This document shows, piece by piece, positions 1 through 6,654 of a DNA stretch of 6,654 nt (positions within the stretch are counted from its first letter, which is position 1; the number at the start of each line of letters is the position of its first letter). The notes below the pieces were generated by a model, which did no database searches, was not told the origin of the DNA, and saw only the letters and a list, made by a program, of their open reading frames with translations. A program made the position numbers and the translations under genes. The stretch comes from a virus. Lineage: Duplodnaviria; Heunggongvirae; Uroviricota; Caudoviricetes. The stretch is taken from IMG/VR virus record IMGVR_UViG_2585427741_000004, positions 1 through 6,654 of that record; one strand, given 5' to 3'.

Positions 1-603
1 GCTTATTACAACATAAGGCAGGAGTTTAATTACTCAACTGAAATTACTGATTTCATGAAAGCGGTATATTTCCTGTATCTCAATCGTCACGGTTACCGTG
101 GTTTATGTCGCTATAACAAGAGCGGGCATTTCAACATTCCCTACGGTAATTATAAAAATCCGTATTTCCCTGAAAAAGAAATTCGCGCATTTGCAGAAAA
201 GGCCCAGCGAGCAACGTTTATCTGCGCCAGCTTTGATGAAACGCTGGCGATGTTGAAGGCGGGGGATGTGGTGTATTGCGATCCGCCGTATGACGGCACG
301 TTTTCCGGTTATCACACTGACGGCTTCACTGAAGATGACCAGTATCACCTGGCATCCGTTCTTGAATATCGATCATCAGAAGGTCATCCGGTCATTGTTT
401 CTAACAGTGACACATCCCTGATCCGTTCGCTGTATCGCAATTTCACTCACCACTACATCAAGGCAAAACGCAGCATCGGCGTGTCAGCTGGCGAGAGTAA
501 ATCTGCAACAGAAATCATTGCTGTTTCCGGGTCGCGCTGCTGGATGGGATTTGATCCTTCGCGTGGCGTGGATAGTTCTGCTGTGTACGAGGTGCGTGTA
601 TGA
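1..603 (+). CDS. dam: DNA adenine methyltransferase (Dam family, GATC N6-adenine MTase), 5'-truncated by the window edge
   Basis: Frame 1 is open from base 1 (no stop before the first Met at 55), so the gene starts upstream of the window. The translation closely parallels E. coli Dam as I recall it: [16 protein letters not shown]...FNIPYG.YK.PYFPEKE...FAEKAQ, then the catalytic motif IV DPPY (nt 277-288), then the HTDGFT and VIVSNSDT blocks. Stop TGA at 601-603. Confidence 0.88.
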
Positions 604-3014
604 GTCATGACGATATGAGCAACTCTAGCGGCTTTAACGAGGCTGCCGCAGCATTTTCATGGAACGGCCCGAAAAAGGCCATTAACCCTTATCTGGATCC
701 GGCGGAAGTTGCGCCGGAGTCTGCACTTTCAAACCTGATCACTCTGTACGCTGCCGATAACGAGCAGGAACAACTGCGCCGCGAGGCACTGAGTGAGCAG
801 GTCTGGGAGCGTTATTTCTTTAATGAATCCCGTGATCCTGTCCAGCGCGAAATGGAGCAGGATAAGCTCATTAGCCGGGCAAAGCTGGCGCATGAGCAGC
901 AGCGTTTTAACCCGGACATGGTCATTCTGGCAGATGTCAGCGCCCAGCCTTCTCATATCAGCAAGCCGCTGATGCAACGTATCGAATACTTCAGCAGCCT
1001 GGGCAGGCCAAAGGCTTATTCCCGCTATTTGCGTGAGACGATTAAGCCATGTCTGGAGCGACTGGATTGTGTACGTGACAGTCAGCTATCTGTTTCTTTC
1101 CGTTTTATGGCAAGCCATCAAGGGCTGGAGGGGCTGCTGATCCTGCCTGAAATGAGCCAGGATCAGGTGAAACGCCTGTCCACCCTGGTAGCAGCGCATA
1201 TGAGCATGTGTCTTGAGGCCGCTTGTGGTGATTTGTACGCCACCGATGACGTTAAGCCAGAAGAAATCCGCAAGACATGGGAAAAGGTGGCTGCGGAAAC
1301 CCTGCGTCTGGATGTTATCCCGCCTGCGTTTGAGAAACTTCGTCGGAAAAGAAACCGCCGCAAACCTGTGCCCTATGAACTCATACCGGGTTCGCTGGCA
1401 CGTATGCTTTGCGCCGACTGGTGGTATCGAAAATTGTGGAAGATGCGTTGCGAATGGCGGGAAGAGCAGTTGCGTGCTGTCTGTCTGGTCAGCAAAAAAG
1501 CATCTCCCTATGTCAGCTATGAAGCAGTGACGCATAAACGTGAGCAGCGCCGCAAGTCGCTGGAGTTTTTCCGTTCTCATGAACTGGTGAACGAAGACGG
1601 AGACACGCTGGATATGGAAGATGTGGTAAACGCCAGCAGCAGCAACCCGGCACATCGCCGCAATGAGATGATGGCCTGCGTTAAAGGTCTGGAGCTTATC
1701 GCGGAAATGCGCGGTGACTGCGCCGTTTTCTACACCATCACCTGTCCGTCACGTTTCCATTCCACGCTCAATAACGGCAGACCAAACCCGACCTGGACAA
1801 ATGCGACGGTAAGACAAAGCAGTGATTATCTGGTCGGCATGTTTGCTGCATTTCGTAAGGCGATGCACAAAGCCGGATTGCGGTGGTATGGCGTGCGGGT
1901 GGCTGAGCCGCATCATGACGGTACTGTGCACTGGCATCTCATGTGCTTCATGCGTAAAAAAGACCGCCGCGCCATCACTGCATTACTGCGTAAGTTTGCC
2001 ATCCGTGAAGACCGCGAGGAACTGGGCAATAACACGGGGCCACGCTTTAAGTCTGAGCTGATTAACCCGCGCAAAGGAACGCCGACAAGCTACATCGCGA
2101 AATACATCAGTAAGAACATTGACGGGCGTGGTCTGGCTGGCGAGATCAGCAAGGAAACGGGTAAATCTCTGCGTGATAACGCTGAATACGTTAATGCCTG
2201 GGCGTCTCTGCATCGTGTTCAGCAATTCCGCTTCTTTGGCATTCCGGGGCGTCAGGCTTACCGTGAACTGCGATTGCTGGCTGGTCAGGCGGCAAGGCAA
2301 CAGGGTGACAAAAAAGCAGGTGCACCGGTACTGGATAACCCGCGCCTTGATGCCATTCTGGCTGCAGCTGATGCTGGTTGTTTTGCCACCTACATCATGA
2401 AGCAGGGCGGCGTACTGGTTCCCCGTAAATATCACCTCATCAGAACCGCTTATGAAATCAACGAAGAGCCGACCGCCTATGGCGATCACGGCATTCGTAT
2501 TTATGGCATCTGGTCACCCATTGCAGAGGGTAAGATCTGCACTCATGCAGTGAAGTGGAAAATGGTTCGTAAGGCCGTTGACGTTCAGGAGGCGGCAGCC
2601 GACCAGGGCGCTTGCGCCCCTTGGACTCGTGGCAATAACTGTCCCCTTGCTGAAAATTTGAACCAACAGGAGAAAGATAAATCAGCTGATGGGGACACCA
2701 GAACGGATATTACCCGCATGGATGACAGGGAGTTGCACGATTACCTGCACAGTATGAACAAAAAAGAGCGCCGGGAACTGGCTGCAAGGTTACGTCTGGT
2801 GAAACCGAAACGGCGTAGAGACTACAAACAGCGAATTACAGACCATCAACGACAGCAGCTCGTCTATGAACTGAAGTCCAGAGGATTTGATGGCAGCGAG
2901 AAAGAGGTCGATTTACTCCTTCGCGGCGGCAGTATTCCATCAGGAGCAGGCTTGCGTATCTTCTATCGGAACCAGCGTCTGAAGGAAGATGATAAGTGGC
3001 GGAACCTGTATTAA
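600..3014 (+). CDS. A: Phage replication initiation endonuclease, P2 gpA-like (HUH rolling-circle initiator), 804 aa
   Basis: 2415-nt ORF. The ATG at 600 overlaps the dam stop (ATGA at 600-603) and has a GAGG Shine-Dalgarno at 589-592 with a 7-nt spacer. The translation carries an HUH-type metal-binding motif, VHWHLMCFM (HWH at nt 1929-1937, residues 444-446), and a paired-tyrosine motif, [12 protein letters not shown] (Tyr at nt 2091-2093 and 2103-2105, residues 498 and 502, Y-x-x-x-Y). These are the hallmarks of phiX174 gpA / P2 gpA superfamily nicking initiators. Size and position match P2/186 gene A. The start could alternatively be the Met at 615. Confidence 0.85.
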
Positions 3015-3083
3015 TTACGCGGGTTAACAATTCGTGCTCTTAATAATACCAGGAATATCAGGCCGATGAACGTAAAAAAACGT

Positions 3084-3110
3084 TTTACATCAGTAAGATT
3101 ATTATATACT
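3084..3110 (+). promoter_or_regulatory. Putative sigma70 promoter for the orf62-dinI cassette (-35 TTTACA at 3084-3089, -10 TATACT at 3105-3110)
   Basis: The -35-like hexamer TTTACA and -10-like hexamer TATACT lie in the AT-rich gap about 60 nt upstream of the orf62 start. The spacer is 15 nt, shorter than the optimal 17. The LexA box overlaps the -10 and the presumed start site. Exact hexamer assignment is uncertain. Confidence 0.35.
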
Positions 3111-3126
3111 GTAAATATAAACAGTG
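3107..3126 (+). promoter_or_regulatory. LexA operator (SOS box)
   Basis: TACTGTAAATATAAACAGTG has perfect CTGT (3109-3112) and ACAG (3121-3124) arms separated by an 8-nt AT-only spacer. It matches the E. coli LexA consensus TACTGTATATATATACAGTA at 17 of 20 positions, and it overlaps the putative -10. Confidence 0.75.
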
Positions 3127-3166
3127 GTTATGTATACAGTATTGCTTTGGTGTCATAGGAGGAAAG

Positions 3167-3355
3167 ATGCAGGACTATTTTTTGGAGTCTTTGAAGCTCC
3201 AGCGCATTGATTTTTTTCTTAAGCTTGTAGCGGCTAGTGAGTGTAGTGATGAAGAGAAGGGGCTGGCTCTGCAGTGGGTTTCTGAATTAACTGATGAACT
3301 CATGGCAAAAATCAGAACCCATGAATACAACCGCTCAATGGATGTCATCAGTTGA
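3167..3355 (+). CDS. Hypothetical small protein (62 aa), first gene of the SOS-controlled cassette
   Basis: ATG at 3167 is preceded by a strong Shine-Dalgarno AGGAGG at 3157-3162 (4-nt spacer). It sits immediately downstream of the LexA box and promoter and is followed 11 nt later by the DinI-like gene. The translation is acidic (SDEEKG, SELTDELMAK) and I recognise no family motif. Confidence 0.55.
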   Translation: MQDYFLESLKLQRIDFFLKLVAASECSDEEKGLALQWVSELTDELMAKIRTHEYNRSMDVIS

Positions 3356-3366
3356 GGTGACTTTTT

Positions 3367-3600
3367 ATGCGCATTGAAATAATGATCGATAAAGAGCAGA
3401 AGATTAGCCAGTCTACCCTGGACGCCCTTGAATACGAGCTTTACCGCAATCTGCGCCCCCTATATCCAAAAACGGTAATTCGCATCCGCAAAGGTAGCTC
3501 TAACGGTGTGGAACTGACCGGACTGCAACTGGACGAAGAAAGGAAGCAAGTGATGAAAATTATGCAGAAAGTGTGGGAAGACGACAGCTGGCTGCATTAA
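3367..3600 (+). CDS. dinI: DinI-family protein (DNA-damage-inducible protein I-like), 77 aa
   Basis: The translation MRIEIMIDKEQ...LDALEYELYRNL...YP...VIRIRKGS...ELTGLQLDEERKQVMKIMQKVWEDDSWLH aligns along its whole length with E. coli DinI as I recall it (MRIEVTIAKT...IDALAGELSRRI...FP...VSVRY...TKEDKQRISEILQETWESADDWFVSE). A GAGGTG Shine-Dalgarno lies about 8 nt upstream. A LexA box upstream is what a DinI-family gene is expected to have. Confidence 0.82.
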   Translation: MRIEIMIDKEQKISQSTLDALEYELYRNLRPLYPKTVIRIRKGSSNGVELTGLQLDEERKQVMKIMQKVWEDDSWLH

Positions 3601-3734
3601 GAAACGTTGCTGGCGTCTGAACTTGCTTCTGGCGTCAGCAAGGTTGAACAACGAGCTGTGCGAGGCGTTAGCTCTGTGGTGCATGTCTATACCGCATGAG
3701 ATCGCATGATCGTTTGAGGATCGTTTTTGCTCAG

Positions 3735-3758
3735 GCCCGCCAGAACTGGCGGGCTTTT
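3735..3758 (+). terminator. Rho-independent terminator closing the orf62-dinI cassette
   Basis: A perfect 9-bp GC-rich stem, GCCCGCCAG (3735-3743) and CTGGCGGGC (3746-3754), with a 2-nt AA loop, followed directly by TTTT (3755-3758). Confidence 0.75.
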
Positions 3759-3803
3759 GCGTAGATCATGCAGGTGCATGAAAACCACTACATAAAGCGG
3801 GCA

Positions 3804-3822
3804 GGCGTGGCGGGGATACGAG
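3804..3822. other. Candidate cos (cohesive end) site of a P2/186-like phage
   Basis: GGCGTGGCGGGGATACGAG is a 19-nt GC-rich motif in the non-coding gap between convergent terminators, exactly where P2-family phages place cos (between the right-end accessory genes and Q). From memory the P2 cohesive end is GGCGAGGCGGGGAAAGCAC and the 186 end begins GGCGTGGCGGGGA. The first 13 nt here match that pattern. The comparison relies on recalled sequences and was not computed. Confidence 0.5.
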
Positions 3823-3910
3823 CGCGCGCAACGGGGTAAAATGGCCAAAATCCGGCACAGCCTCTGGCCCGCTGGCGGCCTCATTTAGTGGAGGGGGGGA
3901 GATGTCAGGG

Positions 3911-3947
3911 CAAAAAGAAACGCCCCGCAGAATGCTGCTGAGGCGTT
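3911..3947 (-). terminator. Putative rho-independent terminator downstream of the portal gene (- strand)
   Basis: On the - strand, a hairpin with AACGCC / GGCGTT outer arms (+ coordinates 3919-3947, with an inner GCAG/CTGC stem) is followed by a T-rich run TCTTTTT (the + strand A-run at 3911-3918). It lies about 36 nt past the Q stop codon. The stem is imperfect. Confidence 0.45.
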
Positions 3948-3982
3948 GTGAGAGTTGGTCGGTTATTGATGTTATGAGTATG

Positions 3983-5023
3983 TCAGCTTCGTTTGCCCTT
4001 AAGTCCTAAGTCATAGGCTTCAAAACGGATAACCTCTTCATCCAGCCAGTCATTCAGCTCCTGCAGTCGCTTTTGCAGGGGCATCAGTTCATTGCGGACG
4101 AAGACACGGCTCGCTTTTTCCACATCCCCAAAGCCGCCAGTGTTGTTGGGAATGATGCCCATCATTTGCGGCGGTACGCGGTGAGCCGCCATCATGTCAT
4201 CGCGGCTGACGTTCTTGATGTTCAGAAATTCATCCTTCGCCGCGACTTCCGACAACGGGATAATCTGAATGCCATCTTTTTTGCCGTTAGGCGAGTACAT
4301 AAACAGGTTGCGGAAGTTGCCCGGTCCTTTAGCACTTTTCATTGCCTTGCGGATGTTGTTCACATCCTCCTGGTTCTGTGCGGCGTCGGTCATGTACATG
4401 ATGAAGCCTGCGTGGCTGCCGTTAATGTAATACTTGCGGCGGAACAGCGTGGCGGATTCGTTGAGCAGAGCTGACGGAATGGCAGAAAGGTAACCCGGCA
4501 GACCATAAATCTCCTGGTTGATATCCGGCTCCATCAGGTGGAAGACGTTACCTTTTGTGAACTGATACGGCTGTGTCGTCAGGCTGTATTGCACAAACCA
4601 GTATGTTTCAAGGTCAAGCCCGCGTCGGGTGTATTTTGCCAGTGCAGGCTCCAGCGAAATAACTTCACCAAAGCGGTTCGTGCGTTTCTCCAGGTAGGCG
4701 TTACCAAAAACCAGATAGTCCTGCACAAAACGGGTAAATGCCTGCTGGCTGAGAAGGCGATGTGGAATATAGGTACTGCTGATAATGTCACGCTTAACAC
4801 TGATCGGGGAGCTGTGGTGCACGGCGGCGCGGAAGGTGCGCGCCAGTCCGTCAAAGCTGACGGGCGGCTCATACCAGCGATCCATCTGTACGCATTCCAC
4901 ATAGTCCAGCAGTTCGCGGCGGTCCAGTACAGGAATGGGATCACCAAAGCTGAAAGCCTCCGCAACGGGTTTTTTAGTTTCTTCTGCAGTTACGGTTTCG
5001 CCTGGCGCGATATGTTCTTTCAT
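3983..5023 (-). CDS. Q: Phage portal protein (P2 gpQ-like), about 346 aa
   Basis: Large - strand ORF whose size and position (immediately downstream of the large terminase gene, next to cos) match the portal gene Q of P2-family phages. The likely start is the ATG at 5023-5021 (MKEHIAPGE...). The ORF track begins one codon upstream at a TTG. The start overlaps the terminase stop (ATGA). Confidence 0.78.
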   Translation of the reverse strand: MKEHIAPGETVTAEETKKPVAEAFSFGDPIPVLDRRELLDYVECVQMDRWYEPPVSFDGLARTFRAAVHHSSPISVKRDIISSTYIPHRLLSQQAFTRFVQDYLVFGNAYLEKRTNRFGEVISLEPALAKYTRRGLDLETYWFVQYSLTTQPYQFTKGNVFHLMEPDINQEIYGLPGYLSAIPSALLNESATLFRRKYYINGSHAGFIMYMTDAAQNQEDVNNIRKAMKSAKGPGNFRNLFMYSPNGKKDGIQIIPLSEVAAKDEFLNIKNVSRDDMMAAHRVPPQMMGIIPNNTGGFGDVEKASRVFVRNELMPLQKRLQELNDWLDEEVIRFEAYDLGLKGKRS

Positions 5024-6654
5024 CAAAAAATCTCCACAATATTGCTGGTATTGGCGGACTCGCCCTGCAGCGGTTCGTTAAACAGTGCGTGCATTGTTGC
5101 CCAGGCCAGATCGGCATGGCTGGCTTCTTCGCTGCGGCTGGCTTCATAGGTCGGGCGGTTGCCACTGGCAGTGGTAGCGCGACGGATTGCCATAAATGAC
5201 TGCGCAATGTCGGTGTGCCCGGCGTCAAACTCCAGACGGCGGTGGCTGATAATGTCGTAGGCCTTGAGTACCAGGGCGTTTTTAACGTTGGGGTTGTAGA
5301 CAAACTCCCTGACGGCAGGAAAAAACGCTTTCACGTTCTCGTAAACCCCGTGACCGACGCCGGTCGAGTCGATGCCGATATAGGTCACGTTGTACTGTTC
5401 GGTCAGTTTTTTGATGGCGTCAGCCTGGGCGCGGAAGTCCATTCCGCGCCACTGGTGACGCTCAAGAATGCGGAACTTACCGCCCGGCACGGCTGGCGGC
5501 GCCACCACCACGCATCCGGCGCTGTCGCCGTTCTGCGTACCTTTCGCCGGGTCATAACCGATCCACACTTCGCGCCAGCCAAACGGGCGCAGGGCCAGTG
5601 CATGAAAGTCGGTCCAGACTTCCCAACTGTCCACCATGCACGCCTGCAGCTCGCTGAGTGGGAACACAGACGCGAGATCGTCCACGAACTCACACATCAG
5701 CAGGTTCTGGTATTCGTCCGGGCTGTACTCCATGCGCAACTGGTCGAGGTCGAACAGGTTACAGCCGCCGCGCACCGCATCTTCCACAGTGACTATCTGG
5801 CGGTACTGCCCGTCTGCGCACAGCAGGCCGGGGGCCAGATTGCTGTGGGACCGGTCGATGTCCACCTTATCGGCTTTGTTGCGCCCTCGGTTGAACAGCG
5901 CACCGGACCAGAACGGATAAGCACTGTGTGTCAGGCTGGATGGCGTGGAAAAATAGGTTTGTCGCCATTTTTTGTGAATAGCCATACCGGAAGCCACTTT
6001 GCGCAGCTCCTGGAATTTCGGTATCCAGAAATATTCATCCAGATACAGGTTGCCGTGGTAACTCTGGGCCGTGCGGGCATTGGTGCCGAGGAAGTACAGC
6101 GTGGCCCCGTTAGGAAGCACCATCGGATCGCCTTTCAGCTCCACCTCCACTTCTTTGGCGAAGTCGATGATGTACTGCTTAAAGACGTGGGCCTGAGCCT
6201 TGCTGGCGGAAAGGAAAATCTGGTTACGCCCGGTTAGCAGGGCGTCAATCAGGGCTTCACGGGCAAAATAGAAGGTCGCACCGATCTGGCGTGACTTCAG
6301 CAGGTTGCGGATGCGGTTGGTTTTTCCGGCTTCCCACCAGTGGCGCTGGTAGTTGAACATGGAGGAATGGAAGATTTCTTCCAGCTTCTCAATCTGTTCA
6401 TCGGTGAAAACGTTCTTTTCCGGCTGACGACGCGGGCCTTTGTTGCGGTTGGCGACGTTAGGGTTTAAGTCGGCTTCGTTGCCGCCATTGTTAAACTTGC
6501 CGATCCGCGCATGGCGCTCCGACTGGCGCGCCAGCAGGTCAATCTCTTTGAAATCTTTCCCTTCTTTGTGCTCCTTCATAATGAGCTGGCAGTAGCGTGC
6601 GGCGGTGGTGAGCTGCATCTGATCCAGCGGCCCATAGTCACCCCACTTGTCGCG
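5023..6654 (-). CDS. P: Terminase large (ATPase) subunit, P2 gpP-like, N-terminus beyond the window
   Basis: The - strand frame is open from the window edge (6654) to a TGA stop at 5025-5023. The 12 codons upstream of the first in-window Met (6618) contain no stop, so the true start lies outside the window. Gene order P then Q on the same strand, with coupled stop/start, matches the P2 late operon. The assignment rests on size, synteny and overall resemblance to P2-family terminases; I did not verify a Walker motif. Confidence 0.75.
   Translation of the reverse strand, partial: RDKWGDYGPLDQMQLTTAARYCQLIMKEHKEGKDFKEIDLLARQSERHARIGKFNNGGNEADLNPNVANRNKGPRRQPEKNVFTDEQIEKLEEIFHSSMFNYQRHWWEAGKTNRIRNLLKSRQIGATFYFAREALIDALLTGRNQIFLSASKAQAHVFKQYIIDFAKEVEVELKGDPMVLPNGATLYFLGTNARTAQSYHGNLYLDEYFWIPKFQELRKVASGMAIHKKWRQTYFSTPSSLTHSAYPFWSGALFNRGRNKADKVDIDRSHSNLAPGLLCADGQYRQIVTVEDAVRGGCNLFDLDQLRMEYSPDEYQNLLMCEFVDDLASVFPLSELQACMVDSWEVWTDFHALALRPFGWREVWIGYDPAKGTQNGDSAGCVVVAPPAVPGGKFRILERHQWRGMDFRAQADAIKKLTEQYNVTYIGIDSTGVGHGVYENVKAFFPAVREFVYNPNVKNALVLKAYDIISHRRLEFDAGHTDIAQSFMAIRRATTASGNRPTYEASRSEEASHADLAWATMHALFNEPLQGESANTSNIVEIF

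Follow-up and report, generated by a model that had tools for sequence, protein, structure and literature searches.

Does the open frame that begins at the first base of this prophage DNA and runs into the replication initiator gene A belong to an intact Dam methyltransferase acting on GATC, and is synthesis of the initiator tied to its translation? A sequence-only reading of the locus had proposed a phage-encoded Dam translationally coupled to the initiator. Here, we set this proposal against profile searches, related assemblies, and a census of gene A loci in other species. The DNA analysed, referred to as the window, comprises 6654 bp and is the complete contig JOQG01000070.1 (assembly GCA_000713975.1). 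As the contig is included from end to end, base 1 marks the edge of the assembly, and dam is cut there by the end of the contig rather than by decay.

Setting of the locus in a P2-family prophage

The gene-level content of the window is as follows:

1 to the TGA at 601-603, plus strand: open frame (frame 1, 200 codons; ORF scan) containing the 3' two-thirds of dam, codons 86-285 of 285 plus the TGA stop (PF02086)
600-3014, plus strand: gene A, an 804-codon ORF for a P2/186-type rolling-circle replication initiator (nickase) of 804 aa (ORF scan, PF05840)
3167-3355: 62-codon ORF (phrog_698, unknown function)
3367-3600: DinI homologue (profile match)
3804-3822: cos-like 19-mer
3983-5023, minus strand: portal gene
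5023 to past the contig end, minus strand: large-terminase gene

These features identify the window as the stretch of a P2-family prophage in which the replication genes meet the packaging genes. The product of gene A matches PF05840 (Phage_GPA) over the entire model (E 3.5e-128, positions 1-321 of 321), and its H438, H444, H446, Y498, and Y502 are among the His and Tyr residues that do not vary when the protein is aligned with P2 A, 186 A, and HP1 Rep. At the DNA level, the window shares 95-97% identity with Felsduovirus/Elveevirus-type phages of Klebsiella, Salmonella, and Escherichia as well as with E. coli prophages; 1131 of 5426 complete genomes of E. coli, about one fifth, contain at least 80% of it, and bases 1-3100 are covered to at least 80% by 50 of the 72 matching phage records. 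We consider it probable that dam belongs to the early lytic operon of a 186/Fels-2-like P2-family (Peduoviridae) prophage in an enterobacterial genome. The explanation of which this is a part, namely an intact dam in an operon, coupled to A, methylating GATC, and having the role described below, is one that we hold with good confidence as a whole.

The gene upstream of A is assigned to the Dam family

Based on profile matches, bases 1-603 are assigned to a Dam-family (D12-class) N6-adenine DNA methyltransferase. The 200-residue fragment encoded in the window matches PF02086 with 165.2 bits against a cut-off of 22 (E 2.9e-48) over model positions 88-253 of 253, so that the N-terminal third alone is missing from the fragment. 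The full-length protein is available from the sister contig JOQF01000013.1 (L004, 116 kb), which has a gpA identical to that of the window and differs from it by four mismatches in 6654 positions, none of them in 1-603. On this contig, the complete 285-codon dam lies at 5147-6004 with its N-terminal domain intact, and the encoded protein scores 321.1 bits against TIGR00571 (cut-off 114.85; model positions 1-266 of 267). An E. coli relative that is 97% identical matches the E. coli Dam structures (PDB 2G1P, 4GOL) over residues 4-263 (E 5e-73), a match that settles the fold, and it also matches DpnM (E 9e-34) and T4 Dam (E 6e-17). The proposal of a Dam methyltransferase in a P2-family phage is thus borne out by PF02086, TIGR00571, and the Dam structures alike. 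The full-length protein, with 284.9 bits, remains below the cut-off of 441 for the chromosomal Dam equivalog NF008152, and the phage protein is accordingly best classified from these scores as a Dam-family member other than the host-type orthologue.

The sequence-only reading had named a missing or broken N-terminal SAM-binding domain as the finding that would argue against it. The window by itself contains codons 86-285 alone, and one species-level relative (L020) carries a 69-aa dam remnant before A, both of which would suit a 5'-truncated dam pseudogene. However, base 1 is the edge of the assembly, and two other assemblies with the same gpA protein contain the complete 285-codon dam, one of them identical to the window over 1-603; together with the intact 285-aa protein of the sister contig, these data make a pseudogene highly improbable. 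In the alignment of the sister-contig protein, the equivalents of W7, F32, G34, and D51 in the N-terminal AdoMet region are conserved while the second glycine is replaced by C36, and from this alignment the AdoMet-binding region is judged to be intact.

Conserved residues and likely specificity

Pairwise mapping to E. coli Dam (46.9% identity over 254 aligned residues) locates two functional elements within the window:

94-156, plus strand: codons of the DNA-contact loop (equivalents of E. coli Dam Y119-K139)
280-291, plus strand: catalytic motif IV DPPY (GAT CCG CCG TAT), D179-P-P-Y182 (from the translation and the mapping)

We take the roles of the E. coli Dam residues to be those in the published E. 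coli Dam-DNA structures (PDB 2G1P, 4GOL). The equivalents of K9, W10, F35, G37, D54, Y119, L122, R124, P134, Y138, K139, and DPPY are kept. The loop of the phage protein includes Y117, R118, L120, R122, P132, N135, Y136, and K137, of which the Y, L, R, P, Y, and K residues are identical to those of E. coli Dam while N120 is changed to R and R137 to N. The third position unlike E. coli Dam is G39, which is C in motif I; this motif, which lies outside the window and was read in the sister contig, is F-A-G-S-C rather than F-x-G-x-G.

E. coli Dam, DpnM, and T4 Dam all methylate GATC. Because the three closest solved homologues are GATC enzymes, the adenine of GATC is most likely the target also of the phage enzyme as judged by homology. 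The alternative is a methylase without activity or with a recognition sequence different from GATC, and the deviating motif I, the changed N120 and R137 equivalents, and the score below the chromosomal Dam equivalog cut-off all point in this direction, as does the fact that PF02086 includes enzymes with target sites other than GATC. Against it stand the overall identity to E. coli Dam, the conservation of the base-contacting K9, L122, R124, and P134 equivalents and of DPPY, and the GATC specificity of the closest solved homologues; moreover, dam is intact across species in which the Dam proteins are 46-94% identical, which argues for purifying selection. We therefore regard an inactive or differently specific enzyme as very unlikely, and a GATC-methylating Dam as the preferred reading. 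The literature search found no experiment on this Dam or any close relative.

The window contains 27 GATC sites compared with 23.7 expected. Because GATC is present at its expected density, phage DNA is a substrate for a GATC methylase; the same unremarkable numbers led us to discard the idea that Dam-related selection shows up as an excess or shortage of GATC.

The dam-A junction in the early operon

The junction between the two genes is formed by the following elements:

589-594, plus strand: Shine-Dalgarno (SD) sequence GAGGTG for A (identified by its anti-SD duplex), lying in the last dam codons (E-V of the C-terminal YEVRV)
600-603, plus strand: ATGA, in which the A start codon ATG (600-602) overlaps the dam stop codon TGA (601-603)

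The claim that the dam stop and the A start share ATGA agrees with the ORF calls, and RefSeq annotates the same 4-nt overlap in three relatives (RE-2010, Cartapus, and E. coli O177:H21). Equally, the ribosome-binding site of A does lie within dam, as had been proposed: GAGGTG ends 5 nt before the A ATG and pairs with the anti-SD sequence at -7.2 kcal/mol. In relatives, the SD codons GAG GTG (E-V) are swapped for GGA GTG (G-V) and a GGAG or GAGG core stays, and this retention of the SD core despite the change from E to G suggests, at the level of sequence comparison, selection on the RNA signal.

On the sister contig, the operon has the order DUF2732, TraR/DksA zinc-finger gene, dam, and A, with overlaps of 1, 4, and 4 nt at the three junctions, and the same gene order and overlaps are found in RE-2010, Cartapus, and E. 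coli O177:H21. The junction of traR with dam (GGAGGTGCTGTATGA) is built like that of dam with A (CGAGGTGCGTGTATGA), with GGAGGTG as the SD sequence before ATGA in the former and GAGGTG in the latter. A consensus scan of the plus strand found no promoter-like or terminator-like site in 1-700, and none separates dam from A. Phage 186 has an annotated terminator, tM1, early in A, whereas a terminator scan of the plus strand over 600-1500 found no counterpart in the window. We also considered RNA structure that masks the A start and rejected it, as the region 540-680 folds at -41.2 kcal/mol compared with -42.3 kcal/mol for shuffled sequences (z = 0.29).

From this arrangement, we infer that the early operon would be transcribed as a single mRNA after prophage induction or infection. 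Ribosomes finishing dam would stop at the UGA at 601-603 and re-initiate at, or be handed over to, the AUG at 600-602, aided by GAGGUG, such that production of A would depend in time and place on translation of the upstream gene, and Dam and the initiator would appear together. Dam would then methylate GATC on the rolling-circle products, keeping the rapidly replicating phage DNA fully methylated even when host Dam is limiting or absent, and fully methylated progeny would escape MutH and restriction enzymes specific for unmethylated GATC. Such a protective role is likely in analogy to other Dam enzymes of phages; a counter-point is that all likely hosts already have Dam.

Translational coupling or genome compaction

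To place the junction in a wider frame, we used the best 80 gpA loci in species-representative genomes, in 74 of which the upstream ORF was examined. An [A/G]TGA overlap of 4 nt is present at the A start in 32 of these 74 species-level loci, whatever the family of the upstream gene, and at 11 of the 15 dam-A junctions. As the 15 junctions are independent and come from other species, the overlap shared by 11 of them cannot be put down to chance. According to the same census, this coupling geometry is tied to gene A, whichever gene precedes it, and does not reflect a special link between dam and A.

The main alternative to coupling is that the 4-nt overlap reflects genome compaction only, with A being translated independently from its own strong SD sequence, dam being a passenger (moron), and dam translation having no effect on the level of A. 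The well-spaced GAGGUG with its pairing energy of -7.2 kcal/mol fits this alternative, as does the lack of masking RNA structure (z = 0.29); with an RNA fold at the junction no stronger than that of shuffled sequences and a strong SD sequence, A could also initiate de novo without coupling. In addition, in relatives with a TraR-type neighbour, the A start lies 0 to +16 nt away, so that A can work without an overlap. On the other hand, in phage 186, where an identical ATGA joins orf84 to A, a remark in the GenBank record holds that A protein apparently cannot be made unless orf84 is translated through to its end. A separate study describes ATGA pairs tested in E. coli as strictly coupled in most cases (PMC6728339), and the overlap is kept at most dam-A junctions even though the Dam proteins of the most distant pairs are only 46-54% identical. 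With the geometry of the junction and the precedent of phage 186 taken together, we consider real translational coupling between dam and A to be likely, and we consider compaction with independent translation of A to be unlikely, although it is the weightiest of the alternatives. ATGA-type overlaps such as that between dam and A are the commonest kind of gene junction in bacteria.

A variable gene position before A

It had also been suggested that dam is a lineage-specific accessory gene that not all P2-family phages carry, and both suggestions hold. P2, 186, and HP1 have no D12 Dam before A: in P2 the position is taken by a DUF5405 gene, in 186 by a PAPS-reductase-domain gene, and in HP1 an 86-aa orf9 without a Pfam match lies directly before rep. 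Among the 74 loci of the census, the upstream neighbours of A are distributed as follows:

TraR-type zinc finger (no insert): 16 loci
D12 Dam: 15 loci (one of them the 69-aa remnant)
PAPS-reductase-like: 7 loci
DUF3850/ASCH: 4-5 loci
C5-cytosine methylase: 4 loci
DUF5405: 3-4 loci
DUF2732: 3 loci
Small unknowns: the remaining loci

Thus, a gene for a modification-type enzyme lies directly before A in 26 of 74 loci (the Dam genes including the remnant, the PAPS-reductase-like genes, and the C5 methylases), and at the majority of dam and PAPS-reductase junctions the overlap with A is 1-11 nt long. The identity of the upstream gene does not follow that of gpA, as illustrated by the following loci (gpA identities of the first three entries by tblastn):

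L010, L012, and L013: gpA 82% identical, no dam before A
L017: gpA 84% identical, PAPS-reductase-like gene before A
L020: gpA 87% identical, dam remnant before A
L054: Dam 72% identical, gpA 37% identical
L015: Dam 63% identical, gpA 79% identical

Because the Dam and gpA identities are discordant in L054 and L015, the sequence comparison indicates cassette exchange at the position before A. When window 600-660 is compared with L010-L020, the initial 15-20 codons of gpA lack the conservation of the remaining protein and co-vary with the type of upstream gene: the N-terminus reads MSHxDM with the dam type found here, MSKFT with a second dam type, and VMPELT next to traR. Conservation of A sets in at an AF(S/A)WNxPKKA motif, and because of the co-variation we place the boundary of the cargo cassette just inside A, before this motif.

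The dam remnant mentioned above is located in a Serratia prophage (L020 3765-3974), where 69 codons of dam precede A and end in GAGGTG and a GTGA that overlaps the A start. By its sequence, this locus appears to be a case in which the coupling end of dam outlived the loss of the enzyme.

A further observation concerns Orf84 of phage 186 (L008 2104-3108), which is recorded as being of "unknown function, not essential" and which matches PF01507 (E 1.2e-43). The Orf84 family lies directly before gpA in seven loci (L017, L027, L031, L065, L067, L071, and L072), with overlaps into A of 1-11 nt. In BREX type 4, PAPS-reductase domains produce phosphorothioate DNA (PMC12914056), and by analogy Orf84-type PAPS-reductase genes may be another DNA-modification cargo.

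One could go further and read the position between the TraR-like gene and A as a dedicated exchangeable slot for DNA-modification enzymes, with Dam, C5-cytosine methylase, and a PAPS-reductase/DndC-like protein among those it receives, that forms a "modify before you replicate" interlock. Each cassette would bring its own SD sequence, [A/G]TGA overlap, and first 15-20 codons of A, and the initiator would be made only on messages whose modification gene had just been translated. If true, this would be a small principle of phage genome design in which replication is tied to the prior synthesis of a modifying enzyme, and it would provide a handle on the role of 186 Orf84-type PAPS-reductase proteins. 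We regard this extension as doubtful, and less probable than the compaction alternative discussed above. As it stands, dam matters little: it is an accessory gene, annotated as a matter of routine, in a prophage family that is very common. Its wider interest is limited to the census, in which one DNA-modification gene or another is found time and again directly before A, with the coupling signal moving along with the cassette.

Comparison with known systems

The dam gene, its position, and its overlap with gpA are already known and are annotated in dozens of phage records. In phages and prophages of the Felsduovirus/Elveevirus type, including Salmonella phage RE-2010 (gp10), Escherichia phage Cartapus (gp42), the Klebsiella phages ST11-VIM1phi8.4 and KP12, and E. 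coli (WP_000104175.1), an annotated dam of the same 858-bp length lies upstream of gpA with the 4-nt overlap and with the TraR/DksA gene upstream. Relative to these, the DNA of the window is 95-97% identical with point differences only, and its SD codons are GAG GTG (E-V) where the relatives have GGA GTG (G-V).

Compared with the chromosomal Dam of E. coli, the phage protein has the same fold family and domain order, and GATC is the expected target. Unlike E. coli Dam, it has a 22-residue C-terminal tail, the codons of which bear the SD sequence and the overlap with A, and its loop after DPPY is shorter. Moreover, the phage gene resides in the lytic operon of a repressed prophage whereas the E. 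coli gene is part of the host dam operon.

The only experimental precedent for the proposed coupling is, by analogy, the orf84-A pair of phage 186, in which a gene in the same place directly upstream of A shares the same ATGA, while the upstream product is a PAPS-reductase-domain protein and not a methylase. Orphan adenine methylases, as here, are also found in T4 and T2 (Dam), P1 (Dmt), and HP1 (orf13). T4 Dam and P1 Dmt are homologous to the Dam of the window, but in T4 and P1, which are unrelated phages, dam has no linkage to a replication initiator; the Dam of HP1, the P2-family member known to carry one, belongs to another family (PF05869) and is encoded downstream, not upstream, of rep.

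Published work on Dam in enterobacterial prophages was also considered. M.EcoMIV of E. coli EC958, for which expression data are available (PMC4659465), was rejected as evidence for the present dam, as its prophage Phi2 is Mu-like and not P2-like. A K. pneumoniae methylome paper (PMC9684165) and a review of Salmonella prophages (PMC7380047) contain nothing on a P2-type phage dam; the latter describes that excision of SopEPhi is favoured by host Dam.

Other features of the window

Downstream of A, an AT-rich gap of 150 bp (3015-3166) separates the gpA stop from the 62-codon ORF (phrog_698) and DinI. This gap contains a perfect LexA-box core, CTGT-N8-ACAG (CTGTAAATATAAACAG), at 3109-3124, with a chance expectation of 0.07. 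Together, the LexA box, the 62-codon ORF, and DinI resemble an operon under SOS control, a counterpart of p95-tum in phage 186, and because of this resemblance the 62-aa protein may be an antirepressor.

After DinI and just before cos, the plus strand contains a strong hairpin at 3735-3759 (GCCCGCCA-GAAC-TGGCGGGC, followed by TTTTG), which reads as a putative intrinsic terminator ending rightward transcripts; the consensus terminator scan omitted it because its T-run is short. The cos-like 19-mer at 3804-3822 (GGCGTGGCGGGGATACGAG) is of the 186 type. To its left, GATC sites are present at 3700, 3708, 3719, and 3764, and a GATC pair at -96/-85 from the 19-mer is shared by more than 20 P2-like loci from various species irrespective of whether they carry dam, while being absent from loci with a P2-type cos. 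We considered that the cluster is linked to the phage dam, in analogy to P1 pac, and rejected this idea as the -96/-85 pair is also kept in relatives that lack dam; the pair may instead be part of a terminase recognition element. Finally, the cargo position between cos and the portal gene (3823-3982, ~160 bp) is empty in the window; in Salmonella phage RE-2010 (L001 9583-11471), it is occupied by a 1.7-kb AIPR-family abortive-infection gene.

Follow-up and report, generated by a model that had tools for sequence, protein, structure and literature searches.

The two-gene cassette lying between replication gene A and the cohesive-end site of this phage DNA is, as we hold with high confidence, the SOS-induction operon of a P2-family prophage of the 186/Fels-2 type, present in its split (tumA-tumB) form. 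The window, i.e., the whole stretch of 6,654 nucleotides analysed here, is part of such a prophage (Peduoviridae) and carries the 3' part of a Dam-type methylase gene (55-603; ORF list and Pfam search), replication gene A (600-3014; Pfam Phage_GPA, 3.5e-128) and, on the minus strand, the portal gene (3983-5026) and the large terminase gene (5023-6618). Gene A is followed by a p95-type promoter with a LexA box, a 62-aa ORF (orf62), a DinI-family ORF, a hairpin and the cos site GGCGTGGCGGGGATACGAG (3806-3824, no strand assigned), which was placed by visual alignment with the annotated 19-nt cos of 186 and its right-end flank and marks the end of the A-to-cos interval. The original prediction of a self-contained, LexA-controlled unit of two genes was borne out, the ORFs, the promoter and a unique LexA box all being present. 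The 746-nt interval shows 100% identity with several E. coli chromosomes. Of 5426 complete E. coli genomes, 1144 contain it at the megablast level, as do 56 phage records, for the most part from Klebsiella, Escherichia and Salmonella.

The promoter, read from the sequence on the plus strand at 3084-3112, consists of a -35 hexamer TTTACA (3084-3089), a 17-nt spacer and a -10 hexamer TACTGT (3107-3112). This layout matches that of the annotated p95 promoter of 186 (TTCACA, 18 nt, TACTGT, with the LexA site beginning at the -10 hexamer), and the promoter is kept nearly identical in Fels-2 and E. coli HS. It was not called by a generic sigma-70 scan because of its weak -10 hexamer. The LexA (SOS) box TACTGTAAATATAAACAGTG (3107-3126, plus strand) begins at the -10 hexamer, which supplies its first six bases, and the overlap of promoter and LexA box anticipated in the original prediction is thereby confirmed. 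In this 20-mer, 17 of the 20 bases agree with the LexA consensus, with matches in 0 of 200 shuffles (0.00 expected), and the pattern CTGT-N8-ACAG occurs a single time in the 6.6-kb window (3109-3124; chance expectation 0.07). In the 186 record a putative LexA site is annotated at the corresponding place. Just 3' of the box, at 3127-3141, a further ACAGTA half-site (GTTATGTATACAGTA) was noticed; its ACAGTA is retained in Fels-2 and E. coli HS, the preceding bases being variable, and no full CTGT-N8-ACAG box is formed there. This element may serve as a second, weak half-site for LexA, or be no more than 5'-UTR sequence.

The first gene of the operon (3167-3355, plus strand, with the Shine-Dalgarno sequence AGGAGG at 3157-3162) encodes the 62-aa protein that had been presented as unassigned and novel, a description that our profile searches overturned. 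Matches of orf62 were obtained to phrog_698 (3.6e-38), phrog_8554 (2.4e-8) and phrog_1993 (2e-3), and the first 70 residues of 186 Tum match phrog_1993 (1.5e-23), phrog_8554 (3.4e-12) and phrog_698 (5.9e-6). TumA of phage PSP3 (60 aa), annotated as "similar to 5' end 186 tum; UV induction of prophage", defines phrog_1993 (2.7e-32) and belongs with the 186-like sequence branch, not with phrog_698 as orf62 does. By hhalign, columns 4-43 were aligned with columns 4-43 and the single conserved Cys was placed in register (P=4e-4), with a probability of just 34% from two shallow alignments. An exhaustive HMMER search of 1.84 billion representatives revealed 86 relatives of orf62, nearly all of them stand-alone proteins of 55-75 aa, several of which carry the motif ERIELIARL...C..DKE.A..WIAEL, visibly resembling its counterpart in Tum, IERVEMIARL...C..DREIALNLIAE. 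An HMM built from diverse orf62 relatives scored 29.4 bits against residues 7-43 of 186 Tum and 30-37 bits against stand-alone "Tum protein" relatives (E 1e-7 to 1e-5, computed with Z set to 1e6), and the reciprocal HMM of the Tum N-terminus scored up to 39 bits against distant members of the orf62 family. Pairwise BLASTP of orf62 gave no alignment with either 186 Tum or PSP3 TumA, the identity to the N-terminal module of 186 Tum being about 23-25%; the homology therefore rests on profiles and intermediate sequences, and it is at the profile level only that the first product of the operon is related to the N-terminus of 186 Tum and to PSP3 TumA. Taken together, the profile and HMM evidence places orf62 in the Tum N-terminal (TumA) family as a diverged member, and by these sequence comparisons it is homologous to the antirepressor module at the N-terminus of 186 Tum.

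Pfam and NCBIfam hold no family for orf62, and a PDB sequence search with it returned no match. Structure prediction for the 62-aa protein alone, proposed earlier as a route to its function, was successful in that a confident AF2 model was obtained, a two-helix hairpin with a pLDDT of 90.5, and uninformative as to neighbours, since Foldseek against the PDB returned generic helical hairpins only, none at E<=0.001. RefSeq, GenBank phage records and PHROGs (phrog_698) list the protein as 'hypothetical protein' or 'unknown function', and naming it Tum/TumA would sharpen the prediction of SOS-inducible P2-like prophages. A homologue with 89% identity carries the UniRef name 'Levan regulatory protein', which is probably a propagated misannotation. 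In addition, a 1205-aa protein with a Walker-A-like GEPGAGKT motif contains nine stretches that match the orf62 profile (E=6e-9), possibly through helical repeats and not through homology.

The closest relatives of orf62 connect it to published genetics. It is 98% identical to STM2728 of Fels-2 (62 aa) and shares 61 of 62 residues (98%) with ECHS_RS04495 of E. coli HS, which in that genome is a 62-aa "hypothetical protein" located between gene A and a DinI-like gene. According to the Phollow paper (PMC12055606), deletion of tum in DuoHS, a prophage of E. coli HS, leaves neither mitomycin C lysis nor virion foci, and lexA(Ind-) likewise abolishes both; the supplementary table gives DuoHS tum as locus tag ECHS_RS04495 with an in-frame deletion. 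Since orf62 is identical at 61 of 62 positions to the deleted DuoHS tum, the "candidate novel component" is a known induction switch, and the suggested bearing of the cassette on prophage induction is upheld by the requirement published for this 98%-identical orthologue in DuoHS. The switch in question belongs to a prophage type that about one in five complete E. coli genomes carries and that many prophages of Klebsiella and Salmonella represent as well. For Fels-2 and PSP3, PMC3121763 describes a tum gene that a stop codon divides into two, the upstream one being the antirepressor and the downstream one a DinI homologue; the primary source for the Fels-2 split is Bunny et al. 2002 (PMC151935), here cited through PMC3121763. 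What the operon is, how LexA controls it and what the small protein does had hence all been published before, and the cassette, identical in content to the well-characterised 186-type SOS operon, loses the novelty claimed for it and carries little weight as a discovery.

The second gene (3367-3600, plus strand, with the Shine-Dalgarno sequence GAGGTGA at 3354-3360) encodes a 77-aa protein, TumB, whose predicted assignment to the DinI family was confirmed by Pfam DinI (PF06183; 79.8 bits against a cut-off of 24.2, 1.9e-22). TumB shares 41% identity with residues 71-145 of 186 Tum (E=3e-24) and gives a sequence match to the structure of host DinI (E. coli, PDB 1GHH; 6e-6), a protein of the same Pfam fold family in which the C-terminal acidic helix of the WEDDSW type is likewise conserved. 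It scored 41.7 bits against the NCBIfam DinI equivalog NF007893, below the cut-off of 111, and is therefore a phage DinI-like paralogue and not DinI proper. The DinI-like module stands directly downstream of the antirepressor module in the window and is fused to it in 186; PSP3 tumB, annotated as "similar to dinI and 3' end of 186 tum", and Fels-2 STM2726.1, a DinI-family gene annotated as similar to PSP3 TumB, occupy the same position as the window's tumB.

The close spacing of the two genes raises the question of which product is the inducer. The stop codon of tumA and the Shine-Dalgarno sequence of tumB overlap (TGAGGTGA, 3353-3360), which makes translational coupling possible, and no complementation of the DuoHS tum deletion was seen in the text of PMC12055606. 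On these grounds the DinI-like protein could be taken as the functional inducer, acting for example on RecA or on CI, with orf62 as a leader or accessory peptide and the DuoHS phenotype arising from a polar or translational-coupling effect on tumB. We consider this very improbable. The deletion primers of PMC12055606 create an ATG-TGA fusion directly after "ATAGGAGGAAAG" and keep "GGTGACTTTTATGCGCATTG" intact, and the tumB Shine-Dalgarno sequence is retained; the upstream gene of PSP3 is reported as an antirepressor (PMC3121763); non-polar deletions of the dinI homologues of Gifsy prophages had no measurable effect on induction (PMC3121763); and in the 186 record truncated DinI-like products of Tum are described only as 'modulating' induction. 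With TumA as the antirepressor, TumB most likely modulates the RecA filament and SOS signal and is itself unneeded for induction, a role that we infer as part of the best explanation of the operon.

The target of the antirepressor is suggested by phage 186, whose Tum is an antirepressor sequestering CI (PMC7708051; PMC3121763). Binding of CI by Tum and the resulting block of its DNA binding go back to Shearwin 1998, as cited in PMC3121763 and PMC7708051, and the 186 record describes the 146-aa tum product with the words "expression repressed by LexA; inhibits CI DNA binding". The cI gene of the present prophage lies outside the window, and its cognate repressor was deduced from relatives: E. 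coli HS and PE15 carry the same CI (WP_001047320.1), which is 33% identical to 186 CI (E=7e-38), and the PE15 cassette is 100% identical to that of the window. Because these relatives carry a 186-type CI, TumA probably binds CI in the window's lineage too. The divergence of the CI proteins is comparable to that of TumA from the N-terminus of Tum, as co-evolution of the two partners would lead one to expect.

In a lysogen, host LexA bound to the box over the -10 hexamer would keep the promoter off. Upon DNA damage RecA would become active, LexA would cleave itself and the operon would be transcribed; TumA, a two-helix protein of 62 aa, would then, by analogy with 186 Tum, bind the non-cleavable 186-type CI and keep it off its operators, allowing lytic growth. 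The process would be reversible, with tum being turned off again as LexA re-accumulates, and the co-transcribed 77-aa TumB would correspond to the C-terminal half of 186 Tum. The anatomy of the operon, the homology to Tum and the need for the orthologue and for LexA cleavage in mitomycin C induction are the parts of this scheme established here or in the cited work.

The SOS operon of 186 lies in the same place, downstream of gene A and before cos, and comprises p95, the LexA site, tum, a partial terminator, orf97 and a terminator. The two operons are alike in the LexA box beginning at a TACTGT -10 hexamer, in the N-terminal antirepressor and DinI-like modules and, through the window's relatives, in the repressor. 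They differ in that 186 fuses both modules in one 146-aa protein, with extra internal starts annotated, whereas the window has two genes, and in that orf97 and the t95a/t95b terminators of 186 are missing from the window, whose terminator has a different sequence. The 186 record also lists a 76-aa product from an internal GTG start (5293-5523 in our copy of the record, L004) that "modulates SOS induction" and equals a stand-alone TumB in extent and size. If this product is made, the fused and the split arrangements would give similar sets of proteins.

The split arrangement of the window is shared with PSP3, with Fels-2 (STM2728 followed by STM2726.1) and with DuoHS (tum, ECHS_RS04495, followed by ECHS_RS04500), the Fels-2 and DuoHS proteins being 98% identical to those of the window. 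Given that 62 and 77 aa together come close to the 146 aa of 186 Tum, and that the two ORFs stand in different frames 11 nt apart, the pair might be regarded as a recently frameshifted, decaying copy of a fused tum. Such an origin is extremely improbable: the 62-aa ORF and tumB each have a Shine-Dalgarno sequence of their own, that of the 62-aa ORF being strong; the 62-aa length is kept in hundreds of clusters from Escherichia, Salmonella, Klebsiella, Enterobacter, Pectobacterium, Lonsdalea and others; stand-alone 'Tum protein' forms of 63-78 aa are common in the 186-like branch; and the split form is functional in DuoHS (PMC12055606). Conservation and genetics together refute a frameshifted pseudogene.

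The same regulatory logic is found in prophages Gifsy-1/2/3 of Salmonella, which carry LexA-controlled dinI-antirepressor (gfoA/gftA)-irsA operons, in which LexA represses a small antirepressor and a DinI homologue and the repressor acted upon is of the non-cleavable kind (PMC3121763). The Gifsy operons differ in having dinI first, i.e., in reversed order, in their lambdoid backbone and in the family of the repressor, and their comparison with the window's operon concerns regulatory logic.

Downstream of tumB, RNA folding points to a putative intrinsic terminator of the SOS operon at 3734-3758 (plus strand), where the stem-loop GGCCCGCCAGAACTGGCGGGCT, with a GC-rich stem of 9 bp (3734-3755), runs into TTTT (3755-3758). 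The hairpin was not listed by a terminator scan, and the strong terminator of the original prediction is only moderately supported, standing on folding and missed by the scan. Fels-2 and E. coli HS retain the block 3681-3831, in their case on the 3' side of the orf97 homologue. Folding further revealed a conserved stem-loop without a U-tract in the 3' UTR of the operon (3603-3645, plus strand), located directly after the tumB stop; a conserved GGTTGAACAACGAG...GCGAGGCGTTAGC block follows it and extends to about 3675. Homologous stem-loops occur after orf97 in 186 (L004 6347-6414), where the element is unannotated, and after tumB in PSP3 (about 5560-5625 of its record, L005). Between the window type and the 186 and PSP3 types, 5-6 pairs are changed on both sides with the pairing kept, a covariation drawn from three distinct sequence types, and several G-U pairs in the stem fit an RNA of the plus strand only. 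An Rfam search of the window at gathering thresholds gave no match. The stem-loop may serve to stabilise or process the mRNA of the SOS operon. It and the second gene could each have a regulatory role of their own: TumB, via the RecA filament, could set the duration of LexA cleavage, and with it the threshold or reversibility of induction, and the RNA element could control the SOS transcript, through its stability or through read-through into cargo such as orf97. We regard these roles as doubtful.

The cassette had further been viewed as independently acquired accessory cargo, anti-phage or host-modulating, in a variable A-to-cos hotspot, with orf62 as its novel effector. This proposal has something in its favour, as relatives do carry variable genes in the A-to-cos/Q interval (orf97 in 186, a gene for a TIR-domain protein in phage 500465-1, one for a Hypoth_Ymh-domain protein in 813R9, and a pair of ORFs in Fels-2 and in E. 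coli HS), the GC content of the cassette is below that of its flanks and orf62 is 'hypothetical' in databases. Nevertheless, we judge it to have very little chance of being correct. Across the relatives compared, the tumA-tumB pair is constant and the variable genes are inserted downstream of it, so that the A-to-cos comparison speaks for a conserved induction module of the 186/Fels-2/PSP3 lineage and not for imported cargo; PADLOC found no defence similarity for either cassette protein; and the homology of orf62 to Tum, together with the requirement for its orthologue in induction, stands against a novel effector. Known-defence similarity and variable presence among similar phages, as a defence gene would display, are both lacking, and the defence-cargo reading is largely refuted by the constancy of the pair, the PADLOC result and the Tum homology. 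The AT-richness itself is real and graded: GC rises from 33.6% in the intergenic stretch through 42.9% in orf62 to 47.0% in the DinI-like gene, compared with 53% for gene A. The low GC fails as a sign of recent acquisition because the same gradient is common to the versions of 186 (41.5/42.4/47.6 against 51.8) and PSP3 (35.0/43.2/43.6 against 52.2).

The expected variability of the interval was recovered in part, being real in relatives, situated downstream of the cassette and absent from the window, in which the slots are empty. Mapping against Fels-2, E. coli HS, PE15, 813R9, 500465-1 and 186 located the real cargo slots of the lineage after tumB and after cos. The first lies between the tumB stop and the terminator (3599-3680), inside the SOS operon; 186 has orf97 there, Fels-2 and E. 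coli HS have a homologue of orf97, and in the window the slot is reduced to 82 nt. In 186, genes of the orf97 type are co-transcribed from the LexA-controlled promoter. The second slot lies between cos and the portal gene (3832-3982, the portal stop codon being at 3983), the conserved sequence after cos ending at about 3832-3842. It contains the TIR-domain gene in 500465-1, the Hypoth_Ymh-domain gene in 813R9, a 1674-nt ORF in PE15 and STM2723.1 in Fels-2. Fels-2 and DuoHS thus have both slots occupied, the one after tumB by an orf97 homologue and the one after cos by a second cargo gene, and the window has neither gene.

In the PE15 prophage, a Panacea-domain protein and a hypothetical protein are encoded between the integrase and the attachment-site flank (L008 3177-4405), and E. 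coli HS has a different small ORF at this position. Judging from these two sequences, the integrase side is another variable locus of the lineage, lying outside the window.

Follow-up and report, generated by a model that had tools for sequence, protein, structure and literature searches.

The stretch at positions 3015 to 3600 of the window (the whole 6,654 nt of DNA analysed here) is very probably the SOS-induction operon, tumA-tumB, of a Fels-2/186-type P2-like (Peduoviridae) prophage, as judged from its homologies. Comparison with related phages further assigns the operon (3074–3600) to the regulatory backbone, as a conserved phage part and not an inserted accessory cassette. The support at the sequence level consists of homology, synteny, operator conservation and the lack of a mosaic junction in close relatives. 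LexA-controlled prophage induction operons are already known, and the finding is an ordinary one. The gene order is dam-A-ORF62-ORF77-cos-Q-P, with the operon placed between replication gene A (600–3014) and cos (3804–3822). The records of related phages annotate the dam-type gene as a DNA adenine methylase, and an Rfam scan of the whole window returned zero matches at E values up to 0.1. The genes are as follows.

1–603, plus strand: dam-type gene for a DNA adenine methylase, 3′ part only, running off the window start (Pfam MethyltransfD12, 3.9e-43)
600–3014, plus strand: replication gene A, P2 gpA-type nicking endonuclease (Pfam Phage_GPA, 3.5e-128)
3167–3355, plus strand: ORF62, tumA-type, predicted to be the antirepressor half of Tum; 62 aa, modelled as a two-helix hairpin
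3367–3600, plus strand: ORF77, tumB, DinI-family protein (Pfam DinI, 1.9e-22)
3983–5026, minus strand: portal gene Q (Pfam Phage_portal, 3.7e-19)
5023–6654, minus strand: terminase large subunit gene P, 5′ end off the window (Pfam Terminase_6N, 1.2e-64; Terminase_6C, 1.4e-49)

ORF62 is 98% identical to Fels-2 STM2728, and databases annotate it merely as hypothetical. BLASTP found no match between ORF62 and either 186 Tum or PsP3 TumA, ORF62 matches no Pfam family, and a sequence search for solved-structure relatives found none; a single-sequence AF2 model has a pLDDT of 91.6, and its Foldseek comparison with the PDB returned only non-specific helical hairpins, none with E ≤ 0.001. Comparison with residues 6–41 of 186 Tum yields a Smith-Waterman z of 8.8 (0 of 2000 shuffles), residues 7–44 of 186 Tum match ORF62's own family, phrog_698, at 2.7e-5, and ORF62 in turn matches phrog_8554 and phrog_1993. 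The hhalign comparison of ORF62 with Tum has an E value of 0.0015, a probability of 17% and a collinear alignment over 4–43. Each measure is weak when taken singly; together, they are reciprocal and collinear, and they argue for ORF62 being a homologue of the N-terminal (antirepressor) half of Tum. The similarity to PsP3 TumA is distant (Smith-Waterman z of only 2.6, with differing PHROGs), which fits immunity-specific divergence. By analogy, an antirepressor activity of ORF62, with CI binding and operator block, is predicted; such activity is known for 186 Tum, and for PSP3 TumA it is given as a personal communication cited in PMC3121763. A protein listed as “hypothetical” in public records thereby gains an annotation as a TumA-type antirepressor half.

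ORF77 matches DinI (PF06183) with 79.8 bits, at a gathering cutoff of 24.2 and over positions 1–63 of the 63-position profile, and it matches the DinI structure 1GHH in the PDB with E = 6.3e-6. It is 99% identical to its Fels-2 counterpart (STM2726.1), 78% identical to PsP3 TumB and 41% identical to residues 71–145 of 186 Tum, and it matches positions 71–148 of phrog_189. From their alignments, ORF62 and ORF77 are a split variant of Tum, with its N- and C-terminal halves carried by two adjacent ORFs. The same split, by a stop codon, is described for tum in Fels-2 and PSP3, where the upstream half is the antirepressor and the downstream half a DinI homologue (PMC3121763). Here, the ORF62 stop lies at 3353–3355, and ORF77 uses a different frame, which has a TGA (3358–3360) ahead of its ATG. 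A single Tum of the 186 kind, made by read-through or frameshifting, was considered and rejected, given these stops in both frames. A generic terminator scan of 2950–4050 found only two weak terminator-like sites, one of which is a hairpin at the ORF62/ORF77 junction (3344–3361) that is not significant on folding (z = −0.85).

Upstream of ORF62, the 152 nt that follow gene A contain a spacer, a putative promoter and two predicted LexA boxes, listed below with their conservation in a phylogenetic footprint of 25 distinct promoter sequences from about 15 enterobacterial genera.

3015–3073, unstranded: little-conserved spacer behind the stop codon of A, a family-level junction/insertion zone (~51% column conservation)
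3074–3080, plus strand: A-tract, −45 to −39 relative to the −35 hexamer, conserved across the 25 sequences
3084–3089, plus strand: −35 hexamer TTTACA of the putative tum promoter (p95 analogue), 99% conserved in 25 sequences from ~15 genera
3105–3112, plus strand: −10 region, either TATACT at 3105–3110 (15-nt spacer) or TACTGT at 3107–3112 (17-nt spacer)
3107–3126, unstranded: predicted LexA box 1, TACTGTAAATATAAACAGTG, overlapping the −10; exact CTGT-N8-ACAG, 17/20 to consensus
3122–3141, unstranded: predicted LexA box 2, CAGTGGTTATGTATACAGTA, overlapping box 1; 15/20 to consensus
3157–3162, plus strand: Shine-Dalgarno sequence AGGAGG of ORF62, 84% conserved

In the footprint, the promoter and operator elements (the −35, the CTGT and both ACAG motifs) are 91–100% conserved, while neighbouring positions are conserved at ~50%. 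The A-tract may be UP-element-like, going by the UP proximal-subsite consensus. The arrangement TTTACA-17 nt-TACTGT matches the geometry of 186 p95, annotated as TTCACA-18 nt-TACTGT. A generic sigma-70 promoter scan of 2950–4050 returned zero promoters, and of the two candidate −10 elements one is weak (TACTGT, 3/6) and the other short-spaced (TATACT, 15 nt). The putative tum promoter, with its predicted SOS-dependent activity, is assigned instead from the 186 p95 precedent and from conservation. A weak hairpin at 3065–3094 was considered as a terminator shielding the promoter from transcription of A, and was rejected on the grounds that its left arm is not conserved.

LexA binding is predicted at both boxes. 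Box 1 is the window's only exact match to TACTGT-N8-ACAGT (0 of 200 shuffles); its CTGT is 100% and its ACAG 94% conserved in the 25-sequence footprint, and it is present with at most one core mismatch in 31 of 33 loci. Box 2 is present in ~22 of the 33 loci with its ACAG 91% conserved in the footprint. Its left half is degenerate, with GTGG instead of CTGT, so LexA occupancy there would follow from conservation and from the analogy to colicin operators, whose aligned second boxes have the same left half. The two 16-mers (3109–3124 and 3124–3139) share one base, as in colicin-type double operators. In particular, the colicin N and E1-type operators, which sit 38–43 nt upstream of their genes, share the architecture CTGT-N8-ACAGTGG-N8-ACAG and align nearly base for base with the tum double box (86% identity over 43–46 nt), whereas the gene downstream encodes a bacteriocin in the one case and an antirepressor in the other. 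Double SOS boxes in colicin promoters, among them those of colicins N, E1 and K, bind two LexA dimers and are very tightly repressed (PMC2994835). By comparison, 186 and PsP3 have a single LexA box and the Pantoea/Erwinia branch likewise lacks the double operator, whereas the Fels-2-like phages have it; a description of a double SOS operator in Fels-2-like tum promoters was not found in the searchable literature. The likeness to colicin operators fits either shared ancestry or convergence on the LexA consensus. It is a tentative suggestion, with the odds somewhat against it, that the near-identity to the colicin N/E1 operators reflects an exchange of modules between Col plasmids and P2-like phages; if true, the double operator would give these prophages a colicin-like induction that is very tight, late and heterogeneous.

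The proposed mechanism draws on homologues and on the literature. In the lysogen, LexA would occupy both boxes and keep the tum operon silent. Upon DNA damage, active RecA would cause LexA self-cleavage and the operon would be transcribed; ORF62 would then bind the 186-type CI immunity repressor and keep it from binding its operators, leading to lytic growth. The co-expressed ORF77 would probably modulate RecA filaments and, with them, how strong or how long the SOS signal is. The CI target of this phage falls outside the window, and a 186-type CI/CII/Fil region lies upstream in the close E. coli relative UTAK-18. In coliphage 186, LexA controls Tum, which acts as an antirepressor of CI; both LexA repression and SOS-dependent transcription were shown there (PMC7708051), and by genetics for the E. 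coli HS prophage (PMC12055606). The modulation of RecA filaments by TumB is probable by analogy; in Gifsy prophages, non-polar dinI deletions were without effect on induction (PMC3121763), which makes the role of TumB uncertain. Overall, the prophage is predicted to respond to DNA-damaging agents via LexA and TumA.

The closest described counterpart is the SOS operon of 186 (p95-tum-orf97), which occupies the same place, directly after A and before cos. After gene A, the 186 record lists p95 (SOS-dependent), a LexA site, tum, t95a, orf97 and t95b. As here, the LexA box of 186 covers a TACTGT −10 with the −35 located 17–18 nt upstream, and its Tum combines an antirepressor N-terminal part with a DinI-like C-terminal part, corresponding to ORF62 and ORF77. 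The two differ in that 186 Tum is one 146-aa polypeptide while here a stop divides it into two ORFs that use different frames, and in that 186 carries orf97 downstream, at a position that is empty here. The split tumA/tumB of PSP3 and Fels-2 has the same two-gene arrangement, with the PsP3 pair at the same locus. The Gifsy operons (dinI - gfoA/gftA - irsA) appear analogous in being LexA-repressed and in pairing a small antirepressor with a DinI homologue, and the Gifsy repressor is inactivated through binding, not cleavage (PMC3121763). However, the Gifsy phages are lambdoid and have the reversed order, with dinI first; the likeness is drawn from the description of their operons.

The base composition of the region is unusual, as the sequence-only reading had stated. 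The gap between A and ORF62 (3015–3166) has 33.6% GC, which is below every 152-nt window outside 3015–3600, where such windows average 53.8% GC (z = −4.6 for the gap); the whole of 3015–3600 has 42.0% GC (z = −4.8). The AT-rich run quoted earlier, AAAAAAACGTTTTACATCAGTAAGATTATTATATACTGTAAATATAAACAG, was located at 3074–3124. The two small genes had also been described as less GC-rich than the genes on either side; this holds against A, Q and P (52–57%), but the picture is not symmetric, as the dam fragment itself has only 48.5%. The GC contents are 42.9% for ORF62 and 47.0% for ORF77; in the codon-usage comparison, ORF77 has 47.6% against 49.0% expected under backbone codon usage. A deviant codon usage was not borne out: the combined GC3 of ORF62 and ORF77 (0.540) does not differ significantly from that of dam (0.500, p = 0.50) and A (0.566, p = 0.58). 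Instead, their significant GC deficit is at codon position 2 (0.288 versus 0.409, p = 0.005), and it arises from amino-acid composition. Taken separately, ORF77 has a GC3 z of −0.95, and only ORF62 falls modestly short in GC3 (z = −2.45), against a pool of dam, A, Q and P that takes in the GC3-rich late genes Q and P. The tum genes have GC3 values of 0.52–0.58, like A, compared with 0.23–0.31 for the cargo genes of relatives. Thus, the synonymous-site composition of the tum genes, which in hotspot cargo or a moron would be unlike the backbone, resembles it. The low GC of the gap results from its promoter and AT-rich LexA operators. Overall, the low GC is due to an AT-rich promoter and operators and to the amino-acid makeup of two small charged proteins, and not to foreign origin. 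The dip is seen in every lineage, whatever the backbone; for example, the 186 unit is also low in GC relative to A (0.415 for the gap and 0.451 for tum, with 0.518 for A).

The same earlier reading had taken the AT-rich stretch for a horizontally exchanged module, which does not stand as a recent insertion and stands in part as a deep, family-level recombination unit. It is highly improbable that 3015–3600 is a recently acquired accessory cassette (a moron or cargo) with edges marked by the compositional shift. In its favour, GC does drop sharply at 3015, ORF62 has a slightly low GC3, the unit has its own promoter with hairpins behind it, P2 is without the module, and the stretch sits in the gpA-gpQ interval, which is described as a diversity hotspot of P2-like phages (PMC9122126). 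However, in Fels-2-like phages of Klebsiella, E. coli and Salmonella, 3015–3598 is 95–97% identical and contiguous with A, and in close relatives identity remains at 94–97% from A through ORF77, with no step at 3015 or within the cassette. Against Fels-2 itself, to which 3015–3598 is 96% identical in DNA, the identity step is inside A, near 2500. The stretch is found at a coverage of at least 80% in 1079 of 5426 complete E. coli genomes, and it occurs in ~15 genera, always directly behind A. Presence/absence or replacement of the stretch, as expected of cargo or a moron, was not found among close relatives, whose variable cargo is downstream of 3598; alignment to related prophages, which had been proposed for finding the exact mosaic breakpoints, places them downstream, at 3598/3599, ~3672–3680, ~3830 and ~4012–4070. 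The AT-rich positions, moreover, are conserved promoter and operator elements, and the GC3 of the two genes is that of neighbouring early genes.

At the deep family level, family-wide comparison supports, in a weaker sense, the operon being an exchangeable recombination unit in which tumB is optional; the tum module is absent from P2 itself. A further account, in which the promoter-tumA(-tumB) unit is a self-contained cassette recombined between P2-like backbones and owes its composition partly to that separate history, is on balance unlikely. Much of the family-level evidence agrees with such exchange. The module is joined to unrelated A genes at ~3074/3075. Two Enterobacter loci, L025 and L026, show DNA homology from exactly 3075 onwards; their A is 32–34% and their Q and P 64–66% identical, yet ORF62 is 81–85% and ORF77 70–83% identical; in L032-L037, A is 35–37% and ORF62 72–78% identical, and the cos block is directly behind ORF62. 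Three loci (L017, L023 and L027) lack tumB, their homology breaking off near 3343 and picking up again at 3599/3600. Inserts separate A from the promoter in L028 (~1 kb, with a DPPY methyltransferase-like ORF) and in L023 (~0.3 kb), both positioned between 3013/3015 and 3074/3102. The N-terminal half of 186 tum also has a low GC3 (0.34). Nevertheless, junctions that fall at the boundaries of operons are common phage mosaicism, for which replacement of gene A would be an equally good explanation, no donor of different composition is identifiable, and the GC dip present in every lineage is explained by operator and promoter sequence together with GC2. Exchange in deep time is compatible with the SOS-induction operon on function, and not on the cause of the GC dip. 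As for function, there is very little likelihood that the operon is mainly a host-directed, DinI-type SOS modulator (lysogenic conversion) with ORF62 as an unrelated small protein. ORF77 is a bona fide DinI family member, ORF62 has only its hypothetical database entry, and the 186 record describes truncated Tum products as modulating SOS induction; against this, ORF62 shares homology with the antirepressor half of Tum, and of the two genes it is the invariant one, many lineages keeping it and losing the DinI gene, and antirepressor activity in PSP3 is assigned to the upstream gene (PMC3121763). Further, in the P2-like prophage of E. coli HS, mitomycin induction requires tum and a cleavable LexA, and deleting tum abolishes induction (PMC12055606).

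The real cargo hotspots flank cos, just downstream of the operon. The elements between ORF77 and Q are listed here.

3603–3672, plus strand: hairpin (3603–3645) and conserved 31-mer (3642–3672), possibly an attenuator (fold −33 kcal/mol, z = −1.8)
3672–3680, unstranded: cargo site R, behind the tum operon and ahead of cos, unoccupied in this phage
3733–3758, plus strand: GC-rich hairpin and U-tract, probable tum-operon terminator (fold −27.7 kcal/mol, z = −3.5)
3804–3822, unstranded: cos, 19-nt cohesive-end sequence GGCGTGGCGGGGATACGAG; cleavage after 3803
3830–4012, unstranded: cargo site L, between cos and the Q 3′ end, empty here

The element at 3603–3672 also occurs behind orf97 in 186 and behind orf37 in PsP3, with 90% matches, and a hairpin homologous to 3733–3758 is found ~50 nt before cos in both phages. 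The cos position is set by window positions 3791–3803, identical to the 13 nt that end the linear genome of PsP3, and by a 22-nt match to P2 cosR. At site R, most loci lose homology at 3671–3672 and regain it at 3676–3681, with 0.1–3.5 kb of unrelated DNA between; at site L, homology stops at ~3829–3843 and resumes at ~4005–4080, and the contents in relatives are AIPR/Abi, Hypoth_Ymh, a retron-type RT or STM2723.1. For example, Fels-2 has STM2726 and STM2723.1 as cargo on either side of cos, both of which are absent here. The interval is the same as that of the P2 gpA-gpQ/cos-proximal defence hotspot (tin, old; Rousset et al. 2022), and it is there that relatives have their low-GC3 genes; in this P2-type hotspot, the variable cargo sits at two cos-flanking points, and the tum genes are not cargo. 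For genome scanning, this is a caution: an AT-rich dip with low-GC small genes can mimic acquired cargo, and here it marks what is read as a conserved core of SOS inducibility, whereas GC3 combined with a comparison to relatives cleanly separates the regulatory core (0.52–0.58) from cargo (0.23–0.31). Both cos-flanking sites are empty in ~20 of ~1280 matching E. coli genomes and in one Yersinia phage. The phage is thus an uncommon natural variant with both cargo sites empty, and might be of use as a clean chassis, or as the reference when hotspot boundaries are defined. Its tum-to-cos distance of 204 bp is near the shortest seen with tumB intact, and its cos-to-Q distance is 160 bp, within a range of 148–3346 bp across loci.

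The stretch at 3015-3600 corresponds to the tumA-tumB induction operon, known from earlier work as LexA-controlled. A sequence-only reading had taken it for a horizontally exchanged mosaic insertion, because of its AT-rich gap and low-GC small genes; as an accessory cassette inserted in this phage, that reading was wrong. The window, whose Pfam matches include a dam-type methylase, a P2 gpA-type replication protein, the portal (Q) and the large terminase (P), runs in the order dam, A, ORF62, ORF77, cos, Q(-), P(-), and Fels-2-like Peduoviridae from Klebsiella, E. coli and Salmonella match it at 93-94% identity. In particular, positions 3015-3598 keep 95-97% identity when compared with Fels-2 or with phages of Klebsiella and E. 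coli, and identity in close relatives is flat (94-97%) across A, the gap, ORF62 and ORF77. Compared with Fels-2, identity steps from 82% to 99% inside gene A near 2500 (about 2450-2550), not at 3015, which marks a recombination junction within the replication gene. Such recombination leaves the A 3′ end and the tum operon as a single segment common with Fels-2. Further, 1079 of 5426 complete E. coli genomes have the 3015-3598 stretch at a coverage of at least 80%, mostly with 95-99% identity.

The compositional contrast is in part real. The gap at 3015-3166 has a GC content of 33.6%, below every other 152-nt window (mean elsewhere 53.8%, z = -4.6), with a minimum of 20-24% in 50-nt windows around 3075-3150. 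ORF62 (42.9% GC) and ORF77 (47.0%) are indeed poorer in GC than A (53.0%), Q (52.4%) and P (57.1%), but the contrast on the left is weaker because the dam fragment has only 48.5% GC. Codon usage does not shift: the pooled GC3 of ORF62 and ORF77 is 0.540, similar to that of dam (0.500, p = 0.50) and A (0.566, p = 0.58). Their significant GC deficit is carried by codon position 2 (0.288 versus 0.409, p = 0.005), as a result of amino-acid composition; from its own amino acids and backbone codon usage, ORF77 is expected to have 49.0% GC, and 47.6% is observed. Only in ORF62 does GC3 fall modestly short (z = -2.45) of the pooled backbone, which takes in GC3-rich late genes. GC3 splits the genes into two classes, cargo genes at 0.23-0.31 versus tumA-like and DinI genes at an A-like 0.52-0.58, and the P2 genes tin and old have GC contents of 0.33-0.35. 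Overall, the GC dip travels with promoter-tumA(-tumB) in every lineage, 186 and PsP3 included, and is explained by function.

The AT-rich run quoted in support of the insertion reads as the A-tract, -35 element, spacer and LexA box 1 of the tum promoter, and its AT-richness would be functional. In the 186 record, gene A is followed directly by the SOS-dependent promoter p95, with a LexA site overlapping its -10 element, and then by tum, the terminator t95a, orf97 and t95b. In 186, p95 reads TTCACA-18 nt-TACTGT, and its LexA site TACTGTATGTTTATACAGTA begins at the -10 element; the window has TTTACA (3084-3089), a 17 nt spacer and TACTGT (3107-3112), and its LexA box TACTGTAAATATAAACAGTG (3107-3126) likewise begins at the TACTGT -10. 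An exact TACTGT-N8-ACAGT occurs once in the window (3107-3126) and in none of 200 shuffles. A wider comparison took in 33 loci, drawn from about 15 Enterobacterales genera and each encoding an ORF62 homologue. In all loci that include the upstream region, an A-type gene is followed by an AT-rich gap, usually about 150 bp long with a GC content of 0.28-0.41, the exceptions being L023, L028 and L035 (0.3-1.15 kb, GC 0.45-0.49); in 31 of the 33, a LexA box whose core has one mismatch or none lies 38-95 nt upstream of the ORF62 start codon. A phylogenetic footprint of the gap, built from 25 distinct sequences, gives conservation of 99% for the -35 element, 100% for CTGT, 94% for ACAG and 91% for a second, downstream ACAG (3136-3139), versus about 50% for the remaining gap.

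This second ACAG belongs to a box 2 that overlaps box 1, as CTGT-N8-ACAGTGG-N8-ACAG (window 3107-3141). A plasmid search with the 50-mer operator returned 43-46-nt matches of 86% identity on small Col plasmids, located 38-43 nt ahead of the colicin N and colicin E1-type genes, and these operators align nearly base for base with the window's double box. Double overlapping SOS boxes occur in about 22 of the 33 surveyed loci; in contrast, 186, PsP3 and the Tatumella, Pantoea and Erwinia loci have a single LexA box. For the Fels-2-like branch, such a colicin-type double operator is a mildly new point; as in colicins, it probably raises the induction threshold.

ORF77 (3367-3600, +) belongs to the DinI family (Pfam 1.9e-22; PDB 1GHH, E = 6.3e-6). 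Its identity is 99% to the Fels-2 DinI-like protein, 78% to PsP3 TumB and 41% to 186 Tum over residues 71-145; its match to the 151-position PHROG around full-length Tum spans positions 71-148. ORF62 (3167-3355, +) matched no Pfam family, and comparisons with Tum identify it as the counterpart of the Tum N-terminal half. Aligned by Smith-Waterman with Tum residues 1-70, it reaches z = 8.8, a level seen in 0 of 2000 shuffles and close to that of PsP3 TumA versus Tum (z = 8.1). Residues 7-44 of 186 Tum match ORF62's own family, phrog_698 (2.7e-5); ORF62 in turn matches phrog_8554 and phrog_1993, to which the 186 Tum N-terminus and PsP3 TumA belong; and a 21-homologue ORF62 profile aligns collinearly with Tum, 4-43 to 4-43 (E = 0.0015). 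The motif common to the two is C-x6-[LI]-A-[LI]-x-[LW]-[IV]-[AS]-E-[LI]. In the confident AlphaFold2 model of ORF62 (pLDDT 91.6), two helices form a hairpin, and the invariant Cys sits in its turn. RefSeq/PGAP and the phage records compared give ORF62 homologues no name but 'hypothetical protein', and the three PHROG families connecting ORF62 to Tum bear no function label; public databases leave the TumA-type antirepressor half effectively unannotated. An ORF62-ORF77 fusion by read-through or frameshift was ruled out from the sequence.

The sequences themselves show how operator and promoter are built and conserved, the homology of the two proteins, the synteny, and a 186-type CI/CII/Fil immunity region in a close E. 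coli relative. By homology, LexA would repress the tum promoter, RecA-mediated LexA self-cleavage after DNA damage would derepress it, and TumA would then bind CI and keep it off its operators. Indeed, 186 Tum binds CI and prevents operator binding (PMC7708051; PMC3121763), and in an E. coli HS P2-like prophage either tum deletion or a non-cleavable LexA abolishes mitomycin induction (PMC12055606). TumB, as a DinI-like protein, probably adjusts RecA filament activity, but deleting dinI in Gifsy prophages left induction unchanged (PMC3121763), which makes the role of TumB uncertain.

The horizontal-exchange reading is partly supported, in a deep-time sense only, by recombination junctions that distant lineages show at the unit's edges. 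Two Enterobacter loci (L025, L026) are only 32-34% identical to the window in A and 64-66% in Q and P, versus 81-85% in ORF62, and their DNA homology starts exactly at 3075, the promoter A-tract. Between the A stop and the tum promoter, L028 has an insert of roughly 1 kb and L023 one of roughly 0.3 kb. In L028, an Enterobacter bugandensis prophage, the insert (4850-5900; window 3013|3074) encodes a 231-aa ORF with a DPPY motif, by eye a putative DNA methyltransferase; its position would count as a third cargo site, one seldom used. Three loci (L017, L023, L027) are without tumB, their homology stopping near 3343 and restarting at 3599/3600, and the Pantoea/Erwinia loci (L032-L037) have ORF62 alone with the cos block directly after it; of the pair, tumB is optional and tumA invariant. 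P2 has no tum, with orf91, tin and old in place. The edge junctions, tumB loss and P2 without tum therefore make promoter-tumA(-tumB) an exchangeable regulatory module at the scale of the family; mosaicism of this kind is ordinary in phages.

Two hairpins lie between ORF77 and cos:
3603-3672: hairpin (3603-3645) followed by a conserved 31-mer, common to 186 and PsP3
3733-3758: GC-rich hairpin with U-tract, GCCAGAnCTGGCG, z = -3.5

The 31-mer reads GGTTGAACAACGAGC...GCGAGGCGTTAG and follows orf97 in 186 and orf37 in PsP3, where the preceding hairpins differ in stem sequence and keep the same fold pattern. The 3603-3672 hairpin lacks a U-tract, and many cargo insertions start right after this element, at about 3672. 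The 3733-3758 hairpin is probably the terminator of the tum operon. In 186 and PsP3 as well as in the window, a hairpin stands at this place, about 50 nt upstream of where cos is cleaved, but only the window's has a 9-10-bp GC stem and UUUU; it could double as terminator and part of cos recognition. Sequence matches fix the position of cos precisely: the linear PsP3 genome ends in 13 nt that are identical to window 3791-3803, and the cos 19-mer GGCGTGGCGGGGATACGAG follows at 3804-3822, its first part matching P2 cosR.

Alignment to relatives did find breakpoints, downstream of the tum genes and in two classes. Those between the tum operon and cos fall at 3598/3599 or about 3672-3680, where Fels-2 and a Klebsiella phage have a further gene at the place of 186 orf97 (Fels-2 STM2726 and orf97 have no sequence similarity). 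Those between cos and Q run from about 3830 to about 4012-4070, where relatives have AIPR/Abi, Hypoth_Ymh, a retron-type reverse transcriptase or STM2723.1. The tum-to-cos distance is 204 bp in the window (105 to 3507 bp across loci) and the cos-to-Q distance is 160 bp (148 to 3346 bp), so both cargo sites are empty; the 382 bp from the DinI gene to the portal gene contain solely terminator, cos and spacer. About 20 of the roughly 1280 complete E. coli genomes that match share this contiguous state, as do Pantoea stewartii (L029) and, among 90 matching phage records, a single Yersinia phage. The cos-proximal gpA-gpQ interval is a published hotspot of P2-like phages (PMC9122126), and a 2026 survey never met P2-like genomes with both main defence hotspots gene-free (PMC13586616). 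The emptiness of both cos-flanking cargo sites is mildly new. The gpA-gpQ interval of the window contains the tum genes only. At the Q 3′ end (3983-4012), homology to most relatives restarts 20-90 nt inside the gene, and the last 8-30 portal codons are therefore swapped together with the adjacent cargo.

What the first reader, a model, noticed from the sequence alone, without database searches (positions are those of the whole stretch)
3107..3126. Near-consensus LexA box overlapping the cassette promoter
CTGT-N8-ACAG with an AT-only spacer, 17 of 20 matches to the consensus, placed over the -10 and start region of the only promoter-like sequence upstream of orf62. This predicts tight repression in uninduced lysogens and a burst of expression on DNA damage, tying the accessory cassette directly to host stress signalling.
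Basis: seen in the sequence. Interest (0 to 1): 0.5.

Follow-up and report, generated by a model that had tools for sequence, protein, structure and literature searches.

The report
LexA operator of prophage induction switch

Summary
The site is real. TACTGTAAATATAAACAGTG at 3107-3126 is the only CTGT-N8-ACAG in the window and matches the LexA consensus at 17 of 20 positions. No shuffle of 200 gave such a match. It scores better than about 89% of reference E. coli LexA sites.

The window is a Fels-2/186-like (Peduoviridae) prophage: dam, replication gene A, orf62, a DinI-like orf77, cos, portal and terminase. The box overlaps the -10 of a conserved promoter (TTTACA-N17-TACTGT). This matches the annotated LexA-repressed p95 promoter of phage 186.

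orf62 is not accessory cargo. It is 61/62 identical to the gene called tum in the E. coli HS prophage DuoHS. Published work shows that deleting that gene, or making lexA non-cleavable, abolishes mitomycin C induction.

This geometry equals the ColE1 colicin double operator. It is present in 31 of 43 distinct related promoters, while the flanking sequence diverges. Phage 186 and PSP3 have a single box.

The mechanism is already known. The conserved double operator is a modest detail that I did not find described in the papers I could search.

The parts
3074..3080 (+). A-tract just upstream of the -35 hexamer, possibly an UP-like element
   Evidence: Read directly. The A-run is largely conserved in the 31 double-box promoters (mean identity 0.79 over the 10 nt upstream of the -35). 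The function is inferred only.
3084..3089 (+). -35 hexamer TTTACA of the p95-like SOS promoter
   Evidence: Invariant in the 8-phage alignment. Mean identity is 0.97 across 31 unique promoters, against 0.65 for the adjacent 17-nt spacer. It corresponds in position to the annotated -35 TTCACA of 186 p95.
3107..3112 (+). -10 hexamer TACTGT, 17 nt from the -35; it is also the left arm of LexA box 1
   Evidence: This is the same hexamer annotated as the p95 -10 in the phage 186 record. Mean identity is 0.99 across relatives. An alternative -10, TATACT at 3105-3110, would need a 15-nt spacer. The transcription start (about 3119) is not mapped.
3107..3126 (.). LexA box 1 (the finding): TACTGTAAATATAAACAGTG
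   Evidence: It is identical in E. coli HS DuoHS, Fels-2 and Cartapus. It is present in nearly all of 37 genome loci from many Enterobacterales genera.
3122..3141 (.). LexA box 2: CAGTGGTTATGTATACAGTA. It is weaker, is offset by 15 bp, and its 16-mer core shares G3124 with box 1.
   Evidence: It is the second-best site in the window, with HI-like score 8.9-9.9 (next best 13.7); 3 of 200 shuffles reached 9.9 or lower. The geometry is the same as the ColE1 cea double operator CTGTATATAAAACCAGTGGTTATATGTACAG. ACAGTGG is conserved at 0.94 and the right arm ACAGT at 0.98, against 0.55 for the 14 nt downstream.
3157..3162 (+). Shine-Dalgarno sequence AGGAGG of orf62
   Evidence: Invariant in alignment A2. 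It lies 4 nt before the ATG at 3167.
3167..3355 (+). orf62, a tumA-type gene (the antirepressor half of a split tum)
   Evidence: 61/62 identical to ECHS_RS04495, the gene deleted as 'tum' in DuoHS. It matches phrog_698 at 3.6e-38. The N-terminal half of 186 Tum hits the same profile at 2.4e-5 in register, and both proteins hit phrog_8554 and phrog_1993. It occupies the same position as PSP3 tumA. BLASTP against 186 Tum and PSP3 TumA finds nothing.
3367..3600 (+). orf77, a DinI-like protein (tumB type; equivalent to the C-terminal half of 186 Tum)
   Evidence: Pfam DinI at 1.9e-22. 41% identical to residues 71-145 of 186 Tum, E = 3e-24. The Fels-2 homologue is annotated as similar to PsP3 TumB.
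3735..3758 (+). Probable intrinsic terminator of the SOS operon: GCCCGCCAG-AA-CTGGCGGGC followed by TTTT
   Evidence: The fold has -22.5 kcal/mol and z = -3.9; 0 of 200 shuffles folded as well. Sequence read. Its role is inferred by analogy with t95a/t95b of phage 186.

Best explanation
The finding is the promoter-proximal LexA operator of the SOS operon of a Fels-2/186-like temperate phage. This operon is the equivalent of p95-tum in coliphage 186.

In a lysogen, host LexA binds box 1 (3107-3126), which covers the -10 hexamer and the predicted start site. It very probably also binds the overlapping weaker box 2 (3122-3141), which covers roughly +3 to +22. Together they would block RNA polymerase at the TTTACA-N17-TACTGT promoter.

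DNA damage activates RecA, LexA cleaves itself, and the promoter fires. orf62 (the TumA-type antirepressor) and orf77 (a DinI-like protein) are then made. The antirepressor inactivates the 186-type CI repressor, which cannot cleave itself, and the prophage enters lytic growth.

The double overlapping operator is the design used by colicin operons. [quoted passage not shown]

Shown here:
- the sequence features and their statistical significance;
- their conservation across relatives;
- homology of the module to the tum region of 186, PSP3, Fels-2 and DuoHS.

Taken from the literature: LexA and tum dependence of induction in DuoHS, 186 and Fels-2.

Inferred: LexA occupancy of this exact DNA, simultaneous occupancy of both boxes, the transcription start site, and the CI target.
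For: Sequence and statistics.

Module identity:
- Gene A, orf62, the DinI-like gene and the portal gene lie in 186/Fels-2 order.
- The region is 96% identical to Fels-2 STM2728/STM2726.1.
- The phage 186 record annotates the p95 -35, the -10 (TACTGT) and a LexA site over the -10 at the equivalent place.

Function of orf62:
- It is 98% identical to DuoHS tum, whose deletion blocks mitomycin C induction, as does lexA(Ind-) (PMC12055606).
- PHROG cross-hits link it to the N-terminal half of 186 Tum.
- Lemire 2011 states that Fels-2 and PSP3 carry tum split into an antirepressor gene and a DinI gene (PMC3121763).
- A lexA null is lethal in Salmonella LT2 because of Fels-2 (cited).

CI type: repressors of related prophages are 186-type (PF07022 + PF16452) with no significant S24 peptidase domain.

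Conservation: the -35, box 1, ACAGTGG and the box 2 right arm are conserved at 0.94-0.99 while spacers and leader are at 0.55-0.65, in 31 unique promoters from many Enterobacterales genera.

Colicin parallel: ColE1 has the same 31-nt architecture. Colicin double boxes bind two LexA dimers and give no detectable basal expression (PMC2994835).

In DuoHS and the O177:H21 prophage these two boxes are the only strong sites near the module.
Against: - There is no binding or expression data for this exact sequence.
- The heterology matrix was rebuilt from sites recalled from memory, not taken from Lewis et al. 1994, so absolute values are approximate.
- orf62 has no BLASTP-detectable similarity to 186 Tum or PSP3 TumA. 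The shallow profile-profile comparison is weak (E = 0.009, probability 4%).
- The window does not include the CI gene, so the repressor type is known only from relatives.
- The left arm of box 2 is GTGG instead of CTGT. The 'double' class was selected by requiring CAG at the box 2 right arm, so part of that conservation is by construction.
- The -10 assignment (TACTGT at 17 nt or TATACT at 15 nt) and the start site are not mapped.
Confidence: 0.88

Rival explanations
1. The operator is single. Only box 1 binds LexA. The conserved 3122-3141 sequence is kept for another reason, such as the initial transcribed sequence, an mRNA leader element, or the site of another phage or host protein.
For: The left arm of box 2 is GTGG, 2 of 4 matches to CTGT. 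Its score of 8.9-9.9 is in the weaker third of the reference sites. Phage 186, PSP3 and the Pantoea/Erwinia/Tatumella relatives work with, or at least carry, one box only.
Against: The conserved bases are exactly the LexA contact arms at the correct 16-mer spacing (ACAGT 0.98, GTGG within ACAGTGG 0.94), whereas the leader beyond is at 0.55. The same GTGG-N8-ACAG second box, offset by 15 bp, is a bona fide LexA site in ColE1, with a published HI of 11.06 for the proximal box. The predicted leader RNA has no stable fold (z = +1.41).
Confidence: 0.25
2. This is the first reader's reading: orf62 and orf77 are an accessory (moron-like) cassette placed under SOS control, with no role in the phage's own life cycle.
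For: orf62 is annotated as 'hypothetical protein' in every record, and orf77 is a DinI homologue that could simply modulate host RecA. No Pfam family matches orf62.
Against: The module sits at the conserved tum position of 186, PSP3 and Fels-2. The 98%-identical gene is required for mitomycin C induction of DuoHS. PHROG profiles link orf62 to the antirepressor half of Tum. The gene pair is conserved across many genera, whereas true cargo downstream of it varies.
Confidence: 0.04
3. The site is a chance AT-rich palindrome in an AT-rich intergenic region and has no regulatory function.
For: The intergenic region is AT-rich (GC 0.38-0.42), which raises the chance of TA-rich palindromes. CTGT-N8-ACAG alone appeared in 15 of 200 shuffles.
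Against: The full 20-mer match appeared in 0 of 200 shuffles, and so did an HI-like score of 5.2 or lower. The arms are near-invariant across divergent genera while the neighbouring bases vary. The boxes degenerate together with the gene in a decaying copy (L053).
Confidence: 0.01

Closest known systems
p95-tum SOS operon of coliphage 186 (Lamont 1989; Brumby 1996; Shearwin 1998; GenBank NC_001317 annotation)
   Same: Both lie between replication gene A and cos/portal. In both, a LexA box overlaps a TACTGT -10 hexamer, with a TT(T/C)ACA -35 placed 17-18 nt upstream. In both, the product is an antirepressor plus a DinI-like moiety, acting on a 186-type non-cleavable CI.
   Different: 186 Tum is one 146-aa fusion protein; here it is split into 62-aa and 77-aa genes. 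The antirepressor half is too diverged for BLASTP. 186 has a single near-perfect box and a 19-nt gap to the start codon; here there are two overlapping boxes and a 40-nt gap from box 1 to the start codon.
tum of E. coli HS prophage DuoHS, and Fels-2 STM2728/STM2726.1 of Salmonella LT2
   Same: This is essentially the same element. Box 1 is identical in both. orf62 is 61/62 identical in both DuoHS and Fels-2. The region is 96% identical in DNA to Fels-2. Both carry the same double operator. Induction of DuoHS requires tum and cleavable LexA.
   Different: A few substitutions fall in the spacer of box 2: TTATGTAT here, TTATACAT in DuoHS, TTATATGT in Fels-2. The cargo genes between the DinI-like gene and the portal gene are present in those phages and absent here.
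Double overlapping SOS boxes of colicin operons (ColE1 cea; Ebina 1983; Lu and Chak 1996)
   Same: Both have two 20-mers offset by 15 bp that share CAGTG. The first has a CTGT arm and the second a GTGG arm. Both lie at or just downstream of the -10. The Fels-2 version is identical to ColE1 over 22 consecutive bases, covering box 2 plus TT. In both, the controlled product is lethal to the cell.
   Different: The genes and replicon are unrelated, and the promoter upstream of the boxes is not alignable. Whether the resemblance is convergence under LexA constraint or a shared module is unknown. Two-dimer binding has not been shown for the phage site.
LexA-controlled antirepressor operons of Gifsy/Fels-1 prophages and N15 antC
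   Same: The logic is the same: a LexA-repressed small antirepressor inactivates a non-cleavable repressor, and the operon includes a dinI homologue (PMC3121763).
   Different: The phage families differ. In Gifsy the gene order is reversed (dinI first). The antirepressor proteins are not detectably related.

Membership tests
Gammaproteobacterial LexA (SOS) box | A 16-bp palindromic core CTGT-N8-ACAG within the 20-bp consensus TACTG(TA)5CAGTA | tested here: met
   Box 1 has a perfect core and 17/20 matches overall. Box 2 has GTGG-N8-ACAG and 15/20 matches.
Gammaproteobacterial LexA (SOS) box | Heterology index within the range of sites that bind LexA (about 12.6 or lower on the Lewis 1994 scale, recalled from memory) | tested here: met
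   On my own matrix, built from 27 recalled E. coli sites, box 1 scores 4.2-5.1 and box 2 scores 8.9-9.9. Leave-one-out scores of the reference sites have median 7.2 and maximum 12.5. On the same matrix the ColE1 boxes score 5.25 and 8.5, against published values of 7.48 and 11.06. The original Lewis matrix was not available, so absolute values are approximate.
Gammaproteobacterial LexA (SOS) box | The site overlaps or adjoins the core promoter of the regulated gene | tested here: met
   In TTTACA-N17-TACTGT the -10 lies inside box 1. The arrangement is conserved and is homologous to the annotated 186 p95. The start site is not mapped.
Gammaproteobacterial LexA (SOS) box | Physical binding of LexA and LexA-dependent transcription | not testable with these tools
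   The only evidence is indirect. lexA(Ind-) blocks induction of DuoHS, which has an identical box 1. 186 p95 is described as LexA-regulated.
186-type SOS (tum) operon of Peduoviridae | Located between replication gene A and cos/portal and transcribed rightward from its own promoter | tested here: met
   Gene A lies at 600-3014, the module at 3084-3600, a cos-like site at 3804-3822, and the portal gene at 3983-5026 on the minus strand. The order matches 186, PSP3 and Fels-2.
186-type SOS (tum) operon of Peduoviridae | The first product is homologous to the antirepressor (N-terminal) half of Tum / TumA | tested here: inconclusive
   BLASTP is negative and hhalign on shallow alignments is weak (E = 0.009). 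However, the PHROG HMMs cross-hit in register: 186 Tum against phrog_698 at 2.4e-5, orf62 against phrog_1993 at 2.2e-3, and both against phrog_8554 at 1e-8 to 1e-11. The functional equivalence comes from the DuoHS delta-tum genetics.
186-type SOS (tum) operon of Peduoviridae | A DinI-like moiety, either fused or encoded by the next gene | tested here: met
   orf77 matches Pfam DinI at 1.9e-22 and is 41% identical to 186 Tum residues 71-145.
186-type SOS (tum) operon of Peduoviridae | The cognate immunity repressor is 186-type CI without RecA-stimulated self-cleavage | tested here: inconclusive
   The window does not contain cI. In related prophages (E. coli PE15 and O177:H21) CI matches PF07022 + PF16452, with Peptidase_S24 below the cut-off (16.3 against 23.3 bits).
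Colicin-type double overlapping SOS operator | Two LexA boxes offset by 15 bp whose 16-mer cores share one base, with the second box carrying a degenerate left arm | tested here: met
   The pattern CTGT-N9-CAGTGG-N8-ACAG is found in the window, in nine fetched relatives and in ColE1.
Colicin-type double overlapping SOS operator | Both boxes are maintained by selection | tested here: met
   31 of 43 unique related promoters keep both boxes. The arms are conserved at 0.94-0.99 and the flanks at 0.55-0.65. Caveat: the class was defined by requiring CAG at the box 2 right arm.
Colicin-type double overlapping SOS operator | Simultaneous or cooperative binding of two LexA dimers | not testable with these tools
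   This needs a footprint or an EMSA stoichiometry measurement.

The most novel reading that the evidence does not exclude
Felsduovirus-type phages (Fels-2, DuoHS, SopEPhi and many prophages of Escherichia, Salmonella, Klebsiella, Citrobacter, Enterobacter and Serratia) may have replaced the single LexA box of the 186/PSP3 tum promoter with a colicin-type double overlapping operator that binds two LexA dimers. This would set a higher DNA-damage threshold and a later, more switch-like induction than in 186. It would also lower spontaneous induction.
Probability: 0.45. Interest if true: 0.35.

Novelty: already known. Interest (0 to 1): 0.2.

Why it matters
The site identifies where host SOS signalling enters this prophage. 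It governs induction, and therefore phage release and horizontal transfer, rather than expression of a cargo gene. This mechanism has been established for phage 186 since 1989, for Fels-2 since 2002 and for the near-identical DuoHS since 2025, so the box adds no new biology.

The one point worth a small follow-up is the conserved colicin-like double operator. It is a natural single-box versus double-box comparison (186/PSP3 against the Fels-2 type) for studying how operator architecture tunes the threshold and timing of prophage induction. The relevant genomes are very common: about 1,100 of 5,426 complete E. coli genomes carry this region.

Tried and rejected
- Strict sigma-70 scan of 2900-4000: no hit, because TACTGT scores only 3/6 as a -10. 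The promoter was instead defined by homology to annotated 186 p95 and by conservation.
- BLASTP of orf62 against 186 Tum and PSP3 TumA: no alignment. hhalign of two shallow alignments: weak, E = 0.009. I relied on the PHROG cross-hits and the DuoHS genetics instead.
- Pfam on orf62 and on the minus-strand ORF at 3687-3884: nothing.
- Rfam scan of the whole window at gathering threshold: no RNA family.
- Hairpin spanning the orf62 stop codon and the orf77 ribosome-binding site (3343-3361), flagged by the terminator scan: not better than shuffles (z = -0.85), so not proposed as an attenuator.
- Leader RNA at 3119-3170: no stable structure (z = +1.41).
- Bunny 2002 and Lamont 1989 could not be read because they are not held.
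- No held paper gave the Lewis heterology matrix or the site list, so I rebuilt a matrix from memory.
- Exact source of the window: the best complete E. coli genome is 97.2% identical over the whole window. The promoter/orf62 stretch is identical in Escherichia sp. MOD1-EC7003 (L019). The source remains unresolved and does not affect the conclusion.
- Search for the 186 cos 19-mer with 3 or fewer mismatches: no match. The site at 3804-3822 has 4 mismatches.

Full report

Positions 3107-3126 read TACTGTAAATATAAACAGTG.
- CTGT-N8-ACAG occurs once in the window, at 3109-3124. On its own this is not rare: 15 of 200 dinucleotide-preserving shuffles contain one.
- The 20-mer differs from the consensus TACTGTATATATATACAGTA at three positions, so 17/20 is correct. 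No shuffle of 200 gave such a match.
- The original heterology-index matrix was not in any paper I could read. I rebuilt an HI-style score from 27 E. coli LexA sites recalled from memory (Lewis 1994; Fernandez de Henestrosa 2000). The absolute values are therefore approximate.
- On that matrix the site scores 4.2-5.1. It is the best site in the window (window mean 36.5) and better than 89% of the reference sites scored leave-one-out (median 7.2, maximum 12.5). No mononucleotide shuffle of 200 reached it.

**2. What is the surrounding element?**

The window encodes, in order:
- the 3' part of a Dam methylase gene (55-603);
- a P2/186-type replication protein A (600-3014; Pfam Phage_GPA, 3.5e-128);
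- orf62 (3167-3355);
- orf77 (3367-3600; Pfam DinI, 1.9e-22);
- on the other strand, the portal gene (3983-5026) and the large terminase gene (5023-6618).

Region 2950-3700 is 96% identical to Salmonella phage Fels-2 (STM2728 and STM2726.1, the latter annotated as similar to PsP3 TumB). It is found in about 1,100 of 5,426 complete E. coli genomes and in many Klebsiella, Salmonella and Yersinia Peduoviridae.

In coliphage 186 the same position, between gene A and cos, holds the SOS operon. The GenBank record annotates promoter p95 (-35 TTCACA, -10 TACTGT), a LexA site that starts on the -10, and the tum gene, noted as 'expression repressed by LexA; inhibits CI DNA binding'.

The window has the same anatomy: TTTACA (3084-3089), a 17-nt spacer, and TACTGT (3107-3112), which is the left arm of the box. 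The start site (about 3119) is inferred, not mapped.

**3. What do orf62 and orf77 do?**

Lemire et al. (PMC3121763) summarise the background:
- 186 Tum is a LexA-controlled antirepressor of 146 aa whose second half resembles DinI.
- Fels-2 and PSP3 have tum split by a stop codon.

orf77 is 41% identical to residues 71-145 of 186 Tum (E = 3e-24).

orf62 shows no BLASTP similarity to the N-terminal half of 186 Tum or to PSP3 TumA. This is plausible for a protein that must co-evolve with its repressor. PHROG profiles do connect them, and the matches are in register:
- orf62 matches phrog_698 (3.6e-38), phrog_8554 (2.4e-8) and phrog_1993 (2.2e-3);
- 186 Tum matches phrog_1993 (1e-22), phrog_8554 (1.4e-11) and phrog_698 (2.4e-5).

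The decisive evidence is published genetics. [quoted passage not shown] I fetched that locus:
- ECHS_RS04495 is the 62-aa 'hypothetical protein' immediately upstream of the DinI-like gene.
- It is 61/62 identical to orf62.
- Its promoter carries an identical box 1.

Further supporting points from the literature and from related prophages:
- A lexA null is lethal in Salmonella LT2 because of Fels-2 (Bunny 2002, cited).
- The tum gene of the P2-like prophage BTP5 is that prophage's most expressed transcript, particularly under nitric oxide shock (PMC7067206).
- CI repressors of related prophages are 186-type (PF07022 + PF16452) with no significant S24 protease domain. This explains why an antirepressor is needed.

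So orf62 and orf77 are the phage's induction switch, not an accessory cassette.

**4.

Immediately downstream lies CAGTGGTTATGTATACAGTA (3122-3141).
- It overlaps box 1 by five bases, and the two 16-mer cores share G3124.
- It is the second-best LexA-like site in the window, with an HI-like score of 8.9-9.9. The next best site scores 13.7. A score of 9.9 or lower appeared in 3 of 200 shuffles.
- The geometry is that of the double overlapping SOS boxes of colicin operons. I fetched plasmid ColE1 and found CTGTATATAAAACCAGTGGTTATATGTACAG just upstream of cea. On my matrix those boxes score 5.25 and 8.5. The published HI values are 7.48 and 11.06 (PMC2994835).
- The Fels-2 version is identical to ColE1 over 22 consecutive bases.

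[quoted passage not shown] The same paper reports that they show no detectable basal expression.

**5. Is the second box conserved?**

Among phages, the double operator is present in Fels-2, Cartapus, SopEPhi, SEN8 (a GTAG variant), Yersinia MLG42 and two Klebsiella phages whose orf62-orf77 coding region is only 79-80% identical to the window's. In these the -35, TATACTGTA, CAGT.G and TACAG are invariant, while the 17-nt spacer and the leader differ.

A scan of one genome per species returned 37 loci encoding orf62 relatives. They come from Escherichia, Citrobacter, Enterobacter, Klebsiella, Serratia, Kluyvera, Raoultella, Leclercia, Lelliottia, Buttiauxella, Pantoea, Erwinia, Tatumella and others.

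I anchored these and the phage loci on the promoter, which gave 43 unique sequences. Of these, 31 have the double operator. Mean identity to the consensus in those 31:

| Region | Mean identity |
|---|---|
| -35 hexamer | 0.97 |
| 17-nt spacer | 0.65 |
| TACTGT (box 1 left arm) | 0.99 |
| ACAGTGG (box 1 right arm + box 2 left arm) | 0.94 |
| ACAGT (box 2 right arm) | 0.98 |
| next 14 nt downstream | 0.55 |

Caveat: membership of the 'double' class required CAG at the box 2 right arm, so part of that figure is by construction. The GTGG arm, the flanking A and T, and the frequency of 31/43 are not.

Other patterns in the survey:
- Pantoea, Erwinia and Tatumella relatives have one box, as do 186, PSP3, SEN1, SW9, Midge and RCIP0057; the Pantoea and Erwinia copies and these Eganvirus-type phages also have a short gap of about 20 nt to the start codon.
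- A decaying copy in Siccibacter has a truncated gene and degenerate boxes.

**6. Mechanism.**

Best explanation (confidence about 0.88 for box 1 as the LexA operator of the tum promoter, and about 0.65-0.75 for functional two-dimer occupancy):
- LexA on box 1 occludes the -10 and the start site.
- A second dimer on box 2 covers about +3 to +22.
- RecA-stimulated LexA cleavage frees the promoter.
- TumA (orf62) inactivates CI, and the DinI-like orf77 probably modulates RecA.
- Transcription probably ends at the GC-rich hairpin plus TTTT at 3735-3758 (-22.5 kcal/mol, z = -3.9).

Shown here: sequence, statistics, conservation and homology. From the literature: LexA and tum dependence in near-identical and related phages. 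Inferred: binding to this DNA, stoichiometry, start site, CI target and terminator use.

**7. Rivals.**
- Single operator, with box 2 conserved for another reason (about 0.25). This concerns box 2 only.
It is contradicted by the DuoHS genetics and by the conserved position of the module.
- Chance palindrome (about 0.01).

**8. Novelty and score.**

The finding itself is already known. It is the same operator as in DuoHS and Fels-2, and the same mechanism as 186 p95-tum.

The conserved colicin-type double operator in the Fels-2 group, against a single box in the 186/PSP3 group, is something I did not find described in the searchable literature. The most relevant paper, Bunny 2002, could not be read. 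It is a modest refinement and not a new kind of system.

Interest: 0.2.

Noticed in passing
L018 2835-2854 (E. coli HS prophage DuoHS, outside the window): There is a second strong LexA-like box, CACTGGTTATACATACAGTA on the int-coding strand, with HI-like score 4.2. It lies about 30 nt upstream of the integrase start codon, inside a TTGACA...TAAAAA(T) promoter-like context. It is absent from the otherwise similar O177:H21 prophage. It may put int under direct SOS control in some relatives.
   Followed up: no
window 3804-3822: GGCGTGGCGGGGATACGAG matches the annotated 19-nt cohesive end of phage 186 (GGCGTGGCGGGGAAAGCAT) at 15 of 19 positions, and the first 13 are identical. It is probably the cos site of this prophage. 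A search allowing 3 mismatches missed it.
   Followed up: partly
window 3606-3644: A long, near-perfect hairpin lies directly after the orf77 stop codon (-21.6 kcal/mol, z = -4.06; 0 of 200 shuffles folded as well). It has no T-run. Its function is unknown. It could be a processing or stability element, or a partial terminator like t95a of 186.
   Followed up: partly
window 3601-3982, compared with L001, L002 and L017: The interval between the DinI-like gene and the portal gene holds no convincing gene here. The 65-aa minus-strand ORF at 3687-3884 has no family hit. Fels-2, E. coli HS and PE15 carry one or two extra genes of unknown function at this position, so it is a variable cargo slot.
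   Followed up: no
L001 3156-3190 and L016 5063-5097: Fels-2 and plasmid ColE1 share 22 identical consecutive bases, CAGTGGTTATATGTACAGTATT. Their double operators are 33/37 identical although the flanks are unrelated. It was not resolved whether this is convergence under LexA constraint or an exchanged module.
   Followed up: partly
L041-L049 and L052 (Pantoea, Erwinia, Tatumella and Izhakiella loci): orf62 relatives in the Pantoea, Erwinia, Tatumella and Izhakiella loci have a single LexA box. In the Pantoea and Erwinia loci (L043-L049) the box ends only 20-21 nt before the start codon, as in phage 186; in Tatumella and Izhakiella the gap is 42-77 nt. In Enterobacteriaceae the double box with a 45-49-nt gap predominates. 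My quick scan found no adjacent DinI-like ORF in many of these single-box loci, but this was not checked carefully.
   Followed up: partly
L053 (Siccibacter turicensis) and L050 (Dryocola): These are decaying copies. L053 has a 20-codon truncated orf62 and a degenerate operator (HI-like score 14.1). L050 has lost the ATG and is frameshifted but still keeps both boxes.
   Followed up: no
window 3343-3361: A small hairpin spans the orf62 stop codon and the orf77 Shine-Dalgarno sequence and is followed by TTTTT. The terminator scan flagged it, but it is not more stable than shuffles (z = -0.85). It could still couple orf77 translation to orf62.
   Followed up: partly

Follow-up and report, generated by a model that had tools for sequence, protein, structure and literature searches.

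A probable two-protein form of the Tum antirepressor encoded in the SOS operon of a Fels-2-like prophage

Introduction

Two short open reading frames follow each other behind a LexA box and downstream of a gene A homologue in a prophage related to coliphage 186. Do they encode the antirepressor Tum as two proteins, are they a tum gene disrupted by a frameshift, or do they pair an unrelated small protein with a DinI homologue? These three options had been put forward in an earlier note on this DNA. In 186, Tum (146 aa) is expressed from the p95 SOS operon and is annotated in the phage record as 'inhibits CI DNA binding'. It binds the repressor CI and blocks operator binding, and induction depends on the cleavage of LexA (summarised in PMC7708051). 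Tum resembles an antirepressor fused to DinI (PMC3121763), the N-terminal antirepressor-type region being followed by a DinI-like region.

We consider it very probable that this Fels-2-like, 186-type prophage makes Tum as two proteins, from an SOS operon repressed by LexA. A split tum as such is already known. The record of phage PSP3 annotates two genes, tumA ('similar to 5' end 186 tum; UV induction of prophage') and tumB ('similar to dinI and 3' end of 186 tum'), and a passage of Lemire, Figueroa-Bossi and Bossi (2011, PMC3121763, citing Bunny et al. 2002) describes tum of Fels-2 and PSP3 as divided in two by a stop codon. Hence, the present finding is a correct rediscovery of that arrangement. 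A literature search for tumA/tumB returned no relevant paper. Two things are added here. One is solid statistical support that the widespread protein family phrog_698, which is without a Pfam or NCBIfam model, is homologous to TumA and the N-terminus of Tum, which amounts to a correction of its annotation. The other is a testable question on antirepressor specificity, posed by a conserved ORF1 and diverged CI repressors.

Genomic context

The window, i.e., the whole stretch of DNA analysed, is the complete contig JOQG01000070.1 (6654 bp), and its source is a Fels-2-like prophage of the P2/186 family (Peduoviridae). The ORF call places ORF1 at 3167-3355 (plus strand, ATG start, 62 aa) and ORF2 at 3367-3600 (plus strand, ATG start, 77 aa). 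The two are separated by 11 nt (3356-3366), lie in different reading frames, and add up to 139 aa, as the earlier note had described them. The pair starts 152 nt downstream of a gene A homologue at 600-3014 (Pfam Phage_GPA, E 3.5e-128), which confirms the proposed 186-like position. Along the contig come dam, A, ORF1, ORF2, a terminator, and a cos-like site, followed by the portal and terminase genes on the opposite strand. The cos-like sequence GGCGTGGCGGGGA starts at 3814 and may be compared with 186 cos, GGCGTGGCGGGGAAAGCAT. In this P2/186-family genome, the pair is thus found between replication gene A and cos, the location of the 186 Tum system.

At 95-97% identity, the region 2950-3800 is shared with Escherichia phage 500465-1, vB_EcoM-813R9, Fels-2, RE2010, and numerous prophages of Klebsiella. 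Of the 5426 complete E. coli genomes in the collection searched, 1321 (about a quarter) contain related DNA. An Rfam scan of the whole window found no RNA family.

Fels-2 of Salmonella Typhimurium LT2 carries essentially the same locus (STM2728 and STM2726.1), with the same promoter, LexA box, and position after gene A. STM2728 is 98% identical to ORF1, from which it differs by one residue, and the Fels-2 DinI-family protein, whose gene is tied to PSP3 TumB in the Fels-2 record, is 99% identical to ORF2. The differences are a spacer of 10 nt instead of 11 nt, a gene A with only about 84% DNA identity to that of the window, and two extra genes between the DinI gene and cos, namely STM2726 (in the position of orf97) and STM2723.1, both missing in the window. 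Phage 186 also carries orf97 downstream, and the window is without it.

Promoter, LexA box, and other control elements

Upstream of ORF1, a p95-like SOS promoter is predicted on the plus strand at 3084..3112, consisting of a -35 element TTTACA (3084-3089), a spacer of 17 nt, and a -10 element TACTGT (3107-3112). In the annotated p95 promoter of 186, the -10 TACTGT likewise falls within the LexA site. A promoter scanner with consensus thresholds called no promoter at the locus because the -10 element matches the consensus at just three of six positions.

The LexA (SOS) box TACTGTAAATATAAACAGTG spans 3107..3126, without assigned strand. Its core CTGT-N8-ACAG (3109-3124) is perfect and is the sole exact match to this motif within the window. 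The box overlaps the p95-like promoter, its position equals that of the annotated LexA site of 186 and of the box of PSP3, and it is kept in ten relatives despite diverged flanks. At the level of sequence, the LexA control claimed in the earlier note is therefore upheld by a perfect box in a p95-like layout, and LexA would be expected to bind here. A second, weak LexA-like element CAGTGGTTATGTATACAGTA at 3122..3141, also without strand, overlaps the first box. Its right half is good and its left half poor, and the right half, TATACAGT, is preserved in diverged relatives.

Each of the two genes has its own translation signals. A Shine-Dalgarno sequence AGGAGG, read from the sequence at 3157..3162 (plus strand), precedes ORF1 and is AGGAGG in 10/10 relatives. 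That of ORF2, GAGGTGA at 3354..3360 (plus strand), overlaps the ORF1 stop codon TGA (3353-3355). A purine-rich tract stands before the ORF2 ATG in all relatives compared, though the length of the spacer and the ORF1 stop codon vary.

A probable intrinsic terminator follows at 3735..3758 (plus strand), with a 9-bp GC-rich stem (GCCCGCCAG / CTGGCGGGC) and then TTTT. It is proposed from the predicted RNA fold of 3596-3775 together with reading of the sequence, and was overlooked by the scanner because the tail holds just four T. The scanner flagged a 6-bp hairpin at 3344-3361, which we rejected, as diverged relatives do not conserve it.

Two intact genes

The second option, a broken tum, comes in two versions. 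The gene could be disrupted by a frameshift, either as a pseudogene or through an assembly error, or a 139-aa fusion protein could be produced by programmed frameshifting on a T-run at the junction. Some features of the locus fit this option, as the ORFs are 11 nt apart in different frames and the spacer holds a TTTTT run, with T5 in the window where most relatives show T4. Comparison with other genomes speaks for two genes. In ten relatives (about 78-97% DNA identity), ORF1 always has 62 codons and ORF2 always 77, while the spacer measures 10, 11, 12, or 13 nt, so that each of the three possible frame relations is represented. ORF1 ends in TGA, TAG, or TAA. In PSP3, which also has a two-gene split Tum after gene A and behind a LexA box, the two genes share a frame and are 3 nt apart. 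Invariant lengths on either side of a spacer that varies from 10 to 13 nt argue against a frameshifted tum as well as against a programmed fusion. The ORF1/ORF2 arrangement is also present in two other assemblies.

Both genes are under purifying selection, with dN/dS values against the relatives of 0.03-0.09 for ORF1 and 0.03-0.10 for ORF2. Besides, ORF2 has an ATG and a Shine-Dalgarno sequence of its own. The junction had been named as a place to look for a frameshift-prone site. The T-run exists, but it lies 3' of the ORF1 stop codon, and TGA codons at 3322-3324 and 3358-3360 shut the ORF2 frame. Thus, a single ribosomal shift cannot yield the fusion. Taken as a whole, we give almost no credence to a broken or frameshifted tum, and the natural two-protein version is preferred.

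ORF2 is a TumB-like member of the DinI family

ORF2 matches the Pfam family DinI (PF06183) along the entire profile (positions 1-63 of 63; E 1.9e-22; 79.8 bits, cut-off 24.2), and its PDB match is DinI, 1GHH (E 6e-6). It aligns directly with residues 71-145 of 186 Tum (41% identity, E 3e-24) and is 78% identical to PSP3 TumB and 30% identical to E. coli DinI. Hence, the DinI-like region of the 186 Tum system is present in the window as a separate protein. The statement in the earlier note that Tum has DinI-like character holds for its C-terminal half (residues 71-145) and not for the rest of the protein.

Against the NCBIfam equivalog of chromosomal DinI, NF007893, ORF2 scores 41.7 bits, and the cut-off is 111. 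As it falls below this cut-off, we regard ORF2 as a phage DinI-like paralogue of the TumB type and not as an orthologue of host DinI. The PHROG profile phrog_189 has 151 positions, of which ORF2 covers only 71-148, and we conclude from this that the profile was built on full-length Tum.

The 186 record notes an internal GTG start at codon 71 of tum, giving a 'truncated Tum' that 'modulates SOS induction', and this codon aligns with M1 of ORF2. On the annotation of the record, 186 too can make its DinI-like half separately. Apart from this, 186 fuses both parts in one frame through a linker of about 25 residues, whereas the window has two genes.

ORF1 is a remote homologue of the N-terminal half of Tum

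The homology of ORF1 is less apparent. BLASTP of ORF1 against 186 Tum gave no alignment, so profile methods were needed. ORF1 shares only about 20% identity with either the N-terminus of Tum or PSP3 TumA, and searches of Pfam, NCBIfam, and PDB sequences gave no match for ORF1. Its relatives are called 'hypothetical protein' in databases and are sometimes mislabelled 'levan regulatory protein'. These findings are what the third option would predict, in which ORF1 is an unrelated small protein that stands by chance before a phage DinI gene and the operon has no Tum-like antirepressor.

Profile comparisons point the other way. ORF1 belongs to the PHROG family phrog_698 (E 3.6e-38), and the first 70 residues of 186 Tum match the same family (E 6.7e-6) at positions 7-44 of both. 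Against phrog_1993, the family of PSP3 TumA, ORF1 gives a borderline score (E 0.0022, 18.4 bits), and a third family, phrog_8554, is matched by both ORF1 (2.4e-8) and the Tum N-terminus (3.3e-12). PSP3 TumA (60 aa) is only 22% identical to ORF1 and is much nearer than ORF1 to the 186 Tum N-terminus. We regard phrog_698 as a sister family of phrog_1993.

The alignment of the two families depended on the diversity of the ORF1 profile. A first hhalign comparison with a low-diversity profile (all members >80% identical) gave a probability of 29% (E 5.9e-4). An exhaustive profile search of the ORF1 family against 1.84 billion representatives yielded 86 matches (50% identity clustering), and with the distant members from this search added to the profile, the probability rose from 29% to 95.9% (E 6.3e-9). 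The alignment is ungapped and in register, placing ORF1 residues 3-44 on Tum residues 3-44. On the Tum side, the alignment comprised Tum N-termini, stand-alone 'Tum protein' homologues, and PSP3 TumA. An intermediate sequence agrees with this result: P0266, a family member that bridges the two, shares 42% identity with ORF1 and 41% with Tum residues 5-43 (BLASTP E 7e-11).

The two halves also fit together as expected. The conceptual fusion of ORF1 and ORF2 is collinear with Tum 7-145 with a single gap of 8 residues, which lies at the junction, and tblastn with the whole of Tum spans both genes in the relatives that have them in frame (H98, H99). With the agreement of the PHROG cross-matches and the synteny and promoter layout shared with 186 and PSP3, the profile-profile result makes a chance pairing with an unrelated small protein very improbable, and this option from the earlier note is not retained. 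Instead, ORF1 is remotely homologous to the N-terminal half of Tum, judged by profiles and intermediates that cover only residues 3-44, within the antirepressor-type region (residues 1 to about 45), and is the putative TumA-like, antirepressor half of a split Tum. The alignment to Tum that had been proposed as a check thus turned out directly for ORF2 and through profiles and intermediates for ORF1.

ORF1 homologues number 482 at cluster level. Almost all of the 86 matches from the exhaustive search are stand-alone proteins of 50-100 aa, and among these 86 from 1.84 billion representatives, no ORF1-like N-terminus was found on a protein of Tum length (~146 aa). Hence, the ORF1 subfamily was not found fused. 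An AlphaFold2 model (mean pLDDT 89) predicts that ORF1 folds into two helices, residues 2-23 and 28-61, arranged as a hairpin. In this model, the region shared with Tum would reach from helix 1 through the turn, which bears the conserved Cys26, to the middle of helix 2.

The repressor of a sibling prophage is of the 186 CI type

The repressor gene lies outside the window. We therefore read it from contig L006 of a sibling assembly, which extends further upstream and matches the whole window (6654 bases) at 99.94% identity. The immunity repressor, encoded at L006:6570-7202, has 210 aa with the domains PF07022 (Phage_CI_repr) and PF16452 (Phage_CI_C), and aligns over its length with 186 CI at 30% identity. 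A Peptidase_S24 domain, which would provide self-cleavage, was not found in this protein. The nearest E. coli relative also has a repressor of the 186 CI type, and the window-type CI is 100% identical to the CI of Salmonella phage RE2010. The earlier note had suggested checking whether the repressor resembles 186 CI, as a switch that depends on an antirepressor would require. The sibling repressor, being of the 186 type and having no Peptidase_S24 domain, answers to this description.

Proposed mechanism

The mechanism proposed below is transferred from 186 (PMC7708051 and the 186 record) and PSP3. The window shares with 186 the position, the layout of the LexA promoter, and the domain order, and its sibling prophage has the non-cleavable type of CI. 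In the uninduced state, LexA would sit on the box that covers the -10 element of the promoter and keep both genes off. Upon DNA damage, LexA would be cleaved and a bicistronic mRNA transcribed. ORF1, as a 62-aa helical hairpin, would then bind the 186-type CI, which is incapable of self-cleavage, and keep it off its operators. With CI off the operators, the lytic promoter would fire and the prophage would be induced. This prophage would thus sense damage through a LexA-controlled antirepressor and not through self-cleavage of its repressor, which is of relevance for predicting prophage induction by antibiotics and other SOS inducers.

ORF2, by analogy with DinI, may act on RecA filaments and tune the SOS signal, and would not itself be an antirepressor. 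This is the weakest step of the mechanism because induction of the Gifsy prophages did not change measurably when their dinI homologues were deleted (PMC3121763). The Gifsy-1/2/3 dinI-gfoA/gftA operons are similar to the present one in that they are repressed by LexA and have one gene for a small antirepressor and another for a DinI homologue (PMC3121763). They differ in that dinI comes first, the reverse of the order in the window, and in that these prophages are lambdoid and have another repressor family.

Conservation of ORF1 and divergence of CI

Counterparts of ORF1 with 98-100% identity are encoded by Fels-2, Kp4845-2, the ST15-OXA48phi14.1 prophage, and an E. coli O177:H21 prophage. For 4LV2017, the comparison was of DNA only and gave 95.9% identity over the ORF1-ORF2 region. 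The CI repressors of the same phages and prophages are heteroimmune. Compared with the window-type CI, identity is 58.9% for ST15-OXA48phi14.1, 58.5% for Fels-2, 52.9% for Kp4845-2, 51% for E. coli O177:H21, and 40.4% for 4LV2017. ORF1 is thus far more conserved than its presumed CI targets (40-59% identical), unlike what is expected of an antirepressor and a repressor that co-evolve tightly. The diverged repressors nevertheless share a near-invariant block in the N-terminal domain (about residues 37-74 of the CI alignment; ...FPA(D/E)W(V/I)IQCALETG.SL.WL.TGQG...) and a few C-terminal motifs.

The invariance of ORF1 may also be read differently, with a target other than CI. ORF1 would then be a true relative of the Tum N-terminus with another job, acting on a conserved host or phage target or as a helper of the DinI-like protein, and induction would proceed through another factor. 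The contrast between ORF1 and CI identities would suit such a role, as would the restriction of Tum similarity to residues 3-44. On the other hand, the operon keeps its position, its LexA control, and its association with a non-cleavable 186-type CI, and the conserved CI segment could serve as a common target. In addition, the antirepressor activity of PSP3 is assigned to the upstream gene in a passage of PMC3121763 that cites a personal communication of G. E. Christie. Antirepressors that act across prophages and on heteroimmune repressors are documented as well, in the Gifsy and Fels-1 prophages (PMC3121763). We therefore regard another job for ORF1 as unlikely and keep to its role as an antirepressor of CI.

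For ORF1 as an antirepressor, near-invariance across prophages whose CIs are 40-59% identical means that the surface it recognises on CI could be conserved and not immunity-specific. The conserved N-terminal block or the conserved C-terminal motifs are candidates for this surface. We suggest tentatively, and with some doubt, that the Fels-2-type TumA is an antirepressor of broad specificity. Within the locus, experiments might be worthwhile only on this contrast between a conserved ORF1 and diverged CIs. If the specificity is broad, one SOS-induced copy of ORF1 would cross-induce heteroimmune P2-like prophages in the same cell.

Conservation of ORF1 and divergence of the CI repressors

ORF1 (3167-3355, + strand) is 98-100% identical among the relatives, and the 186-type CI repressors of the same relatives share only 40-59% identity with the window-type CI. 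The CI loci compared were those at L006:6570-7202 (the sibling contig, which carries the window-type CI), at L004:6166-6798, and in L017-L021. For 4LV2017, the comparison was limited to the DNA of the ORF1-ORF2 region, which is 95.9% identical. The compared CIs have in common a near-invariant block, FPA(D/E)W(V/I)IQCALETG.SL.WL.TGQG, as well as a few C-terminal motifs. Conservation of ORF1 alongside diverging CIs suggests either an antirepressor that is not immunity-specific or a recent mosaic exchange.

The homologues of ORF1 are named "hypothetical protein" in the public records, and some of them "levan regulatory (domain) protein." Neither Pfam nor NCBIfam holds a model for them. Unlike these proteins, the stand-alone homologues (63-78 aa) of the N-terminal half of 186 Tum are called "Tum protein" by NCBI. 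The naming of the ORF1 homologues is an annotation gap.

LexA elements upstream of ORF1

A second, weak LexA-like element, CAGTGGTTATGTATACAGTA, lies at 3122-3141 and shares a few bases with the main LexA box (3107-3126). Its right half, TATACAGT, is kept in diverged relatives, and the element may serve to bind a second LexA dimer. In Klebsiella phage ST15-OXA48phi14.1 (L015), the main box ahead of that phage's ORF1 reads ...AAACATTG in place of ...AAACAGTG, a change from CAG, otherwise invariant in the right half, to CAT. As judged from this substitution, LexA control of the operon may be weakened in this phage.

Hairpins at the ORF1-ORF2 junction and behind ORF2

At the junction (3344-3366), the 3' end of ORF1 and the Shine-Dalgarno sequence of ORF2 form a 6-bp hairpin (GTCATC...GGTGAC), which might couple the translation of ORF2 to that of ORF1. 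Diverged relatives do not conserve this hairpin. The T-run on its 3' side is T5 in the window versus T4 in most close relatives.

Immediately 3' of the ORF2 stop codon, a long near-perfect hairpin spans 3603-3645, with no T-run behind it. Its position is that of the partial terminator t95a of 186, and the predicted RNA folding of 3596-3775 is far better than that of shuffled sequences (z = -3.6).

Variable cargo site behind ORF2

The segment from the DinI-like gene to cos (window 3600-3983; L002:3647-6489; L009 and L011) is a variable cargo site. Here, Fels-2 carries two extra genes, STM2726 (at the position of 186 orf97) and STM2723.1, Cartapus two small ORFs, SEN8 a DNA-binding protein on the opposite strand, and some E. 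coli relatives an HNH endonuclease or IS26; none of this cargo is present in the window. The probable cos site of the window, GGCGTGGCGGGGATACGAG, lies at 3814-3832 and, over the first 13 positions, agrees base for base with the 19-nt cohesive end annotated in 186, GGCGTGGCGGGGAAAGCAT.

Contig ends

The window makes up the whole of a short contig, with 1-603 and 5023-6654 as its two end regions. The left end truncates a Dam-like methylase gene and the right end the terminase gene. The methylase gene shares 4 nt with gene A (ATGA, 600-603).

Follow-up and report, generated by a model that had tools for sequence, protein, structure and literature searches.

A Fels-2-type cos sequence between convergent terminators of a P2-family prophage in Escherichia coli

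Introduction

Does the 19-nt motif between the replication and the terminase genes of this viral sequence mark the ends of the packaged genome, and if it does, is it a form of the P2-family cohesive-end site that has been seen before? The window (the whole stretch of DNA analysed here, 6,654 nt) carries GGCGTGGCGGGGATACGAG on its + strand, as read directly from the sequence. A preliminary description made from the sequence alone proposed this 19-mer as a candidate cohesive-end site. We compared the locus with the defined ends of P2-family phages, with viral contigs in IMG/VR, with prophages in bacterial assemblies and with published mapping of packaging termini.

Results

The 19-mer lies in the main non-coding gap of the window

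GGCGTGGCGGGGATACGAG occurs once in the window, even when up to three mismatches are allowed, and had 0 matches in 200 dinucleotide-preserving shuffles of the window. Its occurrence is not expected by chance. The motif had been placed in the only extended non-coding stretch, between two convergent terminators and beside the portal and terminase genes, and all three parts of that placement hold. The 382 bp from the DinI stop to the portal stop (3601-3982) form the longest non-coding stretch of the window and contain the motif, and the portal and large terminase genes adjoin it on the - strand (Table 1).

We assessed the flanking terminators by direct folding in place of a consensus terminator/promoter scan, and both hairpins fold as intrinsic-terminator-like structures. 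On the + strand, TTTT (3755-3758) follows a G+C stem at 3735-3754 (dG -22.5 kcal/mol, z -4.6). On the - strand, UUUCUUUUUG follows a stem at 3919-3947 (dG -17 kcal/mol, z -2.8). A simple terminator scan missed both, since its rules accept a hairpin only with a perfect stem or with five or more T in the tail window. A G+C-rich inverted repeat is found at the register of the + strand hairpin in 186, PSP3, SEN8, Fels-2 and P4 as well, and the P2 terminator tQ and the 186 terminator tW are annotated at the position equivalent to the - strand hairpin. The sole flag raised by the scan was a weak terminator-like match with a 5-bp stem inside the cos core (3785-3800, - strand), which we treated as chance. 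A promoter scan of the region found no promoter-like site.

Table 1 Features of the window around the cohesive-end sequence (offsets in brackets are relative to the cut).
Position	Strand	Feature	Basis or remark
55-603	+	Dam methylase gene, 3' part	
600-3014	+	Replication endonuclease gpA	
3167-3355	+	orf62 (62-aa ORF)	
3367-3600	+	DinI/Tum-like gene	
3693..3708	+	GCAT-N6-GCAT direct repeat, candidate accessory (cosB-like) site	(~-111, ~-101)
3733..3758	+	Intrinsic-terminator-like hairpin, end of the rightward gpA/orf62/DinI unit, just upstream of cos	Fold
3769..3779	+	TGCAG-G-TGCAT tandem motif, candidate terminase contact	(-35, -29); left edge of the core
3775..3829	+	P2-family cos core, 55 bp (29 bp left of the cut, the 19-mer and CGCGCGC)	P2/P4 shared block maps here
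3804..3822	+	19-nt cohesive-end sequence (cosN equivalent)	Sequence; identity to mapped HS cos; register with P2, 186 and PSP3 cosL
3830..3909	.	Variable spacer from cos core to Q terminator; P2-family cargo/defence hotspot, empty here	
3910..3947	-	Intrinsic terminator of the leftward P-Q (terminase-portal) operon	Fold; counterpart of P2 tQ / 186 tW
3983..5023	-	Portal gene (gpQ homologue)	Pfam Phage_portal; 346-aa gene in source assembly
5023..6654	-	Large terminase gene (gpP homologue)	Pfam Terminase_6N and Terminase_6C

The gene order (gpA, orf62, DinI, terminator, cos, terminator, Q, P) is the layout of P2 and 186, and a location between the right-end gpA side and the leftward portal-terminase operon is the expected placement of a P2-family cos. 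The portal is 89% identical to that of the prophage in E. coli HS and 62% identical to P2 Q and 186 W. The large terminase gpP would be the nuclease/ATPase that cuts cos. Its N-terminal 45 codons are cut off by the contig end, and it is identical to the HS prophage terminase at 542/543 residues of the window-encoded part and 64% identical to P2 gpP. The small terminase gpM is encoded beyond the window and also beyond the end of a longer sister contig.

In the annotations examined, no gene is called across 3804-3822. A 65-aa ORF with an ATG start (3687-3884, - strand) runs across the site, and we considered it as a gene. It has no Pfam match, is uncalled in the source assemblies and is also left uncalled by PGAP/RefSeq in 98%-identical E. 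coli genomes or prophage, and is most likely spurious. The equivalent stretch is annotated as 'hypothetical protein' in Yersinia phage vB_YpM_MLG42 and in some Klebsiella phage records.

The site aligns in register with defined P2-family ends

In GenBank, P2, 186 and PSP3 each start at the annotated cos, which reads GGCGAGGCGGGGAAAGCAC in P2/P4 and GGCGTGGCGGGGAAAGCAT in 186/PSP3. We rebuilt the circular junctions of the relatives (right end plus left end) and set them against the window without gaps. The alignment is in register with the annotated cosL and cosR, the experimentally defined termini, of P2, P4, 186 and PSP3, and Fels-2 is identical. The 19-mer starts with the P2-family pattern GGCG(A/T)GGCGGGG. 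Its bases 1-13 are identical to those of 186 and also PSP3; the mismatches to 186 fall at positions 14, 16, 17 and 19, which gives a match of 15/19, and 14/19 bases match P2/P4. The preliminary description had noted that the 3' third differs from P2 and 186, and four of the last six bases do differ from 186. Its reading as a cos variant is sound, but the variant is already on record, being annotated in the phages SEN8 and Cartapus.

P2 and P4 share a block of 29 + 19 + 7 = 55 bp, identical at 52/55 positions, that maps to the core in Table 1. Passages in PMC5694545 and PMC2231350 that cite Ziermann & Calendar 1990 give a 55-bp cos core with 19-nt 5' overhangs; its boundaries were re-derived here from the P2/P4 alignment. 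In the cosmid literature we found no value for the minimal functional cos length. Over this core the window is matched at 55/55 positions by the HS prophage and by Fels-2, at 54/55 by SEN8, 45/55 by PSP3, 44/55 by 186, 43/55 by P4 and 42/55 by P2. The core arms kept with the P2 family are TGCATnAAAACC...AAGCGGGC on the left and yGCGCGC on the right. In-register homology runs leftward through TGCATGAAAACC...AAAGCGGGCA and rightward through CGCGCGC, and beyond 3829 the identity to every relative falls to random level (28-36/114).

The site therefore resembles the cos of P2, P4, 186 and PSP3 in length, register and position, in having terminators on both sides and in adjoining Q and P. It differs from them at bases 14-20, which are AAGCA(C/T)|T there and TACGAG|C in the window, and the P2 terminase and portal are only 62-64% identical to those of the window. 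The inferred nick contexts show partial two-fold symmetry (3797-3829): the top strand reads GCGGGCA^GGCG and the bottom strand GCGCGCG^CTCG, and the corresponding P2 nick sites, GCGGGCG^ and GCGCGCA^, keep the pattern. Such symmetry would suit a symmetric nicking enzyme. The cos of lambda (cosN, cosB and cosQ) is likewise a partly symmetric site at which terminase makes staggered nicks to leave 5' cohesive ends, with accessory sites on one side. It works alike, but it has no sequence homology to the site described here and a 12-nt overhang instead of 19 nt, and is not a member of the family.

Conservation ends abruptly on the right and includes spaced repeats on the left

The footprint of conservation was drawn from 119 distinct viral-contig cos regions among the matches listed in IMG/VR. 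Positions -29 to -10, which were not forced by the search pattern, are strongly conserved across these 119 regions, and conservation stops abruptly at +26. In the same set, in-register TGCA motifs are found at -124, -111, -101, -35 and -29. Among the regions listed, TGCA is present at -35 in 92/119 and at -29 in 114/119, and this pair is also in register in 186, PSP3 and P4. The repeat at -111 and -101 is found in 74/119 and 52/119 of the viral-contig regions listed.

The GCAT-N6-GCAT pair is in register in 8/8 aligned phages though its surroundings are near random. P4, which shares only cos with P2, carries the pair as GTGCATGGCTTTGCATG at -113 to -97. Because the repeats are conserved in register within near-random sequence and are present in P4, we propose them as accessory sites for the small terminase; by inference from the sequences, the small subunit may bind there. 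The GCAT/TGCAT motifs lie about one helical turn apart and in register across P2, 186, PSP3, SEN5, SEN8, Fels-2, HS and P4. We found no statement on these motifs in the literature searched.

The exact variant has been annotated and mapped before

The exact 19-mer followed by CGCGCGC is the Fels-2-type cos variant (...ATACGAG|CGCGCGC). Prophage Fels-2 has the same 19-mer and flanks, and a 66-bp block is identical in Fels-2 and the E. coli HS prophage. The record of Salmonella phage SEN8, which was isolated as particles, begins with the 19-mer and annotates it as 'putative cos site'; the SEN8 genome announcement names it as cos on annotation alone. Bases 1-59 of Escherichia phage Cartapus contain the 19-mer and are annotated as 'putative cos site, homologous to the cos of P2 phage'. 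Both annotations, in SEN8 and in Cartapus, are homology-based and not experimental. Fels-2, SEN8, SopEPhi and Cartapus (Felsduovirus/Elveevirus, Peduoviridae) all share the 19-mer and the CGCGCGC right flank with the window but have other hosts and other cargo genes between cos and Q.

Experimental mapping exists for E. coli HS. Among the termini determined after mitomycin C induction, the cos of HS 'phage 1' is this 19-mer, by start-site analysis and PhageTerm (Zünd et al. 2021, Microbiome 9:77, PMC8008629, Table S4); the mapping is a supplementary-table entry from read-start pile-ups, not run-off sequencing. We confirmed the 19-mer at the published HS coordinates (926016-926034 of NC_009800), and the HS prophage and the window are identical at 66/66 positions from -40 to +26 around the site. 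HS phage 1 has the same order of dam, gpA, orf62, DinI, cos, Q and P. It differs by two additional ORFs, one of 225 aa before cos and one of 463 aa between cos and Q; both slots are empty in the window.

The preliminary description had called for the packaging ends to be mapped, for instance from read-start pile-ups. For the identical 19-mer in the induced HS prophage that result is positive (PMC8008629, Table S4). Since the site is identical and the terminase nearly so, the HS mapping in effect already supplies the read-start experiment for this site and for practically this enzyme. The cos variant in the window is already known and has been mapped in a near-identical prophage.

Two cos classes follow two portal lineages

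We scanned IMG/VR with the conserved arms fixed and the variable third left free, which gave a non-random sample of at least 120 contigs. The counts in this sample show that the window variant is common and do not give its true frequency; among the matches listed, the 19-mer of the window was the commonest form (30/120 contigs), followed by the P2 form (27), ATAGCAT (17), CTACGAG (12) and the 186 form (10). Of the contigs with the window 19-mer, 28/30 have it beside P2-type Q or A genes. At least 19 different P2-family 19-mer variants were seen, with two main classes of 3' third, ...AGCAY|T and ...ACGAG|C.

Among the matches listed, portals beside ...ACGAG|C sites are 74-100% identical to the window Q and those beside ...AGCAY|T sites are 53-69% identical to it. 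The window cos is thus linked to a portal and terminase of the Fels-2 lineage rather than of the P2/186 lineage. That the cos class tracks the portal lineage could reflect co-adaptation or plain shared ancestry. Contigs with P4-like psu, sid or alpha genes, among the matches listed, carried AGAGCAT (seven), CTACGAG (three), the P2 type (two) and ATAGCAT (one). This distribution suggests that satellites may match the cos class of their helper.

The cargo hotspot next to cos is empty

The homology to every relative breaks right after CGCGCGC (3829), and in the window only 160 bp separate the end of the 19-mer from the Q stop. Across 20 contigs with the same cos among the matches listed, the distance from cos to Q is between 155 and 3384 bp, and in just three of them is it as short as here. 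The cargo of the relatives in this interval (0.5-3.4 kb) includes AIPR/Abi, reverse transcriptase, HNH endonuclease, DUF4145 and large hypothetical proteins. A hotspot next to cos has been described in P2 (Rousset et al. 2022, PMC9122126), and a citing paper attributes the same hotspot to Dodd & Egan 1996. With the hotspot empty, the window offers a clean reference junction. An extra gene of about 225-243 aa lies between DinI and the upstream terminator in HS (L008 3666-4343) and Fels-2 (L004 2206-2937). The window lacks it, which points to another small variable slot, to the left of cos.

The window belongs to an integrated prophage

The window is the whole of contig JOQG01000070.1 from the E. 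coli draft assembly GCA_000713975.1, and its ends lie inside the dam and terminase genes. The source strain is represented by the assemblies GCA_000713975.1 and GCA_000713945.1. The identical sequence is present in two other assemblies; in one of these it lies on a contig of 117 kb that stops in gpO. The order on this sister contig is a long host gene, a 401-aa ORF, integrase, CI-type repressor, early genes, dam, gpA, orf62, DinI, cos, Q, P and the start of O. On the host side, the prophage is flanked by ypjA of E. coli. In JOQF01000013.1 (1-7200), the prophage adjoins the ypjA autotransporter gene, and the integrase is separated from ypjA by the 401-aa ORF, which is free of Pfam domains.

As the prophage is integrated in the sister assembly, the cos is internal, as expected for P2-like phages. 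The earlier choice between a prophage with an internal cos and a phage genome represented across its ends is settled for the prophage by the sister contig and its E. coli flank, and the second option falls away. The contig breaks probably stem from assembly collapse at sequence that another P2-like prophage of the genome has in common with this one; up to four matching places are seen in some E. coli genomes.

Discussion

The in-register homology to defined termini and the identity to the mapped HS cos support the proposal of a cohesive-end site. We are highly confident that the locus is the cos packaging site of a Fels-2-type, P2-family (Peduoviridae) prophage integrated in the E. coli chromosome.

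In the mechanism that we propose, after excision and replication the terminase (gpP together with gpM) would recognise the core of about 55 bp, probably helped by the upstream TGCAT repeats. It would then make two nicks 19 nt apart, the top strand being cut between 3803 and 3804 and the bottom strand between 3822 and 3823, and the DNA would be packaged through the portal gpQ. Nicks staggered in this way would therefore give virion DNA with 5'-protruding ends of 19 nt, the left (Q-proximal) one carrying GGCGTGGCGGGGATACGAG and the other its complement. After injection, the cohesive ends would re-anneal into a circular genome. The prophage of the window is predicted to be inducible and to be cut at 3804-3822. 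PMC2231350 states that P2 and P4 prefer closed circles as packaging substrate and lambda concatemers, and closed circles may likewise be the preferred substrate of the window prophage.

The most serious competitor, to which we give a small probability, is that the site is a true cos by descent but a silent relic, left uncut in this strain because the prophage is defective (it might, for example, lack gpM, tail genes or a switch for induction). Among the P2-like prophages of E. coli, many do not respond to SOS induction, and only 6.6 kb are visible here, with the sister contig stopping in gpO and the rest of the late region lying beyond it. All the visible genes are intact, however (int, CI, dam, gpA, DinI, Q, P and the start of O), the cos block and terminase are almost those of the inducible HS prophage (66/66 and 542/543), and the CI-type repressor and the DinI/Tum-like gene resemble the inducible type of 186 and Fels-2. 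It is less likely still, and in our view quite improbable, that the site is a cos whose nick positions or overhang length depart from 3804-3822, for instance by a shift of a few bases brought about by the divergence of the 3' third. That divergence from P2 and 186 is indeed concentrated by the bottom-strand nick (positions 14-20), and the boundary in SEN8 was set by homology, but PhageTerm and start-site analysis in HS gave exactly this 19-mer, and the partial two-fold symmetry of the nick contexts is kept at exactly these positions, as in P2.

We give almost no credence to a block that serves as a terminator, promoter, small RNA or part of a - strand protein gene (ORF 3687-3884) in place of a packaging site. 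Its position between two terminators, the 65-aa ORF that spans it and the weak terminator-like match within it could be read that way. Against this, the ORF has neither a Pfam match nor a gene call in the source assemblies or the 98%-identical E. coli genomes, the conservation is ungapped at the nucleotide level and breaks off abruptly at +26, precisely as it does at the defined P2/P4 termini, and the satellite P4 has the block too, without homologous genes. A search of Rfam at a permissive threshold returned only two matches at E ~0.9 (a snoRNA and a Firmicutes leader), far under the gathering scores, and we rejected a structured-RNA reading on these noise-level matches.

As a packaging site, the locus fixes where the genomes of a common family of P2-like prophages (E. 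coli, Salmonella and Klebsiella) physically end and how they are oriented. Its value is mainly one of annotation, and it marks the boundary of a well-known defence-gene hotspot; for the packaging mechanism it brings nothing new. A more tentative idea, which we hold to be possible but doubtful, is that the difference in the 3' third (TACGAG|C against AAGCAY|T, by the bottom-strand nick) defines a separate packaging-specificity class and that the TGCAT repeats at -111 and -101 are small-terminase (cosB-like) sites. If this were true, terminases of the Fels-2 and P2/186 lineages would not cut each other's cos, and P4-like satellites would need to have the same cos class as the helper present locally. 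The question of whether the classes can replace each other bears on the matching of P4-type satellites with their helpers and on P2/P4 cosmid delivery vectors.
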